64,000 bases of DNA, from NCBI GenBank assembly GCA_965207445.1, contig CBDBLX010000002.1, positions 1,175,849 through 1,239,848 on the forward strand, read 5' to 3'. Position numbers and translations under genes: made by a program. The stretch comes from Nitrosopumilus sp. (GTDB lineage: Archaea; Thermoproteota; Nitrososphaeria; Nitrososphaerales; Nitrosopumilaceae). A model generated the notes under the pieces. It had not been told where the DNA came from, did not search any database, and saw nothing but the letters and a program-made list of their open reading frames with translations. This document shows positions 1-64,000 of the stretch, one piece after another (within the stretch, counting starts at the first letter, position 1; every line of letters starts with the position of its first letter).

Positions 1-2
1 AA

Positions 3-707
3 TTTCCAGTTGGATATAAAATTTGTATAACGAATCCTCCGTGGTTGGCACGCAACTCTGCTCATCGCAGAAAACTCGTATTCCCTGCACCTGTTCAGTA
101 TGATGATGTGTATCAGTATGCTTTGGAGATTGCTCTAAAATATTGTGAATATGTGGCATTCATAATACCTGCTACATTTTTGCGCAGTGGACTGTTTCGT
201 AAACGTCTAGAATCATTTGTATTGATTGAACGTCCTCTGTTTTATGATACTGATAATCCTGTGTGTCTTGCAATGTTTACTCCTAATGCTGCACGTACTC
301 AAATATGGGCCGAGAACAAATTTATCAATTATTTGGATAGTTTGGAGATGATATACAATAAACACGCCCACAACACTGACAAAACTGTGCGATTCAATGC
401 ACCTGATGGTGAACTTGGCTTGTTGGGTGTGGATAATACTAAAGATGCATCAATACGCTTTTGTCATGGATCTGAACTCTCTCATAGAGTTGTGGTGCAC
501 AGTGATCGTTCTATAACTCGAATAGACCCTGGGATAAAAGTGACATCAGATTTGATAGATAGTTTAAACGAAACTCTAAATAAATTCCGTAATGACACAT
601 ATGATCTGTTTTTAGCTCCATTTAAGGGATTGCGAGCAGATGGTAAATATCGTCGACGGCTGGATTATGCTACAGCTCGAGGATTGATTGCCAAACATTT
701 GAAATAG
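3..707 (+). CDS. DNA amino-methyltransferase (N6A/N4C), 5' end outside window
   Basis: Frame is open from position 3: FPVGYKICITNPPWLARNSA, containing NPPW motif IV, followed by AFIIPATF. Confidence 0.7.
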   Translation, partial: FPVGYKICITNPPWLARNSAHRRKLVFPAPVQYDDVYQYALEIALKYCEYVAFIIPATFLRSGLFRKRLESFVLIERPLFYDTDNPVCLAMFTPNAARTQIWAENKFINYLDSLEMIYNKHAHNTDKTVRFNAPDGELGLLGVDNTKDASIRFCHGSELSHRVVVHSDRSITRIDPGIKVTSDLIDSLNETLNKFRNDTYDLFLAPFKGLRADGKYRRRLDYATARGLIAKHLK

Positions 708-882
708 ATTGTGTTTGAAATGTGCGTTTGTGTATGGATGATATTTTTCAAAGTCACAAGATTATGATATATGGATTCATGGCACTGGTGTTTAATTTAA
801 AAGATTATATGACAATATAATTTTAATAACACACTATATTGTAATTATTGATGCTATTTATAATGTATGTTAATTATTGGCA

Positions 883-1319
883 GTAACTGTTCAACTGCCC
901 ATCTAACCGTTCGTATATCTCATCTCTTTGCCGGATGGCCGATTCTGCACTCACTTTTTACTCAATATATTCATCTTTATACTATCCATTGTGACTCAGG
1001 CATTACCACACACCCACAAGACTGTCTATCTGCGTGGCCATTTCGTGCAGTTCCCTGCGTAACACTACTGTCTTAGATACTGCAACAGTCATCTCAAGAC
1101 ACTCTCGTATTGGTTAAATTCAATCCACGTGATGAATTGTTATTGATATTTGCGCTCATTATTTTTCAAAGGTAATCATGAGTGACGATATCTGTTTATC
1201 ACCTCGCGCACTGACCTTGCGATCTGATCTAGAATAGTAGTATACGTAATGCGTGGGCAGATAATCAAGTCAAAGCCGAATTTGTTGCTACTCTGGAATT
1301 GAGGGGGTTGAACGGTTAC
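883..1319 (-). mobile_element. Internally deleted IS66 derivative (437 bp)
   Basis: Ends GTAACTGTTCAAC / GTTGAACGGTTAC; interior is a diverged reverse-complement copy of about 13972-14415. Confidence 0.85.
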
Positions 1320-1367
1320 ATACCCGTCATTCACAACGTATAACATCTACTATACTCACCGTCACAC

Positions 1368-1844
1368 ATGACAGATGCGCGCTTGGCAAAATTCATCCAA
1401 TTCCTAGAGGACGAGAACTTGGCAAAATTTGACATAGACGGAGAAGGAGAGCGCCAGTTTGAGAACCGGTTCCTGATTCAAAAGTATGTGTATCTGGCCA
1501 AGAAATTCGGGCTTGATCTGCCGTATGACTATGACATTTACATGTGCGGGCCCTGTTCAAGTGCCCTTACCAAGACTTACTGCAGCATGGCGAGAAACGG
1601 GAACGTGTACTTGCTGGCCGACAGCTCGTCTCTGGGTGCGTCGTTTGATGCGGAGGGGTTCCTCAAGGCAATACGTGACAAGGACAAGCGCTGGCTGGAG
1701 ATTGCCACCACCCTGATCGACTGCAGTGACCGTTACAAGGATCGCAAGGATCTAGTCGAGATTACCAAATACATGAGGGACGACGAGGAGGATCTACTCG
1801 TCTCAAAGACGTTGTCCGATCTGGAAGCATTGCGTATGTTATAG
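1368..1844 (+). CDS. YwgA/SocA(Panacea)-like antitoxin-type protein
   Basis: RFLIQKYVYL..FG.DL.Y.Y....GP.SSAL resembles the QK..Y...GPYS signature; GC-richer than flanks. Confidence 0.55.
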   Translation: MTDARLAKFIQFLEDENLAKFDIDGEGERQFENRFLIQKYVYLAKKFGLDLPYDYDIYMCGPCSSALTKTYCSMARNGNVYLLADSSSLGASFDAEGFLKAIRDKDKRWLEIATTLIDCSDRYKDRKDLVEITKYMRDDEEDLLVSKTLSDLEALRML

Positions 1845-1877
1845 AAAGTCACGGATCTTTAGGCGGGTATTTCTAGA

Positions 1878-1928
1878 GCACAAATTCACCGCCTAATGTC
1901 TGGCGCAGGTATGGGATTGAACGGTTAC
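1878..1928 (+). mobile_element. Partial 81-bp IS66-type MITE (right arm)
   Basis: GCACAAATTCACCGCCTAATGTCTGGCGCAGGTATGGGATTGAACGGTTAC matches the family. Confidence 0.85.
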
Positions 1929-2077
1929 TATCGTACTTGGCTACTAGTTGGAATCGCGATGTGTGCCATCTCTGCTTTGAATTGGAGTGTGCTTGTGGGA
2001 TTGGTTTGTGGAACTATGAAATAAAGATTCTAAAATAATCAAAGTTATTTTATCATCACTTTATGAAATTTACAACC

Positions 2078-3523
2078 TCACTTGTTTTTTGACTTTGGTG
2101 CACGCAAAAGTGCAGGTATTGCATCTTTGATAGTCTTTTGTGTACGCTCAAGTAGCATTATAAGTTCATGTTCTGCTATTGCAAGAGGAGGGACTATCAT
2201 AACCACACTACCTAATGTACGTAAATACACTCCGTTCTTTCTACCCATTTGATATATGATATAATTCATCGATGGCTCTGAGCAGATGGGCTTTCCACTA
2301 TCAATTAGTTCAATTCCCATTACCATTCCTTTGTGTTTGATATTCCCTACGGCATCAATTCTAAAAAATTCATCTATGTAATCATTGAAGACTTGAGACA
2401 TATTTTTGATATGTCTTATCAGACCATGCTTTGCATACATTGTAATGTTTTTGTTTGCAGTTGCAGTTGCAATGGGATTTCCGGTAAATGTATGACCATG
2501 AAACAGATGTAACAATTCCTCGTATTTTCCAAGAAAAGCATCATATATTCGTTTTGATGTAAGTGTTGCTGCAAGTGGGAAATATCCTCCTGTAAGCATC
2601 TTACCATACACAACTATATCTGCATCAGAGTTCTCACTCTCATATACGCACATAGGACCCAATCTACCAAATCCTGTTGCAACTTCATCTATAATTAATA
2701 GTATGTCGTGTTCTTTGCATATGCGACTGATTTGATTTTGAAACGTACGCGTGTATATTTGAACACCACCTGCCATCTGAACCCCACTTTCCATTATTAT
2801 GGCAGCTATGTCATTGCGATGTGAAAGAATATCTGATATTTCAGATATGCATTTGTCTTGTGTGTTACTCTCATCACCATCACCATCACCATCACCACCA
2901 CTACTACCATACTTTTTCTGATCTTTTAATGATGAATTCATATGTGATCGTGTTGGCACTGGCAGTTTTATTGAATTGCATATCATGTGTTGTCCATATT
3001 TTGCAAAGAACTCTGGTATCTGTCCTACTGACATTGCACCATACGTATCTCCATGATATCCTCGATTCAATGATGCTATTGTGGTGCGGCCTCTTTCCCC
3101 AACATTTGCCCAATATTGAAATGCTATCTTTAGTGCAACTTCTATTGCAGTAGAACCATTATCTGAATACATGACACGATGCATGCCTGGTGACATTTTT
3201 ATTAATTTACGCGCCAGTACTTCTGCTGGTTTATGAGTGAGATTAAAGAGCGGTGAGTGCTGCAATACCTGCATTTGAGTCCTCATCGCATCAACTAGTT
3301 CTTTGTTTGAGTGTCCCCATACGTTGCACCACATCGATGCTACACCATCGATCATCTTGTGTCCTTTGGAGTCTACAAGCCATACCCCATCTCCTTTACA
3401 TATGGAATCAAACTTACCCCACTCGGACATCTGAGTGTTCGGATGCCATACATGAGATGTTAATTTTTTTATTCTTGCCATTGATCGTATGCATGTATTT
3501 GGATTATAAACAGATTTTGTCAA
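2078..3523 (-). CDS. bioA: Adenosylmethionine-8-amino-7-oxononanoate transaminase
   Basis: VWHPNTQM, DGVASMW, YHGDT, DEVATGFGR, GKMLTGG, HGHTF motifs; divergent from bioD. Confidence 0.95.
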   Translation of the reverse strand: MTKSVYNPNTCIRSMARIKKLTSHVWHPNTQMSEWGKFDSICKGDGVWLVDSKGHKMIDGVASMWCNVWGHSNKELVDAMRTQMQVLQHSPLFNLTHKPAEVLARKLIKMSPGMHRVMYSDNGSTAIEVALKIAFQYWANVGERGRTTIASLNRGYHGDTYGAMSVGQIPEFFAKYGQHMICNSIKLPVPTRSHMNSSLKDQKKYGSSGGDGDGDGDESNTQDKCISEISDILSHRNDIAAIIMESGVQMAGGVQIYTRTFQNQISRICKEHDILLIIDEVATGFGRLGPMCVYESENSDADIVVYGKMLTGGYFPLAATLTSKRIYDAFLGKYEELLHLFHGHTFTGNPIATATANKNITMYAKHGLIRHIKNMSQVFNDYIDEFFRIDAVGNIKHKGMVMGIELIDSGKPICSEPSMNYIIYQMGRKNGVYLRTLGSVVMIVPPLAIAEHELIMLLERTQKTIKDAIPALLRAPKSKNK

Positions 3524-3537
3524 TAACCATTATTTAA

Positions 3538-4293
<756 letters not shown>

Positions 4294-4367
4294 TGAATTA
4301 GACAGGGATTTTTGTGTTTGTTGTACAGTGATATATTTTCACTTTAATGATATGTTATGTGTAGTGT

Positions 4368-5129
4368 TTACATTCCTAATATGCTCAAATTATTTGATGA
4401 GTTTTGATTATGTTTAAGAAATGATTTAATTTCTGAGAATATTGTTGTAAAATTACAATTACTTTGGCTGCTAATTTGGAATTTCTTAGTTGACTCTAAT
4501 GATGTGGTAAATTGGGGACATTTCATATCATTTGATGTTACAACAAGCCATAGATTTTGGTGTCTTGGTTGTATTTTGGATATTGCAGATAATTTGGTGC
4601 ATATTTTATTTATATCATCATCTATTGCTATACATATTATAAGACTTTGAGATGCGTTTTGCTTGAGCACTCTGATATCAGGAATTACCACATCTAGCTC
4701 TATTGAATCGTATGTGATCTTACGTTGGCTCTTTATGAGGGCTTTTGTGAGTGTATAGTGTAAAATTACAGTTGCCAATACGTATAATGCTGTATTATAA
4801 CTAGCACCCATTTTTTGAGCCAGACTTTTGATTTTATCATGGCATGCTAATATGATATCTTGTACAATGCCATCATAGTCGTGTTTTGTTGCTAGTTTGG
4901 GTATTGTGCTTGAGTTGTTTATATAATCAAATATAGTTGATTTTAAAATATCTGTAATATTATTGTCGTCCTTGTCATATTTGTTGTGTGTGATGTGTTT
5001 ATGATGTGTATTGTCTGACTTGTCTTTGGGTGGTGTGATATTATTATACATGTGATTCATTTCTGTATCATGTGTTTTGTTATTCATTGTACTTGTAGTG
5101 TCTCTCACCACGTGACTCTTTGTCTGCAT
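4368..5129 (-). CDS. Hypothetical protein (start uncertain)
   Basis: 253-aa ORF overlapping the end of HMG-CoA synthase; low-complexity N-terminus. Confidence 0.6.
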   Translation of the reverse strand: MQTKSHVVRDTTSTMNNKTHDTEMNHMYNNITPPKDKSDNTHHKHITHNKYDKDDNNITDILKSTIFDYINNSSTIPKLATKHDYDGIVQDIILACHDKIKSLAQKMGASYNTALYVLATVILHYTLTKALIKSQRKITYDSIELDVVIPDIRVLKQNASQSLIICIAIDDDINKICTKLSAISKIQPRHQNLWLVVTSNDMKCPQFTTSLESTKKFQISSQSNCNFTTIFSEIKSFLKHNQNSSNNLSILGM

Positions 5130-6480
5130 TTACACTAACAAGTGTAAACTCGTGATGGTTTGTAATTAGTGCGTCTTCTGGTCGCAACTGATTCTCATGT
5201 AATTGCACATACTCATCCCACGTGAGTCTTTTTCGATTGCCAATCTCATCTTCTAAATTCATATTTTTTACTACTTCTTTGTATTCTTGCTCTATCACGC
5301 CGCTGAATACCATTGCACTACTACCACTACCATAAGAGCCAAAGCCTACGCGTTTATTATACAGTTCTATGCCTTTTTTGTGCTCAAACTCAAGGCAGCT
5401 ACGAAATCCCAAATACAAAGATGCAGTGTACAGGTTTCCGATCATACTTGATGCGATAAGTGAACTTGCAAGTTTTGACTCGTAAATCTCCTTGTATTGA
5501 ATCGTCTCTGTGAACATCTTTGTAAATTCTTGGTCTTTTTTCATAAATTCTGTATCTGCTAGTACCGATTCAATAGTCCCCCGCGGGTCTTTTGGTATGG
5601 GCTCTTCTATTCCAACATTTTTCAAGACATCTTTCCACCGCGGCAGATGCCTCCATTCATGTCGAACTAAATATGCGAGCGCCTTTTTACCCATCTTGCT
5701 GTATGGCAAATGCATGTTTATGTAATCCATATGATCCAGTATTGTCCCGTCTTTTTTGATCTCAAAGAGTTTTGTAGCGAGCACCTTTTTCTTGTATATC
5801 TCTAGTGCTTTTTTGATCTGCATCATGTATAACATATTAGAATACTGTCCGTGTACAATCGGAGTCTCTTTTCCAAATGGGCGGTAAAAGTCATACTCGT
5901 CTTTTATTGAAGTTGATGTCACGCGTGGATCAAATGACAACAGTCTGGGATGGTCTGATAACAGCATTACAACTGCACCTGCCCCTTGAGTCATCTCACC
6001 ACCAGAACCCATATCATACTTTGCAATATCAGATACAACTACAAGCGCATACTGGTCTTCGGACTCTCCTGCTCGAATCCAATTTGTATTGTCATATAGT
6101 GCATAAGAGCCACTAACACATGCAAATTTTGTCTCTACACCTCCGCAGTGCTCAAACGTACCTTGACCATATACTTGCTCTAGCATACCTATTACATACG
6201 AGTTCATCGCCTTTGATTCGTCAAGTGATGACTCTGTGGATACGTACAATCTGCCAATATCATCTGGCTTTAGACTGTTCTTTTGCATTATCTTCAAGCA
6301 CGCATTTGCAGCAAGGCATGCGGGGTCTTGGTTTGCATCTACCATTGCCATCTGTGAGACCCCAAGACCCTTTTGGAGTTTTACAGGGTCAAGTCCACGT
6401 GCAGATGCAAAGTCCGATGCGTCCAAATACAGTTTGGGAATGTATATGGCAATATCATCAATACCTGCTACCATGCGCAT
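5080..6480 (-). CDS. mvaS: Hydroxymethylglutaryl-CoA synthase
   Basis: GIDDI, STES..DESK, KFACVSG, TQGAGA, DFYRP, HLPY, GNLYTAS, SYGSG. Confidence 0.92.
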   Translation of the reverse strand: MRMVAGIDDIAIYIPKLYLDASDFASARGLDPVKLQKGLGVSQMAMVDANQDPACLAANACLKIMQKNSLKPDDIGRLYVSTESSLDESKAMNSYVIGMLEQVYGQGTFEHCGGVETKFACVSGSYALYDNTNWIRAGESEDQYALVVVSDIAKYDMGSGGEMTQGAGAVVMLLSDHPRLLSFDPRVTSTSIKDEYDFYRPFGKETPIVHGQYSNMLYMMQIKKALEIYKKKVLATKLFEIKKDGTILDHMDYINMHLPYSKMGKKALAYLVRHEWRHLPRWKDVLKNVGIEEPIPKDPRGTIESVLADTEFMKKDQEFTKMFTETIQYKEIYESKLASSLIASSMIGNLYTASLYLGFRSCLEFEHKKGIELYNKRVGFGSYGSGSSAMVFSGVIEQEYKEVVKNMNLEDEIGNRKRLTWDEYVQLHENQLRPEDALITNHHEFTLVSVNADKESRGERHYKYNE

Positions 6481-6945
6481 GAATCATATGATTTTGTTAA
6501 TAAGGTTTTGTGATTTGGATATTTGTAATGTTTGTATATTGTATAATATATTGTATATATGTAATGTTTTTTGTATGTTATATTTAATTATACAAAATTT
6601 TTCTTTCTATAAATGAATATTTATAAAGTTAATGGTTGAATATGTGCCAAGTGTATGGTATTGATTTGACTCTTGCTGTGTTTGTTGTGTATTTTTTGTA
6701 GTAATGGTGGTAGCCGCAGCAGTAGCCGCAGCAGTAGCAGCCGCCATAACACTAGATGCAACACTGTATCTGCGAGTCTGTGCTTTGTGCAAAATGGACT
6801 AGCTGCAACACTAACTACAACACTAGCTGCAACATTGTTGACATTCAACTGACAATTTCATAATCTTATAGATGAACACTCTCAGATGCACACACTCGAC
6901 GAGTTCAGATAACATACACTTTATAAAAATTCCAAGTCAATGTAT

Positions 6946-7026
6946 GTAACCGTACAACTCATTCTCAAGTTTAGACACAGATTCATCGCCTAACTTCTAG
7001 TGTAGACATGGGGGTTGAACGGTTAC
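6946..7026 (+). mobile_element. 81-bp IS66-type MITE
   Basis: GTAACCGTACAAC...GTTGAACGGTTAC with family core. Confidence 0.9.
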
Positions 7027-7269
7027 AACTCCTATATGAATATACATATAACAGGCGTATACAAAAATACATTTTAGAAGTTCCCAACAAACCGAGAAAA
7101 CCTGCATCAGTCATCAAGATGTATGAGAAAAACAAAAAAGTTCACATTACTTGTCGTCAAAATCAAAAAAACAATGCCAAAAAAACTGATGAAATAATAG
7201 ATCAGTGTGTAGCATTTGTCACAAATATGATAATCACTAACAAAAGCAAACTCCTCAAAACAACCCTTG

Positions 7270-7753
7270 AGACTTGTTGCAAGCGCTGAATAATGGAGAT
7301 GGGTTATGTAGTGATAAAAAATATGACTTTAAAAACAACTAGAAATGTCTTGCAAGTCCAATATTGTTGATATTTTTTGGAATGTTGTTATATGGTTTGT
7401 GAGCAATGGCAAGGTACAAAAATTATGACAGACTTTGGTGGAAAATTATTCACAATGGATGATTTATGGATTCAATTGCCGGATTGATCAGAGGACTGTT
7501 TTATAGAAATTGAAACATGGTGGTTACTTGCCACGGTAAATGTACCACACTGTATAATTAAAAATAAGATCATTGAAATTGAGATGTGAACCAATCCCCA
7601 TGACATATAATTATTCAAAAATAACTTCTAGCCAAATGTATTGCATGCACAATACTCGATATACAGGCAAGAATATAACCAAATACAAATATGTATTTCA
7701 TTATTGTGTCCAATGACCTTGATTTACACAAATTGGACACATTGCGGACTACT
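7270..7753. repeat. Dispersed ~330-bp repeat (second copy 61801-62131) with a nested MITE
   Basis: Colinear similarity from GACTTGT(T/C)GCAAGCGCTG to CACATTGCG(G/A)ACTACT once 7584-7729 is removed. Confidence 0.75.
7584..7729. mobile_element. ~148-bp MITE, GTGTGAACC family
   Basis: Similar to 46264-46412 (reverse) and 57960-58104; flanked by AAATTGAG/AAATTGGA. Confidence 0.75.
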
Positions 7754-8143
7754 AATGTAGCGCAGAGGGAGAGATTTTAAGTATACATGTAAAAAACGTG
7801 CTTTTCTATTTACAATATAATCTAAATTTATTATGTTTTAATCACATGTATTCTAAAATCTTCTGGATTCAAGTTTACATGTTTTATTAACCTGATTGTG
7901 TTTTTTACAATGGATTTTTTGTTAAGTTGCCTGTATACATAAAATCCACTTTGTAACTGTACATAAACTTTTAAATTAAAATGAGGTTTATCTTTTGTAA
8001 CTATGGGATTTTTTCTACCAAGTGTAGGACAATTGTCTCTTGTGATATAGTTTTTTTCTACCAAATATGACGTCGTGTGTAAAAGTATGTGAAACCAGGC
8101 CTTGCAAATTTTGGATGTCTGGTCTGGATATAATACCTCAATT

Positions 8144-9086
8144 GGTAATTGAACATTGGGTTGAAATTTGAGCAGAGTGTAATCTTGATTAGTTTTTTCT
8201 ATTGGTACAGATTGCGTTGTTACTGCTGGTGTTTGCTCTGTGATTCTAAAGTCATCTAAAGGTAGATTTGAATACTTTAGCAGCTTTTTTGCATTATCTA
8301 TCATTCCCTGTGTACTCAAATTTGTATTAAGGTAAAAATTTCGTTTAATTTGTTTATGCCATCTCATTGCAACTCCTGTTTGATGCTTTTTACTCGTGTT
8401 CAAAATAGCATTTTTTGGGCCTGATTTTATGGGGCAATCTGATTCGTTTATGTAATTATTTTCTATCAGGTAATTGGCTATCCCTTCGAGTATGTTTATC
8501 CAATGTTTACACATTATGGGATGATCGTTTTTACAAATCAAATAAACTGGTAGATTTTCTTTTGCTTTAAAGTCATATATTGAGATGCCTTTCTGTGTTT
8601 GCTGCTGCTGCTGCTGTTTTTTATTCTCACTCGGTAATTGAACATTGGGTTGAAATTTGAGCAGAGTGTAATCTTGATTAGTTTTTTCTATTGGTACAGA
8701 TTGCGTTGTTACTGCTGGTGTTTGCTCTGTGATTCTAAAGTCATCTAAAGGTAGATTTGAATACTTTAGCAGCTTTTTTGCATTATCTATCATTCCCTGT
8801 GTACTCAAATTTGTATTAAGGTAAAAATTTCGTTTAATTTGTTTATGCCATCTCATTGCAACTCCTGTTTGATGCTTTTTACTCGTGTTCAAAATAGCAT
8901 TTTTTGGGCCTGATTTTATGGGGCAATCTGATTCGTTTATGTAATTATTTTCTATCAGGTAATTGGCTATCCCTTCGAGTATGTTTATCCAATGTTTACA
9001 CATTATGGGATGATCGTTTTTACAAATCAAATAAACTGGTAGATTTTCTTTTGCTTTAAAGTCATATATTGAGATGCCTTTCTGTG
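8144..9086. repeat. Near-exact tandem duplication, period 489 bp (8144-8597 and 8633-9086)
   Basis: Identical translated block KGISIYDFK...QPNVQLP occurs twice. Confidence 0.95.
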
Positions 9087-9385
9087 CATGCTGAGGTTGT
9101 TTTTCGTTATTACCTTTAGATTTCTTACTATTTATCGGATAGATAGAATCAATTATGAGATCTCTTTTTAACTTGTTTAATTTAGTGTAGACATCATTAG
9201 ATGTTATGCACAATGACACAATCAAATTTTTATGACCATATTAGGTATGACTGATAAGATCATATATTTAAGCTTAAATGCATTTATAACAAAAAACCTG
9301 CCAGTATTGATAATTATATATGATTAATTAATTAATAATATATGTTCATAAAAAGATCTAAATATATGGGCCTATAAATAATTGT

Positions 9386-11431
9386 ATGAAATCTAACTTA
9401 GATTCTACGATATCGTGTGATGGGCTCGATAGTGACACTTTTGATACAATCTATCTGGATTCAGATGAGTGGCAAAAGTTAATGGGTGTGATCGATCGCG
9501 AAATGTCCAAAGTGCAAAAAGTGAACAGGGGCGTCACTCACAGAGATAATTATTGGGTACGATTTATTGAAGAGATACTGTCTTCTGATCAAAGCACGCG
9601 CAGATGGACGGGATTTGACAAGCGTGGACTTGATCTGATTTGGACATCTTTTTCTGAGCGATGGGAGGAAATGGAGCGCGCAGAAATTGCACGAAGACGT
9701 GAATCCAAATTGACGCGCGCAGGAAAGCGTGGTCCGAGGCCTATGGCAGACGTGGCAGCAGACAAACAAAACAACATTCCAATGGTACGCAATGATCCTG
9801 CAAGGGGTTCTGCGCCAGGCAACAGGTGCAAACTAGAGCCGTTTTACATCATGGTTCTGGCACTCATGCGCAAATATGGCAACGAAAGTGAGGGAAAGTT
9901 GGGAGACATGTTTGGTATAAACCAGTCAACTGTATCTAGATATTTGATACTTGCCGATCGCATACTTACAGAGACACTACCAACTCCTGAAAAAATTATG
10001 AATCTCATAAAAGAGATTGGCACTGCCAAAGAATTTGCAAGGTTATTCCCAGATGATACAGGTGAGTCAGTTGTGATATTTGATGGAACACACGTGCGAT
10101 TTGCAAGGCCCCTCAAGGCAGAACTGCGAGATCCTATGATATCATACAAGAAAAAGTATCCCAGTGGAAACACGGTCATAATGACATCAGCAGACGGCCT
10201 GATACTAGGAGCAAGCAAAACATACAACGGTCGAGTCCATGACATTGCAATAACGCGGGATTTTCTAGAAGGTATGGGCCAATTTGGCAAGATGCTTCAA
10301 GGCAAACTCAATAATACAGAGAACCAAAAACTGCAATCAGAGCAGACAGATACAGAGAACCAAAAACTGCAATCAGAGCAGACAGATACAGAGAACCAAA
10401 AACTGCAATCAGAGCAGACAGATACAGAGAACCAAAAACTGCAATCAGAGCAGACAGATACAGAGAACCAAAAACTGCAATCAGAGCAGACAGATACAGA
10501 GAACCAAAAACTGCAATCAGAGCAGACAGATACAGAGAACCAAAAACTGCAATCAGAGCAGACAGATACAGAGAACCAAAAACTGCAATCAGAGCAGACA
10601 GATACAGAGAACCAAAAACTGCAATCAGAGCAGACAGATACAGAGAACCAAAAACTGCAATCAGAGCAGACAGATACAGAGAACCAAAAACTGCAATCAG
10701 AGCAGACAGATACAGAGAACCAAAAACTGCAATCAGAGCAGACAGATACAGAGAACCAAAAACTGCAATCAGAGCAGACAGATACAGAGAACCAAAAACT
10801 GCAATCAGAGCAGACAGATACAGAGAACCAAACAGTTCACTTTGAAGAAAAAGCCCAAGCATCTGCAACTACAGTAGACGACTGCACACAAACAAACCAA
10901 AAGAAACATCTGCAAGAAGAGTCATCAGAGTTCACATCTAAAGAAACAGAGATAAGGATACTCTGCGGGCTGGTCGCGCTTGAATCTACTAAAAAATCCG
11001 AACAAAAGCGGGCCGTACTTGATGCATCTAGAAGACTCGAGGCCATGCACGACCTAGAAAGACTCCTTGGTGAACCACCATCAAACAAGACAAGAGTTCT
11101 GGGCGATTCGGGATTTCAGGGATTAAAACAAGACATACCGGCAGCAGATGTTCATTACCCGTTTAAGAACTCAAAGACGATGAAAATTACACCCGAGCAA
11201 AAAGAGTACAATCGAGAATTGAGCAAAATACGCGTTAAAGTAGAAAATGCAATCTGTGCAGCCAAGCACTTTAGGCGCGTATCTGAGATATACAACGGCA
11301 GTCTAGACGAGTTCAACAAAGAGTTTAACGTTGCCTGTGGATTGGCCAACCTTCGATACATGCTACGTACCGGTACATACGACTATTGGGCCTCGAAGCT
11401 GGGCCTACCAACATACGATAAACGTCGCTAA
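9386..11431 (+). CDS. DDE_Tnp_4-type transposase with 14 x 12-aa repeats
   Basis: HTH FGINQSTVSRY; DGT, HD, GDSGF, RVKVEN catalytic motifs. Confidence 0.92.
   Translation: MKSNLDSTISCDGLDSDTFDTIYLDSDEWQKLMGVIDREMSKVQKVNRGVTHRDNYWVRFIEEILSSDQSTRRWTGFDKRGLDLIWTSFSERWEEMERAEIARRRESKLTRAGKRGPRPMADVAADKQNNIPMVRNDPARGSAPGNRCKLEPFYIMVLALMRKYGNESEGKLGDMFGINQSTVSRYLILADRILTETLPTPEKIMNLIKEIGTAKEFARLFPDDTGESVVIFDGTHVRFARPLKAELRDPMISYKKKYPSGNTVIMTSADGLILGASKTYNGRVHDIAITRDFLEGMGQFGKMLQGKLNNTENQKLQSEQTDTENQKLQSEQTDTENQKLQSEQTDTENQKLQSEQTDTENQKLQSEQTDTENQKLQSEQTDTENQKLQSEQTDTENQKLQSEQTDTENQKLQSEQTDTENQKLQSEQTDTENQKLQSEQTDTENQKLQSEQTDTENQKLQSEQTDTENQKLQSEQTDTENQTVHFEEKAQASATTVDDCTQTNQKKHLQEESSEFTSKETEIRILCGLVALESTKKSEQKRAVLDASRRLEAMHDLERLLGEPPSNKTRVLGDSGFQGLKQDIPAADVHYPFKNSKTMKITPEQKEYNRELSKIRVKVENAICAAKHFRRVSEIYNGSLDEFNKEFNVACGLANLRYMLRTGTYDYWASKLGLPTYDKRR
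10316..10832 (+). repeat. 36-bp tandem array, 14 units (TENQKLQSEQTD)
   Basis: ACAGAGAACCAAAAACTGCAATCAGAGCAGACAGAT repeated without spacers. Confidence 0.97.
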
Positions 11432-12399
11432 CATATGGCCGGTATCACACACCGGCCGCACGATCAAAATATACACAGTCAGCATGCATTGCCCCCAATG
11501 TCTGCGCACTACGAGTATCTACGTGTGGCGCACACCCATCATGCCGACAGTCTCTTTTACACATATCATTGTACCATTCAATATCATGATCACTATCACA
11601 CCGATCTTCTTACACATATCGAAAATTTTGCGTACAATACGGCTACTATGCGGCTACTATGCGGCTACAATACGACCACATATCTGCAAATCTACCCGAA
11701 TAAAGATATACAAATATATTTATCTGACTTTGGAAGTTTTAATGTTTACGTAATTTACAAGATCATTTAGTCACTAACTCAGGCGTGATATTTTTTGATT
11801 GCCGTTCTCCGGTTTGATTATGCATAACATCTATTAATAGTACTAGTTTTCACTTTTGTGACAAAATCATGATTTTCACCATATGAACTTACATCCCATT
11901 TTTCCCAAATATTGCCGTCGGTGAGTACACCGTGTTGAATGCCGTTATTTCTAAGGTATGCAATCAATTGTTTTTCATCATTGAGTTTGATTCCACCTAG
12001 CTTTTTTGCTTCGATTATCAATCGGTCTCCTAGTTTGTAATCCCATCGACCACCAGTACCTTCCTCATAACGAACTTGGTTTGGATCCTCTAGTTTCCAC
12101 CCCAGATCATGAAGAACTGGATCAATTAACACATACCGTGTCGTAGTTTCGTTATTGATCTTGGTTTCATTCTTTTCAATTACGTCTTTTATCTTACGAA
12201 TCCTCTTGACTAAATCCATACAGAATATGTAAATCCAGAGTTTATAATGTATGTGATCAACAGTTTTTATCTATGTTAAAATGTCACTTGTGTTCTCACA
12301 TTCTAAAATATCTATGTTGGTGCTTAATAAAGAATTTCTGATTTTTGTGTGTTTTTTGGATGTTTGTGCATAGCATACGCTAGGGGGGTTGTTTTCCAG

Positions 12400-12530
12400 A
12401 GGATAAAGCGGACATGTATCTATGCGGGCATCGGTTCCCAGTATCATTCTTCATCCATTCATCAAGGTCTCCATGCAATTAATTTTTCGGGCATCGGTTC
12501 CCATATATACTACGCACAATTCCTTGACCA
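12400..12530 (-). ncRNA. Candidate IS110 bridge/seek RNA
   Basis: 16-bp direct repeat CGGGCATCGGTTCCCA at 12425 and 12488, each a hairpin tip inside a larger stem with an internal loop, at the 3' end of the IS110 gene. Confidence 0.45.
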
Positions 12531-13766
12531 TAATTTTCACTCTTTTTTTCTTGGCAGTCTTTGTTTTGCCATTTTGGTCCATGCTTTTTCTTCCCTCTTC
12601 TACACACGCCCAAAAACCAATATCTTTTTTCAACATCCAAAATACAATCCTGACCATCTTGGCAGCCGCTGCAACTTTTGCCTTTGAGCCTCCACGTTTT
12701 TGTACCAGTCGTTCGTAAAATGTGCTGATTGGAGTCACTTTATTGCTTCTTTTTGCCCACGTGACGTGCGTGAGTGCTGCCTCTGATAACAAATGTCGTA
12801 CAGTTGAATTGCCTTCTTTTGTAATACGTCCATGCTTTATGGTTTCTGCAGAGTTTCTCACAGATGGTACGATTCCAAAGTATGCTGCGAGTTTGTCTGG
12901 ATTGTGAAATCTGGATATATCATCAATTGCAGATGCTAGTACAAGAGCCGTGACGTTTCCAATACCGGGGGGCATGTTTTGAGCAAATCTGCCATATGAT
13001 ACCTGTCTACCTCTTTTTTCATACGGGTGTTACAGTCTGCAATATCCTCATCAAAGTTGGAAATTGTTCTCAAATACATCTCAATTCGCCAGTCATCAAG
13101 ACCATGTAGTCTGCTTACAAATGCATTTGAAAAAGACTCTGCCTTGATCTTGATTCCATCTTGTAGCAGTATACCATGTATGAGATTTTTGTACCGTGTC
13201 CTACTTTGAACTATTGCACTCCTGCATCTGACAAGTTGTTTTACTTTGACTATATCATCTCCTGGTACGTGACTTGCTACAATGTAACCGCCACGCAAAA
13301 GATCTGCTAGTATTAATGCATCTACCTTGTCAGTCTTCTTTTTTGATGTTGCAATCACCTTTGTTGATCTGGGATTGGATAAGATTACATCCAGATTTAA
13401 TTTCTCCTTGAGAAATTTGTACATCCCATACCATACAGAGGATGATTCAATCACATACTTTGCACCGTCTGGAAATTTGGCAAACTTTTTTTCCACAATC
13501 TTGTAATCACATTCTATCTTTTCATTTTGTAAAACTGTTCCATCAGATTGCATGATAGCAACCTGCATGAATTTTTTGTGAAGATCAATTCCGACAAAAT
13601 ACTCTTCAGGTGTCTTTGTCGATTTCTTTTTCTTCTTTTTCGTCACAGGGCTTGTAACTGTCTTCATATGTACACTTTTTTTACCCCTAATCTGTTTGTT
13701 TGCATTTTTGGCTTTGTTATGGTTGGCATCATCTAACCTACTAGATCTGTGTTTCTTTTTTTCCAC
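12451..13766 (-). pseudogene. IS110-family transposase/recombinase, frameshifted at G6 near 12970
   Basis: GIDLHK, IESS, KKTDKVDA (DEDD domain) in 13766-12936; PGIG, LAAYFGIVP, ITKEGN, VAAAAKM in 12975-12451. Confidence 0.92.
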
Positions 13767-13773
13767 ATATGAT

Positions 13774-13971
13774 TAATTTTATTTGAATAATCTACAATGT
13801 CGTTGAACGTTGATTATTATATTTGATTAGATCAAATAAAAAGTATGATATATGGGAATATTTTAATATTTGTAAATTTATATAAAAAATTAGGTACTAG
13901 AACATCAATATGAATTAGGACAAGTAAATTATAACGTTCTACGAAAATGATTCGTTGATCTTGGATTAAAG
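13774..13971. repeat. ~200-bp non-coding repeat upstream of IS110 (second copy about 28960-29156)
   Basis: Shared blocks TACAATGTCGTTGAACGTT, ATGGGAATATTTTAATAT, TTAGGACAAG, GATCTTG.ATTAAAG. Confidence 0.8.
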
Positions 13972-16070
13972 GTAACCGTTCAACCCCCCCCCCCCCCCAC
14001 CCCAGCACAGCGTAGCAACAGATGCGGCTTTGACTTGATTATATACCCACGCACTACGTGTACGGGTAGTCTAGATCAGATCGCAAGGTCAATGCGCGAG
14101 GTTATAAGCAGATATCGACACTCATTATTACCGTGAAAAATAATGAGTGAAAATATCAATAACAATTCATCACGTGGATTGAATTTAACCAATATGGGTA
14201 CGGGAGTGTCTTGAGATGACTGTTGCAGTATATGAGACGGTAGTACTGCGCAGGGAACTGCACGAAATGGCTACGCGAATAGATAGTATTGTGGGTGTGG
14301 TGGAGTGCATGAGAGTCACAATGGACAGTATGAAGATGGACGTATTGAGTGAAAAAGCTAGGGCAGACTCAGCCATCCGGCAGAGAGATGAGGTGCACGA
14401 GCGGCTGGATGGGCAGATCAGATGTACAAAGGCTTTGGCAAGTCTACTGTCTGAAAACAACATAAAGTTTGATGAAATTGAACTAGCAGAGTCCACTCAC
14501 ACTCGCGATGAAAAGAGGGCAGAAAAGGCCGAAAAAGAACTCGATGATGAAAAAAAGCGAGGCAAGCGCACAAGCAACTCAAACACTCCCCCGTCCATGG
14601 GTAGCGATGCCCAGTCAAAGATTGCCAAATACTGCAAAAAGAATGCAGAAAACTACCTGGATGAAGAATAAATAGATGCAGGCAAGGGCAAGAAAGGCAA
14701 GACGACTGCATAATAGTTTCATTAAAGATCCGATAGTTTTCTAATATTTTGTATTCATAATATGTACTCAACTTCGAGATGAATATCAATCAAAATATCG
14801 GATCTTTAATCATATCAGTATGCACACAGATCAATCCGCAACATACTGAAAGAGGCATTCAGTACAAAGAGCACTCCGTCCAAAAAGAATACAAGGCGTC
14901 GCAAACAAAAGACAAAGGAGACATACATGCTTGAGGAGATGCCAGTAACAGACGTGTATGATTTGACCACCATTACGTGTACGAATCAGGATTGTGATGC
15001 CGAAATTAATGTAGTTACGATAACAAAAGATGTTGTGGACATACCAAAACCGGTAAGGGCCACAAAAAGGCGCATCAAATCATCGCGACACGTGCAAAAA
15101 AAGACACAGGATAGACACCACCACAAAGGGTCTGACAAAAGGCTCGTCGTTTGGTCCTCATCTCATGGCCTCGATAGTCTACATGTTCTTCTTTACGCTC
15201 AGACTTTCTTCAATTGCAGACATGTTGCGCATGTACGGCATATATTCAGTCTCAAAGACTACCATAATGGCTGCGTTGTCCGCAGTTGCAAAGGAAAAAT
15301 TTGCATCTAGGGTGGCATACATTACAGGTAGGCTAAAAGACACCCGCGTCCTGCTTGCCGATGAAACTCCAATCAGAATTGGCAAACACAGAGGGTATGC
15401 ATGGGTGCTCATCGGAGAGTACGGGATATCCATCCACATTCACCGGACCTGAGGCCAGTCGGTAGTAGATTTACACTACCCGTGTTTTGACATTCCAATT
15501 GTGGTGGATGGATATGCAGGATACAACAAATTCAAGGTCAAACAGCGCTGCTGGGCGCATGTCCTCCGTGAAGCAGAACTGCTTGCCGCCATACACGGCG
15601 GTAATCTTGAAGAACTGCACCACTGCCTCCAATCCATATTCAGCAGCGCAAAAAAGCTTCCGCCCGACATCACAGACGAGGAACTAGGGGGTGGGGGGAT
15701 AGACAACGTCGCACAGATCGCAGGCATATACAAGAGTCCCAGATATCTCACATTCGGCGGCAAGCTAGAAAATGCGGCGCCCGACCTCTTTACGTTTGTC
15801 AAATATCATGGAATGCCGCCCACAAACAACATGTCTGAGCGCACACTTAGGCCAGTCGTACTGCACAAAAAGATCTGGCTCATGTTCCAGAGTGCGATCG
15901 GTATACAGCAGACGATAGCATACTGATGACGTGTATGCTGACGTGGGATGCCCAGGGACACGACCTGATGGACAAAAATCACAAGGACATCATGTCAAAC
16001 TAACCCCATAGGCGCACTCGTATCGTTCATGAGAGTACTAGTCTGAGGTAGGAGGGGGTTGAACGGTTAC
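13972..16070 (+). mobile_element. Decayed IS66 element (single-gene ISBst12-like), transposase fragmented
   Basis: TIR GTAACCGTTCAACCCCC / GGGGGTTGAACGGTTAC; fragments NSNTPPS, ADETP, VDGYAGY, QRCWAH, TNNMSERTLR. Confidence 0.92.
14703..14820. repeat. ~118-bp hairpin element inside IS66 (second copy 29768-29888)
   Basis: ATTAAAGATCCGAT...ATCGGATCTTTAAT inverted repeat; the two copies are nearly identical. Confidence 0.8.
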
Positions 16071-16140
16071 ATCTATACGTTCAGTGCCCTGCACCTGCGA
16101 TCCAAATAGTGCAAAATATAATAAATTTTTAGACGGGCTT

Positions 16141-16521
16141 TTATAGAGTTGAATTTTCTGTCAAGTTAGGTGTTTGATGTCTGTATATTACCATAGATGT
16201 CAATAGAACTGCAAATCCAATCGATAATATACATACAACGGCAGAATATATGATGTTAGAAAAAATAAACTGATACGCAAAGACGGCAGCAAAACCACAT
16301 AATACTATAGTAAAACCTAACATTATATACATGGTTATTTTTTGTTGTAATTTAGATTTGTCACGATACATATATTCATACCATCTCAATGCAGAAACTA
16401 TAACTAATGCACTGCAAATAAATGTAATATTAAAATCATTATCGATAAAAAGAATAGAGGCTGATACTATACATATTGTACTAATTAATATTATTTTAGA
16501 AAGATAAGTAAATGGTTGCAA
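16141..16521 (-). CDS. Hypothetical 4-TM membrane protein (start uncertain)
   Basis: Four hydrophobic segments. Confidence 0.55.
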   Translation of the reverse strand: MQPFTYLSKIILISTICIVSASILFIDNDFNITFICSALVIVSALRWYEYMYRDKSKLQQKITMYIMLGFTIVLCGFAAVFAYQFIFSNIIYSAVVCILSIGFAVLLTSMVIYRHQTPNLTENSTL

Positions 16522-16552
16522 CTTTCATTACACCCCCAACAAAGATTTTATT

Positions 16553-18873
16553 AGATGTTATGCACAATGACACAATCAAATTTTTATGACCATATTAGGT
16601 ATGACTGATAAGATCATATATTTAAGCTTAAATGCATTTATAACGAAAAACCTGCTAGTATTGATAATTATATATGATTAATTAATTAATAATATATGTT
16701 CATAAAAAGATCTAAATATATGGGCCTATAAATGATTGTATGAAATCTAACTTAGATTCTACGATATCGTGTGATGGGCGCGATAGTGACGCTTTTGATA
16801 CAATCTATCTGGATTCAGATGAATGGCAAAAGTTAATGGATGCGATCGATCGCGAAATGTCCAAAGTGCAAAAAGTGAACAGAGGCGTCACTCACAGAGA
16901 TAATTATTGGGTACGATTTATTGAAAAGATACTGTCTTCTGATCAAAGCGCGCGCAGGTGGACGGGATTTGACAAGCGTGGACTTGATCTGATTTGGACA
17001 TCTTTTTCTGAGCGATGGGAGGAAATGGAGCGCGCAGAAATTACACGAAGACGTGAATCCAAATTGGCGCGCGCAGGAAAGCGTGGTCCGAGGCCTATGG
17101 CAGACGTGACAGCAGACAAACAAAACAACATTCCAATGGTACGCAATGATCCTGCAAGGGGTTCTGCGCCAGGCAACAGGTGCAAACTAGAGCCGTTTTA
17201 CATCATGGTTCTGGCACTCATACGCAAATATCGCAACGAAAGTGAAGGGACGTTGGGAGACATGTTTGGTATAAACCAGTCAACTGTATCCCGATATTTG
17301 ATACTTGCCGATCGCATACTTGCAGAGACGCTGCCAACTCCTGAAAAAATTATGAATCTCATAAAAGAGATTGGTACTGCCAAAAAATTTGCAAGGTTGT
17401 TCCCAGATGATACAGGTGAGTCAGTTGTGATATTTGATGGAACACACGTGCGATTTGCAAGGCCCCTCAAGGCAGAACTGCGAGATTCTATGATATCATA
17501 CAAGAAAAAGTATCCCAGTGGAAACACGGTCATAATGACATCAGCAGACGGCCTGATACTAGGAGCAAGTAAAACATACAACGGTCGGGTCCATGACATT
17601 GCAATAACGCGGGATTTTCTAGAAGGTATGGGCCAATTTGGCAAGATGCTTCAAGGTAAACTCAACAATACAGAGAACCAAAAACAGCAATCAGAACAGA
17701 CAGATACAGAGAACCAAAAACCGCAATCAGAACAGACAGATACAGAGAACCAAAAACAGCAATCAGAACAGACAGATACAGAGAACCAAAAACAGCAATC
17801 AGAACAGACAGATACAGAGAACCAAAAACAGCAATCAGAACAGACAGATACAGAGAACCAAACAGTCCACTTTGAAGAAAAAGCCCAAGCATCTGCAACT
17901 ACAGTAGGCGACTGCACACAAACAACCCAAAACAAACATCTGCAAGAAGAGTCATCAGAGTCCACATCTAAAGAAACAGAGATAAGGATACTCCGCGGGC
18001 TAGTCGCGCTTGAATCTATTAAAAAATCTGAACAAAAGCGGTCCGTACTTGATGCATCTAGAAGACTCGAGGCCATGCACGACCTAGAAAGACTCCTCGG
18101 AGAGCCACCATCAAACAAGACAAGAGTTCTGGGCGATTCGGGATTTCAGGGATTAAAACAAGACATACCGGCAGCAGATGTTCACTACCCGTTTAAGAAC
18201 TCAAAGACGATGAAAATCACACCCGAGCAAAAAGAGTACAATCGAGAATTGAGCAAAATGCGCGTTAAAGTAGAAAATGCAATCTGTGCAGCCAAGCACT
18301 TTAGGCGCGTATCTGAGATATACAACGGCAGTCTAGACGAGTTCAACAAAGAGTTTAACGTTGCCTGTGGATTGGCCAACCTTCGATACATGCTACGTAC
18401 CGGTACATACGACTATTGGGCCTCGAAGCTGGGCCTACCAACATACGATAAACGTCGCTAACATATGGCCGGTATCACACACCGGCCGCACGATCAAAAT
18501 ATACACAGTCAGCATGCATTGCCCCCAATGTCTGCGCACTACGAGTATCTACGTGTGGCGCACGCCCATCATGCCGACAGTTTCTTTTTCATATGTCGCT
18601 GTACCATCCAATATTATGATCACTGTCACGCCGGTCTTCTTGTACATATCGAAAATTTTGCGTACAATACGGCTACTATGCGGCTACTATGCGGCTACAA
18701 TACGGCTACAATACGGACACATATCTGCAAATCTACCCGAATAAAGATATACAAATATATTTATCTGACTTTGGAAGTTTTAATGTTTACGTAATTTACA
18801 AGATCATTTAGTCACTAACTCAGGCGTGATATTTTTTGATTGCCGTTCTCCGGTTTGATTATGCATAACATCT
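16553..18873 (+). mobile_element. IS5/PIF-Harbinger-like IS, copy 2
   Basis: Same TIRs, ATT TSD; interrupts the 3' end of a small minus-strand ORF. Confidence 0.95.
16740..18461 (+). CDS. DDE_Tnp_4-type transposase with 5 x 12-aa repeats
   Basis: Near-identical to 9386-11431 except for the array. Confidence 0.92.
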   Translation: MKSNLDSTISCDGRDSDAFDTIYLDSDEWQKLMDAIDREMSKVQKVNRGVTHRDNYWVRFIEKILSSDQSARRWTGFDKRGLDLIWTSFSERWEEMERAEITRRRESKLARAGKRGPRPMADVTADKQNNIPMVRNDPARGSAPGNRCKLEPFYIMVLALIRKYRNESEGTLGDMFGINQSTVSRYLILADRILAETLPTPEKIMNLIKEIGTAKKFARLFPDDTGESVVIFDGTHVRFARPLKAELRDSMISYKKKYPSGNTVIMTSADGLILGASKTYNGRVHDIAITRDFLEGMGQFGKMLQGKLNNTENQKQQSEQTDTENQKPQSEQTDTENQKQQSEQTDTENQKQQSEQTDTENQKQQSEQTDTENQTVHFEEKAQASATTVGDCTQTTQNKHLQEESSESTSKETEIRILRGLVALESIKKSEQKRSVLDASRRLEAMHDLERLLGEPPSNKTRVLGDSGFQGLKQDIPAADVHYPFKNSKTMKITPEQKEYNRELSKMRVKVENAICAAKHFRRVSEIYNGSLDEFNKEFNVACGLANLRYMLRTGTYDYWASKLGLPTYDKRR

Positions 18874-19291
18874 ATTGTATTTATAATATCAATTATATCA
18901 TCACTATATTCACTTGATAAATAACCAACAATAACACCGGTTGATATATTGTTTAATTTCTCAAATAAAAATTTTATAATCTTACGTAGATATTCTCTAT
19001 TAACCATTCTTAAACACTTATATTTGGTCAGATAAATCTGACATTTTTTGTGCATCAGGTAATAATTCTTGTGCGATTTCAGGTGTTATATCTCCATTTG
19101 GATAATCACGCATCCTTTCTGCAATCTTTAAAATTGCTTTCAATGTTTCGGTGTCTTGTTCTTCGCTCATAACATATAATAATCATTCTATATTATAAGG
19201 TTTTTGGAATTAGCGTGGTTGGTGCGCAATTCATCGGTCATATACAATTGAGATAGTAAATTATTATACATTGTATAATCTATGATACTTT

Positions 19292-20811
19292 ATGACCAAT
19301 TGTGACGTATGGTGTGGAATGTCTATTGCAATATTTACAGTTATGGTATTGTCTGTTGCACCATTAATACCCATATCATATGCATCTGACTTTATCGTAG
19401 ATGCACAATGTGTATCTGGACACTGGTATGTCACTATACATGATGAAAATAATGGCATTGATAATGAGAAACATTTGAGTGAAAATACGGGAATCATACA
19501 GGGTGTCAGTATCAGGACCATACCATCAATAGGCTCATCTAATGTAAAGTCAACATTTGAGACTGATAAAAGTGGAAGTTTCTTTTTGGCACCAGAACAT
19601 AACACAGGTTGGGTTTGGTTGAGCAAGCCTGGATACAATGATCAAAAAGTCAGATCGTCATGTGATACTGCATATGATGCATTTTCATACAGCGAGCAGT
19701 TTGCTTCTTATTGTTATGATTATGCGTATCAGTTTATACCCATGACTTTTCTGCCTGAAATGGCACATACATTGCCGTCGCATACGATTAAACATGTGAT
19801 GGATTTTTTTGATGCTCAGATTACATCACGTGATGAGACAATAACGATGCAGCACATCATTTCGCATAGATTAAACATATGGATTTTTTTGATGCTCAGA
19901 TTACATCACGTGATGAGACAATAACGATGCAGACTCTTGAGATAAAAGCGCTTTTAGATTTTTTTGATGCTCAGATTACATCACGTGATGAGACAATAAA
20001 GGTGCAGACTCTTGAGACAAATGTACTTTTAAACATATTGGATAACAATGCCTCAATTATACATGATATGATCTCAAATTCTACCAAAGATGAGATATGC
20101 CTTTTACACATAGATGATGCAATTAGTGAGGCTTATGAGAGACTTGGAATTTTACACATCAATAAATCAGGTATGTTAAAAGCATTGAACACTACTAGTA
20201 TGCAGTCTTTTACATATGATGATATAAATGTGGAAAAAATGAAATTAGATGGTTTTGTGAATATGTATTGCTCAAACACCACTTTAGAAACTGCCCAAAA
20301 AATACAGATAAGACTTGATGTTTTGGATGTGTTGTATGAAGAGCAGAGACGACAGGTGTATGATCTACAGTATATGTTATTGATGGATATGTTGTCTGAT
20401 TCGCAATCATTATCACCACACCAACCATCATCATCACCATCACAATCACCCCTACAAAACTACTATTACTATAACAATAACTATTATCTTGATTCTAGTC
20501 ACTATCATGACTCAAATAATGACCGCCGTGACTTTTATTATTACGATGCTACAGGTTCTAAACCCTATGACTATACTAAACATGATCGGATCAAAAATTA
20601 TAATCCCAAAGATCACGATGACCATGACCACAGTCACACTAATTGTATTACATTCTGTGACAAGAACGATTATGAACCAATTTGGGCACGATACTTGGAC
20701 AAATATGACGCGCGTGAGGCATGCTGGGATGTAGATGCTGACCCAAAAAGAATCGGTACTGCTGATTGGTACTGGTGCAAAGATCTTGGTAAATACCTCT
20801 ATAACAAATAA
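19292..20811 (+). pseudogene. Secreted hypothetical protein frameshifted inside a ~80-bp tandem triplication
   Basis: Signal-like N-terminus; DFFDAQITSRDETI occurs three times (19799, 19879, about 19957); the first period is 80 bp. Confidence 0.65.
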
Positions 20812-20983
20812 CTTTTCAATACAATTACAATCCCAACATTAAACAGGATTTGATCACATCTTCTCTAACAGATATGGGCGCAACTGCAATAACTATACGA
20901 CAAGCCTAAGATTATCGAATCTTTTGTATTCTAACACACAACTACTTTTGGTAGCAGTTAATTATGTGATTAATTGATTTACC

Positions 20984-21744
20984 TTAACCTTTAAGACTTG
21001 CATCAAACACACTTGCAAATGTTGTGTATGGCTGAGCTCCTACAATAAGATGTGCTTGTTGATTTGCATCTAGTATGTAAAATGCAGGCGTTCCTGTCAA
21101 CCCAAGTGTACGTGCATCTTCATTACTAGCAATAATCTTTTGAGAATGCGGTTTATCAATCATACATTGTACCCACATATCGTAATTGAATTCTGTCATA
21201 TTTGCTGCAAATGATTCTAGATTCTCATAAGATGCCCATCCGGTATTCTCACCTGCCCAATTCTCATATAAGATATCATGATACTCCCAGAACCGTCCTT
21301 GGATGCATCAATAGAGTCTGATCCGATTATATGATAATCTTTGAATATCATTTGAACCTTGCCTGTATTGATGTAATTCTCCAATATCTGGTTTTTAGTA
21401 TCATGGAAAAATACATTGCAAAAGTGGCACTGGTAATCTCCAAATTCTACTAGTGTGATCGGTGCAGATTCACTACCTAGCGTCGGTGAACCATTACCGA
21501 CAAGCGTAGTTATCAAGATCTGATCGTCTTGAGAATTATCATCTGCAATTGGTGGCGTATCTTCGATGTGTAGCATGATTAATTCTGATTCAGCGTCTTC
21601 TTTGTCATCTTTGATGTTTACTGAATTGTCATTCTGAATAGTAGTATCGATTTGTAGCCCCTGTGCAGCTACAAACACAACAATTATCGTAATTGCCGCA
21701 ATGCCCGTACCTATTCCAACCGATGGTCCGTGAATTATCAACAT
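20984..21744 (-). pseudogene. DsbA-family thioredoxin protein with frameshift near 21297
   Basis: EFGDYQCHFC in one frame; FWEYHDILY...GLTGTPAF...GAQPY in another. Confidence 0.85.
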
Positions 21745-22532
21745 GTGTATCACATATACGTCTAATTTAGGCTTTGGTGAGTAGTGGTGTCTATGCATTG
21801 TTTGTCTAATCCTTCTCTTGAGAGGGTAATTTTATGTAATCAATCTATTAAGATAGTATATGTATCTGATAATTTTCATGTGTATGATTATATATATGAT
21901 AAAATGATCTTAACATTGACTAGATTAGCCAAAATACCAACCAACAAGCAAAATTTATCACTAAAGAGATATGAATTTCAGATGTTTCTTATGGAGATCA
22001 ACTAATTGGCTTTTGAGATGTGGTTATATCTTAAAAAATCCATAAATAGTTATAATCTACCAAACCACCCATAACTTTATTGAACTGCGATCTACTCGCA
22101 TCTCTATTAGTATTCAATCATATGTGCGGTCTGATTCCCAAGCTGGGCGCTGGCTCATAAAATTTGTTAACACCCATACAATAACGCCTCAGTTAGTACC
22201 ATGTACAATCATCTATTTCAAATTTCATACTTGCTACAAGTTACATAGTAGTCTCAAATCATATAATTATGTATGATTGAAAATTGTAACTATTAATTGC
22301 TGTATCTATTATGATGGAAATTGCATAAAGGTGATTGAACTGTGGTATGATTGAACTGTGGTATGATTGAACGGTCACCTTGAACTTGCTCAAAAATTAA
22401 GAAATGTGATTTGCCTGTATGTTTCAATTATGCATTTTATAAGAATTATTTTTATAAAGTATTAAATTATAGTCAAATATATACTACTAGTCAATTCCCA
22501 CAGACTAAATATACGACTAGAAGCATTTGTGT

Positions 22533-23615
22533 ATGATACGTGTATTCATAAATGGATATGGATCTATTGGTAGTAGGATTGCTACATTTTTACTCGATGA
22601 CCCTCAAGTGGAGATTGTAGGTGTTGGTAAACACTCACCTGACTCTAATGTCACTCGTGCAATATCAAACGGACATAATGTGTATGTGCCTGAATCACGA
22701 CTAGATGCATTTAATGATTATAAAATACGTGGAACCATTGAATCTGCTTTACAAAAGTCCGACATTGTTATAGATGCATCCCCTGGTGGATCTGGTTATG
22801 AGAACAAGATAAAACTCTACGAGCCAAATAATATACCTGCCATATATCAAGGTGGAGAATCAATTACTGGACCTCGTGCAGTATCTGATATTATATTTAA
22901 CTCTAGGATCAATTATGATAGTGCCAGAAATACAAAACATGTGATGCAGGGAAGCTGCAACGTGACTGGGATGGGTAGGATATTGATGCCAATTCTTACT
23001 ACATATCGTAGTGTTGTTAGTAGAATTGATGTTGTGTTGGTACGCAGATGGGCCGACATTGAACAAACTAGCAAAGATGTGCCTGATACCATCGAAATGA
23101 CACAGTCACCTCATCATGGAGAAGATGTCATGGCCGCATTATCCTCACATAATACACAAGATAATTCACAAAAACCGATATCCCTGCATGTCAGAGCAGT
23201 AAAGGTTCCAACACGACAGATGCATCTGCATATAATGGATATAAGATTCTCATCTGAAGATAGTGCGACTGTTGCAGCATCTGAAATACATAACATGTTA
23301 ATAAAAGAGCCTGGTATTGCAGTACTATACACGGCAAAAGACACTGCACAGATCAGAGAATGTGCAAAAAATATGGGATTTAATTTTGTTGATACCAATC
23401 TTATTCATGTACATGCAAACATGACTGTTTTGTCAGGTGATACTATTCAGTTAATGTATTCCGATGATCAGACAGGTATAGTAATTCCAGAAAACCACAT
23501 GTTGTTGCAGGCCATGACAACTAGTAGATCATATGACGAGGCCACGATACATACAGAAAAGGTATTTCACATAAAGGAAAAAAAACAGATACTGCAAGAA
23601 AAGTTTGCTCATTGA
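22533..23615 (+). CDS. gap: Type II (archaeal) glyceraldehyde-3-phosphate dehydrogenase
   Basis: INGYGSIG, YQGGE, SCNVTG, RRWAD, HHGEDV, IPEN. Confidence 0.92.
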   Translation: MIRVFINGYGSIGSRIATFLLDDPQVEIVGVGKHSPDSNVTRAISNGHNVYVPESRLDAFNDYKIRGTIESALQKSDIVIDASPGGSGYENKIKLYEPNNIPAIYQGGESITGPRAVSDIIFNSRINYDSARNTKHVMQGSCNVTGMGRILMPILTTYRSVVSRIDVVLVRRWADIEQTSKDVPDTIEMTQSPHHGEDVMAALSSHNTQDNSQKPISLHVRAVKVPTRQMHLHIMDIRFSSEDSATVAASEIHNMLIKEPGIAVLYTAKDTAQIRECAKNMGFNFVDTNLIHVHANMTVLSGDTIQLMYSDDQTGIVIPENHMLLQAMTTSRSYDEATIHTEKVFHIKEKKQILQEKFAH

Positions 23616-23682
23616 TGTATGATTTTTTAGTCCACTATTGTATTAATTATATGTGTTTAATTAATTAATCAAAGACTTCATT

Positions 23683-26061
23683 AGATGTTATGCATAATCA
23701 AACCGGAGAACGGCAATCAAAAAATATCACGCCTGAGTTAGTGACTAAATGATCTTGTAAATTACGTAAACATTAAAACTTCCAAAGTCAGATAAATATA
23801 TTTATATATATTTATTCGGGTAGATTTGCAGATATGTGGCCGTATTGTAGCCGCATAGTAGCCGCATAGTAGCCGCATAGTAGCCGCATAGTAGCCGCAT
23901 AGTAGCCGCATTGTACGCAAAATTTCCGATATGTGTAAGAAGATCGGTGTGATAGTGATCATGATATTGAATGGTACAATGATATGTGTAAAAGAGACTG
24001 TCGGCATGATGGGCGTGCGCCACACGTAGATACTCGTAGTGCGCAGACATTGGGGGCAATGCATGCTGACTGTGTATATTTTGATCGTGCGGCCGGTGTG
24101 TGATACCGGCCATATGTTAGCGACGTTTATCGTATGTTGGTAGGCCTAGCTTCGAGGCCCAATAGTCGTATGTACCGGTACGTAGCATGTGTCGAAGGTT
24201 GGCCAATCCACAGGCAACGTTAAACTCTTTGTTGAACTCGTCTAGACTGCCGTTGTATATCTCAGATACGCGCCTAAAGTGCTTGGCTGCACAGATTGCA
24301 TTTTCTACTTTAACGCGTATTTTGCTCAATTCTCGATTGTACTCTTTTTGCTCGGGTGTGATTTTCATCGTCTTTGAGTTCTTAAACGGGTAGTGAACAT
24401 CTGCTGCCGGTATGTCTTGTTTTAATCCCTGAAATCCCGAATCGCCCAGAACTCTTGTCTTGTTTGATGGTGGATCTCCGAGGAGTCTTTCTAGGTCGTG
24501 CATGGCCTCGAGTCTTCTAGATGCATCAAGTACGGACCGCTTTTGTTCAGATTTTTTAGTAGATTCAAGCGCGACCAGCCCGCAGAGTATCCTTATCTCT
24601 GTTTCTTTAGATGAGAACTCTGATGACTCTTCTTGCAGATGTTTGTTTTGGGTTGTTTGTGTGCAGTCGTCTACTGTAGTTGCAGATGCTTGGGCTTTTT
24701 CTTCAAAGTGAACTGTTTGGTTCTCTGTATCTGCCTGTTCTGATTGCTGTTTTTGGTTCTCTGTATCTGCCTGTTCTGATTGCTGTTTTTGGTTCTCTGT
24801 ATCTGCCTGTTCTGATTGCTGTTTTTGGTTCTCTGTATCTGCCTGTTCTGATTGCTGTTTTTGGTTCTCTGTATCTGCCTGTTCTGATTGCTGTTTTTGG
24901 TTCTCTGTATCTGCCTGTTCTGATTGCTGTTTTTGGTTCTCTGTATTGTTGAGTTTGCCTTGAAGCATCTTGCCAAATTGGCCCATACCTTCTAGAAAAT
25001 CCCGCGTTATTGCAATGTCATGGACTCGACCGTTGTATGTTTTGCTTGCTCCTAGTATCAGGCCGTCTGCTGATGTCATTATGACCGTGTTTCCACTGGG
25101 ATACTTTTTCTTGTATGATATCATAGAATCTCGCAGTTCTGCCTTGAGGGGCCTTGCAAATCGCACGTGTGTTCCATCAAATATCACAACTGACTCACCT
25201 GTATCATCTGGGAATAACCTTGCAAATTCTTTGGCAGTGCCAATCTCTTTTATAAGATTCATAATTTTTTTAGGAGTTGGCAGCGTCTCTGCAAGTATGC
25301 GATCGGCAAGTATCAAATATCTGGATACAGTTGACTGGTTTATACCAAACAGGTCTCCCAACGTCCCTTCACTTTCGTTGCGATATTTGCGTATGAGTGC
25401 CAGAACCATGATGTAAAATGGCTCTAGTTTGCACCTGTTGCCTGGCGCAGAACCTCTTGCAGGATCATTGCGTACCATTGGAATGTTGTTTTGTTTGTCT
25501 GCTGCCACGTCTGCCATAGGCCTCGGACCGCGCTTTCCTGCGCGCGCCAATTTGGATTCACGTCTTCGTGCAATTTCTGCGCGCTCCATTTCCTCCCATC
25601 GCTCAGAAAAAGAGGTCCAAATCAGATCAAGTCCACGCTTGTCAAATCCCGTCCACCTGCGCGCGCTTTGATCAGAAGACAGTATCTTTTCAATAAATCG
25701 TACCCAATAATTATCTCTGTGAGTGACGCCTCTGTTCACTTTTTGCACTTTGGACATTTCGCGATCGATCACACCCATTAACTTTTGCCACTCATCTGAA
25801 TCCAGATAGATTGTATCAAAAGTGTCACTATCGCGCCCATCACACGATATCGCAGAATCTAAGTTAGATTTCATACAATCATTTATAGGCCCATATATTT
25901 AGATCTTTTTATGAACATATATTATTAATTAATTAATCATATATAATTATCAATACTGGCAGGTTTTTTGTTATAAATGCATTTAAGCTTAAATATATGA
26001 TCTTATCAGTCATACCTAATATAGTCATAAAAATTTGATTGTGTCATTGTGCATAACATCT
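23683..26061 (-). mobile_element. IS5/PIF-Harbinger-like IS, copy 3 (inverted)
   Basis: Same TIRs, ATT on both flanks. Confidence 0.95.
24117..25874 (-). CDS. DDE_Tnp_4-type transposase with 6 x 12-aa repeats
   Basis: Near-identical paralog; unit TENQKQQSEQAD. Confidence 0.92.
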   Translation of the reverse strand: MKSNLDSAISCDGRDSDTFDTIYLDSDEWQKLMGVIDREMSKVQKVNRGVTHRDNYWVRFIEKILSSDQSARRWTGFDKRGLDLIWTSFSERWEEMERAEIARRRESKLARAGKRGPRPMADVAADKQNNIPMVRNDPARGSAPGNRCKLEPFYIMVLALIRKYRNESEGTLGDLFGINQSTVSRYLILADRILAETLPTPKKIMNLIKEIGTAKEFARLFPDDTGESVVIFDGTHVRFARPLKAELRDSMISYKKKYPSGNTVIMTSADGLILGASKTYNGRVHDIAITRDFLEGMGQFGKMLQGKLNNTENQKQQSEQADTENQKQQSEQADTENQKQQSEQADTENQKQQSEQADTENQKQQSEQADTENQKQQSEQADTENQTVHFEEKAQASATTVDDCTQTTQNKHLQEESSEFSSKETEIRILCGLVALESTKKSEQKRSVLDASRRLEAMHDLERLLGDPPSNKTRVLGDSGFQGLKQDIPAADVHYPFKNSKTMKITPEQKEYNRELSKIRVKVENAICAAKHFRRVSEIYNGSLDEFNKEFNVACGLANLRHMLRTGTYDYWASKLGLPTYDKRR

Positions 26062-26066
26062 ATTGC

Positions 26067-26400
26067 ATTCTTATAGTGATGTTCATAAATTCTGGCACAA
26101 CGAAAAAATTACACAAAGTAATTTTTAACAGACACCGTTACATAGAAATGCTCAGTGATTTAGATTTGGTATATTTTTTAAAATATAGTGTCAAAAAAAT
26201 GTGGTGTCGGGACTCTATGACATACATGTGCGCTAACATGTTGTGACGGGACATTAAACATAGAGATGGCAGACTGGCACTTTTAGCCTTCCACTGTATT
26301 TGTCTGCTTTGGAACCAGCAGTGCTGGAATTTGCCTTTAAAAATGGGCAGATGAGGCTTTTTGGCGGCCGGCACTTTTAAAACTTTTTAAATTTACTCAA
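26067..26400. repeat. ~330-bp dispersed repeat (inverted copy about 33865-34187)
   Basis: Shared TGTGACGGGACATTAAACATAGAGATG, GGCGGCCGG..CTTTTAAAAC, ATGTTCATAAATTCT.GCACAACGAAAAAATTA. Confidence 0.8.
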
Positions 26401-27217
26401 ATATATGATTACCAACAAACTTGCACACAGCGTTTAGGTGGGTCGTTTTGCCAGCAGTATTCTGACTGCATCATCAACTGCTCACTTGAGTACACTCTTA
26501 CATATTTTACCGGATTCCGATACAGATATCCAGTAGGACCTCAAGATGATAATGCCACGCGTTCTAAAGAAATCTTGTGCATTTTTTAAAGTGTGTCACG
26601 GCGCCTTGTCAAGCACTATTACCATCTTTCTAATTGTTGTAGATGTTCTCAACATGCTCTAAAAAAGTATCCTCATTTACCTTGCACCAATAGTTGAAAA
26701 ATACAGTCCATTCATAGTCATATCATACAACATAGAAAAACGCTGATGTCCACCCCCACCCACACCCACAATGTAATTATTCATATGTCAACTAGTTCAG
26801 AATTATTTTAAAAGAGTAGAGTTCAAAGTGTGACTCGTCCATATTGTCTTTTCATATCTGTGTCTATTATACACAATGTTGTCTTGAGCAGGCATCGTCT
26901 CCACCCCCACACAGATTTCATCGATTCCCTGTTTATCATATACGTGGATGACTCATCTTGCGCAAATACCTTTATCATCTTGGCATATTGCCTTGTCTGT
27001 TGCAAGATGTGCATCACACTTGACATTTCTTCTAATTTGTCAGAGTTCAGATGATGGTGTAAATGCCACTATCTGTCCTTCCTCAATACATGGCGATAAT
27101 AATGACACATCTCATATCCACAAATTACTTGGATATAGAGGTGACCTACTTTTGGGACCACATAAACTCCGGATTGTAGTGTGCGTACTTATATAACACA
27201 GGATGTAAAAACATGCA

Positions 27218-28246
27218 ATGGTTACAAAACGAACAAAGACAGTCTTGTTTACCACTTTGACTGCGGTTATGACTCTACCTTTTGTCGTGGCCGATACTTC
27301 GGCAACACAGGTAACGGACGTCGAAGCTTCCAAAAGCAAACTTCCATCTGACGCATTACTAGAAAAAGATGACAGTTGGCGACAGAAATACACTAACAGT
27401 GACGAATTTGGCAAAATAGACAAATTAGTCCGCGCATATGTAAATGACACTCATCCGAACAATCAGTGGAATGAGAAAACAAAAAAGAACGAGATCAGAA
27501 TTTACAATTTTGATGCAATAGCAGGGAAAAAAGAAGCAGGACTGCACGCATTGTTAGTTAATGTCGCTGAACAAAAAACAAACAGAACGTATGAACCAAC
27601 AGACGCCGAACGAAAATTCCATGAATGGGCGTCTAAGAGAGTCCATAATCCCACTAAGCCTGATGTCGATGCCAAATTAATTGAACAAGTCATAGAAGCG
27701 TATAATACCAATATTAATCACGGACATGTGCCTTTTGATCTATTGAATGAAGATTCAGACTTTTGGGGCAAGGTCATGACGGACACAATATGTAGCCTCT
27801 ACGTCGAGTGCATCTCAGATGCGGTGACTGACAACACAAATGGACCAGATTGTACGATCATACCATGCGCCGATGCACACCACCAATCTGCCCACCACTA
27901 TCTGTCAATCAGTGTAGAACCGTACTCCTGTTATGAGGGAACAGGTTGTATGTATACTGGCTATACAACGGGTACTGGCACATTAGCGGTATCTCTTGGT
28001 GGTGTGAAGCATACAAACACTCCAAAACTCGAGTATACCGTAAACCTTGCCAGTGGCACAAGCGTCTATGTTGTAGCTACGGGCACTCTCACTGTGGGGT
28101 GGACTGATGACAACATAGATCCAGTTGCAGGTGTTACTTTTGCATATGTCAGTGACTCTCATTATGTTAAAGGTGTAACCTGTGGTAGTGAACATTGCGG
28201 CACATACGCCTTTGTGGCCGAATCTAATTCCTACATTATACACTAG
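27218..28246 (+). CDS. Secreted hypothetical protein, Cys-containing C-terminal domain
   Basis: N-terminus TKTVLFTTLTAVMTLPF is signal-like. Confidence 0.75.
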   Translation: MVTKRTKTVLFTTLTAVMTLPFVVADTSATQVTDVEASKSKLPSDALLEKDDSWRQKYTNSDEFGKIDKLVRAYVNDTHPNNQWNEKTKKNEIRIYNFDAIAGKKEAGLHALLVNVAEQKTNRTYEPTDAERKFHEWASKRVHNPTKPDVDAKLIEQVIEAYNTNINHGHVPFDLLNEDSDFWGKVMTDTICSLYVECISDAVTDNTNGPDCTIIPCADAHHQSAHHYLSISVEPYSCYEGTGCMYTGYTTGTGTLAVSLGGVKHTNTPKLEYTVNLASGTSVYVVATGTLTVGWTDDNIDPVAGVTFAYVSDSHYVKGVTCGSEHCGTYAFVAESNSYIIH

Positions 28247-28268
28247 TATATCTCATGTTTGTATGGCT

Positions 28269-28835
28269 ATGAATATATGGATTTTTATTATTTCAGTAAT
28301 TGCCGTCTTTTCTCTTTTAGTTGCACTACACTTTGAAAATATGTCCAATTATTACATATATGTAAATCCCATCCAAAGCGCCAAAATTTTTGATGAGTTC
28401 CCATATCCAGAGATATTTAAAACTTCAGGGGAACAACGTCATGCCATTCCTATACATGCTATTGAATACGTTACAGAAAACAACACCATAACCGTCACAT
28501 TTGGTGGCGGGAAAAGCTTTAGTGAGAATTATGATAGCATACCAACATTTTCCTATACGCAGAATTTTCATGTAAATCAGACTTTTGCATTTCGCTGTAT
28601 CGAACGTCATGATTTTACTTATCTAGAATTTTATAAATATTTGGGCATAAGAATGATTTTTGGTGAACCGCGCATAGTTTTGTGGTATATAGCGGGAGAA
28701 ACCCACCGGGCTATGCCATGTAATTATCCAGAAGTGATTGTACATTCTATTGATCTTATCGATCATGATCATCATGAAAGTTTGGATCGGTGGGCGGCAA
28801 AGTTTTGGAATCCATCTGTAACCTGGCACCCATGA
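28269..28835 (+). CDS. Membrane-anchored hypothetical protein
   Basis: MNIWIFIISVIAVFSLLVAL anchor; follows the upstream gene closely. Confidence 0.7.
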   Translation: MNIWIFIISVIAVFSLLVALHFENMSNYYIYVNPIQSAKIFDEFPYPEIFKTSGEQRHAIPIHAIEYVTENNTITVTFGGGKSFSENYDSIPTFSYTQNFHVNQTFAFRCIERHDFTYLEFYKYLGIRMIFGEPRIVLWYIAGETHRAMPCNYPEVIVHSIDLIDHDHHESLDRWAAKFWNPSVTWHP

Positions 28836-29192
28836 ATTTAAGCTGATTGTCTGTCAGGACAGTATTCCACTCGTATGTACTTTCTTCAAAACAGTGATCA
28901 GGATTGATGATGACTACGACAAGTAGATTTTTCTTGTCACGTCTGCAATGTATTTTATATAATTTTATTTGAATAATTTACAATGTCGTTGAACGTTAAT
29001 AATCTACTTGATCAGATCAAATAGTAAATATAATGTATGGGAATATTTTAATATCTCTGAACACATATAAAAAATTATATATTAAAACATCAATATAACT
29101 TAGGACAAGAAAATTACAAAGTTTTACAAAAACGATTCGTCGATCTTGTATTAAAGATATCGACCACATATAACAGCAAGTATGATGTGGAT

Positions 29193-29274
29193 GTAACCTT
29201 TCAACCCCTTTCCCAAATTTAGGCACAAATTCATTGTCTAACGTCTGGCGCAGGTACAGGGATTGAACGGTTAC
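29193..29274 (+). mobile_element. 81-bp IS66-type MITE
   Basis: GTAACCTTTCAAC...ATTGAACGGTTAC. Confidence 0.9.
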
Positions 29275-29489
29275 AAATACTACCGCGGCGATGGGTGGAG
29301 GAGAAGGGGATTTATCATATTATAAGGCGATCCTTTCGGGTTCTTACCACTTGGTGGCTACCACCGGTAACATGTTACCATGTAGGACCGTACACTTATT
29401 ACTCAACACTTAGATTTATGTTATTCTAGATGTGGGGTTTAAAAGTACGAATACATGGCCGAGAGTGTAAAATTTGATACATATAGCGA

Positions 29490-29665
29490 CGCTCATAAAT
29501 CTTAACACAGATCAAAGTCACGGATCTGTTGCAAATAATATATGATCATTTTTATATGTGCATGGCATGGCCGCAAGAAATGCGGCGCGTAACTGCCCCT
29601 CTAGGGAAAAGTCAAAAAATATTCATTTCTAGTTACAGTATACAAAAAATTAAACAACTAAAAAT
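29490..29665. repeat. ~170-bp dispersed repeat (second copy about 39160-39328)
   Basis: Shared AAAGTCACG, TGATCATTTTTA, GGCGCGTAACT, GAAAAGTCAAAAA, TAGTTACA. Confidence 0.7.
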
Positions 29666-29882
29666 ATGCAGGTCCAAAAAGATGGGGCGCATTACACGCA
29701 GGCTTTAATGTTGATTGTAATTTATCTGAGATTTTGCATTTTCTGATACTGAATACACCTTTAGTTGCGACTGACGCATAGTAGTTTCATTAAAGATCCG
29801 ATGGTTTTCTAATATTTTGTATTCATAATACATGCTCAACTTCGAGATGAATATCAATCAAAATATCGGATCTTTAATCACA

Positions 29883-30080
29883 TCAGTAACCACCCATAAC
29901 ATCGTCCAAGGAGATCTTCCGGATGTCTGCCTGCATGAATCCTGATCCCGGATTGTTGCACTCGTAGGTTTTCTTGGTGGTTTCGTCCATGTCCACGCCC
30001 CTGACTACGCGTATCCCTGCGTCTATCAGACCGCGCGTCAGGCCACCGGCGCCGCAGAACAGATCGATGTATACGATCAT
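29883..30080 (-). pseudogene. dcm: C5 cytosine methyltransferase, N-terminal fragment
   Basis: IDLFCGAGG...G...AG......VD....TY..N...DI; cut by the hairpin element. Confidence 0.88.
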
Positions 30081-30104
30081 ACTATAACCTCTGTTGCAGC
30101 ATTT

Positions 30105-30280
30105 ATTTTACCAACACCGCTTTCGCGTCATCCGCCTCGTGCTCCCACACTTCGACCACCGCAACACCGCTTGTCTCTAACGCTTTCTTAACTTTATCAC
30201 GGCGCCTTCGGTTGCCATCTATCTTGGAGCGTCAAAAATCGATATTGGTCTGCGGCATGTTACGGCAGATCGGACATGCC
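30105..30280 (-). pseudogene. vsr: Vsr very-short-patch endonuclease remnant
   Basis: My translation CPICRNMPQTNIDF*RSKIDGNRRRD...L...G..VVEVWEHE; adjacent to dcm. Confidence 0.75.
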
Positions 30281-30436
30281 TGTCTTACACGCGCGGTCGC
30301 ATCACGGACGTTGCTTCTATGGGGAGTCTACTAGTGCTAGGATATGGCCCACACATTGCAGTCTGAAACCTGTTGACAAAAGGCACTCCAGATCTGGATG
30401 AACCTCGTTATATAACGCAAGATACAAGCAAGTGCA

Positions 30437-31302
30437 ATGATTGCAAAAAGTACGAAAACTACACTGTTCGCCACCTTGATTAGTGCAACGATCTCGTCGT
30501 TTGGACTAAACGATACACTTGCTTTGTGCCAGCTTGGCAAGAACACGAGCAGTGATTTAAAAGACGCAAAAATATTCCGCGGCTCAAAGGCAAGAAACGT
30601 TCTATTCCTGACGGTCATAGGCACAGGCTTGTTAATAATGATCGGAGAAGTTGATGCCGTATCTGCATGTTATCTTTCGAGCCACTACTATCCTAATGGT
30701 ATGCCCAATGGTATGTCTGGCCCTGATTTACCGGTGACAGAGGAGAGTATGGTGTGAAGAGTACAATGAATACTGTCGAAATATCAGACGACGACGACGG
30801 CCTAAACAACTTCGTTGTCCACGCCCAGTGGATAGTACATAGTTCAGGAAAATGGGTTGAGATCGGAATCATACAGGGTGACTTTCCCGGATGCCCGACA
30901 TTGGCCGAATACACCAAAAAATATTATTGGACATCCTGGGATGGCACCTACGATTCCAATGGCGAGCTTGTGGTTGAGGGCGTGTGTGTGTCGACTCCAT
31001 CTGTAGGATCGGCTACGATGGAACTGTCCGATACCAACAAGGATGACGATTGGATATACAAGGTTGGGTCAACTACAATAAACACTGAAACGAATGACCT
31101 CAGAAAGGGGTACGTGCAAATTGGCGGAGAGTCAACGGATGCAGACAATACTCTTGACGGTGACTTTAGCTCGTTAAAGTACTATGATACTGCGTGGCGT
31201 ACATGGACACATCACAGAGACCAGATTATCGGATCCGGGCTGGACATTGAAGAATGCTCTGCAAGCTCGGCAAATGTGGGAGATGATCCGTCATGCAGCT
31301 AA
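30437..31302 (+). pseudogene. Secreted beta-rich protein, possibly neprosin-like, frameshifted near 30700-30730
   Basis: Signal-like leader; WVEIG...W....QIGGE pattern in 30754-31302. Confidence 0.45.
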
Positions 31303-31850
31303 ATCTGGTTCTTCTCGCAATAGCCGCAGTGGTTGCTCTAGGTGCGTTAGTTGGTACAATACCCGGCGAGAATACAATACAAAGGGAGGAAATCACCGAC
31401 TTTTCTTACCTCCCAATGCCCACACTGCCCAGCGCCAAAGTATTAGACGGTGTTGCTTCCGCCGAGTCAATACAAAACTCAGAGTATGCAACAGAGCTTG
31501 CAGGCGGCCATAGTCTGGTATCTGTCAAGCGGGATATATTCTACGGCGAAACCACCCTGTTCTATGCAACCCCTGAAGTACGAGAAACCATTACCAACGA
31601 CGACTCCATCCAAGATCTAGTCAAAAAAGGTGTAATTGTCTTCGACTATGAAAAAATTGATAATTTAGAAGCTAGGACTTTAGACGATGCATCAATTTTC
31701 ATGACTAGAAATTCCAACCCCGTTTATACGGATTCCGGCCTGAATGGCGAATATCTCACAATTGCCTACTTTGATGAGAATATCCGGCTGTCGGTCTATG
31801 GCAATGGTTCAATTGATCTCAGAGCATTGATAAAATCTTTGGATCTTTAA
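31293..31850 (+). CDS. Membrane-anchored hypothetical protein
   Basis: Hydrophobic N-terminus; overlaps the upstream stop; T-run after the stop. Confidence 0.7.
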   Translation: MQLNLVLLAIAAVVALGALVGTIPGENTIQREEITDFSYLPMPTLPSAKVLDGVASAESIQNSEYATELAGGHSLVSVKRDIFYGETTLFYATPEVRETITNDDSIQDLVKKGVIVFDYEKIDNLEARTLDDASIFMTRNSNPVYTDSGLNGEYLTIAYFDENIRLSVYGNGSIDLRALIKSLDL

Positions 31851-32247
31851 TTTTTTTTACTTCAATTTTGGCGCTATCCCGTCGTATGCCACCTTGCGCA
31901 GACAACGCGTGGTTTCATACGTGTGGGGCGGTTGGCCCGTCCAAGACGCCCAGACCGTATCGCATCAACTAGTATACGATATCATGCGATAAATATTTTT
32001 GAAGTCTGTCTTGATAAGTTTAAAATTCAAAACACGAGAACAGTCTGTTTGAGAACGACTCTAGAAAGACTGGAACTCTACCTCTGCTTCTCTGAGACTG
32101 TTCTTCCTCCTACAATAATGATTGAATCTTAAAATCATTTCTTCGAAAAGAGATGGTATGATTGTTTGGTATTGCTTATTTTGATTTTTATATATTCTTA
32201 TAATGTATTAATTGTGTAAAAGGTCTAATGTTACATGCAGTGACAAT

Positions 32248-33504
32248 CTAAACACTTGTTATCTTTTCTATTCGTATCTTTTTTGGAATGTTATCTGATA
32301 CTTCTTCGACTGTTATCTGTACACAGTCTACCTTTATCTTGTCACCTTTTTTTGGTATATCTTGCAATTGCTCATGAAGTAATCCATTGAGTGATGCATA
32401 ATCGTCTCCTTCTGGTATTTCAGAGTGAAATATGCCATTTATTGTGTCGATTTCTATGTCACCATTTGTGATTATTGTATTATCGTCTATTTTATCATAT
32501 TCTAAACTACGTGTCTCATCTGATTCGTCTTCTATCTCACCTACAATCTCCTCTAAGAGATCTTCTAGTGTGACTAGTCCTTCAACTCCGCCATACTCAT
32601 CTACGACTATGGCAATATGAATCTGTGTACTTTTCATCTTGCGTAAAAGTGAACTAATTGATTTTTCCTGAGATGCAAATATCGGCTTTCTTGCCATGGT
32701 ATCTAATCGAACCATTTTGTCGTCTTTTTCCAACTCTTGTAAAACATCGCGTACATGAACAAATCCGACTATCTCATCAAGTGACTCACCATATATTGGA
32801 ATGCGTGAGTGCCCACTCTGATTTATCTCTGGAAGCGCTTCAAAAAGCATCATCCTAGATCGTAGTGCAAACATCTTAATTCGTGGCGTCATTACTGTTC
32901 TGATTACTTTATCATCAAAATTCAGTGCGCCGTGTAACATCTCACCTTCTTCTTTCTCTAGCGCTTTTTCTTTCATACCTTGCTCGATCACACCTCGAAT
33001 CTCCTCTGCAGTTATTGGAGGTGGTTCGTAGCTACTACCTGTTAATTTGACTACACGTTTTGTTATGGCTTCAAAAAACTTTACTATTGGATACATTGCA
33101 TAACTGAATCCTAACAATACTGGCGCGTACCGAAGTGCAATTTTAAGAGCATTAGCGTTACAGTATGTCTTTGGTGTAATCTCACCAAATATCAGTATAA
33201 GAAATGTCATTATACCTACAGCAATACCCAATCCTTCATCGCCAAATAATCTGAGTGCTACACTTGTTGCAAGCGCCGATGCACCTACATTAACTAGATT
33301 ATTTCCAAGATTGACACTAGACATCATCCATCCTGGATTGGTCTTTAAGCGATAGAGCGCCTTTGAGCCTTTTACTTTATCTTTGAACATCTGCTCTACT
33401 ACTGATATGCGAACTCCCACTAACGCAACCTCTAGTCCACTAAAGAATCCTGATAATCCCAGTAGTGATGCAAGTGCTACGATCTCTACCCAAAGTTCTA
33501 CCAT
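32248..33504 (-). CDS. CNNM(DUF21)-CBS-CorC hemolysin family protein
   Basis: SGFFSGLE, GNNLVN, FGEITPK, VMTPR, HSRIP, VDEYGG, EDLLEEIVGEI. Confidence 0.95.
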   Translation of the reverse strand: MVELWVEIVALASLLGLSGFFSGLEVALVGVRISVVEQMFKDKVKGSKALYRLKTNPGWMMSSVNLGNNLVNVGASALATSVALRLFGDEGLGIAVGIMTFLILIFGEITPKTYCNANALKIALRYAPVLLGFSYAMYPIVKFFEAITKRVVKLTGSSYEPPPITAEEIRGVIEQGMKEKALEKEEGEMLHGALNFDDKVIRTVMTPRIKMFALRSRMMLFEALPEINQSGHSRIPIYGESLDEIVGFVHVRDVLQELEKDDKMVRLDTMARKPIFASQEKSISSLLRKMKSTQIHIAIVVDEYGGVEGLVTLEDLLEEIVGEIEDESDETRSLEYDKIDDNTIITNGDIEIDTINGIFHSEIPEGDDYASLNGLLHEQLQDIPKKGDKIKVDCVQITVEEVSDNIPKKIRIEKITSV

Positions 33505-33746
33505 CTGTGTGTATTACTCCAGTTATTTTGTAATGGCACATCTGTAAATATACTGTTGTGTTGCATATGCTCCATTAAAAACTCCAACTCGTACTGTTGC
33601 AAGTATACTGTTGATAACAAACAATGAGTACAATCGTGTTGCGTTATTTTGGATATGGTGTCATGTTTCATGTTACTCTTTGACAACTATAATTGTATAA
33701 TGTGCCTAGTATATAACTTAAGTACGTGATCGTCGTAATCGTTCAG

Positions 33747-33825
33747 ATAACCGTTCAATTTTTTCCCGAATTTAAGCACAGATTTAGTCTAATGTCTAGC
33801 ACAGGCACAAGGGTTGAATGGTTAC
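33747..33825 (+). mobile_element. 81-bp IS66-type MITE (diverged)
   Basis: ATAACCGTTCAA...GTTGAATGGTTAC. Confidence 0.85.
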
Positions 33826-34446
33826 TCTAAACGTTGTGTATGAGCTTATTGATAATTACATATTTAAATGAATTTAAAAGGTTTTAAAAGCACCGGCCGC
33901 CAAAGTATCATGTGCTCATTTCTAAAGATAAATTGCAACACTGCAAATTCAAAAATAGACAAATACAGTGGTAGGCTAAAAGTACCAATCTGTCATCTCT
34001 ATGTTTAATGTCCCGTCACATGTTAGCACACATGTGAATCAGAGCCCCGGCACCACATTTTTTTGACACTTTATCTTTTAAAAAATATGACAAATCTAAA
34101 TTACTGCGCATTTCTATACAAAGATGTCTGTTAAAAATTACCTAGCATAATTTTTTCGTTGTGCTAGAATTTATGAACATTGTTATGGCGTTGACCGTCC
34201 CCACACCAAGATTGCAAAGATCTTTGAGCTTGTCTTTTACAATATATGTTCCCGAAAGCAAGCAGAGTAAGATCTTAAAGTCGTATGTAGGTGGAAAATT
34301 AACACCTCCAAAGACAAGAGCATCTTTTATGGCCTTTTCTGCAGACTACTGGCACAGCAAGCAGACAAGTTCAGATGATTCTGGTTTTGTCTCCATGTAT
34401 GAAGCGTTTTTAAGATCTTTATTTGAGAATTGCATCCATCTCAATG

Positions 34447-34782
34447 CTACTTTTTTACATTATAATTATTTTTTTCATACACTGTCCGTCCTTCCCGAAG
34501 AGCCGCATAAGTTATGGTTCCCACCACGTCACCCTCACGTTCGATCTCACCTGGGGTGACCACTATAATGTCTATACTGATTGGCATGTCATCTAATGAG
34601 TCGAGAATCTCTATTGTGGTTTGGTACTTGTTTGGAATGTGATTTAACACAACCATTAGATCCGCATCACTAAATTCAGTTGTGTTACCTCGCACCTGAG
34701 AGCCAAAAAGTATGATGCGGGTTGGATGAAACTGTGCAACTATGCGATCAACCACAGATGGTATGAGTTCAGCGGTTGTCAT
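34447..34782 (-). CDS. Minimal nucleotidyltransferase (MNT antitoxin-like)
   Basis: IILFGSQVRG....SDADL. Confidence 0.9.
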   Translation of the reverse strand: MTTAELIPSVVDRIVAQFHPTRIILFGSQVRGNTTEFSDADLMVVLNHIPNKYQTTIEILDSLDDMPISIDIIVVTPGEIEREGDVVGTITYAALREGRTVYEKNNYNVKK

Positions 34783-35221
34783 ATTGTTTCATTCCCTCAG
34801 ATGACGGTGTCAATATATTATATCTTGAAAGTTTGGAGATCTCTGGCCTGCTCTGAACCGGCGCGTTGCAATCTTGGGATTCTTGCGCATAACTCTTTTG
34901 CTTGCACATGTAATAGAGTCGATATACCAGTTCTCTGGCACTCGTTGCATCAGAATCAAGTTTGGTCATTAGGTCCGCGGCCATGACTTTGCCCTTTTCA
35001 AGCACACGTGTCATGTGATGTGTAGCCTCCCATATTGTAAATCTCTTGTCCTGTCTGGGATCCCAATCTTTTGGCAGCTCTGCTAATAGACGCGTACCTG
35101 TTTGCCTTGTATTGGGTATCTTGTAGGTAAGATCTATTGTAGTGTTACCAAACCCCTTGATGACTATGACCATTACAGGACCATCTGATGAATATAAAAT
35201 TATATTATTGTTCAGGTACAT
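34769..35221 (-). pseudogene. Chimeric remnant, copy 1 (SNF2-helicase-like N-terminus + DUF1156-like C-terminus)
   Basis: Diverged duplicate of 37506-38045. Confidence 0.55.
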
Positions 35222-35617
35222 CTTCTCTCAACATGGTTATCGCTACGCGTGAGCACACATCATAGTCATCCACATTAATCTTGATTTTTATTCCATTCTT
35301 TGATGTATGATCGTGCATATTGCAACATACTGTTATAATTTTGAACATAAAAATAATCATATTGTGATTTCCTGTAACGTTTTCACAATTGGACTTTGCT
35401 ACATGTAATTATTTCAGGCACGAAATCACAGAAATTCACTGTACCGAAACTTATGCCCGTCGCTATAGATCTTGTTTTGAATACTGCAACCATCTCGATG
35501 CAACACATTCTACATTAGAGTTAGTTTTTTTCATACATAATCTTTCCATCTTGCAGAGCTTCATAAGTTATGGTTCCTATTACATCTCCTTCACGTTCTA
35601 TCTCTTCAGGTGTAACC

Positions 35618-37289
35618 GTGGTTGGTGCGTAATTCATCAAATCGCCACTTGCATCGTACTTGCAAAATCATCTGCAAATATCGCCAGAGTTTTATGTACA
35701 TATATTTAATAAGCTCATATATAAAAGTATATGCGCGCATACCAAAAGTTACTTATAGGGGCATCCCAAATGAATAATTGTAATGTCACCAAAGGGGATG
35801 CTAAACAACGTTGACTAGCCAATGTTATCAACGTATCGTTTGTGAAGTGTGGTGGAACGACGACATATGGTGGGTTGCCACAACATGCTATACTACACAG
35901 AATGTCGCCCATTACAATGCATGGTTTGTGATGAATGTGGCGCCTGCTTGTTGTTTGTGTAAATTTAGTGTGTGGGTTTCAAATAAGAACAAATCAAGGA
36001 GGCAGACCGTACAGTGACAGAGCAACACAAGCGACGCGAAGGTTACTGGCAGTATTACGAACAGGCACGCAAATCTGAGCCGGATTTTATGCGCAAGACC
36101 TTGCTGTCGGCGATACGAAAAAACCCACATCCGTGCAAGGAAAAGAAGACAAATAGAGGATGCAAGCCCGTACACTCGCGTGACAAGATGGATTTTTTGT
36201 GTCTTTTAAAAGTTGCAAAAAATATTCCTTTTCGTGATGTGGTAAATGAGCTTGGACATATGCATGATGAATGGGTTGACGAGACGAAGCCTGATTATAG
36301 TTGGGTAACCAAACATATGCAAACAATTGATCTCGACTGGCTTGATTCTATTTTAGCATATACTGCCAATATGTGTCTAGATGAACTTGAAAAATCTGGG
36401 ACAGATCCGGTACCGATAAAAGGTAAAGAGACCATACTTACGCACGGATCCGAGGATTTTGAGAGCGGTAAACAAGACGTAAAAAAAGGACCTACCGCTC
36501 CGATTGGGATAGACAGTAGTGGGGTAGAGACTGATAGGTACGAAAAACAAGAAAGACCTAATCATGTACTACAAGACTTTGAGCCGACACGCGTCAAGAC
36601 GTACCTAAAATATCACATTACTTCGATAACCGGACACCAGATCATACTTGCATCATACACAACTCCAAGCAATGTGAGTGACACGTCAATGCTTCCATAT
36701 ATGGTCAGCTTTCTCACAAAAAACTATACACGTATTGAAGAACGCTTATTCAACGGAGACAAGGGATACGACTCGGATCAAAACTGCGAGATAATATTCA
36801 ATGCAAACATGAAACCGAACATAAAGCAGCGCAATCATACAGATGGTGCAGGTCATACAAACCGTGGCAAACCAAGCAGAAAAAAGGCAGCGGAGATCTT
36901 TGACCAAGATGCATACAAACAACGCGCACTTATCGAGGCAATATTTGGAGCAGAAGAAACAAAGAATCACAGGCTACACTGTCGTATGCGTCTGGCCGAA
37001 AACAGAAAACGGTTTGGCAAAATACTATCGATTGCATGGAACATCAACGTCCTGAACAGATTTATCTGCGCTCATGAAAAAGGGCAAAAGATTCCATCAT
37101 ACGAATGATAGTGACTGCTATCACACTTGCACGTTTTATGTTCTATAATCTGTCTGCTAAAACACACATGCATATTCAAAAACGAAACGCACTATAGATA
37201 GGTTTCAGTCTTTTGTAGATTGAATGTGCAATAAACCAAGCTCACAGAAGGGTCACAGGCAGGCCTAATGTCAATTACGCACCAACCTC
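35618..37289 (+). mobile_element. IS4/IS5-type (DDE_Tnp_1) IS
   Basis: TIR G(T/A)GGTTGGTGCGTAATT; 9-bp TSD GGTGTAACC (or 7 bp if the ends are extended by one base). Confidence 0.92.
36014..37108 (+). CDS. DDE transposase
   Basis: IDSSG, KYH, GDKGYD, YKQRALIEAIFG. Confidence 0.9.
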   Translation: MTEQHKRREGYWQYYEQARKSEPDFMRKTLLSAIRKNPHPCKEKKTNRGCKPVHSRDKMDFLCLLKVAKNIPFRDVVNELGHMHDEWVDETKPDYSWVTKHMQTIDLDWLDSILAYTANMCLDELEKSGTDPVPIKGKETILTHGSEDFESGKQDVKKGPTAPIGIDSSGVETDRYEKQERPNHVLQDFEPTRVKTYLKYHITSITGHQIILASYTTPSNVSDTSMLPYMVSFLTKNYTRIEERLFNGDKGYDSDQNCEIIFNANMKPNIKQRNHTDGAGHTNRGKPSRKKAAEIFDQDAYKQRALIEAIFGAEETKNHRLHCRMRLAENRKRFGKILSIAWNINVLNRFICAHEKGQKIPSYE

Positions 37290-37505
37290 GGTGTAACCAC
37301 AATGATATCCTTGCCGACGGGTACATCCCTCAATAAATCATGAATCTCTACTGTAGTTTTGTACTTGTTTGAAATGTGGTTTAGGACAACCATTAGGTCT
37401 ACATCACTTGATTCATCTGTGTTTCCTCGTGCTTGGGAACCAAAAAGTATTATTTGACTTGGATGAAATCGCTCCACGATACGATCGACCATGACTGGTA
37501 TAAGT

Positions 37506-38045
37506 TCAGCGGTTGTCATATTGTTTCATTCCCTCAGATGATGGTGTCAATATATTATATCTTGAAAGTTTGGAGATCTCAGGCCTGCTCTGAACCAGCG
37601 CGTTGTAATACTGGGACTCTTGCGCATAATTCTTTTGCTTGCACATGTAATAGAGTCGATATGCCCGTTCTCTGGCACTCGTTGCATCAGAACCAAGTTT
37701 GGTCATTAGGTCTGCGGCCATGACTTTGCCCTTTTCAAGCACACGTGTCATATGGTGTGTAGCCTCCCATATCGTAAATCTCTTGTCCTGTCTGGGATCC
37801 CAATCTTTTGGCAGCTCTGCTAATAGACGTGTACCTTTTTGCCCTGTATCCGGTATCTTGTAGGTAAGATCTATTGTAGTGCTGCCAAACCACTTGACTG
37901 CTATGACTTCTACAGGACCATCTGATGATACCTCATTAACATATACGCCGACAGTCAGTTCTTCTAATCTTACCATACATATCATTGTCGGCATTCTACA
38001 TATTATTTCTTTGTCTATACTAATAGGAGGTACAAAGTAATTCAT
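37506..38045 (-). pseudogene. Chimeric remnant, copy 2
   Basis: MVRLEELTVG...VKWFG...LTYK joined to LPKDWDP..D.R.TIWEATHH...AR..AYRLY...YNALV.S.PEI. Confidence 0.6.
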
Positions 38046-39352
38046 TTGAGTCCATCTAAAATCAAGATCATATATTATGAATATTTTGTAAATTAATTGA
38101 TCAATAAAAAATGAACAGGTATACTATGTGTCCTAGTTTACTTTCTGCCATTACTAATAGAATCTGCAACCACAATGATTTGAGGTCACTTTAGAACCTC
38201 GAATTTTTAATCTGCATGATCGATTGAGTCAAAACTACTGGCATCATATCCGGAGATGGCGGGACTGTTGGCCGAATACAACTGCAGATGGCGGGACTGC
38301 TGCCACGACGACAACAGAACCCAGACAGTAAGCATGTCTTTATCACTTGAATGAAAACAATGAGGAAGAAACCACTCTGGCTGAATTGAGTAGTTGTCAA
38401 CTGAGCCACGAATTGGCAGAGGCGCACGACATACTTGTCGACAGGCACGAATTCAAGTTCCAGTATACGACTCTCTTTGCACTCTCATCTCGTACCATAA
38501 TCTGAGTGGAAATCTTGTGTACATGATCCATACTATTCATTACATATGAACCATGTAAGTCAATAGAGGCCAACATAATCTGGGCGGAAATCTCATGTAC
38601 ACGGTCCATGCTATACCACCACACGGAGAGGGAATAGTTGATCTACTGGCCGGCAACATGGGATACAAGTTTGCAGTGGCCGACAAACCATCGACGGCTA
38701 CGATAGAGACGCTATTACAATTGCCCCCTGTACTGATGATGCTGGCCGTTAGAGGCTATACACAGATCATCTGCTCGACATAGCAGTGTAGACCAAAGCG
38801 TTTGTGGACTTGATGATAAAATCATCCGCGCATAATATCCTCATGTTAAATAATCGAACTATGATAAATTCTGAAGAATATGCTGCGCCTCGGCACGGTG
38901 GACATTGAGGATGTAAGGAGGTATGCAAGAACCGGCAAATGCACAAAGAAACTCGATTTACTTTTTAAAGCAAAGCCCAATCATAATAGCCTTAGCTAAC
39001 ATCTGGTAAATGCACCAAGAATCTCGATTTACTTCTTCAAGAGAGTTCAATGTAGTTGTGATGACAAAACAGCGTCACTTTGCTGACTTTTTTAGAATCT
39101 CAAAAACTCCAAGAGATAAAGGAGGAATATGACTTTGATCCTACTTTCTATATGTAGAGATACTCACAAGTTTTAGCGCAGATTAAAGTCACGAATCAAT
39201 TCTAAATAACTTGTGATCATTTTTAATATCTATTCGGCATGTCCACAAGTGTGGCGCGTAACTTTCCCTCCAAGGAGAAAAGTCAAAAATATGCCCATTT
39301 TTAGTTACATTATATAAAAAATTGAGCTTGTCTTGTTGTTAATTTAAAAGCT

Positions 39353-39580
39353 TTAATCAAATTCTGGAACAAAACTGCCTGCTTGCTCTGAATCGAGGGC
39401 TCCAAATACTATGCCTGACACTACATATATTGCCAATAGTGCTACTCCTAACAAAAGACAGTTTTTGGCCTTTGCAGGATCTTCATGTCGAAGCACAAAA
39501 TATGCGATAACACCGCCTGCAAGATTCAAGAATATCGGTAACAGAAACCACCACCGACTTCGAGTCTTTTCAATCTGCAT
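39353..39580 (-). CDS. Small 2-TM membrane protein
   Basis: RSRWWFLLPIF....GGVIAYF.LR..DP.KAKNCL. Confidence 0.8.
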   Translation of the reverse strand: MQIEKTRSRWWFLLPIFLNLAGGVIAYFVLRHEDPAKAKNCLLLGVALLAIYVVSGIVFGALDSEQAGSFVPEFD

Positions 39581-39633
39581 GTATATTGTTGGCGTATTTT
39601 GCTTTTAAGACTTGGTATGAATAGATATTTTTG

Positions 39634-40150
39634 GTAACTATTTTGCTTTTTAAAGCGCACACACACAAGGTAAAAAACCATGCGCATTTTTCTGATCATA
39701 ATGATCTCGGCATTATACATTCATATATAAACAAGTGGCAATAATAACGCGCAACTGATTATAATATGCAGATGGGCACAAACGATTCTGTAGTTTTTAG
39801 CCGGGTTTGCATGCCTTGCACAGCATATCCCAAAAGATCTCACCTCTGATCTTACCGGTTGCAAGTAGTGTGAATAATATTGAGTTGGCCTCCATACCAT
39901 GAGACGTTCTGTTTTCACCATCATTACAATCATTTTTTATGGATACAAATACTCGATTAGTTCATTCAACGTCATTGTTGTCTGGCCGCACACCCTTTAT
40001 GTGTAAAAAGGTATTCATGTTGTATCCTTTGCGTCTCCATCTCTCTCTTTTTTGAATCTGTTTATTATGCCTTTTTTGTCACTTGTCCAATCTTTTCCTT
40101 TGTCCAATCTTTATTCATTAATTGGGTAGTTGGCTGTCCAAAGAATATGC
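39634..40150 (-). mobile_element. Remnant of a second IS66-like family (end GTAACTATTTTGCTTTT); right limit approximate
   Basis: First ~140 bp match 48690-48830. Confidence 0.6.
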
Positions 40151-40223
40151 GGCCACTTGTCGTGTGTGAGGATCGTCCCGCCCCACACGCTAATATAAAT
40201 AGCAGCAACGTCCGGTACGCGTC

Positions 40224-41711
40224 ATGACACGGCGCCAACGTATGACAAAGGCATCATCTGATAAAACTGGACAGAAATCCTCGCGTCTGAACATGGTGAT
40301 GGACATACGCGACTTTGGCCCCATAGCAAAAGCGTCAATCTCCCTCAAACCGCTTACCATATTTTGTGGCCCAAACAACTCGGGCAAATCCTATGCTGCG
40401 TTACTCTTACACTCCATCGTGTTGACATGCGCCCGGACTAGAAAGCGCGATCCATCCTTCTTCTCTTATGCGCCCCACCATTACGCGTCATACGACGTAA
40501 AGGGTATGATGGACAAGATGTCCAGATTAATCAATGCCAGAAAAGACGCGCAGATACCGGGAGACATAATCGATGCGATGGTCCGTGAGCATTTGGAGTC
40601 AGACGCCAAAATCATAAACCTCGAAATTGAGCGCAATTTCGGTGATACCCGTGACAAACTGATCCGAACGGGAAAAAGATCGTTTTTCGTGAAGATCGCC
40701 GTCAATGACGGAGTTGAGATTTGCATACACAGCAAGAAGAGTACAACTGTAAATTACCCCAAGATCCAGTTCAAGCGAGGTATAACGTTCAAAGATACAA
40801 GGCGCGGGCAGACTATTTCCATAGACGATAACTCGGATACATCCTCGTTGATTAGAGTTGATACCGCCGAATCCCCGGAGGAACAAGCACTAGACGTGAC
40901 TTATCATCTCAGATTTGCCATATCAAAGTACATGGATTACAAGCTGCCGTCAGCCTCGTTCTATATTCCTGCCGCAAGATCGGGCATTTTGCAAGGACAC
41001 CGGGCAATTACCTCGGGCATCGTCACCAATGCGACGTACGCGGGAGTAAAAGGAATGGAAATTCCCACAATGCCCGGAGCCATATCTGACTTTATATCGT
41101 CAATCATTGAAATGCCACCTTCCACGGGCCCGTTCAGTGACATTGCAAGCAGCCTCGAAGAGACCATACTGGATGGCAGGATCGGCCACACCACCGATGC
41201 CCGAACTCGGTTCCCTACGATTACGTATGATCACAACGACAGCGCGATGTCATTGCACCGGACATCGTCTACGGTGTCCGAGCTTGCAACCTTGGTTCTG
41301 TACCTCAAACACGTGGTCCGCGAGGGTGACCTTGTCATACTCGAGGAACCGGAGGCGCACCTGCATCCAGAGGCGCAGATGGTTCTGGCTCACCACATAG
41401 TAAAGATGATACGGAAGGGACTCAACGTGCTGATTACGACGCACAGTTTTTTCGTACAGAGCATACTGAGCCAATTCTTAATGAGCGGCAAGGACAACGC
41501 GGACACAAGCAAGAAACTCGGTTTTGACAGGGACGACTACCTGCTGGAGAATGAGGTGGCTCCCTATACCTTTGCAGTCTCAGACAAGGGCGGCAGCATC
41601 GCAAAACCCACAAAATTCTCCGCTGACAGCGGAATATCCCTAGATGAGTTCGTAAAAGTGATTGAAAAGATGCACCACAGGCGGATAATCATAGAACAGA
41701 ACGCATCGTAA
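40224..41711 (+). CDS. AAA_15/AAA_21-type ABC ATPase (defence/TA-associated)
   Basis: IRDFGPI, GPNNSGKS, PAARSG, ILEEPEAHLHP, ITTHS. Confidence 0.88.
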   Translation: MTRRQRMTKASSDKTGQKSSRLNMVMDIRDFGPIAKASISLKPLTIFCGPNNSGKSYAALLLHSIVLTCARTRKRDPSFFSYAPHHYASYDVKGMMDKMSRLINARKDAQIPGDIIDAMVREHLESDAKIINLEIERNFGDTRDKLIRTGKRSFFVKIAVNDGVEICIHSKKSTTVNYPKIQFKRGITFKDTRRGQTISIDDNSDTSSLIRVDTAESPEEQALDVTYHLRFAISKYMDYKLPSASFYIPAARSGILQGHRAITSGIVTNATYAGVKGMEIPTMPGAISDFISSIIEMPPSTGPFSDIASSLEETILDGRIGHTTDARTRFPTITYDHNDSAMSLHRTSSTVSELATLVLYLKHVVREGDLVILEEPEAHLHPEAQMVLAHHIVKMIRKGLNVLITTHSFFVQSILSQFLMSGKDNADTSKKLGFDRDDYLLENEVAPYTFAVSDKGGSIAKPTKFSADSGISLDEFVKVIEKMHHRRIIIEQNAS

Positions 41712-41712
41712 G

Positions 41713-41754
41713 TTTTCTACTTGTCATTTTCTTTGATCAATGACAAGTAGAAAA
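41713..41754. repeat. Perfect 16-bp inverted repeat
   Basis: TTTTCTACTTGTCATT-N10-AATGACAAGTAGAAAA. Confidence 0.85.
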
Positions 41755-42189
41755 ATATGCATTTAACATATCACAATAACAAAAGCTGATCACAGGTCAA
41801 TTAGTTGAGTAATTTTCTACCTAGATGCAAAAAATAATCAAACGTGTTTTCAACATTTTGGGCACTTTCTCACATATCGTCGTGTTTATCATTTAGATTT
41901 ACGTAAATTCGATCATAATGATGATCGGTGATCGCTATTGCTGTATCTGTATACATATTTACAAAATAGGGGTTGAATTGTTACTTTGCAAAAGTCATGT
42001 ATTGAAAATACTTGTACTAGAAACAGACCGTTTGAGTGGAATTAAGTATAATTTTAAACTTACATTTTTTTATAAGGTGACTATGAATATATGTTCTATT
42101 TGACTATTGAAAATCCATACCAGAGTACTTGATGCAAAAGTATTTTTATGAGCAGTGACACAAAACGTATTTTTTTGTACCTCTATAAT

Positions 42190-43287
42190 TCATATTGCAA
42201 GTGATATTATCCATACTGTATATACTGTCAACAACACTATACCTGCTACTAGTGGAGGTACTCTTTTATGGTTTTTAGACATCAGAACACATGATATCAC
42301 CCCTCCTGCACAAAAAGCAGACATGATTAGATAATCAAGTAACAGCAACTGTGATACCATAAGAGGTATTACAAGTGAAGCTGCACCCATGACCAAAAAC
42401 ACATTAAAAATAACACTGCCAAAGATACCTGCCACACCTATACCTAGTGCACGTCTGCGCACAGCTGCCAATATGGCTGCAAGTTCTGGTAATGACGTTC
42501 CTATTGCAATTACCGTGGCACCGATCACATATTCGGAGATACCTATACGTTCGGCAACAATTATCGCATTATCTACAGTTAGAATCGATCCAATGTATAG
42601 CATGAGTGCACCTATTACAACAAAAAACAGCACTCGATATGGTGACTGTTGGTATGTCTTTATCTGAGACATTCTTTTTGGTGTAGTTGCAGATGGTGAT
42701 GATGACGGTGATGACAGTGATGATGGTGACGGTGATGATGGTAATGACGTAAGTGTCTCTTCTTTATCATCTTCTTTATTACTACCATTACTATAACCTG
42801 CATTTTTATCAATTACAGTCTCCTGTTTACGACGCCCCTTTATTGTCATCCATAATATGATTAACATCATACACACGATCAACACAACACCATCTACAAA
42901 ACTAACTGCACCATCAATACTAACTGCAAATGTTGCTATACATGCCCCAACTGTACCTACAACCGTAACACGATCTATGTGCAGATCTTCCTTTCTTCTT
43001 ACAACAAACCCGCAACATACAAGCAACGCGCCCAATACAAGTCCAACATTTGCAACATTACTACCTACTACATTTCCTATAACAAGTTCACTTGTCCCAT
43101 ACACTGCTGCTGATATGGCAGCAGCTAACTCTGGCAACGAGGTGCCTGCAGCTATTATTGTAGCACCAATTACAGTTTCTGAGAGCCTCGCTCTTTGGGC
43201 AAGTTTGACTGCCCCTCGTATGAGAAAGTCTGCACCATACACGAGTATCACTATACCTATAGCGGCCATTAACAATTCTAGTAGCAA
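42190..43287 (-). CDS. Na+/Ca2+ exchanger (YrbG-like)
   Basis: Two GTSLPEL alpha repeats, GNVVGSN. Confidence 0.93.
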   Translation of the reverse strand: MLLELLMAAIGIVILVYGADFLIRGAVKLAQRARLSETVIGATIIAAGTSLPELAAAISAAVYGTSELVIGNVVGSNVANVGLVLGALLVCCGFVVRRKEDLHIDRVTVVGTVGACIATFAVSIDGAVSFVDGVVLIVCMMLIILWMTIKGRRKQETVIDKNAGYSNGSNKEDDKEETLTSLPSSPSPSSLSSPSSSPSATTPKRMSQIKTYQQSPYRVLFFVVIGALMLYIGSILTVDNAIIVAERIGISEYVIGATVIAIGTSLPELAAILAAVRRRALGIGVAGIFGSVIFNVFLVMGAASLVIPLMVSQLLLLDYLIMSAFCAGGVISCVLMSKNHKRVPPLVAGIVLLTVYTVWIISLAI

Positions 43288-43667
43288 TCTAATCTCTCCA
43301 ATGATTATAGGTGCAATCTATTTTCATCTTGTGTTGTATGTGTTTTATATGTGGCGTCTTGTTACAACCCTCACACTCTTCTAACTTTTCTGTTTTGATA
43401 CAATAACTTGGCATGATGTGTGTTCTGAAACATCGCAATGATATAAATTTTGGATTTTAATACTTTGTATTATATGATCACTTTTTGATATTATCCATTA
43501 ACTGGGAAATTTCATTGATTAAAAATCACATACCTTTATTTCAAAATACAAATAAAATATCGTTCTGTGTTAATTTTTACATATATTGTGTTTATACAAC
43601 TAAATGCATGGTATTGTAATGTGATATTATTATACATTATTTCTCTCACATAATCAGACTTTAATTA

Positions 43668-46058
43668 TTACACATCATTGCTCTTTGTTCGTCTTGATTG
43701 TCGCATGGCCGCAATCATGCGTTCTTTTTTAGGTCTGATGATCAGTATGTAAATTGATGCAACCACATATACCGATAACAACACAATCTGTCCAATTACA
43801 GTCTCAAGTGTTGGGTATATTCCAGTCATTGTAGCCATGTTAATATCCAGGCGCGGTATAACTCCAATCATGTTTGTGTATGGTATATAGTCAAGTATCT
43901 GAAGCTCCCGTATAGCATTTCCCAAAAATGCAATAGATAGATACGCCCCGATGCCCATTGTAAGACCAAACAAGACGCGTAGTGGTAGTCGCTTGCCCAT
44001 GAGTCGCATGATATAATATATTGCAAATAATGATCCCAACCCGATTATAAATCCAAGCCCTACATACATCTCCATATATTTAGCAAAACCAAACATTGCC
44101 TGATAAAACAGTACCGTCTCAAAACCTTCTCTATATACGGTAAAAAATGACAACATGACAAATACCATGACACTGCCAGTTGTGGTTGCTTGCCACACCT
44201 TTGCCTTTACAAACTCCATCCATTTTTTGTGCTCTATTTTATTGAGTATCCAAAAACTGACATAAAACAATACAGCAGTAGCTGATAATGCAGCAATTGC
44301 TTCAATAAGTTCGCGACTAGCTCCTGATATCTCTATTATATAAGATGCAACAAACCATGTTACAGCCGTAGCACCAATTGCAGCAATTACACCATAATGA
44401 ACAAAAGGCTTGAATCTATTATTGCGCGAGGCCTCAAGATATGTCATAATAGCTCCGAGTATCAAGACTGCCTCCAAGCCTTCTCGAAATATTATTGCAA
44501 ATGATGCAGTAAATGCAATCATTGGAGCAACTTGCCCTGTCCCAGTTACGAGTCGCTCAGACTCATCAAGATTACGGTCTATTTGTGTAACTAACGAACG
44601 TATTTCTTGTATTGGCGCTTTATGTTTTATCGCATTGCGAAGTTCAGCAAACAGATACTCTACTTCTAATGTGAAATCAGGTGCAATCGATCTCAATGGT
44701 ATCTCAACGTATTCATAACTGTCCAGATATGCTGTACGTGCAGTCGTGTATGCCGAATCATATTCACCTGACTCATAATATAATATGGTCTCTTGTAGAC
44801 TATCTCTGATAAAGTCAATCTCTGAACGAACAGCAGACTGTTCGGACTCTGTGGTGTCACCCATTGCTTTGAGATTATTTTTATCGTTTATGTCCTCTAG
44901 TGCCATATTTGATTGAGATATGGCAGAAGCAGCAGCTTGTGCACTGAGATGTTTTACAACAAGGGATTCACCATAATCTAGTTTTGGTAGTATGGTTTGA
45001 TCAAGAAACTCTATTATCATATCTGAAGATCTTTTCTGTCTTATCATATCTCGTAATTCTTCTCTCATATCTATTTCTAATCCGTACATAAATTCGGCAT
45101 CTATCTCTTCTAGTATCGGCTCTAAATACTCAAAGTTCTCCAAATATGCCTCTATTGCATACTCTTGTGCCGTTTGATAATCGCCATTATTCAATGACAT
45201 GCGCATCTCTTCGTACAGTTTGTCAATATTGTCAAAATATACCATATGATCACGTACAGAAGTTATGTCTAATCCAAGCAAGTCACGTTGTATTGCACTG
45301 ACAAGTGTTCCTACAGTCACAAAATTATCTTTTTCATTTACTGCAATAATCAATTCAGTAAAAAATGACTGTATTTCCAAATCGCGCATCACAGATAAGT
45401 TTGCGTCTTGTGAAAACATGTCTGATGCTTGTATAAACAATATACGTGATATCTCATATCCGGTATGGTTTTCTTGTGCATTGTTGTTGTCTGCATAAAG
45501 GTACTGTTCATCTGCAACGGTGAGAATGTAGACTATTGCTGTGTTTTTGTCTTTTGTAGTCTGTGTTTTATCGAATTGTTGTAGTTTATCTAATACTGTG
45601 GATATGGCATTGCGGCTCTGCTCTACGGAGACATCATGTATTGTAGTTTTGATATCAAATAATTCAAGGTGTATTTCATCTGCTGTACTATGATCTATAT
45701 TGCGAAAGGACTCGAGTCCTAGTATAAATTGCTCTAATGCAAACTCTATGGCATATTCTGCATGATGTAGTGTGTCTTGTGCATCATCAAGTGATGTGTG
45801 TGCTACTTTTAGTCCTGCATGTACGGGGTAAAATGAGATGGGGGTGAAATGATTCTGATTGTTGTTATCATTATCCTTGCCATCTGCTGTGTTCTGTACT
45901 GTATCTGTTTGTGCAAAAACTACTATTGGCAATAAATTATCATCATAAGAAAAACCTGCAACAAGTACAACAAAAGTAAACAATACAAACGTTTTCATAA
46001 ATCTCAAAGAACCATACATGCATCTAGACTCGATGATTTTTAAACATCTCAATGCCAA
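43668..46058 (-). CDS. FTR1-family iron permease with large extracellular domain (start probably 45998)
   Basis: REGLE and REGFE motifs; AYL.N/S.EY.E helical repeats. Confidence 0.93.
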   Translation of the reverse strand: MALRCLKIIESRCMYGSLRFMKTFVLFTFVVLVAGFSYDDNLLPIVVFAQTDTVQNTADGKDNDNNNQNHFTPISFYPVHAGLKVAHTSLDDAQDTLHHAEYAIEFALEQFILGLESFRNIDHSTADEIHLELFDIKTTIHDVSVEQSRNAISTVLDKLQQFDKTQTTKDKNTAIVYILTVADEQYLYADNNNAQENHTGYEISRILFIQASDMFSQDANLSVMRDLEIQSFFTELIIAVNEKDNFVTVGTLVSAIQRDLLGLDITSVRDHMVYFDNIDKLYEEMRMSLNNGDYQTAQEYAIEAYLENFEYLEPILEEIDAEFMYGLEIDMREELRDMIRQKRSSDMIIEFLDQTILPKLDYGESLVVKHLSAQAAASAISQSNMALEDINDKNNLKAMGDTTESEQSAVRSEIDFIRDSLQETILYYESGEYDSAYTTARTAYLDSYEYVEIPLRSIAPDFTLEVEYLFAELRNAIKHKAPIQEIRSLVTQIDRNLDESERLVTGTGQVAPMIAFTASFAIIFREGLEAVLILGAIMTYLEASRNNRFKPFVHYGVIAAIGATAVTWFVASYIIEISGASRELIEAIAALSATAVLFYVSFWILNKIEHKKWMEFVKAKVWQATTTGSVMVFVMLSFFTVYREGFETVLFYQAMFGFAKYMEMYVGLGFIIGLGSLFAIYYIMRLMGKRLPLRVLFGLTMGIGAYLSIAFLGNAIRELQILDYIPYTNMIGVIPRLDINMATMTGIYPTLETVIGQIVLLSVYVVASIYILIIRPKKERMIAAMRQSRRTKSNDV

Positions 46059-46263
46059 TGTGTTTCTATCAGATCCATTTAAACCCGAATATTATTACAA
46101 AGTTTTAGATTTTTAGCATGTACTTGTCTTCTTTTTGATGAGGATGGATTTTAGCCTTTAATTTTGTGACGCTTTTCTCCAAAAATTTTAATTCAATTCT
46201 GTATAATGTCTTGTACTCTTTTGGAGCAAGGTAATTCACTTTGTAGAGCGCATTTCAAAAATC

Positions 46264-46412
46264 GTGTGAACCGAGATCTTTGGACATAATAATGAAACCA
46301 TATACTTGTATTTGGTCACATTCCTGCCTGCATATTGAGTACCGTACATGCGATACATTTGGCTAGAAGTTATTTTTGAATGATCATATAAGTCATGGAG
46401 GTTGGTTCACAC
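46264..46412. mobile_element. 149-bp MITE, GTGTGAACC family
   Basis: TIR GTGTGAACC/GGTTCACAC; 8-bp TSD CAAAAATC. Confidence 0.9.
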
Positions 46413-46462
46413 CAAAAATCTAATAGCTATGTGTCATTTGAGTTTACAAGAGAACTGGTGAC

Positions 46463-46543
46463 GTAACCGTTCAACCCCCATATCTGCACCAGATATTAGG
46501 CGGCGAATATGTGCCTAAATTTGGGAAGAGGTTGAACGGTTAC
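46463..46543 (-). mobile_element. 81-bp IS66-type MITE
   Basis: Perfect GTAACCGTTCAACC/GGTTGAACGGTTAC ends. Confidence 0.92.
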
Positions 46544-46590
46544 GAATAGTACATCTATAGATTTTTATAGTATGTTGGAGTCGCAGTTGT

Positions 46591-48556
46591 ATGAATATTT
46601 CATTAACTAGACATCTACGCGTCAAGCAGATCTCTGATCCCTCTCAATCTCCAATCCCCCCCCCCCCCCCATCATTCTAACGCGCAACACCGCCTTTTTA
46701 CAATAATAACCCCTCTTTTACTTGCCGGAATTATAATCACAATAGTTGCAGCCGTTCCGGCGGCTGACTGGGCCAGCGCCGGCCACGGTTATGCAGTCCC
46801 ACCAATCCCCGACGACCTGAACAGGGCGTCCGTCACGTTCACCTCGCCCTCGGGCGGCGATCCTATCAGGGGGACCATAACACTCGAGCGCAATGCCGCC
46901 AAGCAGATGAAGTTCGCGGCCGAAATACGCGAGTGTATAGTGGACCTGGGCAACGTCGGCAATATCCCTCTCCGGTCGGCTAACATGTGCGGCAACGACG
47001 CGCACGCCAGCCTGGACCCCAACGACGCGGGGCGCGACTTTTCGCGCAACGTAATCTGGACGGACTCCAACAAGAACACCGTAGCATACTACTATATCCC
47101 GACGTACAAGACGATAACCATAGAGAAGGGCGAACAGCAAGCTCACGTCACGTGGCAGACGCACAACGACGGCACGTCGAACGTGCAGTCGTTCACGGTG
47201 GCGGTCACGCCCCTCTACGAGGGCCCCGTGTACGGACACCACTGGGTGGATCCGGACAGGCCGCCGGCCGGGACGTTCATGTCCCAGCACCACTGGAAGG
47301 CGCAGATAAACGCCCAGCCGGAGCTGATAATGGTGGCAGACAGCCCCACCGACGTCACGGAGGGCGGTGAACTGCGCGTAGTGGTGCGCGCCACCCCGAC
47401 GGCGGACCCGGAGATTACGTTCAACTACCGCGTCACCGAACACAACAGCAACATTGTCCACAACAACAATGAGGGCGACAAGAGCGACCAACAAGTCGGC
47501 GGCGAACGAGGCGTACGCATCCTGACCCAAAACGACAACCAGGATGAGATCGACGGCACCGTCACGATAACGCTGCTCCCCGGCACCGGCTACACCGTGG
47601 GCACGCCTAATACAGTCACATTCACGGTGCGGGACAACGACCCAGGCCCATTGGGTAGTGGTGGCAACAGCCCTCCGACCCCGACTACAGTCTCAATTGG
47701 GCTGGCAGGCGGCAGCTCGGAGGGCGACCCCGTCTCATTTAGCATCGGCGCTTCCCCCCCGCCCCTGTTGCCTTTGCCAGTCAACGTCACCCTTTCGGGC
47801 GCCGGGAACGTGCTCAACGCATCTGATGTGGGCTGGCGCATCGTGGAGATCCCGCCGATCGGCTCGTATACATTGGAGGTTCCGACCATAAACGACGGCG
47901 TCATAGACGCCAACAATGTTACGCTCACGATAAACCCAGGCGCCGGCTACACGCTGGGACAATTTGCAAGCTGGACTGTGGACGTCCAGGACGCCGGGAC
48001 GACGTCAAGCCTGATGCAGCCGCCCGTGTACGACAAGCTCACCCAGGCGCAGAATCTGACGACAGTCGCCATAGACCCAGCGCTGGTCGCCAACGTGACC
48101 GCGATGGCGTCCCAGGTGCAGCACGGCGCAGACCATGTGGACAGGTGGAACCGCGTTCTAGCTGCCTTTGGCGAGATTGACCACTCAAACCCGATGACCG
48201 CAGCAGAGGCACAAACCAATGCAGAAAAGTACAGCAGCCCACTATGGCCGCAGATTGTCGACGTGTTGACATTGCTAGAGGCGGCGGCAGTAGTAGAACA
48301 GGACGATCCGCAGACGCCGCCTGACACGCCGCCTGCCATAGACCCTGCTCTGATCAACAGCGTCAGGGAGCTGGCGGCACAGACGCAGCACGGCGACGCG
48401 CACGTGGACAGGTGGAACCGCGTTCTAGCTGCCTTTGGTGAGATTGACCACTCAAACCCGATGACCGCAGCAGAGGCACAAACCAATGCAGAAAAGTACA
48501 GCAGCCCGCTGTGGCCGCAGATTGCAAAAGTACTAACGCAGCTTGAGTCAAGGTAA
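46591..48556 (+). CDS. Modular secreted Calx-beta-like surface protein A; start codon out of frame via C15 tract
   Basis: The 46907 frame is open upstream through signal peptide RLFTIITPLLLAGIIITIVAAVPAADWASA to the C15 at 46656-46670; ATG at 46591 is one base off; DN.DE.DGT.TITL..G.GY.VG repeats. Confidence 0.8.
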
Positions 48557-48689
48557 GTATTAACCCCGTGCCTAGATTTTCGCCATTTGTGTGATTTTTT
48601 TTGCCCTATCTAATACAAATACTACAAGTTGGCATATTTGGTATTGAACGAACCGTCAAAATTAGCTAGTGTCATAACTCTGCCTAAAA

Positions 48690-49520
48690 GTAACTATTTT
48701 GCTTTTTAAAGTGCACATATAAGGTAAAAGATCATGCGCATTTTTCTGATATAATGATCTCGGCATTAAATATTCATATATTAACAATTGACAATAATAA
48801 CGCGCAGTTGATTACAATACACAGATGGTCGATGAGAGTGGGTTTTTGCATTGTGGGCACGTAGGGCAATCTACCACACCTCTGTTCTGGCTATGTTTAC
48901 AGGGAGCTCGTTTTGGTAGCTTTTTGCCCCTTTGGCTCCGCCTCTTGGCTTATTTTCTCCTGGCGTTTTGTCAGATTTATCACTAGCAGTGACTGCCTTG
49001 ATGCTATTTTTCTTGGCCCTTGACTCTGTTGATCTTTTGATATTTTTTATTGTCCTTGGTCAATTCTTCATTCTGTGTCTTTAACGTGTTGACATCTTGT
49101 AGCATCTCAGACACGCCATTGGCCGTTATTTTTTTCTTTGAATTCGATGACTCTTGTAATGTCCTATCAATCGATTGTGCAACCACCACTTGCAACACTC
49201 GCAATCAGTTTTGAGACATGGCTTTTTTGCATGTTGTGTGTTTTTGTCACGAGGTTCAGAGCAGCACAACTATACTCCCTCCTGCAAATAATTGACACTT
49301 GCAATCCAGTCACACTGATCACTTAAATCCCGTTTTCTTGATGATCTAATACCGTTCCTGTCTATCATTTTATTCACACTTAATGATAGATGGAAGCGTT
49401 TTGATTTAACACCCCTTACTTTAAATTATTTGAGTGTTTGATCAAATTTTTTAAACCAAAATCATCATAGTATATAATCATAAGAATTTAAGTATACACT
49501 TCAAAAAGCAAAATAGTTAC
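48690..49520 (-). mobile_element. Degenerate IS66-like element
   Basis: TIR GTAACTATTTTGCTTTT / AAAAGCAAAATAGTTAC; coiled-coil ORF remnant 49004-49204. Confidence 0.75.
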
Positions 49521-49675
49521 AAAAAGAATATAATTAAAGCCCTAAATTATGACGTAATTAAAAACAATTCTAAAAAATTAGCCCTATTTTTTTTGAATAT
49601 ATACTTGTAAAATTTTATCATTTTTGATATAAAATTACCATTGCAGAATTTTACAATAATATCGCATCATAAAGA

Positions 49676-50515
49676 TCAAAAGGGACCATTGAACAAACCC
49701 AATCCAACACAGATCATCAATCCACCAAATGTTAACGATAACAAACCAACTGTCCATGCAATTACACTTTGCATTCGTTTCATGTGAGGAATAAAACCAA
49801 ACATGACTGAAAGCGTACCTGTCAGAGCAACCATCCCAACAATAGAACCCATACAGAAAACAGAGACAAAGATCAAAGGTTCATACAAATCACTAATTAA
49901 TAAAGTGCTAAATAATATGGCAAATACCCCGCTTCCCATCATGCCATGTATACTACCTACAAAACTTGCCATTGGTGCACGCCTGTACCATTTTTTACTG
50001 TTGTTTGTGGTGCTGGATGGATCGTGTTTGTGTTGGTGATGGTGATCATGTTGGTGATGGTGATCATGTTTGTTACTATCAGATACGTGTGAGTGTGAAT
50101 ACCATGTTCCATCATCATATGCATGAGAATGTACACGCGATTGTAGATCAAATAACATCAAAAACCTCTTACCACATATTGCAAACATACCTAGCCCAAT
50201 CAACATTACACCGTTGACTACCTCAAATACCCCAAGTAGTTGTGGAGGTATATGCATTGAGAGTACAATAACAAGTCCCAATCCTACAAGTATGGTTGCT
50301 GCATGACCTGCACCCCAAAACAAACCATAACGCAGTCCTGCAAAAAATATATCCTTTCGATTAGCTTTATGCCCTCGACTCTGTGTTTGTGCAAATGTTG
50401 CCATTGCAACTGCATGATCTGGCTCTAGTGCATGTGCAAGGCCAACTATCATTCCTACACCAAGTAACAAGATCGGATTCTCAAACAATACCAATAGTTC
50501 TGAGAGTGGTAACAT
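49676..50515 (-). CDS. UreH/NiCoT-like nickel/cobalt transporter with His-rich loop
   Basis: GLAHALEPDH, WGAGH, GSIHG..GSG. Confidence 0.85.
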   Translation of the reverse strand: MLPLSELLVLFENPILLLGVGMIVGLAHALEPDHAVAMATFAQTQSRGHKANRKDIFFAGLRYGLFWGAGHAATILVGLGLVIVLSMHIPPQLLGVFEVVNGVMLIGLGMFAICGKRFLMLFDLQSRVHSHAYDDGTWYSHSHVSDSNKHDHHHQHDHHHQHKHDPSSTTNNSKKWYRRAPMASFVGSIHGMMGSGVFAILFSTLLISDLYEPLIFVSVFCMGSIVGMVALTGTLSVMFGFIPHMKRMQSVIAWTVGLLSLTFGGLMICVGLGLFNGPF

Positions 50516-51284
50516 TTACACTTCAGCCTATCTTGTCGTCACGATTTGATTAACATGTGTATGTAATTTTATTGGATAATGTATCGCTATATCAAAATTA
50601 AATATTTTATAATTCTTGTATGTAATTTGAATTGTCGTACATTGTACATTTTTTGGTATGTGGACTATGAAATTTTGCTTTACTACTATTACCACCACCA
50701 CACCACCACTGACAAATTTTGAGTAATCTTTTGGTGTTTGTACTTGTTTGTAATTGCCATCCTTTGAGTATTGTATATAATATGTACAATTTACCCATTG
50801 CAATCGCACATTATAAATATTTTTGATAATCATACGAATTGTAGTTTTAGTTATTATTCTTACACAACACAAAACAAATCTACTGTTTAACATTGTTTTA
50901 AATATTTGATTTTGGATTAATAAAAATGGATTTATTCTAACAAACGAGTCGACGTCGGCATTGTGATAATAATTATTATAATTTTTTATGTACATTTTAC
51001 TCTATGTTTTTAATGTCATATTTTGTAAATAAACATTTCAAATATATATTTCGATGAATTTGTACATGATTTGATAATTGATGGAATCCTTTACATGTAT
51101 TGACCTCTGAGAAAAATCATGACCATTAAAAATAAGAGTAATTGGCATGATAAATGCATTAATACTTTTATATGATATGTTAATTTTAATGCACATGTAT
51201 GAATGATGATCATAATAATGATCATAACAATAAACATGGCAATAATAATGAATTAGCGCTATATATCACAGATGAAATATGTGC

Positions 51285-52598
51285 TCAACCCAAACGAATG
51301 AACCCTGACTTTAACATATATGATATGGAATTCAATGCTGTCTGCTCATCTATCTGTTCTGTATACCACCATTCAATCAACGTACCGGTCCATTGAGGTA
51401 TGACCGGTTTGCCTGGCATACCGTAGGGTAATTTTGATCGATCTGCAAGCCATTTTATTATCTCAAACATGGATGCATCTGAGGCTTGTCCAGATGCCCA
51501 TAGTAGCATATCTTGCATTATATATTCCGGTATTACAATTGGAAGTATTGGACCGTGTTCAAAACCTTGTATTGTAATTACATCTTGTGAACGTCCACGT
51601 ATCTCAAATGTGACGTGCCATGATCCTGTCTCATCTGTACTCTGTGTGCTGTTTATGATGTTGCCGTTTCGTAACACTGTAAATTTTTCTGTTTGAGTGA
51701 CAGCAGGAATCTCTACACTTGCAAATGTCTCAAACGGATAACTATTAGTCGTCTGTATTGTGACATCTGTACCATTTTCTGTAAATATGGGTCTGTATAA
51801 CCATGCTCCTGATTCATATCTCATTGTATATGTCTGATTACCATCATTTCCTCTTTGTGCAGTTAATGGGTGGACTGATCTATCAGAAGGTGCAAAACAA
51901 CTATAGTATGTGATTATATCTGCTGATATAGAGTCATCGGGATATAACTCAAATGATATCGTCTGTTTTGGTTTGATCTCACCTTGTATTATGGTATATG
52001 CAACATCTACGATATTCCCCTCGTATCCATGTACTATTGCCCAGATTACAGGATTGTATAATGTTGTATTACCTGAATTAATGGCAAATCCTGAGAGGTG
52101 TCCATCATCATGAATTATCAGAGTATCATCATATATGACATCAAGTGTTATATCTTTATACATGATACTTTTTGCCACATGAGCTGCAACTGTCCCTGAT
52201 AGTTCATATCCGACAAGCGTCGCATTTGCAGATGCATCTGGAATCTTGATTAAAAATGGCAGTTCACTGTTTGCAGGTATGACATTGTATGGTACTATAA
52301 TGTTATACTGTGTAGTTGTATCTTGTATGTATAGTTCTAGTGATGGTTTAATTGGAAATGTATGTGTGTTCTTTAAATTACCACCAACAGTATACATTCC
52401 ATTGGCATCTACATATGTGACGATCTCATCTTTGAGCATTTTCAATCCTGAATTATCTGCATAGGATGTGTGCATTCCTATTAAAACAAATGACATGATA
52501 AATGTGGCTAGTAATACGCATAGTGTCCAATTTGTAATGTGTCTCATAAATGATTCAATAGTGTTTTGAGATGCCTTTGGATACATCATACTATACAT
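51285..52598 (-). CDS. Secreted thaumarchaeal hypothetical protein
   Basis: Signal peptide; C-terminal IPEY/IPQW...WW..I....L repeats. Confidence 0.75.
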   Translation of the reverse strand: MYSMMYPKASQNTIESFMRHITNWTLCVLLATFIMSFVLIGMHTSYADNSGLKMLKDEIVTYVDANGMYTVGGNLKNTHTFPIKPSLELYIQDTTTQYNIIVPYNVIPANSELPFLIKIPDASANATLVGYELSGTVAAHVAKSIMYKDITLDVIYDDTLIIHDDGHLSGFAINSGNTTLYNPVIWAIVHGYEGNIVDVAYTIIQGEIKPKQTISFELYPDDSISADIITYYSCFAPSDRSVHPLTAQRGNDGNQTYTMRYESGAWLYRPIFTENGTDVTIQTTNSYPFETFASVEIPAVTQTEKFTVLRNGNIINSTQSTDETGSWHVTFEIRGRSQDVITIQGFEHGPILPIVIPEYIMQDMLLWASGQASDASMFEIIKWLADRSKLPYGMPGKPVIPQWTGTLIEWWYTEQIDEQTALNSISYMLKSGFIRLG

Positions 52599-52691
52599 AC
52601 ATCAGAGATCAATTTAGTAGTTGACACTAGTTGTGAATAGATGATGTATATAATAAATATACATATACTTAATGTCTTTTGTGCATGATAT

Positions 52692-52772
52692 GTAACCATT
52701 CAACTCCCATGCCTGCGCCAAACATTAGTCGATGAATCTGTGCCTAAATTTTGGAAAGTGGTAAACGGTTAC
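52692..52772 (-). mobile_element. 81-bp IS66-type MITE
   Basis: GTAACCATTCAAC...GTAAACGGTTAC. Confidence 0.88.
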
Positions 52773-53427
52773 CGTTATAATTATCAGATTGTATAAAAAT
52801 AGCAAACGCGAAGCCATTCAACCAAAAATCAAGCACAAGTCTCTGCTAATTGTCTGATGCAGACACGAGGGCCAAACAGCTACGCATATACCATGTTATA
52901 CTGTAGGTATGGTTATTAATAAATTTTTCTTAATTAATAATAAATCGTAAAATAATACAATTTTTTAATAATAGTCATTTGAGGATATGTGGTGTCAATC
53001 AAATAGTATCAACTCAGGTCAAATCGGCAGTCACAAACGGTACCGGGACCTTACTGTGGGCGGCAAAATGAAAGATATATTAAATTAAGTGTGCGCTTAA
53101 TTTAATCCTAAAACGAAAACGGTCCAAAGTAATCATAAATGGTGTGCGCGCATGACCGTGGCGCAGACTGTCAGGTGTAAAGCCTGCAATGGCACAGGCG
53201 TGGCAATGATGGCAGATGACAAGTACAGAGAGTCGTCCCAGAATGCGCTGCTGCGCAGTGAGGTGGCCTGGGCGTGGGGCGCAGTTGCAGTACATGAGCG
53301 GTTTTTAAAGAGTATCTCTGAGACGTCCCAAGACGTAATAACGGGACTGGTCAAAAAATTGGCCAAAAATGATGACGAGATTGCATAACAGTAGCAGATC
53401 ATTGAGAGAATAGATAGTGAGTTGAGG

Positions 53428-53508
53428 GCAACCGTTCAACCCTCATACCTGCATCAGAAATTAGACGGTGAATCTGTGCCTAAATTTGAGGAGGGGTTGA
53501 ACGGTTAC
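53428..53508 (-). mobile_element. 81-bp IS66-type MITE truncating the protease gene
   Basis: GCAACCGTTCAACC...GGTTGAACGGTTAC. Confidence 0.9.
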
Positions 53509-54110
53509 CAGAGCAGGGCCGTATTGGCTCAGGATCGGCATCCACGCCTCTAATTTCTTTGGATCTTGGGATTCCCTTTTGGCAAGGTCAAACTGGTCAA
53601 TGATGGACTGCGCGGGAACCATCTGCCTGCCCAGCTGGGTCTGGAGGACAAACTGTGGATCGATCGGCCCTATCGACGAATGCTTCCCCATCACTATCGT
53701 GTTTGCAGAGCATGCGATCATGGTCGCAGCAGACATTGCAGCCTGGGGAATAATTACGCGTATATCGTTGAATTTGGTCCGCATGTATGTAACTAACGCC
53801 TCTGCGGCCTCGATGGAGCCACCACCCCCCCCCCCCCCCCGGACTGTGAAGGATCAGGTCCAGACTCTCGCCTTTTAGCCCGTGAATCACTTCCATCAAC
53901 CCCTGTATGTCCTCGTCTGTTATGGAAAGGACCTCCGGAGTGCCGATCGGTTTCCCAGTCTGGGTCCAAGCTGTGGCGTAAAGAATTGTGTTTCTACTTG
54001 TCAGCGAAAACAGCTGGGCTAGGTATTGTCTTCTGACCTCATCAAATGGAACTGGATTAGCCTTGGACTTTGTCTGCAGTTCGGATAAGATTTTCCCCCC
54101 AAGTCGGCAT
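53509..54110 (-). pseudogene. SDH_sah/ClpP-fold serine protease, two homopolymer frameshifts, 3' truncated
   Basis: MPTWG, LDLILHSPGG, IPQAAMSAATM, SSIGPIDPQ. Confidence 0.88.
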
Positions 54111-54298
54111 TAAATCCCCTGATCGGTAGAAGTACCTGCTGAACAGTATTCTGACGGTGTCGTGTTTTCAAGATATCGCCGCGATTGCTCAAGAAGCGCG
54201 TCGTATTTCCAGTACACCTTCACCACTTCGACCAATCCAGGTTGCTTTTTGGCTTGTCTTAGCAGCTTGTCGTATTCGGCTACCTTCTTGGACTTCAT
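54110..54298 (-). CDS. Small protein translationally coupled to the protease
   Basis: 62 aa; TAATG stop/start overlap. Confidence 0.6.
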   Translation of the reverse strand: MKSKKVAEYDKLLRQAKKQPGLVEVVKVYWKYDALLEQSRRYLENTTPSEYCSAGTSTDQGI

Positions 54299-54346
54299 GT
54301 ATCAATCAATAGCGGATTGTAGCATATAAGTAATTATGCAGAAACC

Positions 54347-54429
54347 GTAACCGTTCAACTCCTTCCAAAATTTAGGCACAAATTCACCGCCTAACGTCTG
54401 GCGCAGGTAACCGGGGGTTGAACGGTTAC
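54347..54429 (+). mobile_element. 81-bp-family IS66-type MITE (83 bp)
   Basis: Perfect 13-bp TIRs. Confidence 0.92.
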
Positions 54430-54745
54430 CTGAGTTGATACATCAAATACTACAAAAGAGTCTACGGTTCTCTTGCAAACGCGGTTGATCGGTGTTTATA
54501 TGAACTTTTTATTTGAATTTGGTATTTGAGGTTGAAAAAGTGTACGTTTTTAGTACTTTTTTGTATGACTATGATGATAGTTTGGAATAAGGATAGTTAG
54601 AGTCAGTATCAAAAAGACAAACGAGGGTGGTTTATCTTGAAGAAATTAGATTGTACACCAAAAATGATAGTTTGATTTGGCATCAAAACACAAACAGATG
54701 TAGAGTGTTTGTGTATATGATGTGTAATGTACATAGTCTGGCAAT

Positions 54746-56023
54746 TCAGGCAGAGGCACGTATGGATGCGTTTTGAATGAACGTTATCCAAGCATCACAA
54801 CTATCTGCAAGATCAGAGTCTTTTACTGGTATAATGTCAATTCCAATTGCCTTGGCAGGCGTCATGTTGTTTTTGAGGCTTGTGTGTTTTCTAAAAAAGT
54901 TATGATATACTATGATCAGACGTAAGAGTCCGGGGTCCTCTGATTTTAGTCCACATACACACTTGAGTCTATCCTCAAATTCTCCATTGAGTCGTTCGTA
55001 GACGTTATTTTGATTAAAAAGATTCTGTATGTGTATATCACGTATGTGTACAAACATCGATCCAGCCCGTCTAAAGAATACTTTTCTGGCAGGCTTTATG
55101 AACTCCTGCAGTCCATCACTTACAAGTATGCGGGGTAGCCTACGCGTACGGGCAGCAGCCATTTGAAACAGGTTAGTGGGATCAGATCCCTTTTTCTTCT
55201 TGAGGATCTCGTGGGATAAAACAAATCGGCTTGCGCCATCAATCACACCAAACAAATATCTGGTCTGTTTACGTATTTTAAATTCTAGTTCGTCGACATG
55301 CCACTGAAACCATGCATCAAGACACAACAAACTTGAGAACCGTAGCATGATTCGCGAATACTCATCAGTCCACCTATGTATTGTAGATGGGTTTATGATG
55401 ATCTCATCCATTGCAAGCTGCACACATACTTCTTCTGGAGACATTTTAGTTGCCATCATGGACAACGCTTTTGCTATTACGGATGCATCAAAATGCCGCC
55501 CCTTGAACCCTTCCATTCCAGAAAATGTACGTCCACATTTTTTGCACATGTATCGCCTCACAGATCTTTTTCTCTTACACTTGCGCTCTCCCCATCCTAC
55601 CACATCTTTGGATCTGCATTTTGGATACTGACATCTCAATTTTTTGCGCCTAATCTGTATCCTTTTTCTACGCCCACACCACCACTCTTTGTCTAAGAGC
55701 TTGTATACCCCCACCACATGCTTGCATATCTTTTTTCCATTTTGATTGGCCTCACACTGACATCTCATTCCAAGTGAACTAAGAGACACCACATACAATA
55801 GACCTTGCACAGTTTGCGATGCGACTGTCCATTTAATCGAGCTTAGTGTAGTTATGGCACCTGCAATGCATGCAATCTGAATGCCTGCTTTCCTAATTGC
55901 ATCAATCTGAGCCTTGGAGCGCCTCTGCTTGCCAGGCTTTGGGCTGTCATTTTCCAATGTTTTTGATCTTGATTGAGTAGTTTCGTCTACCACCTTTTCT
56001 TCCTGAACTGTTTTTTGTTTCAT
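54746..56023 (-). CDS. IS6-like DDE transposase with SWIM and Zn-ribbon domains
   Basis: CQC...CKH, C..C/CKKC, WHVDE, VSDG, NNVYERLNG; start placed at MKQK. Confidence 0.88.
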   Translation of the reverse strand: MKQKTVQEEKVVDETTQSRSKTLENDSPKPGKQRRSKAQIDAIRKAGIQIACIAGAITTLSSIKWTVASQTVQGLLYVVSLSSLGMRCQCEANQNGKKICKHVVGVYKLLDKEWWCGRRKRIQIRRKKLRCQYPKCRSKDVVGWGERKCKRKRSVRRYMCKKCGRTFSGMEGFKGRHFDASVIAKALSMMATKMSPEEVCVQLAMDEIIINPSTIHRWTDEYSRIMLRFSSLLCLDAWFQWHVDELEFKIRKQTRYLFGVIDGASRFVLSHEILKKKKGSDPTNLFQMAAARTRRLPRILVSDGLQEFIKPARKVFFRRAGSMFVHIRDIHIQNLFNQNNVYERLNGEFEDRLKCVCGLKSEDPGLLRLIIVYHNFFRKHTSLKNNMTPAKAIGIDIIPVKDSDLADSCDAWITFIQNASIRASA

Positions 56024-56110
56024 TGTACATATATCACCAATTGGATATATAAGCATTCGTGCGTAATCCGATGTCAGAGACGTTATAACGTTGTACTGAG
56101 AACAACAAAC

Positions 56111-56284
56111 ATGACTAAATGGGCTGCCAATGCCACTGAATTCCAAGTATCCATAACCCACAACGTGAAAAGAGGTACCAGTTACTCGTACATTCCAAAG
56201 CCAGTCCTTGCCAAACTTGGTAACCCAGAGGGTTTGAAGTTTATCATACGTGGCGACAAAATACTAGTTACGTGTCCGGATTGA
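56111..56284 (+). CDS. Small AbrB/MazE-like DNA-binding protein inside IS6
   Basis: SYSYIPKPVLAKLGNPEGLKF resembles the IPK...LG swapped-hairpin pattern. Confidence 0.6.
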   Translation: MTKWAANATEFQVSITHNVKRGTSYSYIPKPVLAKLGNPEGLKFIIRGDKILVTCPD

Positions 56285-56382
56285 CTACAACGGTTCAAAT
56301 CTGTATTAATTGCCACCAACCGCGTTTGCAGGAGAACCGAGTCTACAAAGCCTTAAATTTTAGACACATGTACAAATCATAA

Positions 56383-57834
56383 TTGAATTTTTCACCAATT
56401 ATTGCATTTACAACAACTGTGCTAATATCTGCTGTAGTTATATCTGCTGCAACCATACATAATACCCCTGCACATGCACTGTCCCCACTTGACATTGATT
56501 CAGATAAACTACTCAGTGTCACGTTCATTGACCTGGGTACAAAGGGTGAATCTACTCTGATCGTTTTGCCAAATGAGTCTGTAATATTGATGGATGGTGG
56601 TATGCCATCAGCATACAACAATATCAAAGATGTATTGAATAGTTTTGGAATCACAACGATACATCTACTTGTCGCCACTCATGCGGACCAGGACCATGTA
56701 GCAGGACTAAACAAGTTACTGGAAAGTTCAGAGTTTAATGTAAATCAGGTAATGATAAGTCCAGTGACAAAGGACACAAAGACATATCAAAGATTCTTAC
56801 AATATACGACAGATAATCGCATAATAGGATATGCTGGTGACAAAATTACACTCGATGAGAATGTCAGCATAAAGATACTCAGTCCTCCATCTGAGTATCG
56901 ACTAGCAAAAGACACAAATGCAGGTTTAGAGAATACAAATTCCATAATTACACTCTTAGAGTATGGCAACGTAGAGTTTCTATTCACTAGTGATGCGACG
57001 TATGTGACAGAGAATTGGCTGATAAACAATGTACCAAAAGATGAACTAGATATAGATATAATGAGTGCACCGCACCACGGATCCAAACACAGCAGCACTG
57101 CGGGATTCATCTCTGCCACATCTCCCGAAATTGTGGTATATTCTGCCAATGTAGGAAATCAATATGGACATCCACATTTAGATGCTACAAATAGATACGA
57201 GTCACGTGGGATACTTGGGCTGCATACTGGTCTGAGAGGTGATGTGTTGATTCAAACAGATGGCATAGGATGTTCTTTGTTGCTTTATGCTGTATCGGAG
57301 ATGCCGTGTTTTGATGGTATAGTTATGGTATCTGAATCTGTTGCATCAACACCAAATGTGATTGCAAACAAACCAATATCAGATACTACTGGTGCAGATG
57401 CCAACATACAAAATGATTATGAAAAGGATGAATTATTGCAGTATGTAAGTAATATACGCTCATTGCTAAATGATGCAAAAATTGCATATGTTGATAACTC
57501 TGATGCAAATGCGGCACTCAGATACGTAAAAATTGCGTACAATGACAACTATAATTTTTTGACCAATCCACTTGCTGATGCTGGTGAGTATAAACTGATG
57601 CAAGAGGTCAAAGTTATGTTAAATACAGAGCTTGTAGAGATGATCACAAGTGGAGCATCAAAACAATCCGTAAGTGATCAAATTGATACAATACTGATAA
57701 AGATGGATGCAGTAGAGGCAGTCGTACCGGAGTTTGGTGCGCTAGTTGTAGTATTTGTATCTGCACTAGTTGTTATTGTGATTGTCATGCGTATATTTTA
57801 CAACTCACACAAAATACCATTATATCAAAAGTGA
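56383..57834 (+). CDS. Secreted ComEC/Rec2-like MBL hydrolase with helical domain and PEFG-CTERM anchor
   Basis: THADQDH, PHHGS, NQYGHPH, VPEFG + TM. Confidence 0.88.
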   Translation: MNFSPIIAFTTTVLISAVVISAATIHNTPAHALSPLDIDSDKLLSVTFIDLGTKGESTLIVLPNESVILMDGGMPSAYNNIKDVLNSFGITTIHLLVATHADQDHVAGLNKLLESSEFNVNQVMISPVTKDTKTYQRFLQYTTDNRIIGYAGDKITLDENVSIKILSPPSEYRLAKDTNAGLENTNSIITLLEYGNVEFLFTSDATYVTENWLINNVPKDELDIDIMSAPHHGSKHSSTAGFISATSPEIVVYSANVGNQYGHPHLDATNRYESRGILGLHTGLRGDVLIQTDGIGCSLLLYAVSEMPCFDGIVMVSESVASTPNVIANKPISDTTGADANIQNDYEKDELLQYVSNIRSLLNDAKIAYVDNSDANAALRYVKIAYNDNYNFLTNPLADAGEYKLMQEVKVMLNTELVEMITSGASKQSVSDQIDTILIKMDAVEAVVPEFGALVVVFVSALVVIVIVMRIFYNSHKIPLYQK

Positions 57835-57912
57835 GATACCACTCAACTTAATTTCTATCAGACGTTATGTGATAAACTTGTGTCTAAATTTTAAAACGGA
57901 TTGAACAGTTAC
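57835..57912 (-). mobile_element. Degenerate 81-bp MITE
   Basis: CAGACGTTA...TGTGTCTAAATTT...ATTGAACAGTTAC. Confidence 0.65.
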
Positions 57913-57959
57913 TACAAGTTTACAAAAAAAAAGTGAGAATAGAGAAAAAGAGGCAAAAA

Positions 57960-58104
57960 ATGTAACCAAACTATGACTATATGATTATTTAAAAACAACT
58001 GCTAGCCAAACGCATCGCATATATGATACTTGATATAAAGACAGGAATATAACTAAATACAAGTATATGATTTTATTATTGCACTCAAAGAGCTTGGTTC
58101 ACAC
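57960..58104. mobile_element. GTGTGAACC-family MITE (diverged)
   Basis: Ends in GGTTCACAC; core CTAGCCAAA...AAATACAAGTATATG. Confidence 0.7.
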
Positions 58105-58890
58105 ACACAAAAAAAGGAGAACCATATATGGAATCTACTTGCAGAAAAAACCAAAGTTCAAAAAACACAATGACACATATCCCAAAGAACAAAATATCAA
58201 CAACTAACCTAAACACATACAGTATATACAAAGACTAAGAAATTAATCTAAAACCATGTTTATGGTAATTGAAGATCCATGAGGCTACAGTCGCATATGC
58301 CAACTCTAAACATGACTCCATGTTTGTTGTTGTGCATAGAGTACTCGTACGATAAAAATCTAGATGCTGCGATATTGATACTCAAATAATAATTAATGTA
58401 ATTTCTTAGAGCAAATAAATCTCATCACTAGAATTGTTCATAATGAATGAATTTGTTGGAGATACAGATAAACAACTAGCACAAGTATTGCTACACAGAT
58501 GATAGACACTCTATGATAAATTCGAGGCCACAACACAAAAAAATGATATCATAATATGTAATTTAATAACAAGACAAATATATCAAATAATACATGGAAA
58601 ACTACATCTGATCGGTAGCAAATTTAAAGGCAAAAATATAATGGCAAATATAAAACGTATAGTATTATATGTATTAGTAAATCTATATTAATTTAAATGA
58701 AAATATGAAAATTCTACTAGTCAACACAACTCAAAAATGTACATGACGTAATTTATCCAATTTAGGGTTTTTTATATAATCAATTATATTTTGGCAAAAT
58801 TTGTAGGTTTGAATACTTGATTAACTGAATTACACAACACGTTAATATATTCGATACTTTTAATAATATGTACTTTGTAACTATGTCATA

Positions 58891-61730
58891 ATGATTATTA
58901 CGCGCCACCCACTCAACTGTATACACTCACTCGGGGGGGGGGGGGGGGGGGCAGGCAGGCAGGCAGTAATAGATCACGCACCAAACGTCGCGTTTTATTA
59001 CCTATCATACTAGCCATACTAACAGTAACAGCAATCTCACTTTTACCATCTGATCAGCAAGCCTACGCCCAGACAATAGTTGCAGTGCCTGCTGACTGGG
59101 ATTATACACCCAATGGCCTGGCAGCCGGGGACACGTTCAGACTACTGTTCTCACCATCCGAGGGCCATTCATTTACGGATACAAAGATACAGGACCTGAT
59201 TGAATCATCCAACATCTTTACGTACGGCAAGTCGACGTACTATCGTATAACCGATGATCCTACTGTTGAGTGTTATGGCTATTATGGCCAGATGGTCGGC
59301 TCAGATGTCTATTGGGATATTGTTAAAAGGAACAATAACGGTGAGGGAACTGACATAAATCGAAACGGCGTGGATTATTGTTATCATATGTATAAACGGA
59401 CGGTAAACGTTGCAAACTCAGAGCCCTCTGCGATGCGCGAGTTCTCAGAGTATTTTCGTGTACTGCATTTCGGTCACTCTGATCGCGACAGCGTCAGGAG
59501 TAACACTTACACTCAAGAAGGAGTAGACGTACCGATATACTGGCTTGGTAGCAATAGCAAGATAGCTGACAACTATAATGACTTTTACGCAGGAGACACA
59601 CCTGGCGAGTCAAGTGAAAGCCGCAACGAGCACGGCAAGTATACGCAGGCCGTTAGATACTCTTATGGCATATCTCCAATATTCAGAGTCACCGCGGAGG
59701 ATGTGCCTGCTTATGTCATACCGACTGTTACACTATCTCCATCCCGGGCTCTGGAGCAGATTGAGGGTGGACAGACTAGAACTTACATACATCTATCTAA
59801 TCCCTCACCCGTTGATATAACGGTTAGAGCTTTTGCTGTTGACTCTGGTGACTTTGTAATGTCAGTGTTTAGGCCTCATCTAAGCCCTGCTGTTTTCGAG
59901 AATTCACTTAATGCCGGTGATGTGCGAGGTAATAGAATGCAACTTATCACAGATGATGACAATGTCCATGAACCAGACGGCACTATAACGTACACTCTAC
60001 TTCCCGGGGATGGTTACATCGTAGGTGAGCCGTCGACTGTCACATTTACCATTCGAGACAACGACCCGGACCCCAACCCACCTCCACCTCCACCACCACC
60101 TCCTCCCTGCACCACAGACAAACCATGCGTCACACTGGACACATCTGGCTCTTATTTTGAGGGCCGCAAGGTGTCGATACCCATACACGTGGACCCACCG
60201 CACATCTCAGGTACTGCGCTGCAAGTAATGTTCGAGACTAGAGACAGTGGCCATATACTTGAAGCATCCGACAATACGATGCACATATTCGGTGTGCACG
60301 GCAGAGTCGACTACTTTCAGTCTGAGACGGTAAGGGATTGCAACCCCTCTGGTCAGAATTGGATAGAGTTTAGACTAAAACCCAGTAAAGACTACCAGAT
60401 ACGAGACGGCGATGAAAACTGGCAGAGGATGACACTGATTGAACACAAACCGCACCCTGACGGCCCCGTCTTGTGGCTTGACAAGAGCGTCATTGATAGC
60501 CAACTACCAGTGACAGAGGGCGACACAGTCGACCTTACTGGACTGATCAAATCAGAGTACTTGGCTTGTTCTGACATCCGTCCCGTATTACACCTGTCCG
60601 TCAATGGAGGCGTTTCGACTGATACTTCATTTACTGTTGCCCATAGCAGTGAAGCACTGATTGCACAGGGCAAAAATCAGAATCCCAGCGCCGACATCGT
60701 CACAAAGAGCAACAGCAACGACGACAACCCTGCTGGCTCCATCACAATTACACTGCAATCGGGCACCGGCTACCAGGTCGGCTCTGCAAACACCGTGACG
60801 ATCTCAGTGGCAGACAGCCCCCATGTCAATAACTCCCCGCCACCACCACCCGAGGTATCAATTGGTATATCAGGCGGTGGTTCAGAGGGTGACCACGTCT
60901 CCTTTGGCATCAACGCGTCCCCCGCACCCCAGTCTCCTTTGCCAGTCAACGTCACCCTTTCGGGCGCCGGCGGGATTCTGAACGCCTCTGATGTGGGCTG
61001 GCGCATCGTGGAGATTCCACCGATCGGCTCGTATACGCTGGAGGTCCCGACCATAGATGACGGCGTCAAAGACGTCAACAATGTTACACTCACGATAAAC
61101 CCCGGCGCCGGCTACACGCTGGGACAATTTACAAGCTGGACTGTGGACGTCCAGGACGCCGGGACGACGTCAAGTCTGATGCAGCCGCCGCCCGTGTACA
61201 ACAAACTCACACAGGCGCAGAATCTGACGGTAGTCGCCATAGACCCAGCGCTGGTCGCCAACGTGACTGCGATGGCCAACCAGACGCAGCACGGCGACGC
61301 GCATGTGGAGAGGTGGAACCGTGTACTGGCCGCGTTTGGGTACACCACGCACGACAACCCGACGACTGCAGCAGAGGCCCGCGACAACGCCGAGAAATAC
61401 AGTAGTCCGCTGTGGCCCCTGATTGCCGACGTGCTGACATTACTAGAGGCAGCAGCAGAACAAGACGGGCCGCAGACGCCACCGGACGTACCGACTGAGC
61501 CAGACGTGCCGCCTGCCATAGACCCTGCGCTGATCAACAGCGTCAGGGAGCTGGCGGCCCAGACACAGCACGGCGATGCGCACGTGGACAGATGGAACCG
61601 CGTCCTAGCTGCCTTTGGTGAGATTACCCATGACAACCCGATGACCGCAGCAGAGGCCCGCACCAACGCCGAGAAATACAGTAGCCCACTATGGCCGCAG
61701 ATTGCAGACGCGCTAGCGGCGCGCGAATAG
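58891..61730 (+). CDS. Modular secreted Calx-beta-like surface protein B; start codon out of frame via G19/(GCAG)4 tract
   Basis: The 59085 frame is open upstream through RTKRRVLLPIILAILTVTAISLLPSDQQAYAQ to G19 at 58933-58951; ATG at 58891 needs +1 base. Confidence 0.8.
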
Positions 61731-62338
61731 CAGCAGTAGCAGCTCGGAGGCGAATTAACTGCCCGCATCGGGTCAAAGTGAACTAGTGTGTGTAATTCCC
61801 GACTTGTCGCAAGCGCTGGATAATGGAGACTGGATTAGTGATAGAAAATATGACTCCAAAAACAACTAACAACGCCTTGCAAGTCTGATTACTGTTGATA
61901 TTTTTTTAAAATATTGTTGTATGGCTTGTAAACAATGGCAAGGTACGAAAATTACGACGGACTTGCAGGTGGAAAACTATTCACAATAAATTATTTATGG
62001 ATTCAATTGTCGGATTGATCAGAAGATTGCTTTGATGGGAATTAAAACATAATAGTTACTTGCCATCATAAATGTGTCGCACCGTATAATTAAAAATAAG
62101 ATCATTAAAATTTAGCACATTGCGAACTACTGGTTTGCATATTGAGTATCATACATGCGATGTATTTGGTTAGGAATTATTTTTGAATGATCATATCAAT
62201 TATAGAGCTTGGTTTACAATTCAAATCATACCTTGCAGATGTCTGGTGTATCTCTCAGTTCGTTTGTTGTTTTATGAGAGTATTGTGTTGACCGAACACA
62301 ATACAATTTTTATACCTCACTAAAACATACTAACGCAG

Positions 62339-64000
62339 TTGTCATCTAAATTCAATACTGAATCTACCTCACTATCAACAGATGCGCAGTCGTTACAAAA
62401 ACAACAGAGTAGGCGTGTTCGTATAGGTATCGATGTAGGCGGCACATTTACAAAAGCAGTTGCAATTGACTCTACAAATGACTCAATAATATCTACTGCA
62501 ACTGTTCCTACAACACATGATACCAAACGTGGGGTATCCGATGGCATACTAGATGCATTCACCAAAGTCACGACTATGCGTGACTCACAGATTGCACTTG
62601 ATGACATTGACTTTGTATCGCATAGTACAACTCAGGCCATAAATGCACTGTTGGAAAGTGATACGTACCCAGTAGGTATTATAGCTATGGGAGTAGGCCC
62701 TACGAAAAAAGATGTCATAAAGAGGACCCGTCTTGATGGTAATAGTATACTGCATAAAGGGCAACATGCAGATGACTTTACAGTTCACAAGGGATTAAAG
62801 TTTACAAATTATGAGTTTTTAGATACATCACATTTAATAACAGAAAAAGAGGTATCTGATGTCATAAATCGTATGCAAAATGCAGGTGTCAAATGTCTAG
62901 TTGCAACTGAGATGTATGGTGTAGATGACCCATCTAATGAAGAGTTTGTTGCAAAACAGTCTGCTGTTGCTGGATTGCCCTGTACATCCTCACACGAAGT
63001 GTCAGGTACATATGGTCTTGAGATAAGAACGCTTACAGCAGCAGTCAATGCAAGTATAATGCCAAAGACGATTCAAGTAGCAAACTTTGTTGAGAGTACA
63101 ATGTCTCAGGCAGGAGTAAAGTCACCTCTTTTGATAATGCGCGGAGATGGTGGTGTTACGAGCATGGATACATTTCGCTCAAAACCCATATTGACTGTTC
63201 TATCAGGGCCTGCTGCTAGTGTTGCAGGTGCACTATTGTACTTGCGTATTACAAATGGAATATTCATAGAAGTTGGAGGTACGTCAACTAACATATGTAT
63301 CATAAAAGATGGCAAGCCGACAATAAGATATGCTACAATTCGTGATCATCCTACATGTATTCGATCTATGGATGTCCGTATAATTGGTGTTGCAGGTGGC
63401 AGTATGGTTGCAATCCACAAAAAAAAGGTACATCGCGTAGGACCCCGGAGCGCACATATTGCAGGATTAACATACTCTTGTTTTGCTGATGCATCAGATA
63501 TAGAGAGCGGCGAGATAGTCTTAATGAGTCCAAAGCAAGGCGATGCGGCAGAGTATGCTGCAATCAAATGCAAAGATGGTAAAATGTATGCGATAACAAA
63601 CACATGCGCTGCAAACGCACTAGATAGAATAGAGAGTGGAGATTACTCTAAATGCCAAGATATTACAGCAGCAAAGACTGCCATGCGCAAACTAGGTGAT
63701 GCGATTGGTGGCGTCTCGTACTCTGAGGTTGCAATGTCTATAATACTGACTTCCATATATGATATCACAAATACAGTAAGTCGCATATTAAAAGAGTACA
63801 AAATGAATGCATCCACAACAAAGATAATTGGTGGCGGTGGGGGTGCATCAGTACTAGTACCTGAAGTTGCAAAACATATGGGCATAGAATACGAACGTGC
63901 ACCTCATGCAGAAGTAATATCTTCAATTGGAGTCGCATCATCCATGCTACAAGATGAGATTGAGGTTGCAATGGTAGACCCAACACCTGAATCAATATCT
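62339..64000 (+). CDS. Hydantoinase/oxoprolinase family protein, runs off window
   Basis: My translation RIGIDVGGTFTKA, HSTT, SGPAA, EVGGTSTN, AGGS; TTG start inferred. Confidence 0.9.
   Translation, partial: MSSKFNTESTSLSTDAQSLQKQQSRRVRIGIDVGGTFTKAVAIDSTNDSIISTATVPTTHDTKRGVSDGILDAFTKVTTMRDSQIALDDIDFVSHSTTQAINALLESDTYPVGIIAMGVGPTKKDVIKRTRLDGNSILHKGQHADDFTVHKGLKFTNYEFLDTSHLITEKEVSDVINRMQNAGVKCLVATEMYGVDDPSNEEFVAKQSAVAGLPCTSSHEVSGTYGLEIRTLTAAVNASIMPKTIQVANFVESTMSQAGVKSPLLIMRGDGGVTSMDTFRSKPILTVLSGPAASVAGALLYLRITNGIFIEVGGTSTNICIIKDGKPTIRYATIRDHPTCIRSMDVRIIGVAGGSMVAIHKKKVHRVGPRSAHIAGLTYSCFADASDIESGEIVLMSPKQGDAAEYAAIKCKDGKMYAITNTCAANALDRIESGDYSKCQDITAAKTAMRKLGDAIGGVSYSEVAMSIILTSIYDITNTVSRILKEYKMNASTTKIIGGGGGASVLVPEVAKHMGIEYERAPHAEVISSIGVASSMLQDEIEVAMVDPTPESIS

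Follow-up and report, generated by a model that had tools for sequence, protein, structure and literature searches.

A gene for a putative surface protein is located on the forward strand at positions 46591–48556 of the window, the 64,000-nucleotide stretch of Nitrosopumilus sp. DNA that was analyzed. Its start codon (ATG, 46591–46593) opens a run of conserved leader codons, MNISLTRHLRVKQISDPSQSPI (46591–46655), and the same leader is found in the in-frame proteins P0002, P0004, and P0025. The leader is followed by a C homopolymer (46656–46670), the proposed slippage tract, which consists of exactly 15 C's in the assembly and encodes prolines. This C15 tract begins 65 nt past the A of the ATG, before the hydrophobic core of the signal peptide. 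Translation from the ATG produces MNISLTRHLRVKQISDPSQSPIPPPPPSF and then terminates at a TAA codon (46678–46680), which closes the frame after 29 codons in what would be the OFF state. The listed open reading frame (46907–48556) lies in another frame, +1 relative to the ATG, and this frame is open back to 46607. The upstream part of the +1 frame encodes a basic stretch and then a hydrophobic signal or anchor segment with an AxA-type end, LFTIITPLLLAGIIITIVAAVPAADWASA (46694–46780). The surface-protein body (46670–48556) has 627 codons plus a stop codon, and is free of internal stops.

A tract of C14 or C17 would join the ATG leader to the body, and such a fused leader–body form is displayed by the in-frame paralog P0002. 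The anatomy thus agrees with the preliminary description, in which the listed frame was held to be open upstream through a signal peptide and the ATG at 46591 to run through C15 into TAA; the further claim, that C14 or C17 restores the full secreted protein, holds at the level of reading frame. In contingency loci of the translational type, the 5' coding region typically includes a mononucleotide run of at least ~8 nt, as is the case for C15, and gaining or losing one or two units switches the gene between full-length and truncated products, represented here by the 627-codon body in the +1 frame and the 29-codon stop.

A TATA-like box, TTTTTATA (46562–46569, forward strand), is separated from the ATG by 21 nt, which, based on general archaeal promoter geometry, implies that the mRNA at 46591 is leaderless or nearly so. 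Since the C15 tract comes after both the TATA-like box (46562–46569) and the start codon, it is not a homopolymer switch of promoter spacing. An internal in-frame start 3' of the tract was likewise rejected, because no ATG, GTG, or TTG occurs in the frame of the listed ORF between 46607 and 46907. Further upstream is an 81-bp MITE-like element (46463–46543) with terminal inverted repeats GTAACCGTTCAAC and GTTGAACGGTTAC, which ends 47 nt 5' of the ATG. The genome has 56 intact copies of this MITE and 208 matches to its terminal repeats. The homology among four paralogs of the gene starts at the TATA-like box and stops short of the MITE, which is context and lies outside the switch. An invertible promoter acting through the inverted repeat at 46463–46543 was rejected, as the repeat is one of the 56 intact MITE copies.

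AlphaFold gave a poor model for the full-length protein (mean pLDDT 52.7), in which only a Calx-β-like part is interpretable. This part is a β-sandwich at residues 245–360 of the in-frame paralog (block pLDDT 66–87), and matches 3gin_A (Z 10.7, rmsd 2.8, 108 aligned), 3ead_A (Z 10.6), and 3fq4_A (Z 10.2). The surface protein is therefore predicted to have a Calx-β domain at the level of fold only. No Pfam family was matched by P0002 at E 0.001, and the sub-threshold matches of the protein are weak (DUF1627, 23 bits versus a cut-off of 28.1). Two C-terminal helical repeats of the body are common to 11 other genes of the genome. Matches to P0002 were found in none of 60 same-genus genomes at E 1e-20, and matches at E 1e-15 occurred in five of 400 family genomes. 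A related-locus search of genome contigs with P0002 gave 40 pattern matches, none of which is a relative, and a leader pattern, in which a gap of variable length separates two conserved motifs, had zero matches in genome contigs and metagenome contigs.

All four paralogs possess the TATA box, start codon, leader, C-tract, and signal peptide, their tracts being C9, C12, C15, and C15 in length. Of these paralogs, one is in frame and three are out of frame, with OFF offsets of +1, +1, and −1. The bodies of the OFF paralogs are 627–637 codons in length and contain no stops or further frameshifts at 12–16% nucleotide divergence. Each paralog has a hypervariable region, located at codons ~250–300. 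The dN/dS ratio is 0.34–0.58 among all paralog pairs, 0.34–0.49 among OFF-OFF pairs, and 0.42–0.49 for the copy under study versus the other copies. With these last values and 627 codons without a stop, the copy under study does not have the character of a decaying pseudogene. P0025, which comes from another assembly, agrees with the C9 OFF paralog's body at 622 of 630 positions, yet is in frame from a MNISLIRQLRVKQ leader. These ON and OFF alleles, which are 99% identical, differ between assemblies in both the length of the tract region and state. P0004 is a further in-frame allele. Three proteins from other assemblies (P0009, P0011, and P0026) start at internal codons, which lie either at the C-terminal end of the hydrophobic segment or 3' of it. 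For the copy under study, the only recorded protein is P0012, a 408-aa fragment in a cluster of one member, and no in-frame allele was found among the recorded proteins. This record illustrates how tract-bearing genes are shortened or missed by gene callers.

The window contains a second gene of the same kind (58891–61730, forward strand), which belongs to another N-terminal family and has the same C-terminal module. Its ATG is at 58891 and its tract is G19 (58933–58951). As assembled this gene is out of frame, and its two paralogs, which carry G14 and G11, both read in frame. One X3 contig is eight G's shorter at 58933 but has 10 other differences, and was taken for the G11 paralog and not for a length variant. 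Another tract, G16 on the gene strand (53825–53840, reverse strand), occurs at the SPGG motif of a gene for a ClpP-class (SDH/NfeD-like) protease. This gene is out of frame as assembled, and its 3' part is cut by a MITE. The tracts at 46656, 53825, and 58933 are all contained in 12.3 kb. Tract lengths of 15, 16, and 19 were seen at 53825 among contigs from four runs of one sample; length 15 would be in frame, and the variants could be due to slippage in the library or the sequencer. Two haplotype contigs (C1 and C2), which are 98% identical, carry C20 and C24, respectively. For the tract at 46656, no length variant is listed among Logan contigs from four runs of one sample, contigs which may not bridge the tract.

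The organism is archaeal (SSU model, 1453 bits; archaeal amoA, E 1.3e-116), and its genome has 34 G/C runs of 11–24 nt as compared to 0.077 expected from base composition. The lengths of G/C runs have a second mode at 12–16 nt, and runs of 7–8 nt are depleted. A/T runs follow expectation, with the excess and the second mode both absent. Thirteen of the 39 G/C runs of 9 nt or more lie no further than 120 nt into an open frame of at least 300 aa, as compared to 766 of 20,000 random positions (3.8%) and 22 of 404 A/T runs; this statistic rests on ~7 independent contexts, as paralogs are not independent. Both the excess and the placement are as expected of contingency loci, in which tracts accumulate in surface, glycosylation, and restriction-modification genes. 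Three other surface families have the same layout of ATG, short leader, tract, and hydrophobic segment, but with poly-G instead (G11 and G14 ON, and G19 OFF; G12 OFF; G13 ON). The layout works with either poly-Pro or poly-Gly, and the operative level is therefore DNA and not codon or peptide. A gene for a Type III-like N6_N4 methylase (Pfam N6_N4_Mtase) has C12 in codons 9–13 and is in frame as assembled, that for a Type ISP-like restriction enzyme (Pfam Mrr_cat_2, ResIII, and N6_Mtase) is split at G15, and a glycosyltransferase-like gene (Pfam Glyco_trans_1_2) carries G16. Among tracts with a clear ATG, five of 11 are in frame, a share indistinguishable from the one in three that random lengths would give. 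Approximately 10 of the 39 tracts adjoin MITE terminal repeats or sit in intergenic DNA, indicating that G/C runs expand here without a need for selection. At MITE ends, an ancestral C4–5 has grown to C12–24. No match to MutS_V was found in this 96% complete genome, and NucS_C was matched only below threshold.

Comparison with relatives revealed the same tract theme in related species, in other gene families. In genome G017, a different family of paralogs bears five of the seven G12–14 tracts in its 5' coding region, with two ON, two OFF, and the remaining one ambiguous. In genome G418, homologous genes carry their tracts, C13 and C10, after a TATA-like box and ahead of the ATG, the position of a promoter-spacer switch. 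Contig C88 of G418 starts with a C11 run, and assemblies from short reads are likely to be interrupted at such tracts.

Taken together, C15 at 46656 is probably a site of slipped-strand ON/OFF phase variation in a surface-protein gene, caught here in the OFF state. C15 would constitute a replication-slippage contingency tract within the 5' coding part of a gene whose product is a surface protein, secreted or anchored, in a sponge-associated ammonia-oxidizing archaeon. The TATA box, ~25 nt 5' of the ATG, would start transcription, and the ATG would open a leader of 22 codons. The C-run would then provide prolines in an n-region that tolerates any number of these, followed by the hydrophobic export segment. 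C's gained or lost in replication would put the body in or out of frame, such that the assembled C15 would be OFF and produce only a 29-residue peptide, while C14 or C17 would be ON. With tracts borne by at least ten surface-protein genes, the four paralogs among them, cells within a population would differ in the combinations of proteins they present. The paralogs and comparisons point to tract-length polymorphism in nature. We infer that slippage is the cause, that it is reversible and has a phenotypic effect, that there is a selective benefit against host or virus, and that C15 at 46656 is itself heterogeneous in length. The preliminary description had proposed that a homopolymer switch operates in this archaeon, and the anatomy of the locus, the paralogs, the intact OFF bodies, the ON allele elsewhere, the tracts in other surface families and in restriction-modification and glycosyltransferase genes, and the related species all support such a mechanism.

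Long G/C homopolymers are a classic site of indel error in long-read assembly, and the true C-run could conceivably be in frame and stable, making this a constitutive surface-protein gene with a poly-proline stretch. The assembly consists of two contigs and is probably long-read, and as one base fewer than C15 restores the frame, a consensus miscount by one would alone explain the OFF state. However, none of the 404 A/T runs of 8 nt or more splits a gene, which shows that the assembly is not generally frameshift-prone. One paralog is OFF at merely C9, a length rarely miscounted by consensus methods, and the 99%-identical alleles differ in state and tract-region length between assemblies. P0009, P0011, and P0026, from other assemblies, likewise begin at internal codons, and runs of 12–24 nt are unlikely to be stable in a genome without a MutS match. 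A miscount is therefore an unlikely explanation. The intactness of the OFF bodies over 627–637 codons at their level of divergence, along with the OFF-OFF dN/dS values, similarly makes it improbable that the tracts are a non-adaptive by-product, in which a mutational bias (no indel mismatch repair) expands G/C runs and the OFF copies are young decaying pseudogenes. Such a bias would account for the tracts beside MITE ends and in intergenic DNA, and the depletion of 7–8 nt runs and enrichment of 12–16 nt runs fit a threshold-driven expansion. Three of the four paralogs are OFF, and the many IS and MITE copies resemble those of genomes under relaxed selection. However, duplication has left the tract at one and the same permissive position in four different gene families, and other species keep it there too; the classes of genes hit are surface proteins, restriction-modification, and glycosyltransferase; and one of the paralogs occurs in nature as both an ON and an OFF allele.

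The frame might alternatively be corrected during expression. In bacteria, RNA polymerase is known to slip on long homopolymers and +1 shifts are known to occur at CCC-C, and the body sits in the +1 frame. The DNA would then be fixed at C15, and RNA polymerase stutter or a +1 ribosomal slip on CCC would give some full-length protein, the tract acting as a dimmer. This is very unlikely, as the OFF offsets are mixed (+1, +1, and −1 in the C-tract family; −1 and +1 in the poly-G families), and the sense strand is either poly-C or poly-G, meaning that a conserved slippery codon or stimulator is absent. A programmed ribosomal frameshift or transcriptional realignment was rejected on the same grounds, the offsets being 0, +1, +1, and −1 and the sense-strand tract being poly-C in a single family and poly-G in the three others.

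Slipped-strand phase variation of this kind has parallels in bacteria. In Neisseria pilC, a poly-G tract in the region coding for the signal peptide similarly separates the start codon of a surface-protein gene from its export signal, and its length shifts the frame ON or OFF. The candidate locus described here differs in its archaeal host, TATA-box promoter, and probably leaderless mRNA, and in having a longer tract (15 nt, and 9–19 nt across surface-protein tracts). The Neisseria opa genes are likewise paralogous surface genes that each have their own tract (CTCTT leader repeats), independent frames, and hypervariable body regions. In contrast to opa, the repeat here is mononucleotide and the proteins are unrelated, being Calx-β-like and without a Pfam family. 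The phasomes of Campylobacter jejuni and Helicobacter pylori also combine a low GC content with long G/C tracts that number a few dozen, greatly exceed expectation, and fall in genes for surface structures, glycosyltransferases, and restriction-modification. Poly-G tracts of Campylobacter figure in one report (PMC539331). C. jejuni is not known to have MutS-type repair, and a MutS_V match is likewise absent here. However, the present organism belongs to another domain of life, is a nitrifying sponge associate, and has about one-fourth of its tracts on MITE copies. The promoter-spacer switches of Bordetella fim and N. meningitidis opc and porA resemble the C13 and C10 tracts of G418, whereas C15, 65 nt past the A of the ATG, affects reading frame and not promoter spacing. 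Type III mod genes can be phase-variable, constituting 'phasevarions', according to one report (PMC13076061). The Type III-like methylase of this genome, with its tract in codons 9–13, is similar to these; it is a different gene from the C15 locus and is in frame as assembled.

Homopolymer contingency loci are textbook biology of host-adapted bacteria. A 2025 review observes that only pathogens seem to have genomes rich in such loci, and urges that archaea be surveyed (PMC11868660). In the passages returned by a full-text search of the literature, no description was found of multi-locus G/C-tract (homopolymer) switching in an archaeon. We consider the evidence evenly balanced as to whether this sponge-associated nitrifying archaeon, in whose genome no gene for MutS-type repair was found, has a pathogen-style phasome, with a dozen or more genes toggled independently by G/C slippage and sister species behaving alike. 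If so, the phasome would span four surface families with a common C-terminal module, along with a Type III methylase, a Type ISP enzyme, and a glycosyltransferase. The methylase would then represent an archaeal phasevarion, and in the sister species the same device would have arisen in other gene families and promoters. A sponge-dwelling ammonia-oxidizing archaeon would, in that case, stochastically vary its surface and restriction systems, and stochastic variation of surface and defense would be a trait of archaeal symbiosis, convergent with bacteria. The tracts would also provide sequence-defined loci at which bet-hedging against host phagocytosis or viruses may be tested in an uncultured symbiont.

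The window contains a surface-protein gene on the forward strand, with an ATG at 46591 and a body extending to 48556. As given in the preliminary description, a run of exactly 15 C (46656–46670) lies between this ATG and a signal peptide. The frame of ATG 46591 reads MNISLTRHLRVKQISDPSQSPIPPPPPSF and ends at a TAA stop (46678–46680), and the frame of the mechanically listed ORF (start 46907) extends upstream, being open to 46607. The signal peptide (46694–46780) is located in this extension, directly 3' of the tract, and is composed of a basic stretch, a hydrophobic segment of 20-odd residues, and an AxA-type end. No ATG, GTG, or TTG occurs in the body frame between 46607 and 46907. Since the body lies in the +1 frame with respect to the ATG, a tract of C14 or C17 would join leader to body; as assembled, the body is out of frame (OFF). 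The ORF, ATG, C15 tract, and frame were thus confirmed in all details.

The gene has four paralogs in this genome, counting the window copy. In their alignment, homology starts at a TATA-like box (TTTTTATA), is followed after 21–22 nt by the ATG, and runs on through leader, tract, and signal peptide. No relation is seen upstream of the box, where the window copy has an 81-bp element with terminal inverted repeats (MITE) close by. With the TATA box centred ~25 nt 5' of the ATG, a leaderless or near-leaderless mRNA is predicted from archaeal promoter geometry. The paralog at C2:2151321 (on contig C2; C15, body offset 0) is in frame from the conserved ATG (ON) and encodes a protein of 666 amino acids (P0002), and the homologous proteins P0004 and P0025 from other assemblies begin with the same leader. 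The start codon at 46591 is real. The remaining copies are OFF: the window copy (C15, body offset +1), C2:1048457 (C9, +1), and C2:397364 (C12, -1).

The OFF copies have evolved as coding sequence, since all four bodies (627–641 codons) are free of stops and dN/dS, which is 0.34–0.58 across paralog pairs, is no higher for OFF–OFF pairs (0.34–0.49). Nucleotide identity between pairs is 84–88%. Codons ~250–300 of the body are hypervariable (52–69% nucleotide identity between paralogs, versus 85–99% elsewhere); this stretch sits at the start of a Calx-beta-like domain, discussed below. Near-identical alleles of the C9 family member occur both ON and OFF, differing in the tract region, because P0025 (658 amino acids, from a different assembly) clusters at the protein level with the C9 OFF paralog and matches its body at 622 of 630 positions (only 82% identity to P0002), and is nevertheless in frame, reading from MNISLIRQLRVKQRSVPSQSPPPP... 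Two homologs from other assemblies, P0009 and P0011, start at the same internal methionine as the mechanical ORF of the window copy, and the start of P0026, likewise from another assembly, is that of P0005, as which the C12 paralog is called in truncated form. Such internal starts, seen in called proteins, are what upstream frame breaks would produce.

No Pfam family matched the surface protein at E 0.001. AlphaFold, run on an alignment of 11 sequences, gave a model of low overall quality (mean pLDDT 52.7), in which residues 245–360 (block means 66–87) match Calx-beta structures (3gin_A, Z 10.7, rmsd 2.8, 108 aligned; 3ead_A, Z 10.6; 3fq4_A, Z 10.2). The C-terminus consists of two helical repeats of ~70 residues each, common to other tract-bearing families, and the C-terminal half is common to twelve genes of the genome (13 matches). 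Gene exchange between symbiont lineages is hinted at, because the window copy has ~53% GC in a 40% GC genome and homologs in relatives occupy loci of ~64% GC.

Long G/C homopolymers (tracts) are in large excess genome-wide, with 34 runs of at least 11 nt observed versus 0.077 expected. Their lengths show a slight depletion at 7–8 nt, a second mode at 12–16 nt, and a maximum of 24 nt; A/T runs occur as expected, with none beyond 13 nt. Open frames of at least 300 amino acids hold 13 of the 39 G/C runs of at least 9 nt within their first 120 nt. The same placement was found for 766 of 20000 random positions (3.8%) and for 22 of the 404 A/T runs of at least 8 nt (binomial p ~1e-9 for the G/C runs; paralogs are not independent, leaving about seven separate contexts).

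Three more N-terminal families share the layout of ATG, 11–20 codons, tract, and hydrophobic segment, here with poly-G on the sense strand. Members of the first are in frame with G11 (C2:1791884) and G14 (C2:1605723) and out of frame in the window (58891–61730; ATG at 58891, with G19 at 58933–58951, 42 nt after the ATG). The second has a G12 copy out of frame and a G17 copy whose body shares its frame with a GTG but is out of frame with the closest ATG; the third has a G13 copy in frame. The homopolymer device works at the level of DNA, since poly-Pro and poly-Gly both serve and no one codon or peptide is required.

Tracts also occur in other gene classes. Glycosyltransferases are a classic phase-variable class in bacteria, and a 366-amino acid Glyco_trans_1_2 protein (L039, C2:1817000–1819500) has G16 at its 5' end, its start codon being ambiguous. 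At L019 (C2:982000–988500), the two genes of a Type III-like pair are translationally coupled: the stop of the 988-amino acid ResIII gene overlaps the ATG belonging to the 848-amino acid N6_N4 methylase, which carries an in-frame C12 in codons 9–13; this pair is a candidate archaeal phasevarion. A Type ISP-like enzyme (L018, C2:1298000–1303500; Mrr_cat_2, ResIII, Helicase_C, and N6_Mtase/Eco57I) is split at G15 into frames of 247 and 1249 amino acids, between Walker A and the next helicase motif, and two giant beta-propeller/fn3/FG-GAP proteins have tracts just upstream. Surface structures and restriction-modification systems are named as phase-variable classes in bacteria in the accessible text of a 2025 review (PMC11868660).

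Runs of at least C12, of which this genome has 32, were found in seven of 24 same-genus genomes (1–7 tracts each, mostly in 1–2-contig assemblies) and in none of 16 genomes from other genera of the order. Comparison with relatives, as proposed in the preliminary description, shows that G/C runs at the 5' ends of surface-protein genes are a group trait and not one assembly's; two relatives, G017 and G418, also carry them. In G017, of the same genus, five of seven tracts lie in the 5' coding region of another paralogous family (L021, L023–L026; MKYVASS...ITASALLTVFAAFGLAQR-G12-14-...ITASALLTVFAVLG...), in which a hydrophobic segment occurs twice, once on either side of the G run; two members are ON, two OFF, and in the fifth the 5' end has been replaced. 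Homologs of the surface-protein family in G418 have C13 and C10 between TATA-like box and ATG, and one G418 contig starts at a C11 run. G090, from another genus of the family, has C10–11 or G10 runs near homologs of the C-terminal module (L046, L050, L055), flanked by TTAAC/GTTAA-like half-sites.

The window lies at C2:1175849–1239848. The genome (2.61 Mb, 2 contigs, 39.6% GC) contains archaeal 16S and archaeal amoA, one homolog of the surface protein is assigned by its source to a Thaumarchaeota MAG, and the locus is present in four runs of one organism/sample, with small shares in sponge metagenomes. From these we read the organism as a sponge-associated ammonia-oxidising archaeon, its host assignment coming from run labels only. 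Two strains are co-assembled, since contig C1 (121 kb) is a second haplotype, 98–99% identical to C2:2486277–end and C2:1–119513; this agrees with a contamination figure of 5.5%. IS insertions and indels in repeat length distinguish the haplotypes. An element of ~1.67 kb occurs in at least 20 copies (C1:62052–63742 and >20 places in C2), another of ~2.1 kb in at least four, and the window has a DDE transposase ORF at 54749–56263; the repeated elements are an IS expansion typical of host-restricted genomes.

Tract length varies within the sample. A ClpP-class (SDH_protease/NfeD-like) gene on the reverse strand (~54109–53464) is frameshifted at G16 (53825–53840), which encodes the glycines of an SPGG motif; its 3' part is interrupted by a MITE. 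This tract, C16 as assembled, is C15, C19, and C16 in contigs from runs X1, X2, and X4, and the X3 assembly breaks there. By our reading, the gene would be in frame across the motif at C15. C1 and C2 have a single long tract in their common region, which measures C20 in one haplotype and C24 in its counterpart; they also differ at three A/T runs of 8–9 nt and at several tri- and dodecanucleotide repeats. These two tracts show that long runs are unstable in this population; sequencing slippage could be part of the source of the differences at 53825. No length variant was seen for the C15 tract at 46656, which the contigs of the four runs may not bridge. No MutS_V domain was found in the genome (96% complete), in which NucS_C gave only a sub-threshold match, and slippage loops in long runs would therefore, we infer by analogy with bacteria without MutS-type repair, go largely uncorrected. 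The MITE (terminal inverted repeats GTAACCGTTCAAC) has 56 intact copies and 208 terminal-repeat matches genome-wide, with window copies at 46463–46543 and 54347–54429. A C4–5 run beside one MITE end has expanded to C12–C24 in about ten copies, as at window position 13984 (C15).

That the assembly is wrong by one base in the window copy, and the true tract is stable and in frame, is unlikely. For its 15-nt run a one-base miscount is possible; for the C9 copy such an error is far less probable. A split-gene signature was seen at none of the 404 A/T runs of at least 8 nt (G/C runs, 1 of 39; random positions, 23 of 5000), so homopolymer indels are not widespread in the assembly. A non-adaptive spread of G/C runs, in which the OFF copies would be pseudogenes of recent origin, is favoured by the ~ten tracts located on MITE copies, but the bodies are intact and constrained and tract placement is recurrent, making this improbable. 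Slippage at the level of RNA or the ribosome is very improbable, as frame offsets are mixed and both poly-C and poly-G are used.

The slippage mechanism itself is classical, and Pyrococcus polymerases slip in vitro, according to the portion available of Castillo-Lizardo et al. 2014 (PMC4134008). In the accessible text of Orsi et al. 2010 (PMC2831843), short A/T tracts are described in 18 archaeal genomes, with poly-C/G not 5'-enriched. The 2025 review (PMC11868660), in its accessible text, has multi-locus phase-variable genomes as apparently pathogen-restricted and looks to archaeal surveys; the excerpted sections of a 2026 methyltransferase review (PMC13076061) mention no phase-variable archaeal system. 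A 2025 preprint (10.1101/2025.10.21.683753) states, in the part available, that archaeal contingency loci have already been the subject of study (its refs 13–15), ref 13 being a bacterial review and ref 14 a repetitive-element review. As far as our searches show, the literature searched holds no description of multi-locus homopolymer switching in an ammonia-oxidising archaeal symbiont. The proposal that the C15 tract mediates phase variation in this archaeon draws support from the comparative evidence of paralogs, alleles, genome-wide tracts, and relatives. The tract is probably a slipped-strand ON/OFF switch, with the window copy caught OFF, and would be one member of a multi-locus set.

Follow-up and report, generated by a model that had tools for sequence, protein, structure and literature searches.

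Introduction

For host-adapted bacteria, phase variation driven by repeats is a central means of adaptation and, to our knowledge, it has been studied almost solely in them. The repeats of the opa and pilC genes are located in the signal-peptide region, and Campylobacter and Helicobacter also have SSR-controlled phasomes. Among the phase-variable surface genes tabulated for Neisseria, pilC carries a poly-G/C tract (9-20), opa a CTTCT pentamer and fetA an intergenic poly-C tract (10-14) (PMC5953494). The account of Bifidobacterium breve UCC2003 describes an intragenic G-tract in sortase-dependent pilus genes, where the reference is out of frame and slippage gives the productive lengths (PMC9187656). 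For archaea, the literature searched describes no contingency system, and what it offers is confined to statistics on short A/T tracts in their genomes (PMC2831843). A 2025 review lists archaeal distributions as future work (PMC11868660).

Here we describe a run of 19 G (G19) at the 5' end of a gene (B1, one of the B-type genes) for a predicted secreted protein of an ammonia-oxidising archaeon, Nitrosopumilus sp. The gene lies in a stretch of 64,000 nucleotides that was analysed as a whole and is called the window below. As in pilC and opa, a simple repeat of similar length occupies the 5' coding part of a surface gene, where the frame would set ON and OFF, and as for opa there is a multigene family whose members would switch independently (PMC5953494). 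The case differs from Neisseria in its archaeal host, in a protein family that is unrelated and has no name, in that switching is proposed from sequence, and in the position of the repeat, which here lies in an N-terminal extension of 35 residues, ahead of the hydrophobic core. B. breve UCC2003 offers a further likeness, namely a G-run within a gene for a surface structure, in a non-pathogen, with an out-of-frame reference length; there, however, two bacterial loci were shown to vary by Maximum Depth Sequencing, whereas the pattern here is family-wide and comes from assemblies (PMC9187656). Long G/C tracts at surface, restriction-modification and glycosyltransferase genes recall bacterial phasomes as listed in the Neisseria table (PMC5953494), although here in another domain of life, with many tracts in a small repeat element and most in one gene family. 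Finally, tracts 5' of a start codon by a TATA-like box, found in relatives and in one giant gene here, resemble the fetA arrangement (PMC5953494), but they accompany a TATA/BRE archaeal promoter and would change the distance from TATA box to start in an mRNA that is probably leaderless.

We consider it likely that G19 is a slipped-strand contingency repeat giving phase variation as in Neisseria pilC and opa. DNA polymerase slippage would alter, at high frequency, the length of the run in the 5' coding leader, between ATG 58891 and the signal peptide of a gene for a secreted or surface protein. Lengths of 3n+2 (11, 14, 17, 20) would put the signal peptide and the 886-aa mature product in frame with this ATG (ON), and other lengths, such as the assembled 19, would end translation after 40 codons (OFF). 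Because a tract is found in all but one of the 12 genes with a common C-terminal module, the cells of one population would display different subsets of this 12-gene family. Switching would presumably take place in living cells and be reversible.

Results

Architecture of the locus

The G19 run begins 42 nt after ATG 58891, 5' of the signal peptide; it is a repeat of hypermutable type above chance length, and its place in the 5' coding region is one from which a gene can be switched (Table 1). The sequence-only reading held that this ATG reads through G19 and stops at about 59011, with the signal peptide and an 881-aa body in another frame, and its coordinates were verified: the ORF listing places the 881-aa ORF (59085..61730) in a different frame from the ORF of ATG 58891, and in translation the frame of signal peptide and body is open from 58881 to 61730, with 925 stop-free codons 3' of G19. 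Since the body stands in frame +2 relative to the ATG, G20, G17 or a gain of 4 nt restores the frame; the frame arithmetic (+1 or -2 nt needed) thus agrees with the earlier proposal of G20, G17 or one extra GCAG.

Right after the repeats, the predicted signal peptide is composed of KRR, VLLPIILAILTVTAISLLP (a 19-residue hydrophobic core) and AYA, in keeping by a simple rule with a Sec-type signal (basic n-region, hydrophobic core, small-x-small), and the protein is probably exported. Signal peptides were called by a simple hydrophobic-window rule or by eye, promoters by eye. The 31-nt promoter block is shared base for base by the three B-type loci and the C-type locus C2:1717821; it may be an archaeal promoter whose mRNA is leaderless or nearly so, and ATG 58891 is probably the start of a leaderless transcript.

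Table 1. Features of the B1 gene and other long G/C tracts, in window positions
Feature	Position	Strand	Description
Promoter block, conserved	58841..58871	+	31 nt; TATA-like TTTTAATAATAT at 58858-58869, ~27 nt 5' of ATG
Leader reading frame	58891..59013	+	ATG 58891, 14 codons, G19, GCAG repeats, TAG 59011-13; 40 aa as assembled
G19 homopolymer	58933..58951	+	proposed slippage site; G14 and G11 in sister loci, flanks 98-99% identical
(GCAG)4 tetranucleotide repeat	58951..58966	+	first G shared with last G of G19
Signal-peptide coding stretch	58983..59069	+	KRRVLLPIILAILTVTAISLLPSDQQAYA; frame +2 relative to ATG; passes hydrophobic-stretch rule
Mature secreted protein (predicted)	59070..61730	+	886 aa and stop; no internal stops
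N-terminal domain	~59085-59699		part of mature protein
Middle region			beta-rich repeats
C-terminal module	61218-61727		two ~80-aa repeats
Paralogue A	46591..48556	+	ATG 46591; C15 at 46656-46670; signal peptide and body (627 codons) in frame +1
C16 tract	53825..53840	-	G16 on gene strand; inside gene for ClpP-like SDH-type serine protease; third tract in the window, same class as G19, different gene
C15 tract	13984..13998	+	directly 3' of an end of the small repeat element (GTAACCGTTCAA); non-coding tract expansion

Apart from G19, two C15 tracts and C16, the longest G or C run in the window is at most 7. Further runs that had been noticed at 13984 and 53825 were recovered as C15 and C16, and the C-run reported at the equivalent place in a paralogue is the C15 between ATG 46591 and the signal peptide of paralogue A, which shares its C-terminal module with the B gene and is out of frame as assembled (C14 or C17 would restore it). 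It is also true, as suggested, that two different repeats hold the same functional position, for the coding strand has C in four A-type genes and G in six B-type genes and the giant gene; inspection of the printed A and B leaders by eye revealed no similarity between them. An RNA G-quadruplex as the common mechanism was set aside because the coding-strand run in the A-type genes is C.

Tract length and frame among paralogues and relatives

Three B-type leaders in this genome agree at 147-149 of 150 bases 3' of the tract, and at 575-588 of 600 with no gaps, with tracts of 19, 14 and 11. The G14 and G11 genes (B2 and B3) have the same ATG 42 nt 5' of the tract, in frame with proteins of 970 and 941 aa (P0187 and P0002). 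Near-identical sequences with different repeat lengths were found elsewhere too: a 120-kb region present in two versions has C20 in one and C24 in the other, and the neighbouring C16 tract appears in contigs of one sample as C15, C16 and C19 in three runs, with a break in the fourth, differences that could partly be homopolymer sequencing or assembly noise. The idea that the GCAG repeat is part of the switch fared less well, being countered by an invariant (GCAG)4 in all three B-type leaders here and favoured by one outside allele, P0185, whose leader peptide implies one GCAG unit fewer, as deduced from the protein sequence rather than from DNA.

P0185 is 95.1% identical to the mature product of this gene, rising to 99-100% within the first 300 aa. 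Its leader is configured differently from that of this gene and, like P0182, it is in frame by direct reading. Eight full-length B-type proteins are present in the collection, four called from the leader ATG and four from a start inside the gene, past the signal peptide. Among 21 related loci of four other Nitrosopumilaceae MAGs, 14 have a run of 9-15 G or C just 5' of the signal peptide; they include a pair with near-identical flanks that has C10 (off) and C11 (on).

An alternative places the effect at the RNA level, where RNA polymerase slippage or ribosomal frameshifting on the G run gives low, graded output rather than a heritable ON/OFF state. Runs of 11-19 suffice for transcriptional slippage in bacteria. 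The out-of-frame state is common, being seen in six or seven of the 10 coding-leader genes of this genome, according to the start codon chosen for C2:2347715, and in four of the eight B-type calls from the various assemblies; it would be tolerable if such slippage rescued expression. A programmed recoding site, however, keeps a fixed frame relation, and no conserved out-of-frame arrangement was found: the near-identical G14 and G11 copies B2 and B3, as well as P0182 and P0185, are read directly in frame. Moreover, DNA lengths differ between copies and between contigs, and many tracts in relatives lie 5' of the start codon, where frame is irrelevant (L060, L062, L064-L067 and L075-L078, each with the tract beside a TATA-like box, as in the giant gene here). 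We therefore regard recoding of the transcript as unlikely, if the best placed of the alternatives to a DNA-level switch.

Placement of tracts across the genome

The genome holds 39 G/C runs of at least 9 (lengths 9-24) and three of 8, a bimodal distribution. Ten of the 39 border, on the 5' side, a signal-peptide frame of at least 300 codons, where 40000 random positions give an expectation of 0.24 (P=5e-14), and a stricter count, in which the tracts reduce to four leader types among 33 tracts, still gives P=5e-5. An eleventh, G12 at C2:863313, was found by hand 37 nt 5' of the ATG of the giant gene, a family member of 3743 codons; this position rules out a decayed leader remnant. The enrichment of G/C runs at the 5' ends of signal-peptide genes that the earlier reading had called for is thus present, and in the secreted-protein family formed by the genes with the C-terminal module, 11 of 12 members carry a tract at the 5' end. 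The 11 family tracts are non-independent through paralogy. A chance origin is excluded because no other run in the window exceeds 7 and lengths genome-wide are bimodal, and the placement enrichment also tells against it.

Pseudogene decay, the other check that had been proposed, was not seen. The 10 frames of 627-951 codons contain no internal stop, and dN/dS is 0.41 and 0.44 for pairs that include the OFF copy, 0.39 for an ON-ON pair and 0.26-0.59 over all 12 pairs, which rules out pseudogenes. The B1 gene itself, with its 925 stop-free codons and dN/dS of 0.41-0.44 against ON paralogues, is intact and under selection.

Other tracts lie at or in genes for a DNA methylase, an Mrr-ResIII-helicase-methylase fusion (split out of frame), a glycosyltransferase and an IS66 transposase, and about 15 have no obvious relation to a gene. 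Seven of the 39 are within 40 nt of an end of a small repeat element, of which 4 of 330 ends carry C14-C24; tracts without apparent function at element ends imply that an expansion-biased mutation process exists. In tract number this genome stands apart: it gives 131 positional G12 matches, where 40 genomes of the same genus give 0-11. A profile search of the genome, which is 96% complete, did not find MutS_V, and NucS_C gave a match only below its cut-off.

The failure to find MutS_V and the weak NucS_C match fit the slipped-strand switch, as do the gene classes with tracts. The tracts in repeat elements and away from genes, the outlying tract number and again the missing MutS_V speak for a neutral reading, in which slippage biased towards expansion in the absence of MutS creates the tracts, and the family tolerates them as dispensable genes with no selection for switching. 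Against it, element ends are expanded at a rate of about 1%, which cannot account for 11 of 12 family genes, and the family tracts are confined to the zone from promoter or start codon to signal peptide, never deeper in genes of 630-3743 codons. Purifying selection and the absence of stops in the family also argue against this reading, and the same placement recurs in other genomes and other secreted families. General slippage, the caveat attached to the first reading, accordingly holds for the neutral sites and fails for the family; as an explanation of the whole we think it very unlikely.

The assembled length of G19

Four runs (X1-X4) of one sample, with sequence shares of 0.74-0.75, were compared as contigs. 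None of their contigs of this locus crosses G19, X1 and X2 lacking cover at 59008-59274, and the sole contig that bridges a B-type tract has G11 with the substitutions of paralogue B3. The assembled 19 may be a consensus or an error because no contig of the locus bridges it, and the OFF state of this gene is putative. Five other runs have shares of 0.06-0.11, four of the five being labelled sponge metagenome, and no habitat was drawn from them. The nine sequencing runs listed for the sequence include no RNA run, and a scan of metagenomes with a B-type leader-bracketing pattern returned no match.

If the true length were G20 or G17, the gene would be ON and the tract a stable spacer coding for poly-glycine. 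All platforms miscall long homopolymers and no independent contig bridges G19, which lends this reading some weight. Yet the sister tracts differ by 3, 5 and 8 nt, beyond multiples of three, A-type genes with C9, C12 and C15 are all out of frame, truncated B-type calls occur in three other assemblies, and a coding spacer fails for some tracts because those 5' of start codons cannot code. A fixed spacer with a miscalled length has, in our view, as slim a chance as neutral expansion. For the slipped-strand switch, then, the 5' enrichment and the lack of decay uphold the earlier claim of selection for switchable expression, while a part for the GCAG repeat and the OFF state of this gene, given an unbridged assembled length, are not secured.

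Protein identity and occurrence in related archaea

No Pfam or NCBIfam family scored above its cut-off in the protein of this gene (P0001), which accordingly gave no above-cut-off Pfam match to mark it as a Calx-beta, cadherin or FN3 adhesin; PF00041, PF00028 and PF03160 are carried only by distant homologues of the N-domain. An AlphaFold2 model of the N-domain (pLDDT 66.5) matched nothing in the PDB at E<=0.001, and a protein atlas search gave no usable match. The N-domain family was absent from all 40 other genomes drawn (24 of the same genus, 16 of other families of the order), and N-domain relatives do occur in a large protein collection and in genome contigs.

The tracts themselves are found more widely. 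On a closed related chromosome, 16 of 19 tracts of at least 9 precede signal peptides, and a survey of five relatives found signal-peptide placement in 8 of the 20 stretches examined (G017, 5 of 7; G009, 1 of 5; G052, 2 of 2; G002, 0 of 3; G055, 0 of 3).

Discussion

Tract placement here and in related archaea points to on/off switching of the bacterial style in archaea. A wider proposal, on which we are evenly divided, is that the lineage runs a full phasome, in which poly-G/C slippage would switch about a dozen secreted paralogues together with restriction-modification and glycosyltransferase genes. Two geometries would be used, a frame switch in the coding leader and a TATA-to-start spacer switch suited to leaderless mRNAs, and mosaic exchange among paralogues would add further variation. 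Surface variation known from host-adapted bacteria would then have a counterpart in Archaea.

The locus offers internal controls for such a proposal, namely paralogues in both states, a rule that holds across the family, its recurrence in other genomes and the gene classes that typically go with it. Confirmation of the switch would mean that ecologically important nitrifying archaea vary their surfaces and restriction systems stochastically, and stochastic diversification of this kind would in turn imply strong fluctuating selection from viruses, hosts or grazers. There is a warning for annotation as well, since surface genes that are 'frameshifted' or N-terminally truncated in such MAGs are probably functional; the gene described here stands in the public collection as the N-terminally truncated 881-aa call.

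Start codon and signal peptide of B1

The ATG of the G19 gene, B1, opens a short leader frame across two adjoining repeats (see the table). The sequence-only reading had this frame cross G19 and end at about 59011, with the signal peptide and an 881-aa body in another frame, and the frames bear it out: the body frame, offset by +2 from the ATG, stays open between 58881 and 61730. Just past the repeats it reads KRR, then 19 hydrophobic residues, then AYA, a signal-peptide-like N-terminus with 886 more residues behind it before any stop. No ATG, GTG or TTG occurs in the body frame ahead of GTG 59085, which is past the signal peptide. Since that frame has no earlier start codon, only the upstream ATG can initiate translation of the export signal, and only once the sequence has changed by +1, -2 or +4 nt; the changes proposed from sequence (G20, G17 or one added GCAG) are of exactly these sizes. 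The paralog A gene (ATG 46591) carries, as proposed, a C-run at the matching place, C15 at 46656-46670; it is also out of frame and needs C14 or C17. The G/C runs noted at 13984 and 53825 are present too, and chance was excluded as the origin of G19, since no other G or C run in the window is longer than 7. A TATA-like motif, centred about 27 nt 5' of ATG 58891, lies within a conserved block of 31 nt, which suggests that the B1 mRNA may be leaderless, starting at the ATG.

Repeat tracts and associated features (window coordinates unless a contig, C1 or C2, is named)
Feature	Position	Strand	Remark
Leader ORF of B1	ATG 58891 to TAG 59011-13	+	40 aa; runs through both repeats
G19 homopolymer	58933-58951	+	in B1; from sequence
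GCAG x4	58951-58966	+	immediately 3' of G19; from sequence
G14	C2:1605723		paralog B2
G11	C2:1791884		paralog B3
G16 on gene strand	53825-53840	minus	inside ClpP-like SDH-type serine protease gene
G12	C2:985039		5' end of 831-aa N6/N4 DNA methylase
G15	C2:1298568-1302960 (L050)		splits Mrr-ResIII-helicase-N6-methylase fusion out of frame, 1460 codons
G16	C2:1817955		in front of glycosyltransferase
C24			in front of IS66 transposase
Small repeat element	6946-7026, 29193-29274, 46463-46545, 53428-53508, 54347-54429, others		copies in the window

Placement of tracts and the extent of general slippage

The source genome (2.61 Mb, two contigs, 39.6% G+C) has archaeal rRNAs and an archaeal AmoA and is therefore that of an ammonia-oxidising archaeon. 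Its G/C runs are clearly bimodal, with 39 of length 9-24 and only three of length 8. We classified every run by the surrounding open frames, and 10 were flanked by a start codon on one side and, on the other, by a signal-peptide-like stretch heading a frame of 627-951 codons, compared with 0.24 expected among 39 (40000 random positions; P = 5e-14), an enrichment at the 5' ends of signal-peptide genes. As paralogs are not independent, leader types were also counted once, and four types among 33 tracts still gave P = 5e-5. With the conserved C-terminal module as query, we retrieved a family of 12 genes, namely the ten tract genes and two more. One, of 816 codons, lacks a tract and shows no obvious signal peptide; the other, of 3743 codons, has a signal peptide and a G12, which is not a decayed leader remnant since it sits 37 nt 5' of the ATG. 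A tract thus stands at the 5' end of 11 of the 12 family genes. In tract number this genome is an outlier, with 131 positional G12 matches versus 0-11 in 40 same-genus genomes, 11 of which have any; fragmented assemblies probably lose such tracts.

General slippage, which would make the tracts a neutral by-product, had been raised as an alternative, and it is real. A small element with ends GTAACCGTTCAA has 330 ends and 103 inverted pairs in the genome, and the C-run behind its end measures 0-6 in 326 copies and 14-24 in four; 7 of the 39 tracts lie within 40 nt of an element end. Because tracts occur at element ends, run expansion is possible without selection, perhaps aided by missing MutS, which was not found in the genome (NucS only below the cut-off). 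However, a neutral rate of about 1% cannot place a tract in 11 of a single family's 12 genes, each time within one narrow zone, and general slippage is insufficient for the family. The element itself is MITE-like and palindromic, about 80 bp long with inverted ends GTAACCGTTCAAC, and its motif has 17 matches in the window against 0.09 expected. The same end lies 5' of an IS66-family transposase gene (C2:43262), and that element may be the parent of the small one.

Beyond the family, the methylase, the Mrr-ResIII fusion and the glycosyltransferase are candidate phase-variable defence or glycosylation genes. PMC5953494 gives surface proteins, restriction-modification genes and glycosyltransferases as classes of the Neisseria phasome, and the same classes carry tracts in this genome. 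At 53825, C15 would fuse an 89-codon upstream frame with the 120-codon protease frame. Four long non-homopolymer repeats of C2, (TGGC)20 at 1754544, (GAGT)12 at 2045050, (CAAG)8 at 1774393 and (TTTTG)9 at 175912, may be further switch candidates.

Tract length among paralogs

B1 and its close paralogs B2 and B3 share 147-149 of the 150 nt and 575-588 of the 600 nt 3' of the tract, with zero gaps and the same GCAG repeat, and their tracts measure 19, 14 and 11. From a common ATG 42 nt 5' of the tract, G14 gives a 970-aa and G11 a 941-aa protein, and G19 is not in frame. One of the four A-type genes is in frame (C15, different spacer) and three are out (C9, C12, C15). The further pseudogene-like decay that would have spoken against a switch is absent: all ten tract-gene frames are stop-free, and dN/dS for B1 paired with its in-frame paralogs comes to 0.41 and 0.44. 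B2 against B3 gives 0.39, and all 12 pairs tested span 0.26-0.59.

The best-supported reading is that slipped-strand mispairing at the run during replication would alter tract length, and that this would produce heritable, reversible ON and OFF states of translation, each family member switching independently. A rival account places the slippage at the RNA level; the tracts of the three B paralogs differ in the genome itself.

Length variation and the assembled state

A further rival is that the assembly has a wrong state. Within-sample variation was read from assembled contigs of four runs of one sample. No contig of the B1 locus in these runs spans G19; the one contig that spans the site has G11 together with B3-specific substitutions at 58886, 58898, 58985 and 59144. 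The C16 tract at 53825 appears as C15, C16, C19 and a break, which may include homopolymer noise from sequencing or assembly. Contig C1 (121 kb) is a second version of the first 120 kb of C2, 98-99% identical, and the two versions differ at the sole long G/C tract of the shared region, C20 versus C24; a TTG repeat also differs (x7 against x6). These differences fit tract instability, the lengths being those of the C16 and C20/C24 tracts. Either C1 is a strain variant assembled along with the genome or it represents a large duplication, and the 5.5% 'contamination' figure is probably due to it. In one MAG, the sequence 5' of a C-type leader (L055, 2687-2902) consists of successive G and C runs with an N gap among them, which looks like assembly breakdown at a tract, a warning for short-read MAGs. 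Window 54200-56300 has a contig depth of 100-1200 versus 17-40 in unique flanks, and its minus-strand ORF 54746-56161 has DDE/rve transposase domains, which together mark a multicopy insertion sequence.

B-type proteins in other assemblies

Among the B-type entries of the public protein collection, eight are full-length; two partial members (330 and 634 aa) were omitted. Four calls begin at the leader ATG (B2, B3, P0182 from a 2.32-Mb contig, and P0185) and four at an internal codon past the signal peptide (B1 in its 881-aa public call, P0183, P0186 and P0003). The B1 product has its closest relative in P0185: identity is 95.1% across the mature part and rises to 99-100% in the first 300 residues. 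The P0185 leader has four glycines then QAGS; the corresponding residues of B2 and B3 are four or five glycines then RQAGS. The simplest reading of this protein sequence would be one GCAG unit less with a compensating G-run length, suggesting that the B1 gene may exist ON elsewhere and that the GCAG repeat, invariant in the three copies here, may vary too. Two blocks of only 77-79% identity to B1 look like possible exchange with other paralogs. Block-wise identity among the B-type proteins (P0185 against P0180, P0187 (B2) and P0002 (B3)) is mosaic, some 100-aa blocks reaching 99-100% and other blocks 57-79%, suggestive of recombination or gene conversion between paralogs.

Product and likeness to known switches

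The B1 product is predicted to be a secreted multi-domain protein of unassigned function, with nothing above cut-off in Pfam or NCBIfam. Its N-domain has distant homologues within proteins having FN3, cadherin and Calx-beta domains, and the N-domain model (pLDDT 66.5) found no PDB match at E<=0.001. The C-terminal repeat of about 80 aa is widespread and uncurated; it occurs in proteins of about 140-5100 aa, with 487 cluster representatives at E<=0.001. B1 would work like pilC and opa of Neisseria and the pilus G-tract of Bifidobacterium breve, and in every feature legible from sequence it would rank as a contingency locus. The literature searched (including PMC2831843, PMC3711429, PMC11868660 and a bioRxiv preprint) describes no archaeal repeat-driven phase-variation system; one preprint mentions in passing that archaeal contingency loci have been studied.

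Recurrence in relatives

A search of the 40 relatives drawn, with the N-terminal part, gave no member of the family. Through the family alignment, the genome collection yielded 21 related loci, 14 of them, from four Nitrosopumilaceae or Thaumarchaeota MAGs, with a G/C run of 9-15 just 5' of the signal peptide. The coding-leader geometry recurs at L059 (C10, out of frame) and L061 (C11, in frame), whose flanks are near-identical. In a second geometry (L060, L062, L064-L067) a TATA-like box precedes the run, and a GTG or ATG start follows about 9 nt beyond it. On contig C1 of the related genome G057, these loci and L075-L078 have C9-C12 after the box (tttttagaa), ahead of a signal peptide MKTLYFAVIMAVS..., an arrangement that may act as a TATA-to-start spacer switch on leaderless mRNAs. 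On the G057 main chromosome only, 16 of the 19 runs of at least 9 stand ahead of signal peptides, nine in family leaders and seven in front of related frames. Across five relatives sampled, signal-peptide placement was seen in 8 of 20 stretches. In G017, of the same genus, five of seven tracts precede the signal peptide of a different paralogous family; at these five loci (L028, L030-L033) G/C12-14 stands just before the signal peptide ...ALLTVFAVLGISLALGMAETNPVAFAQ of secreted-protein frames of about 250-520 codons.
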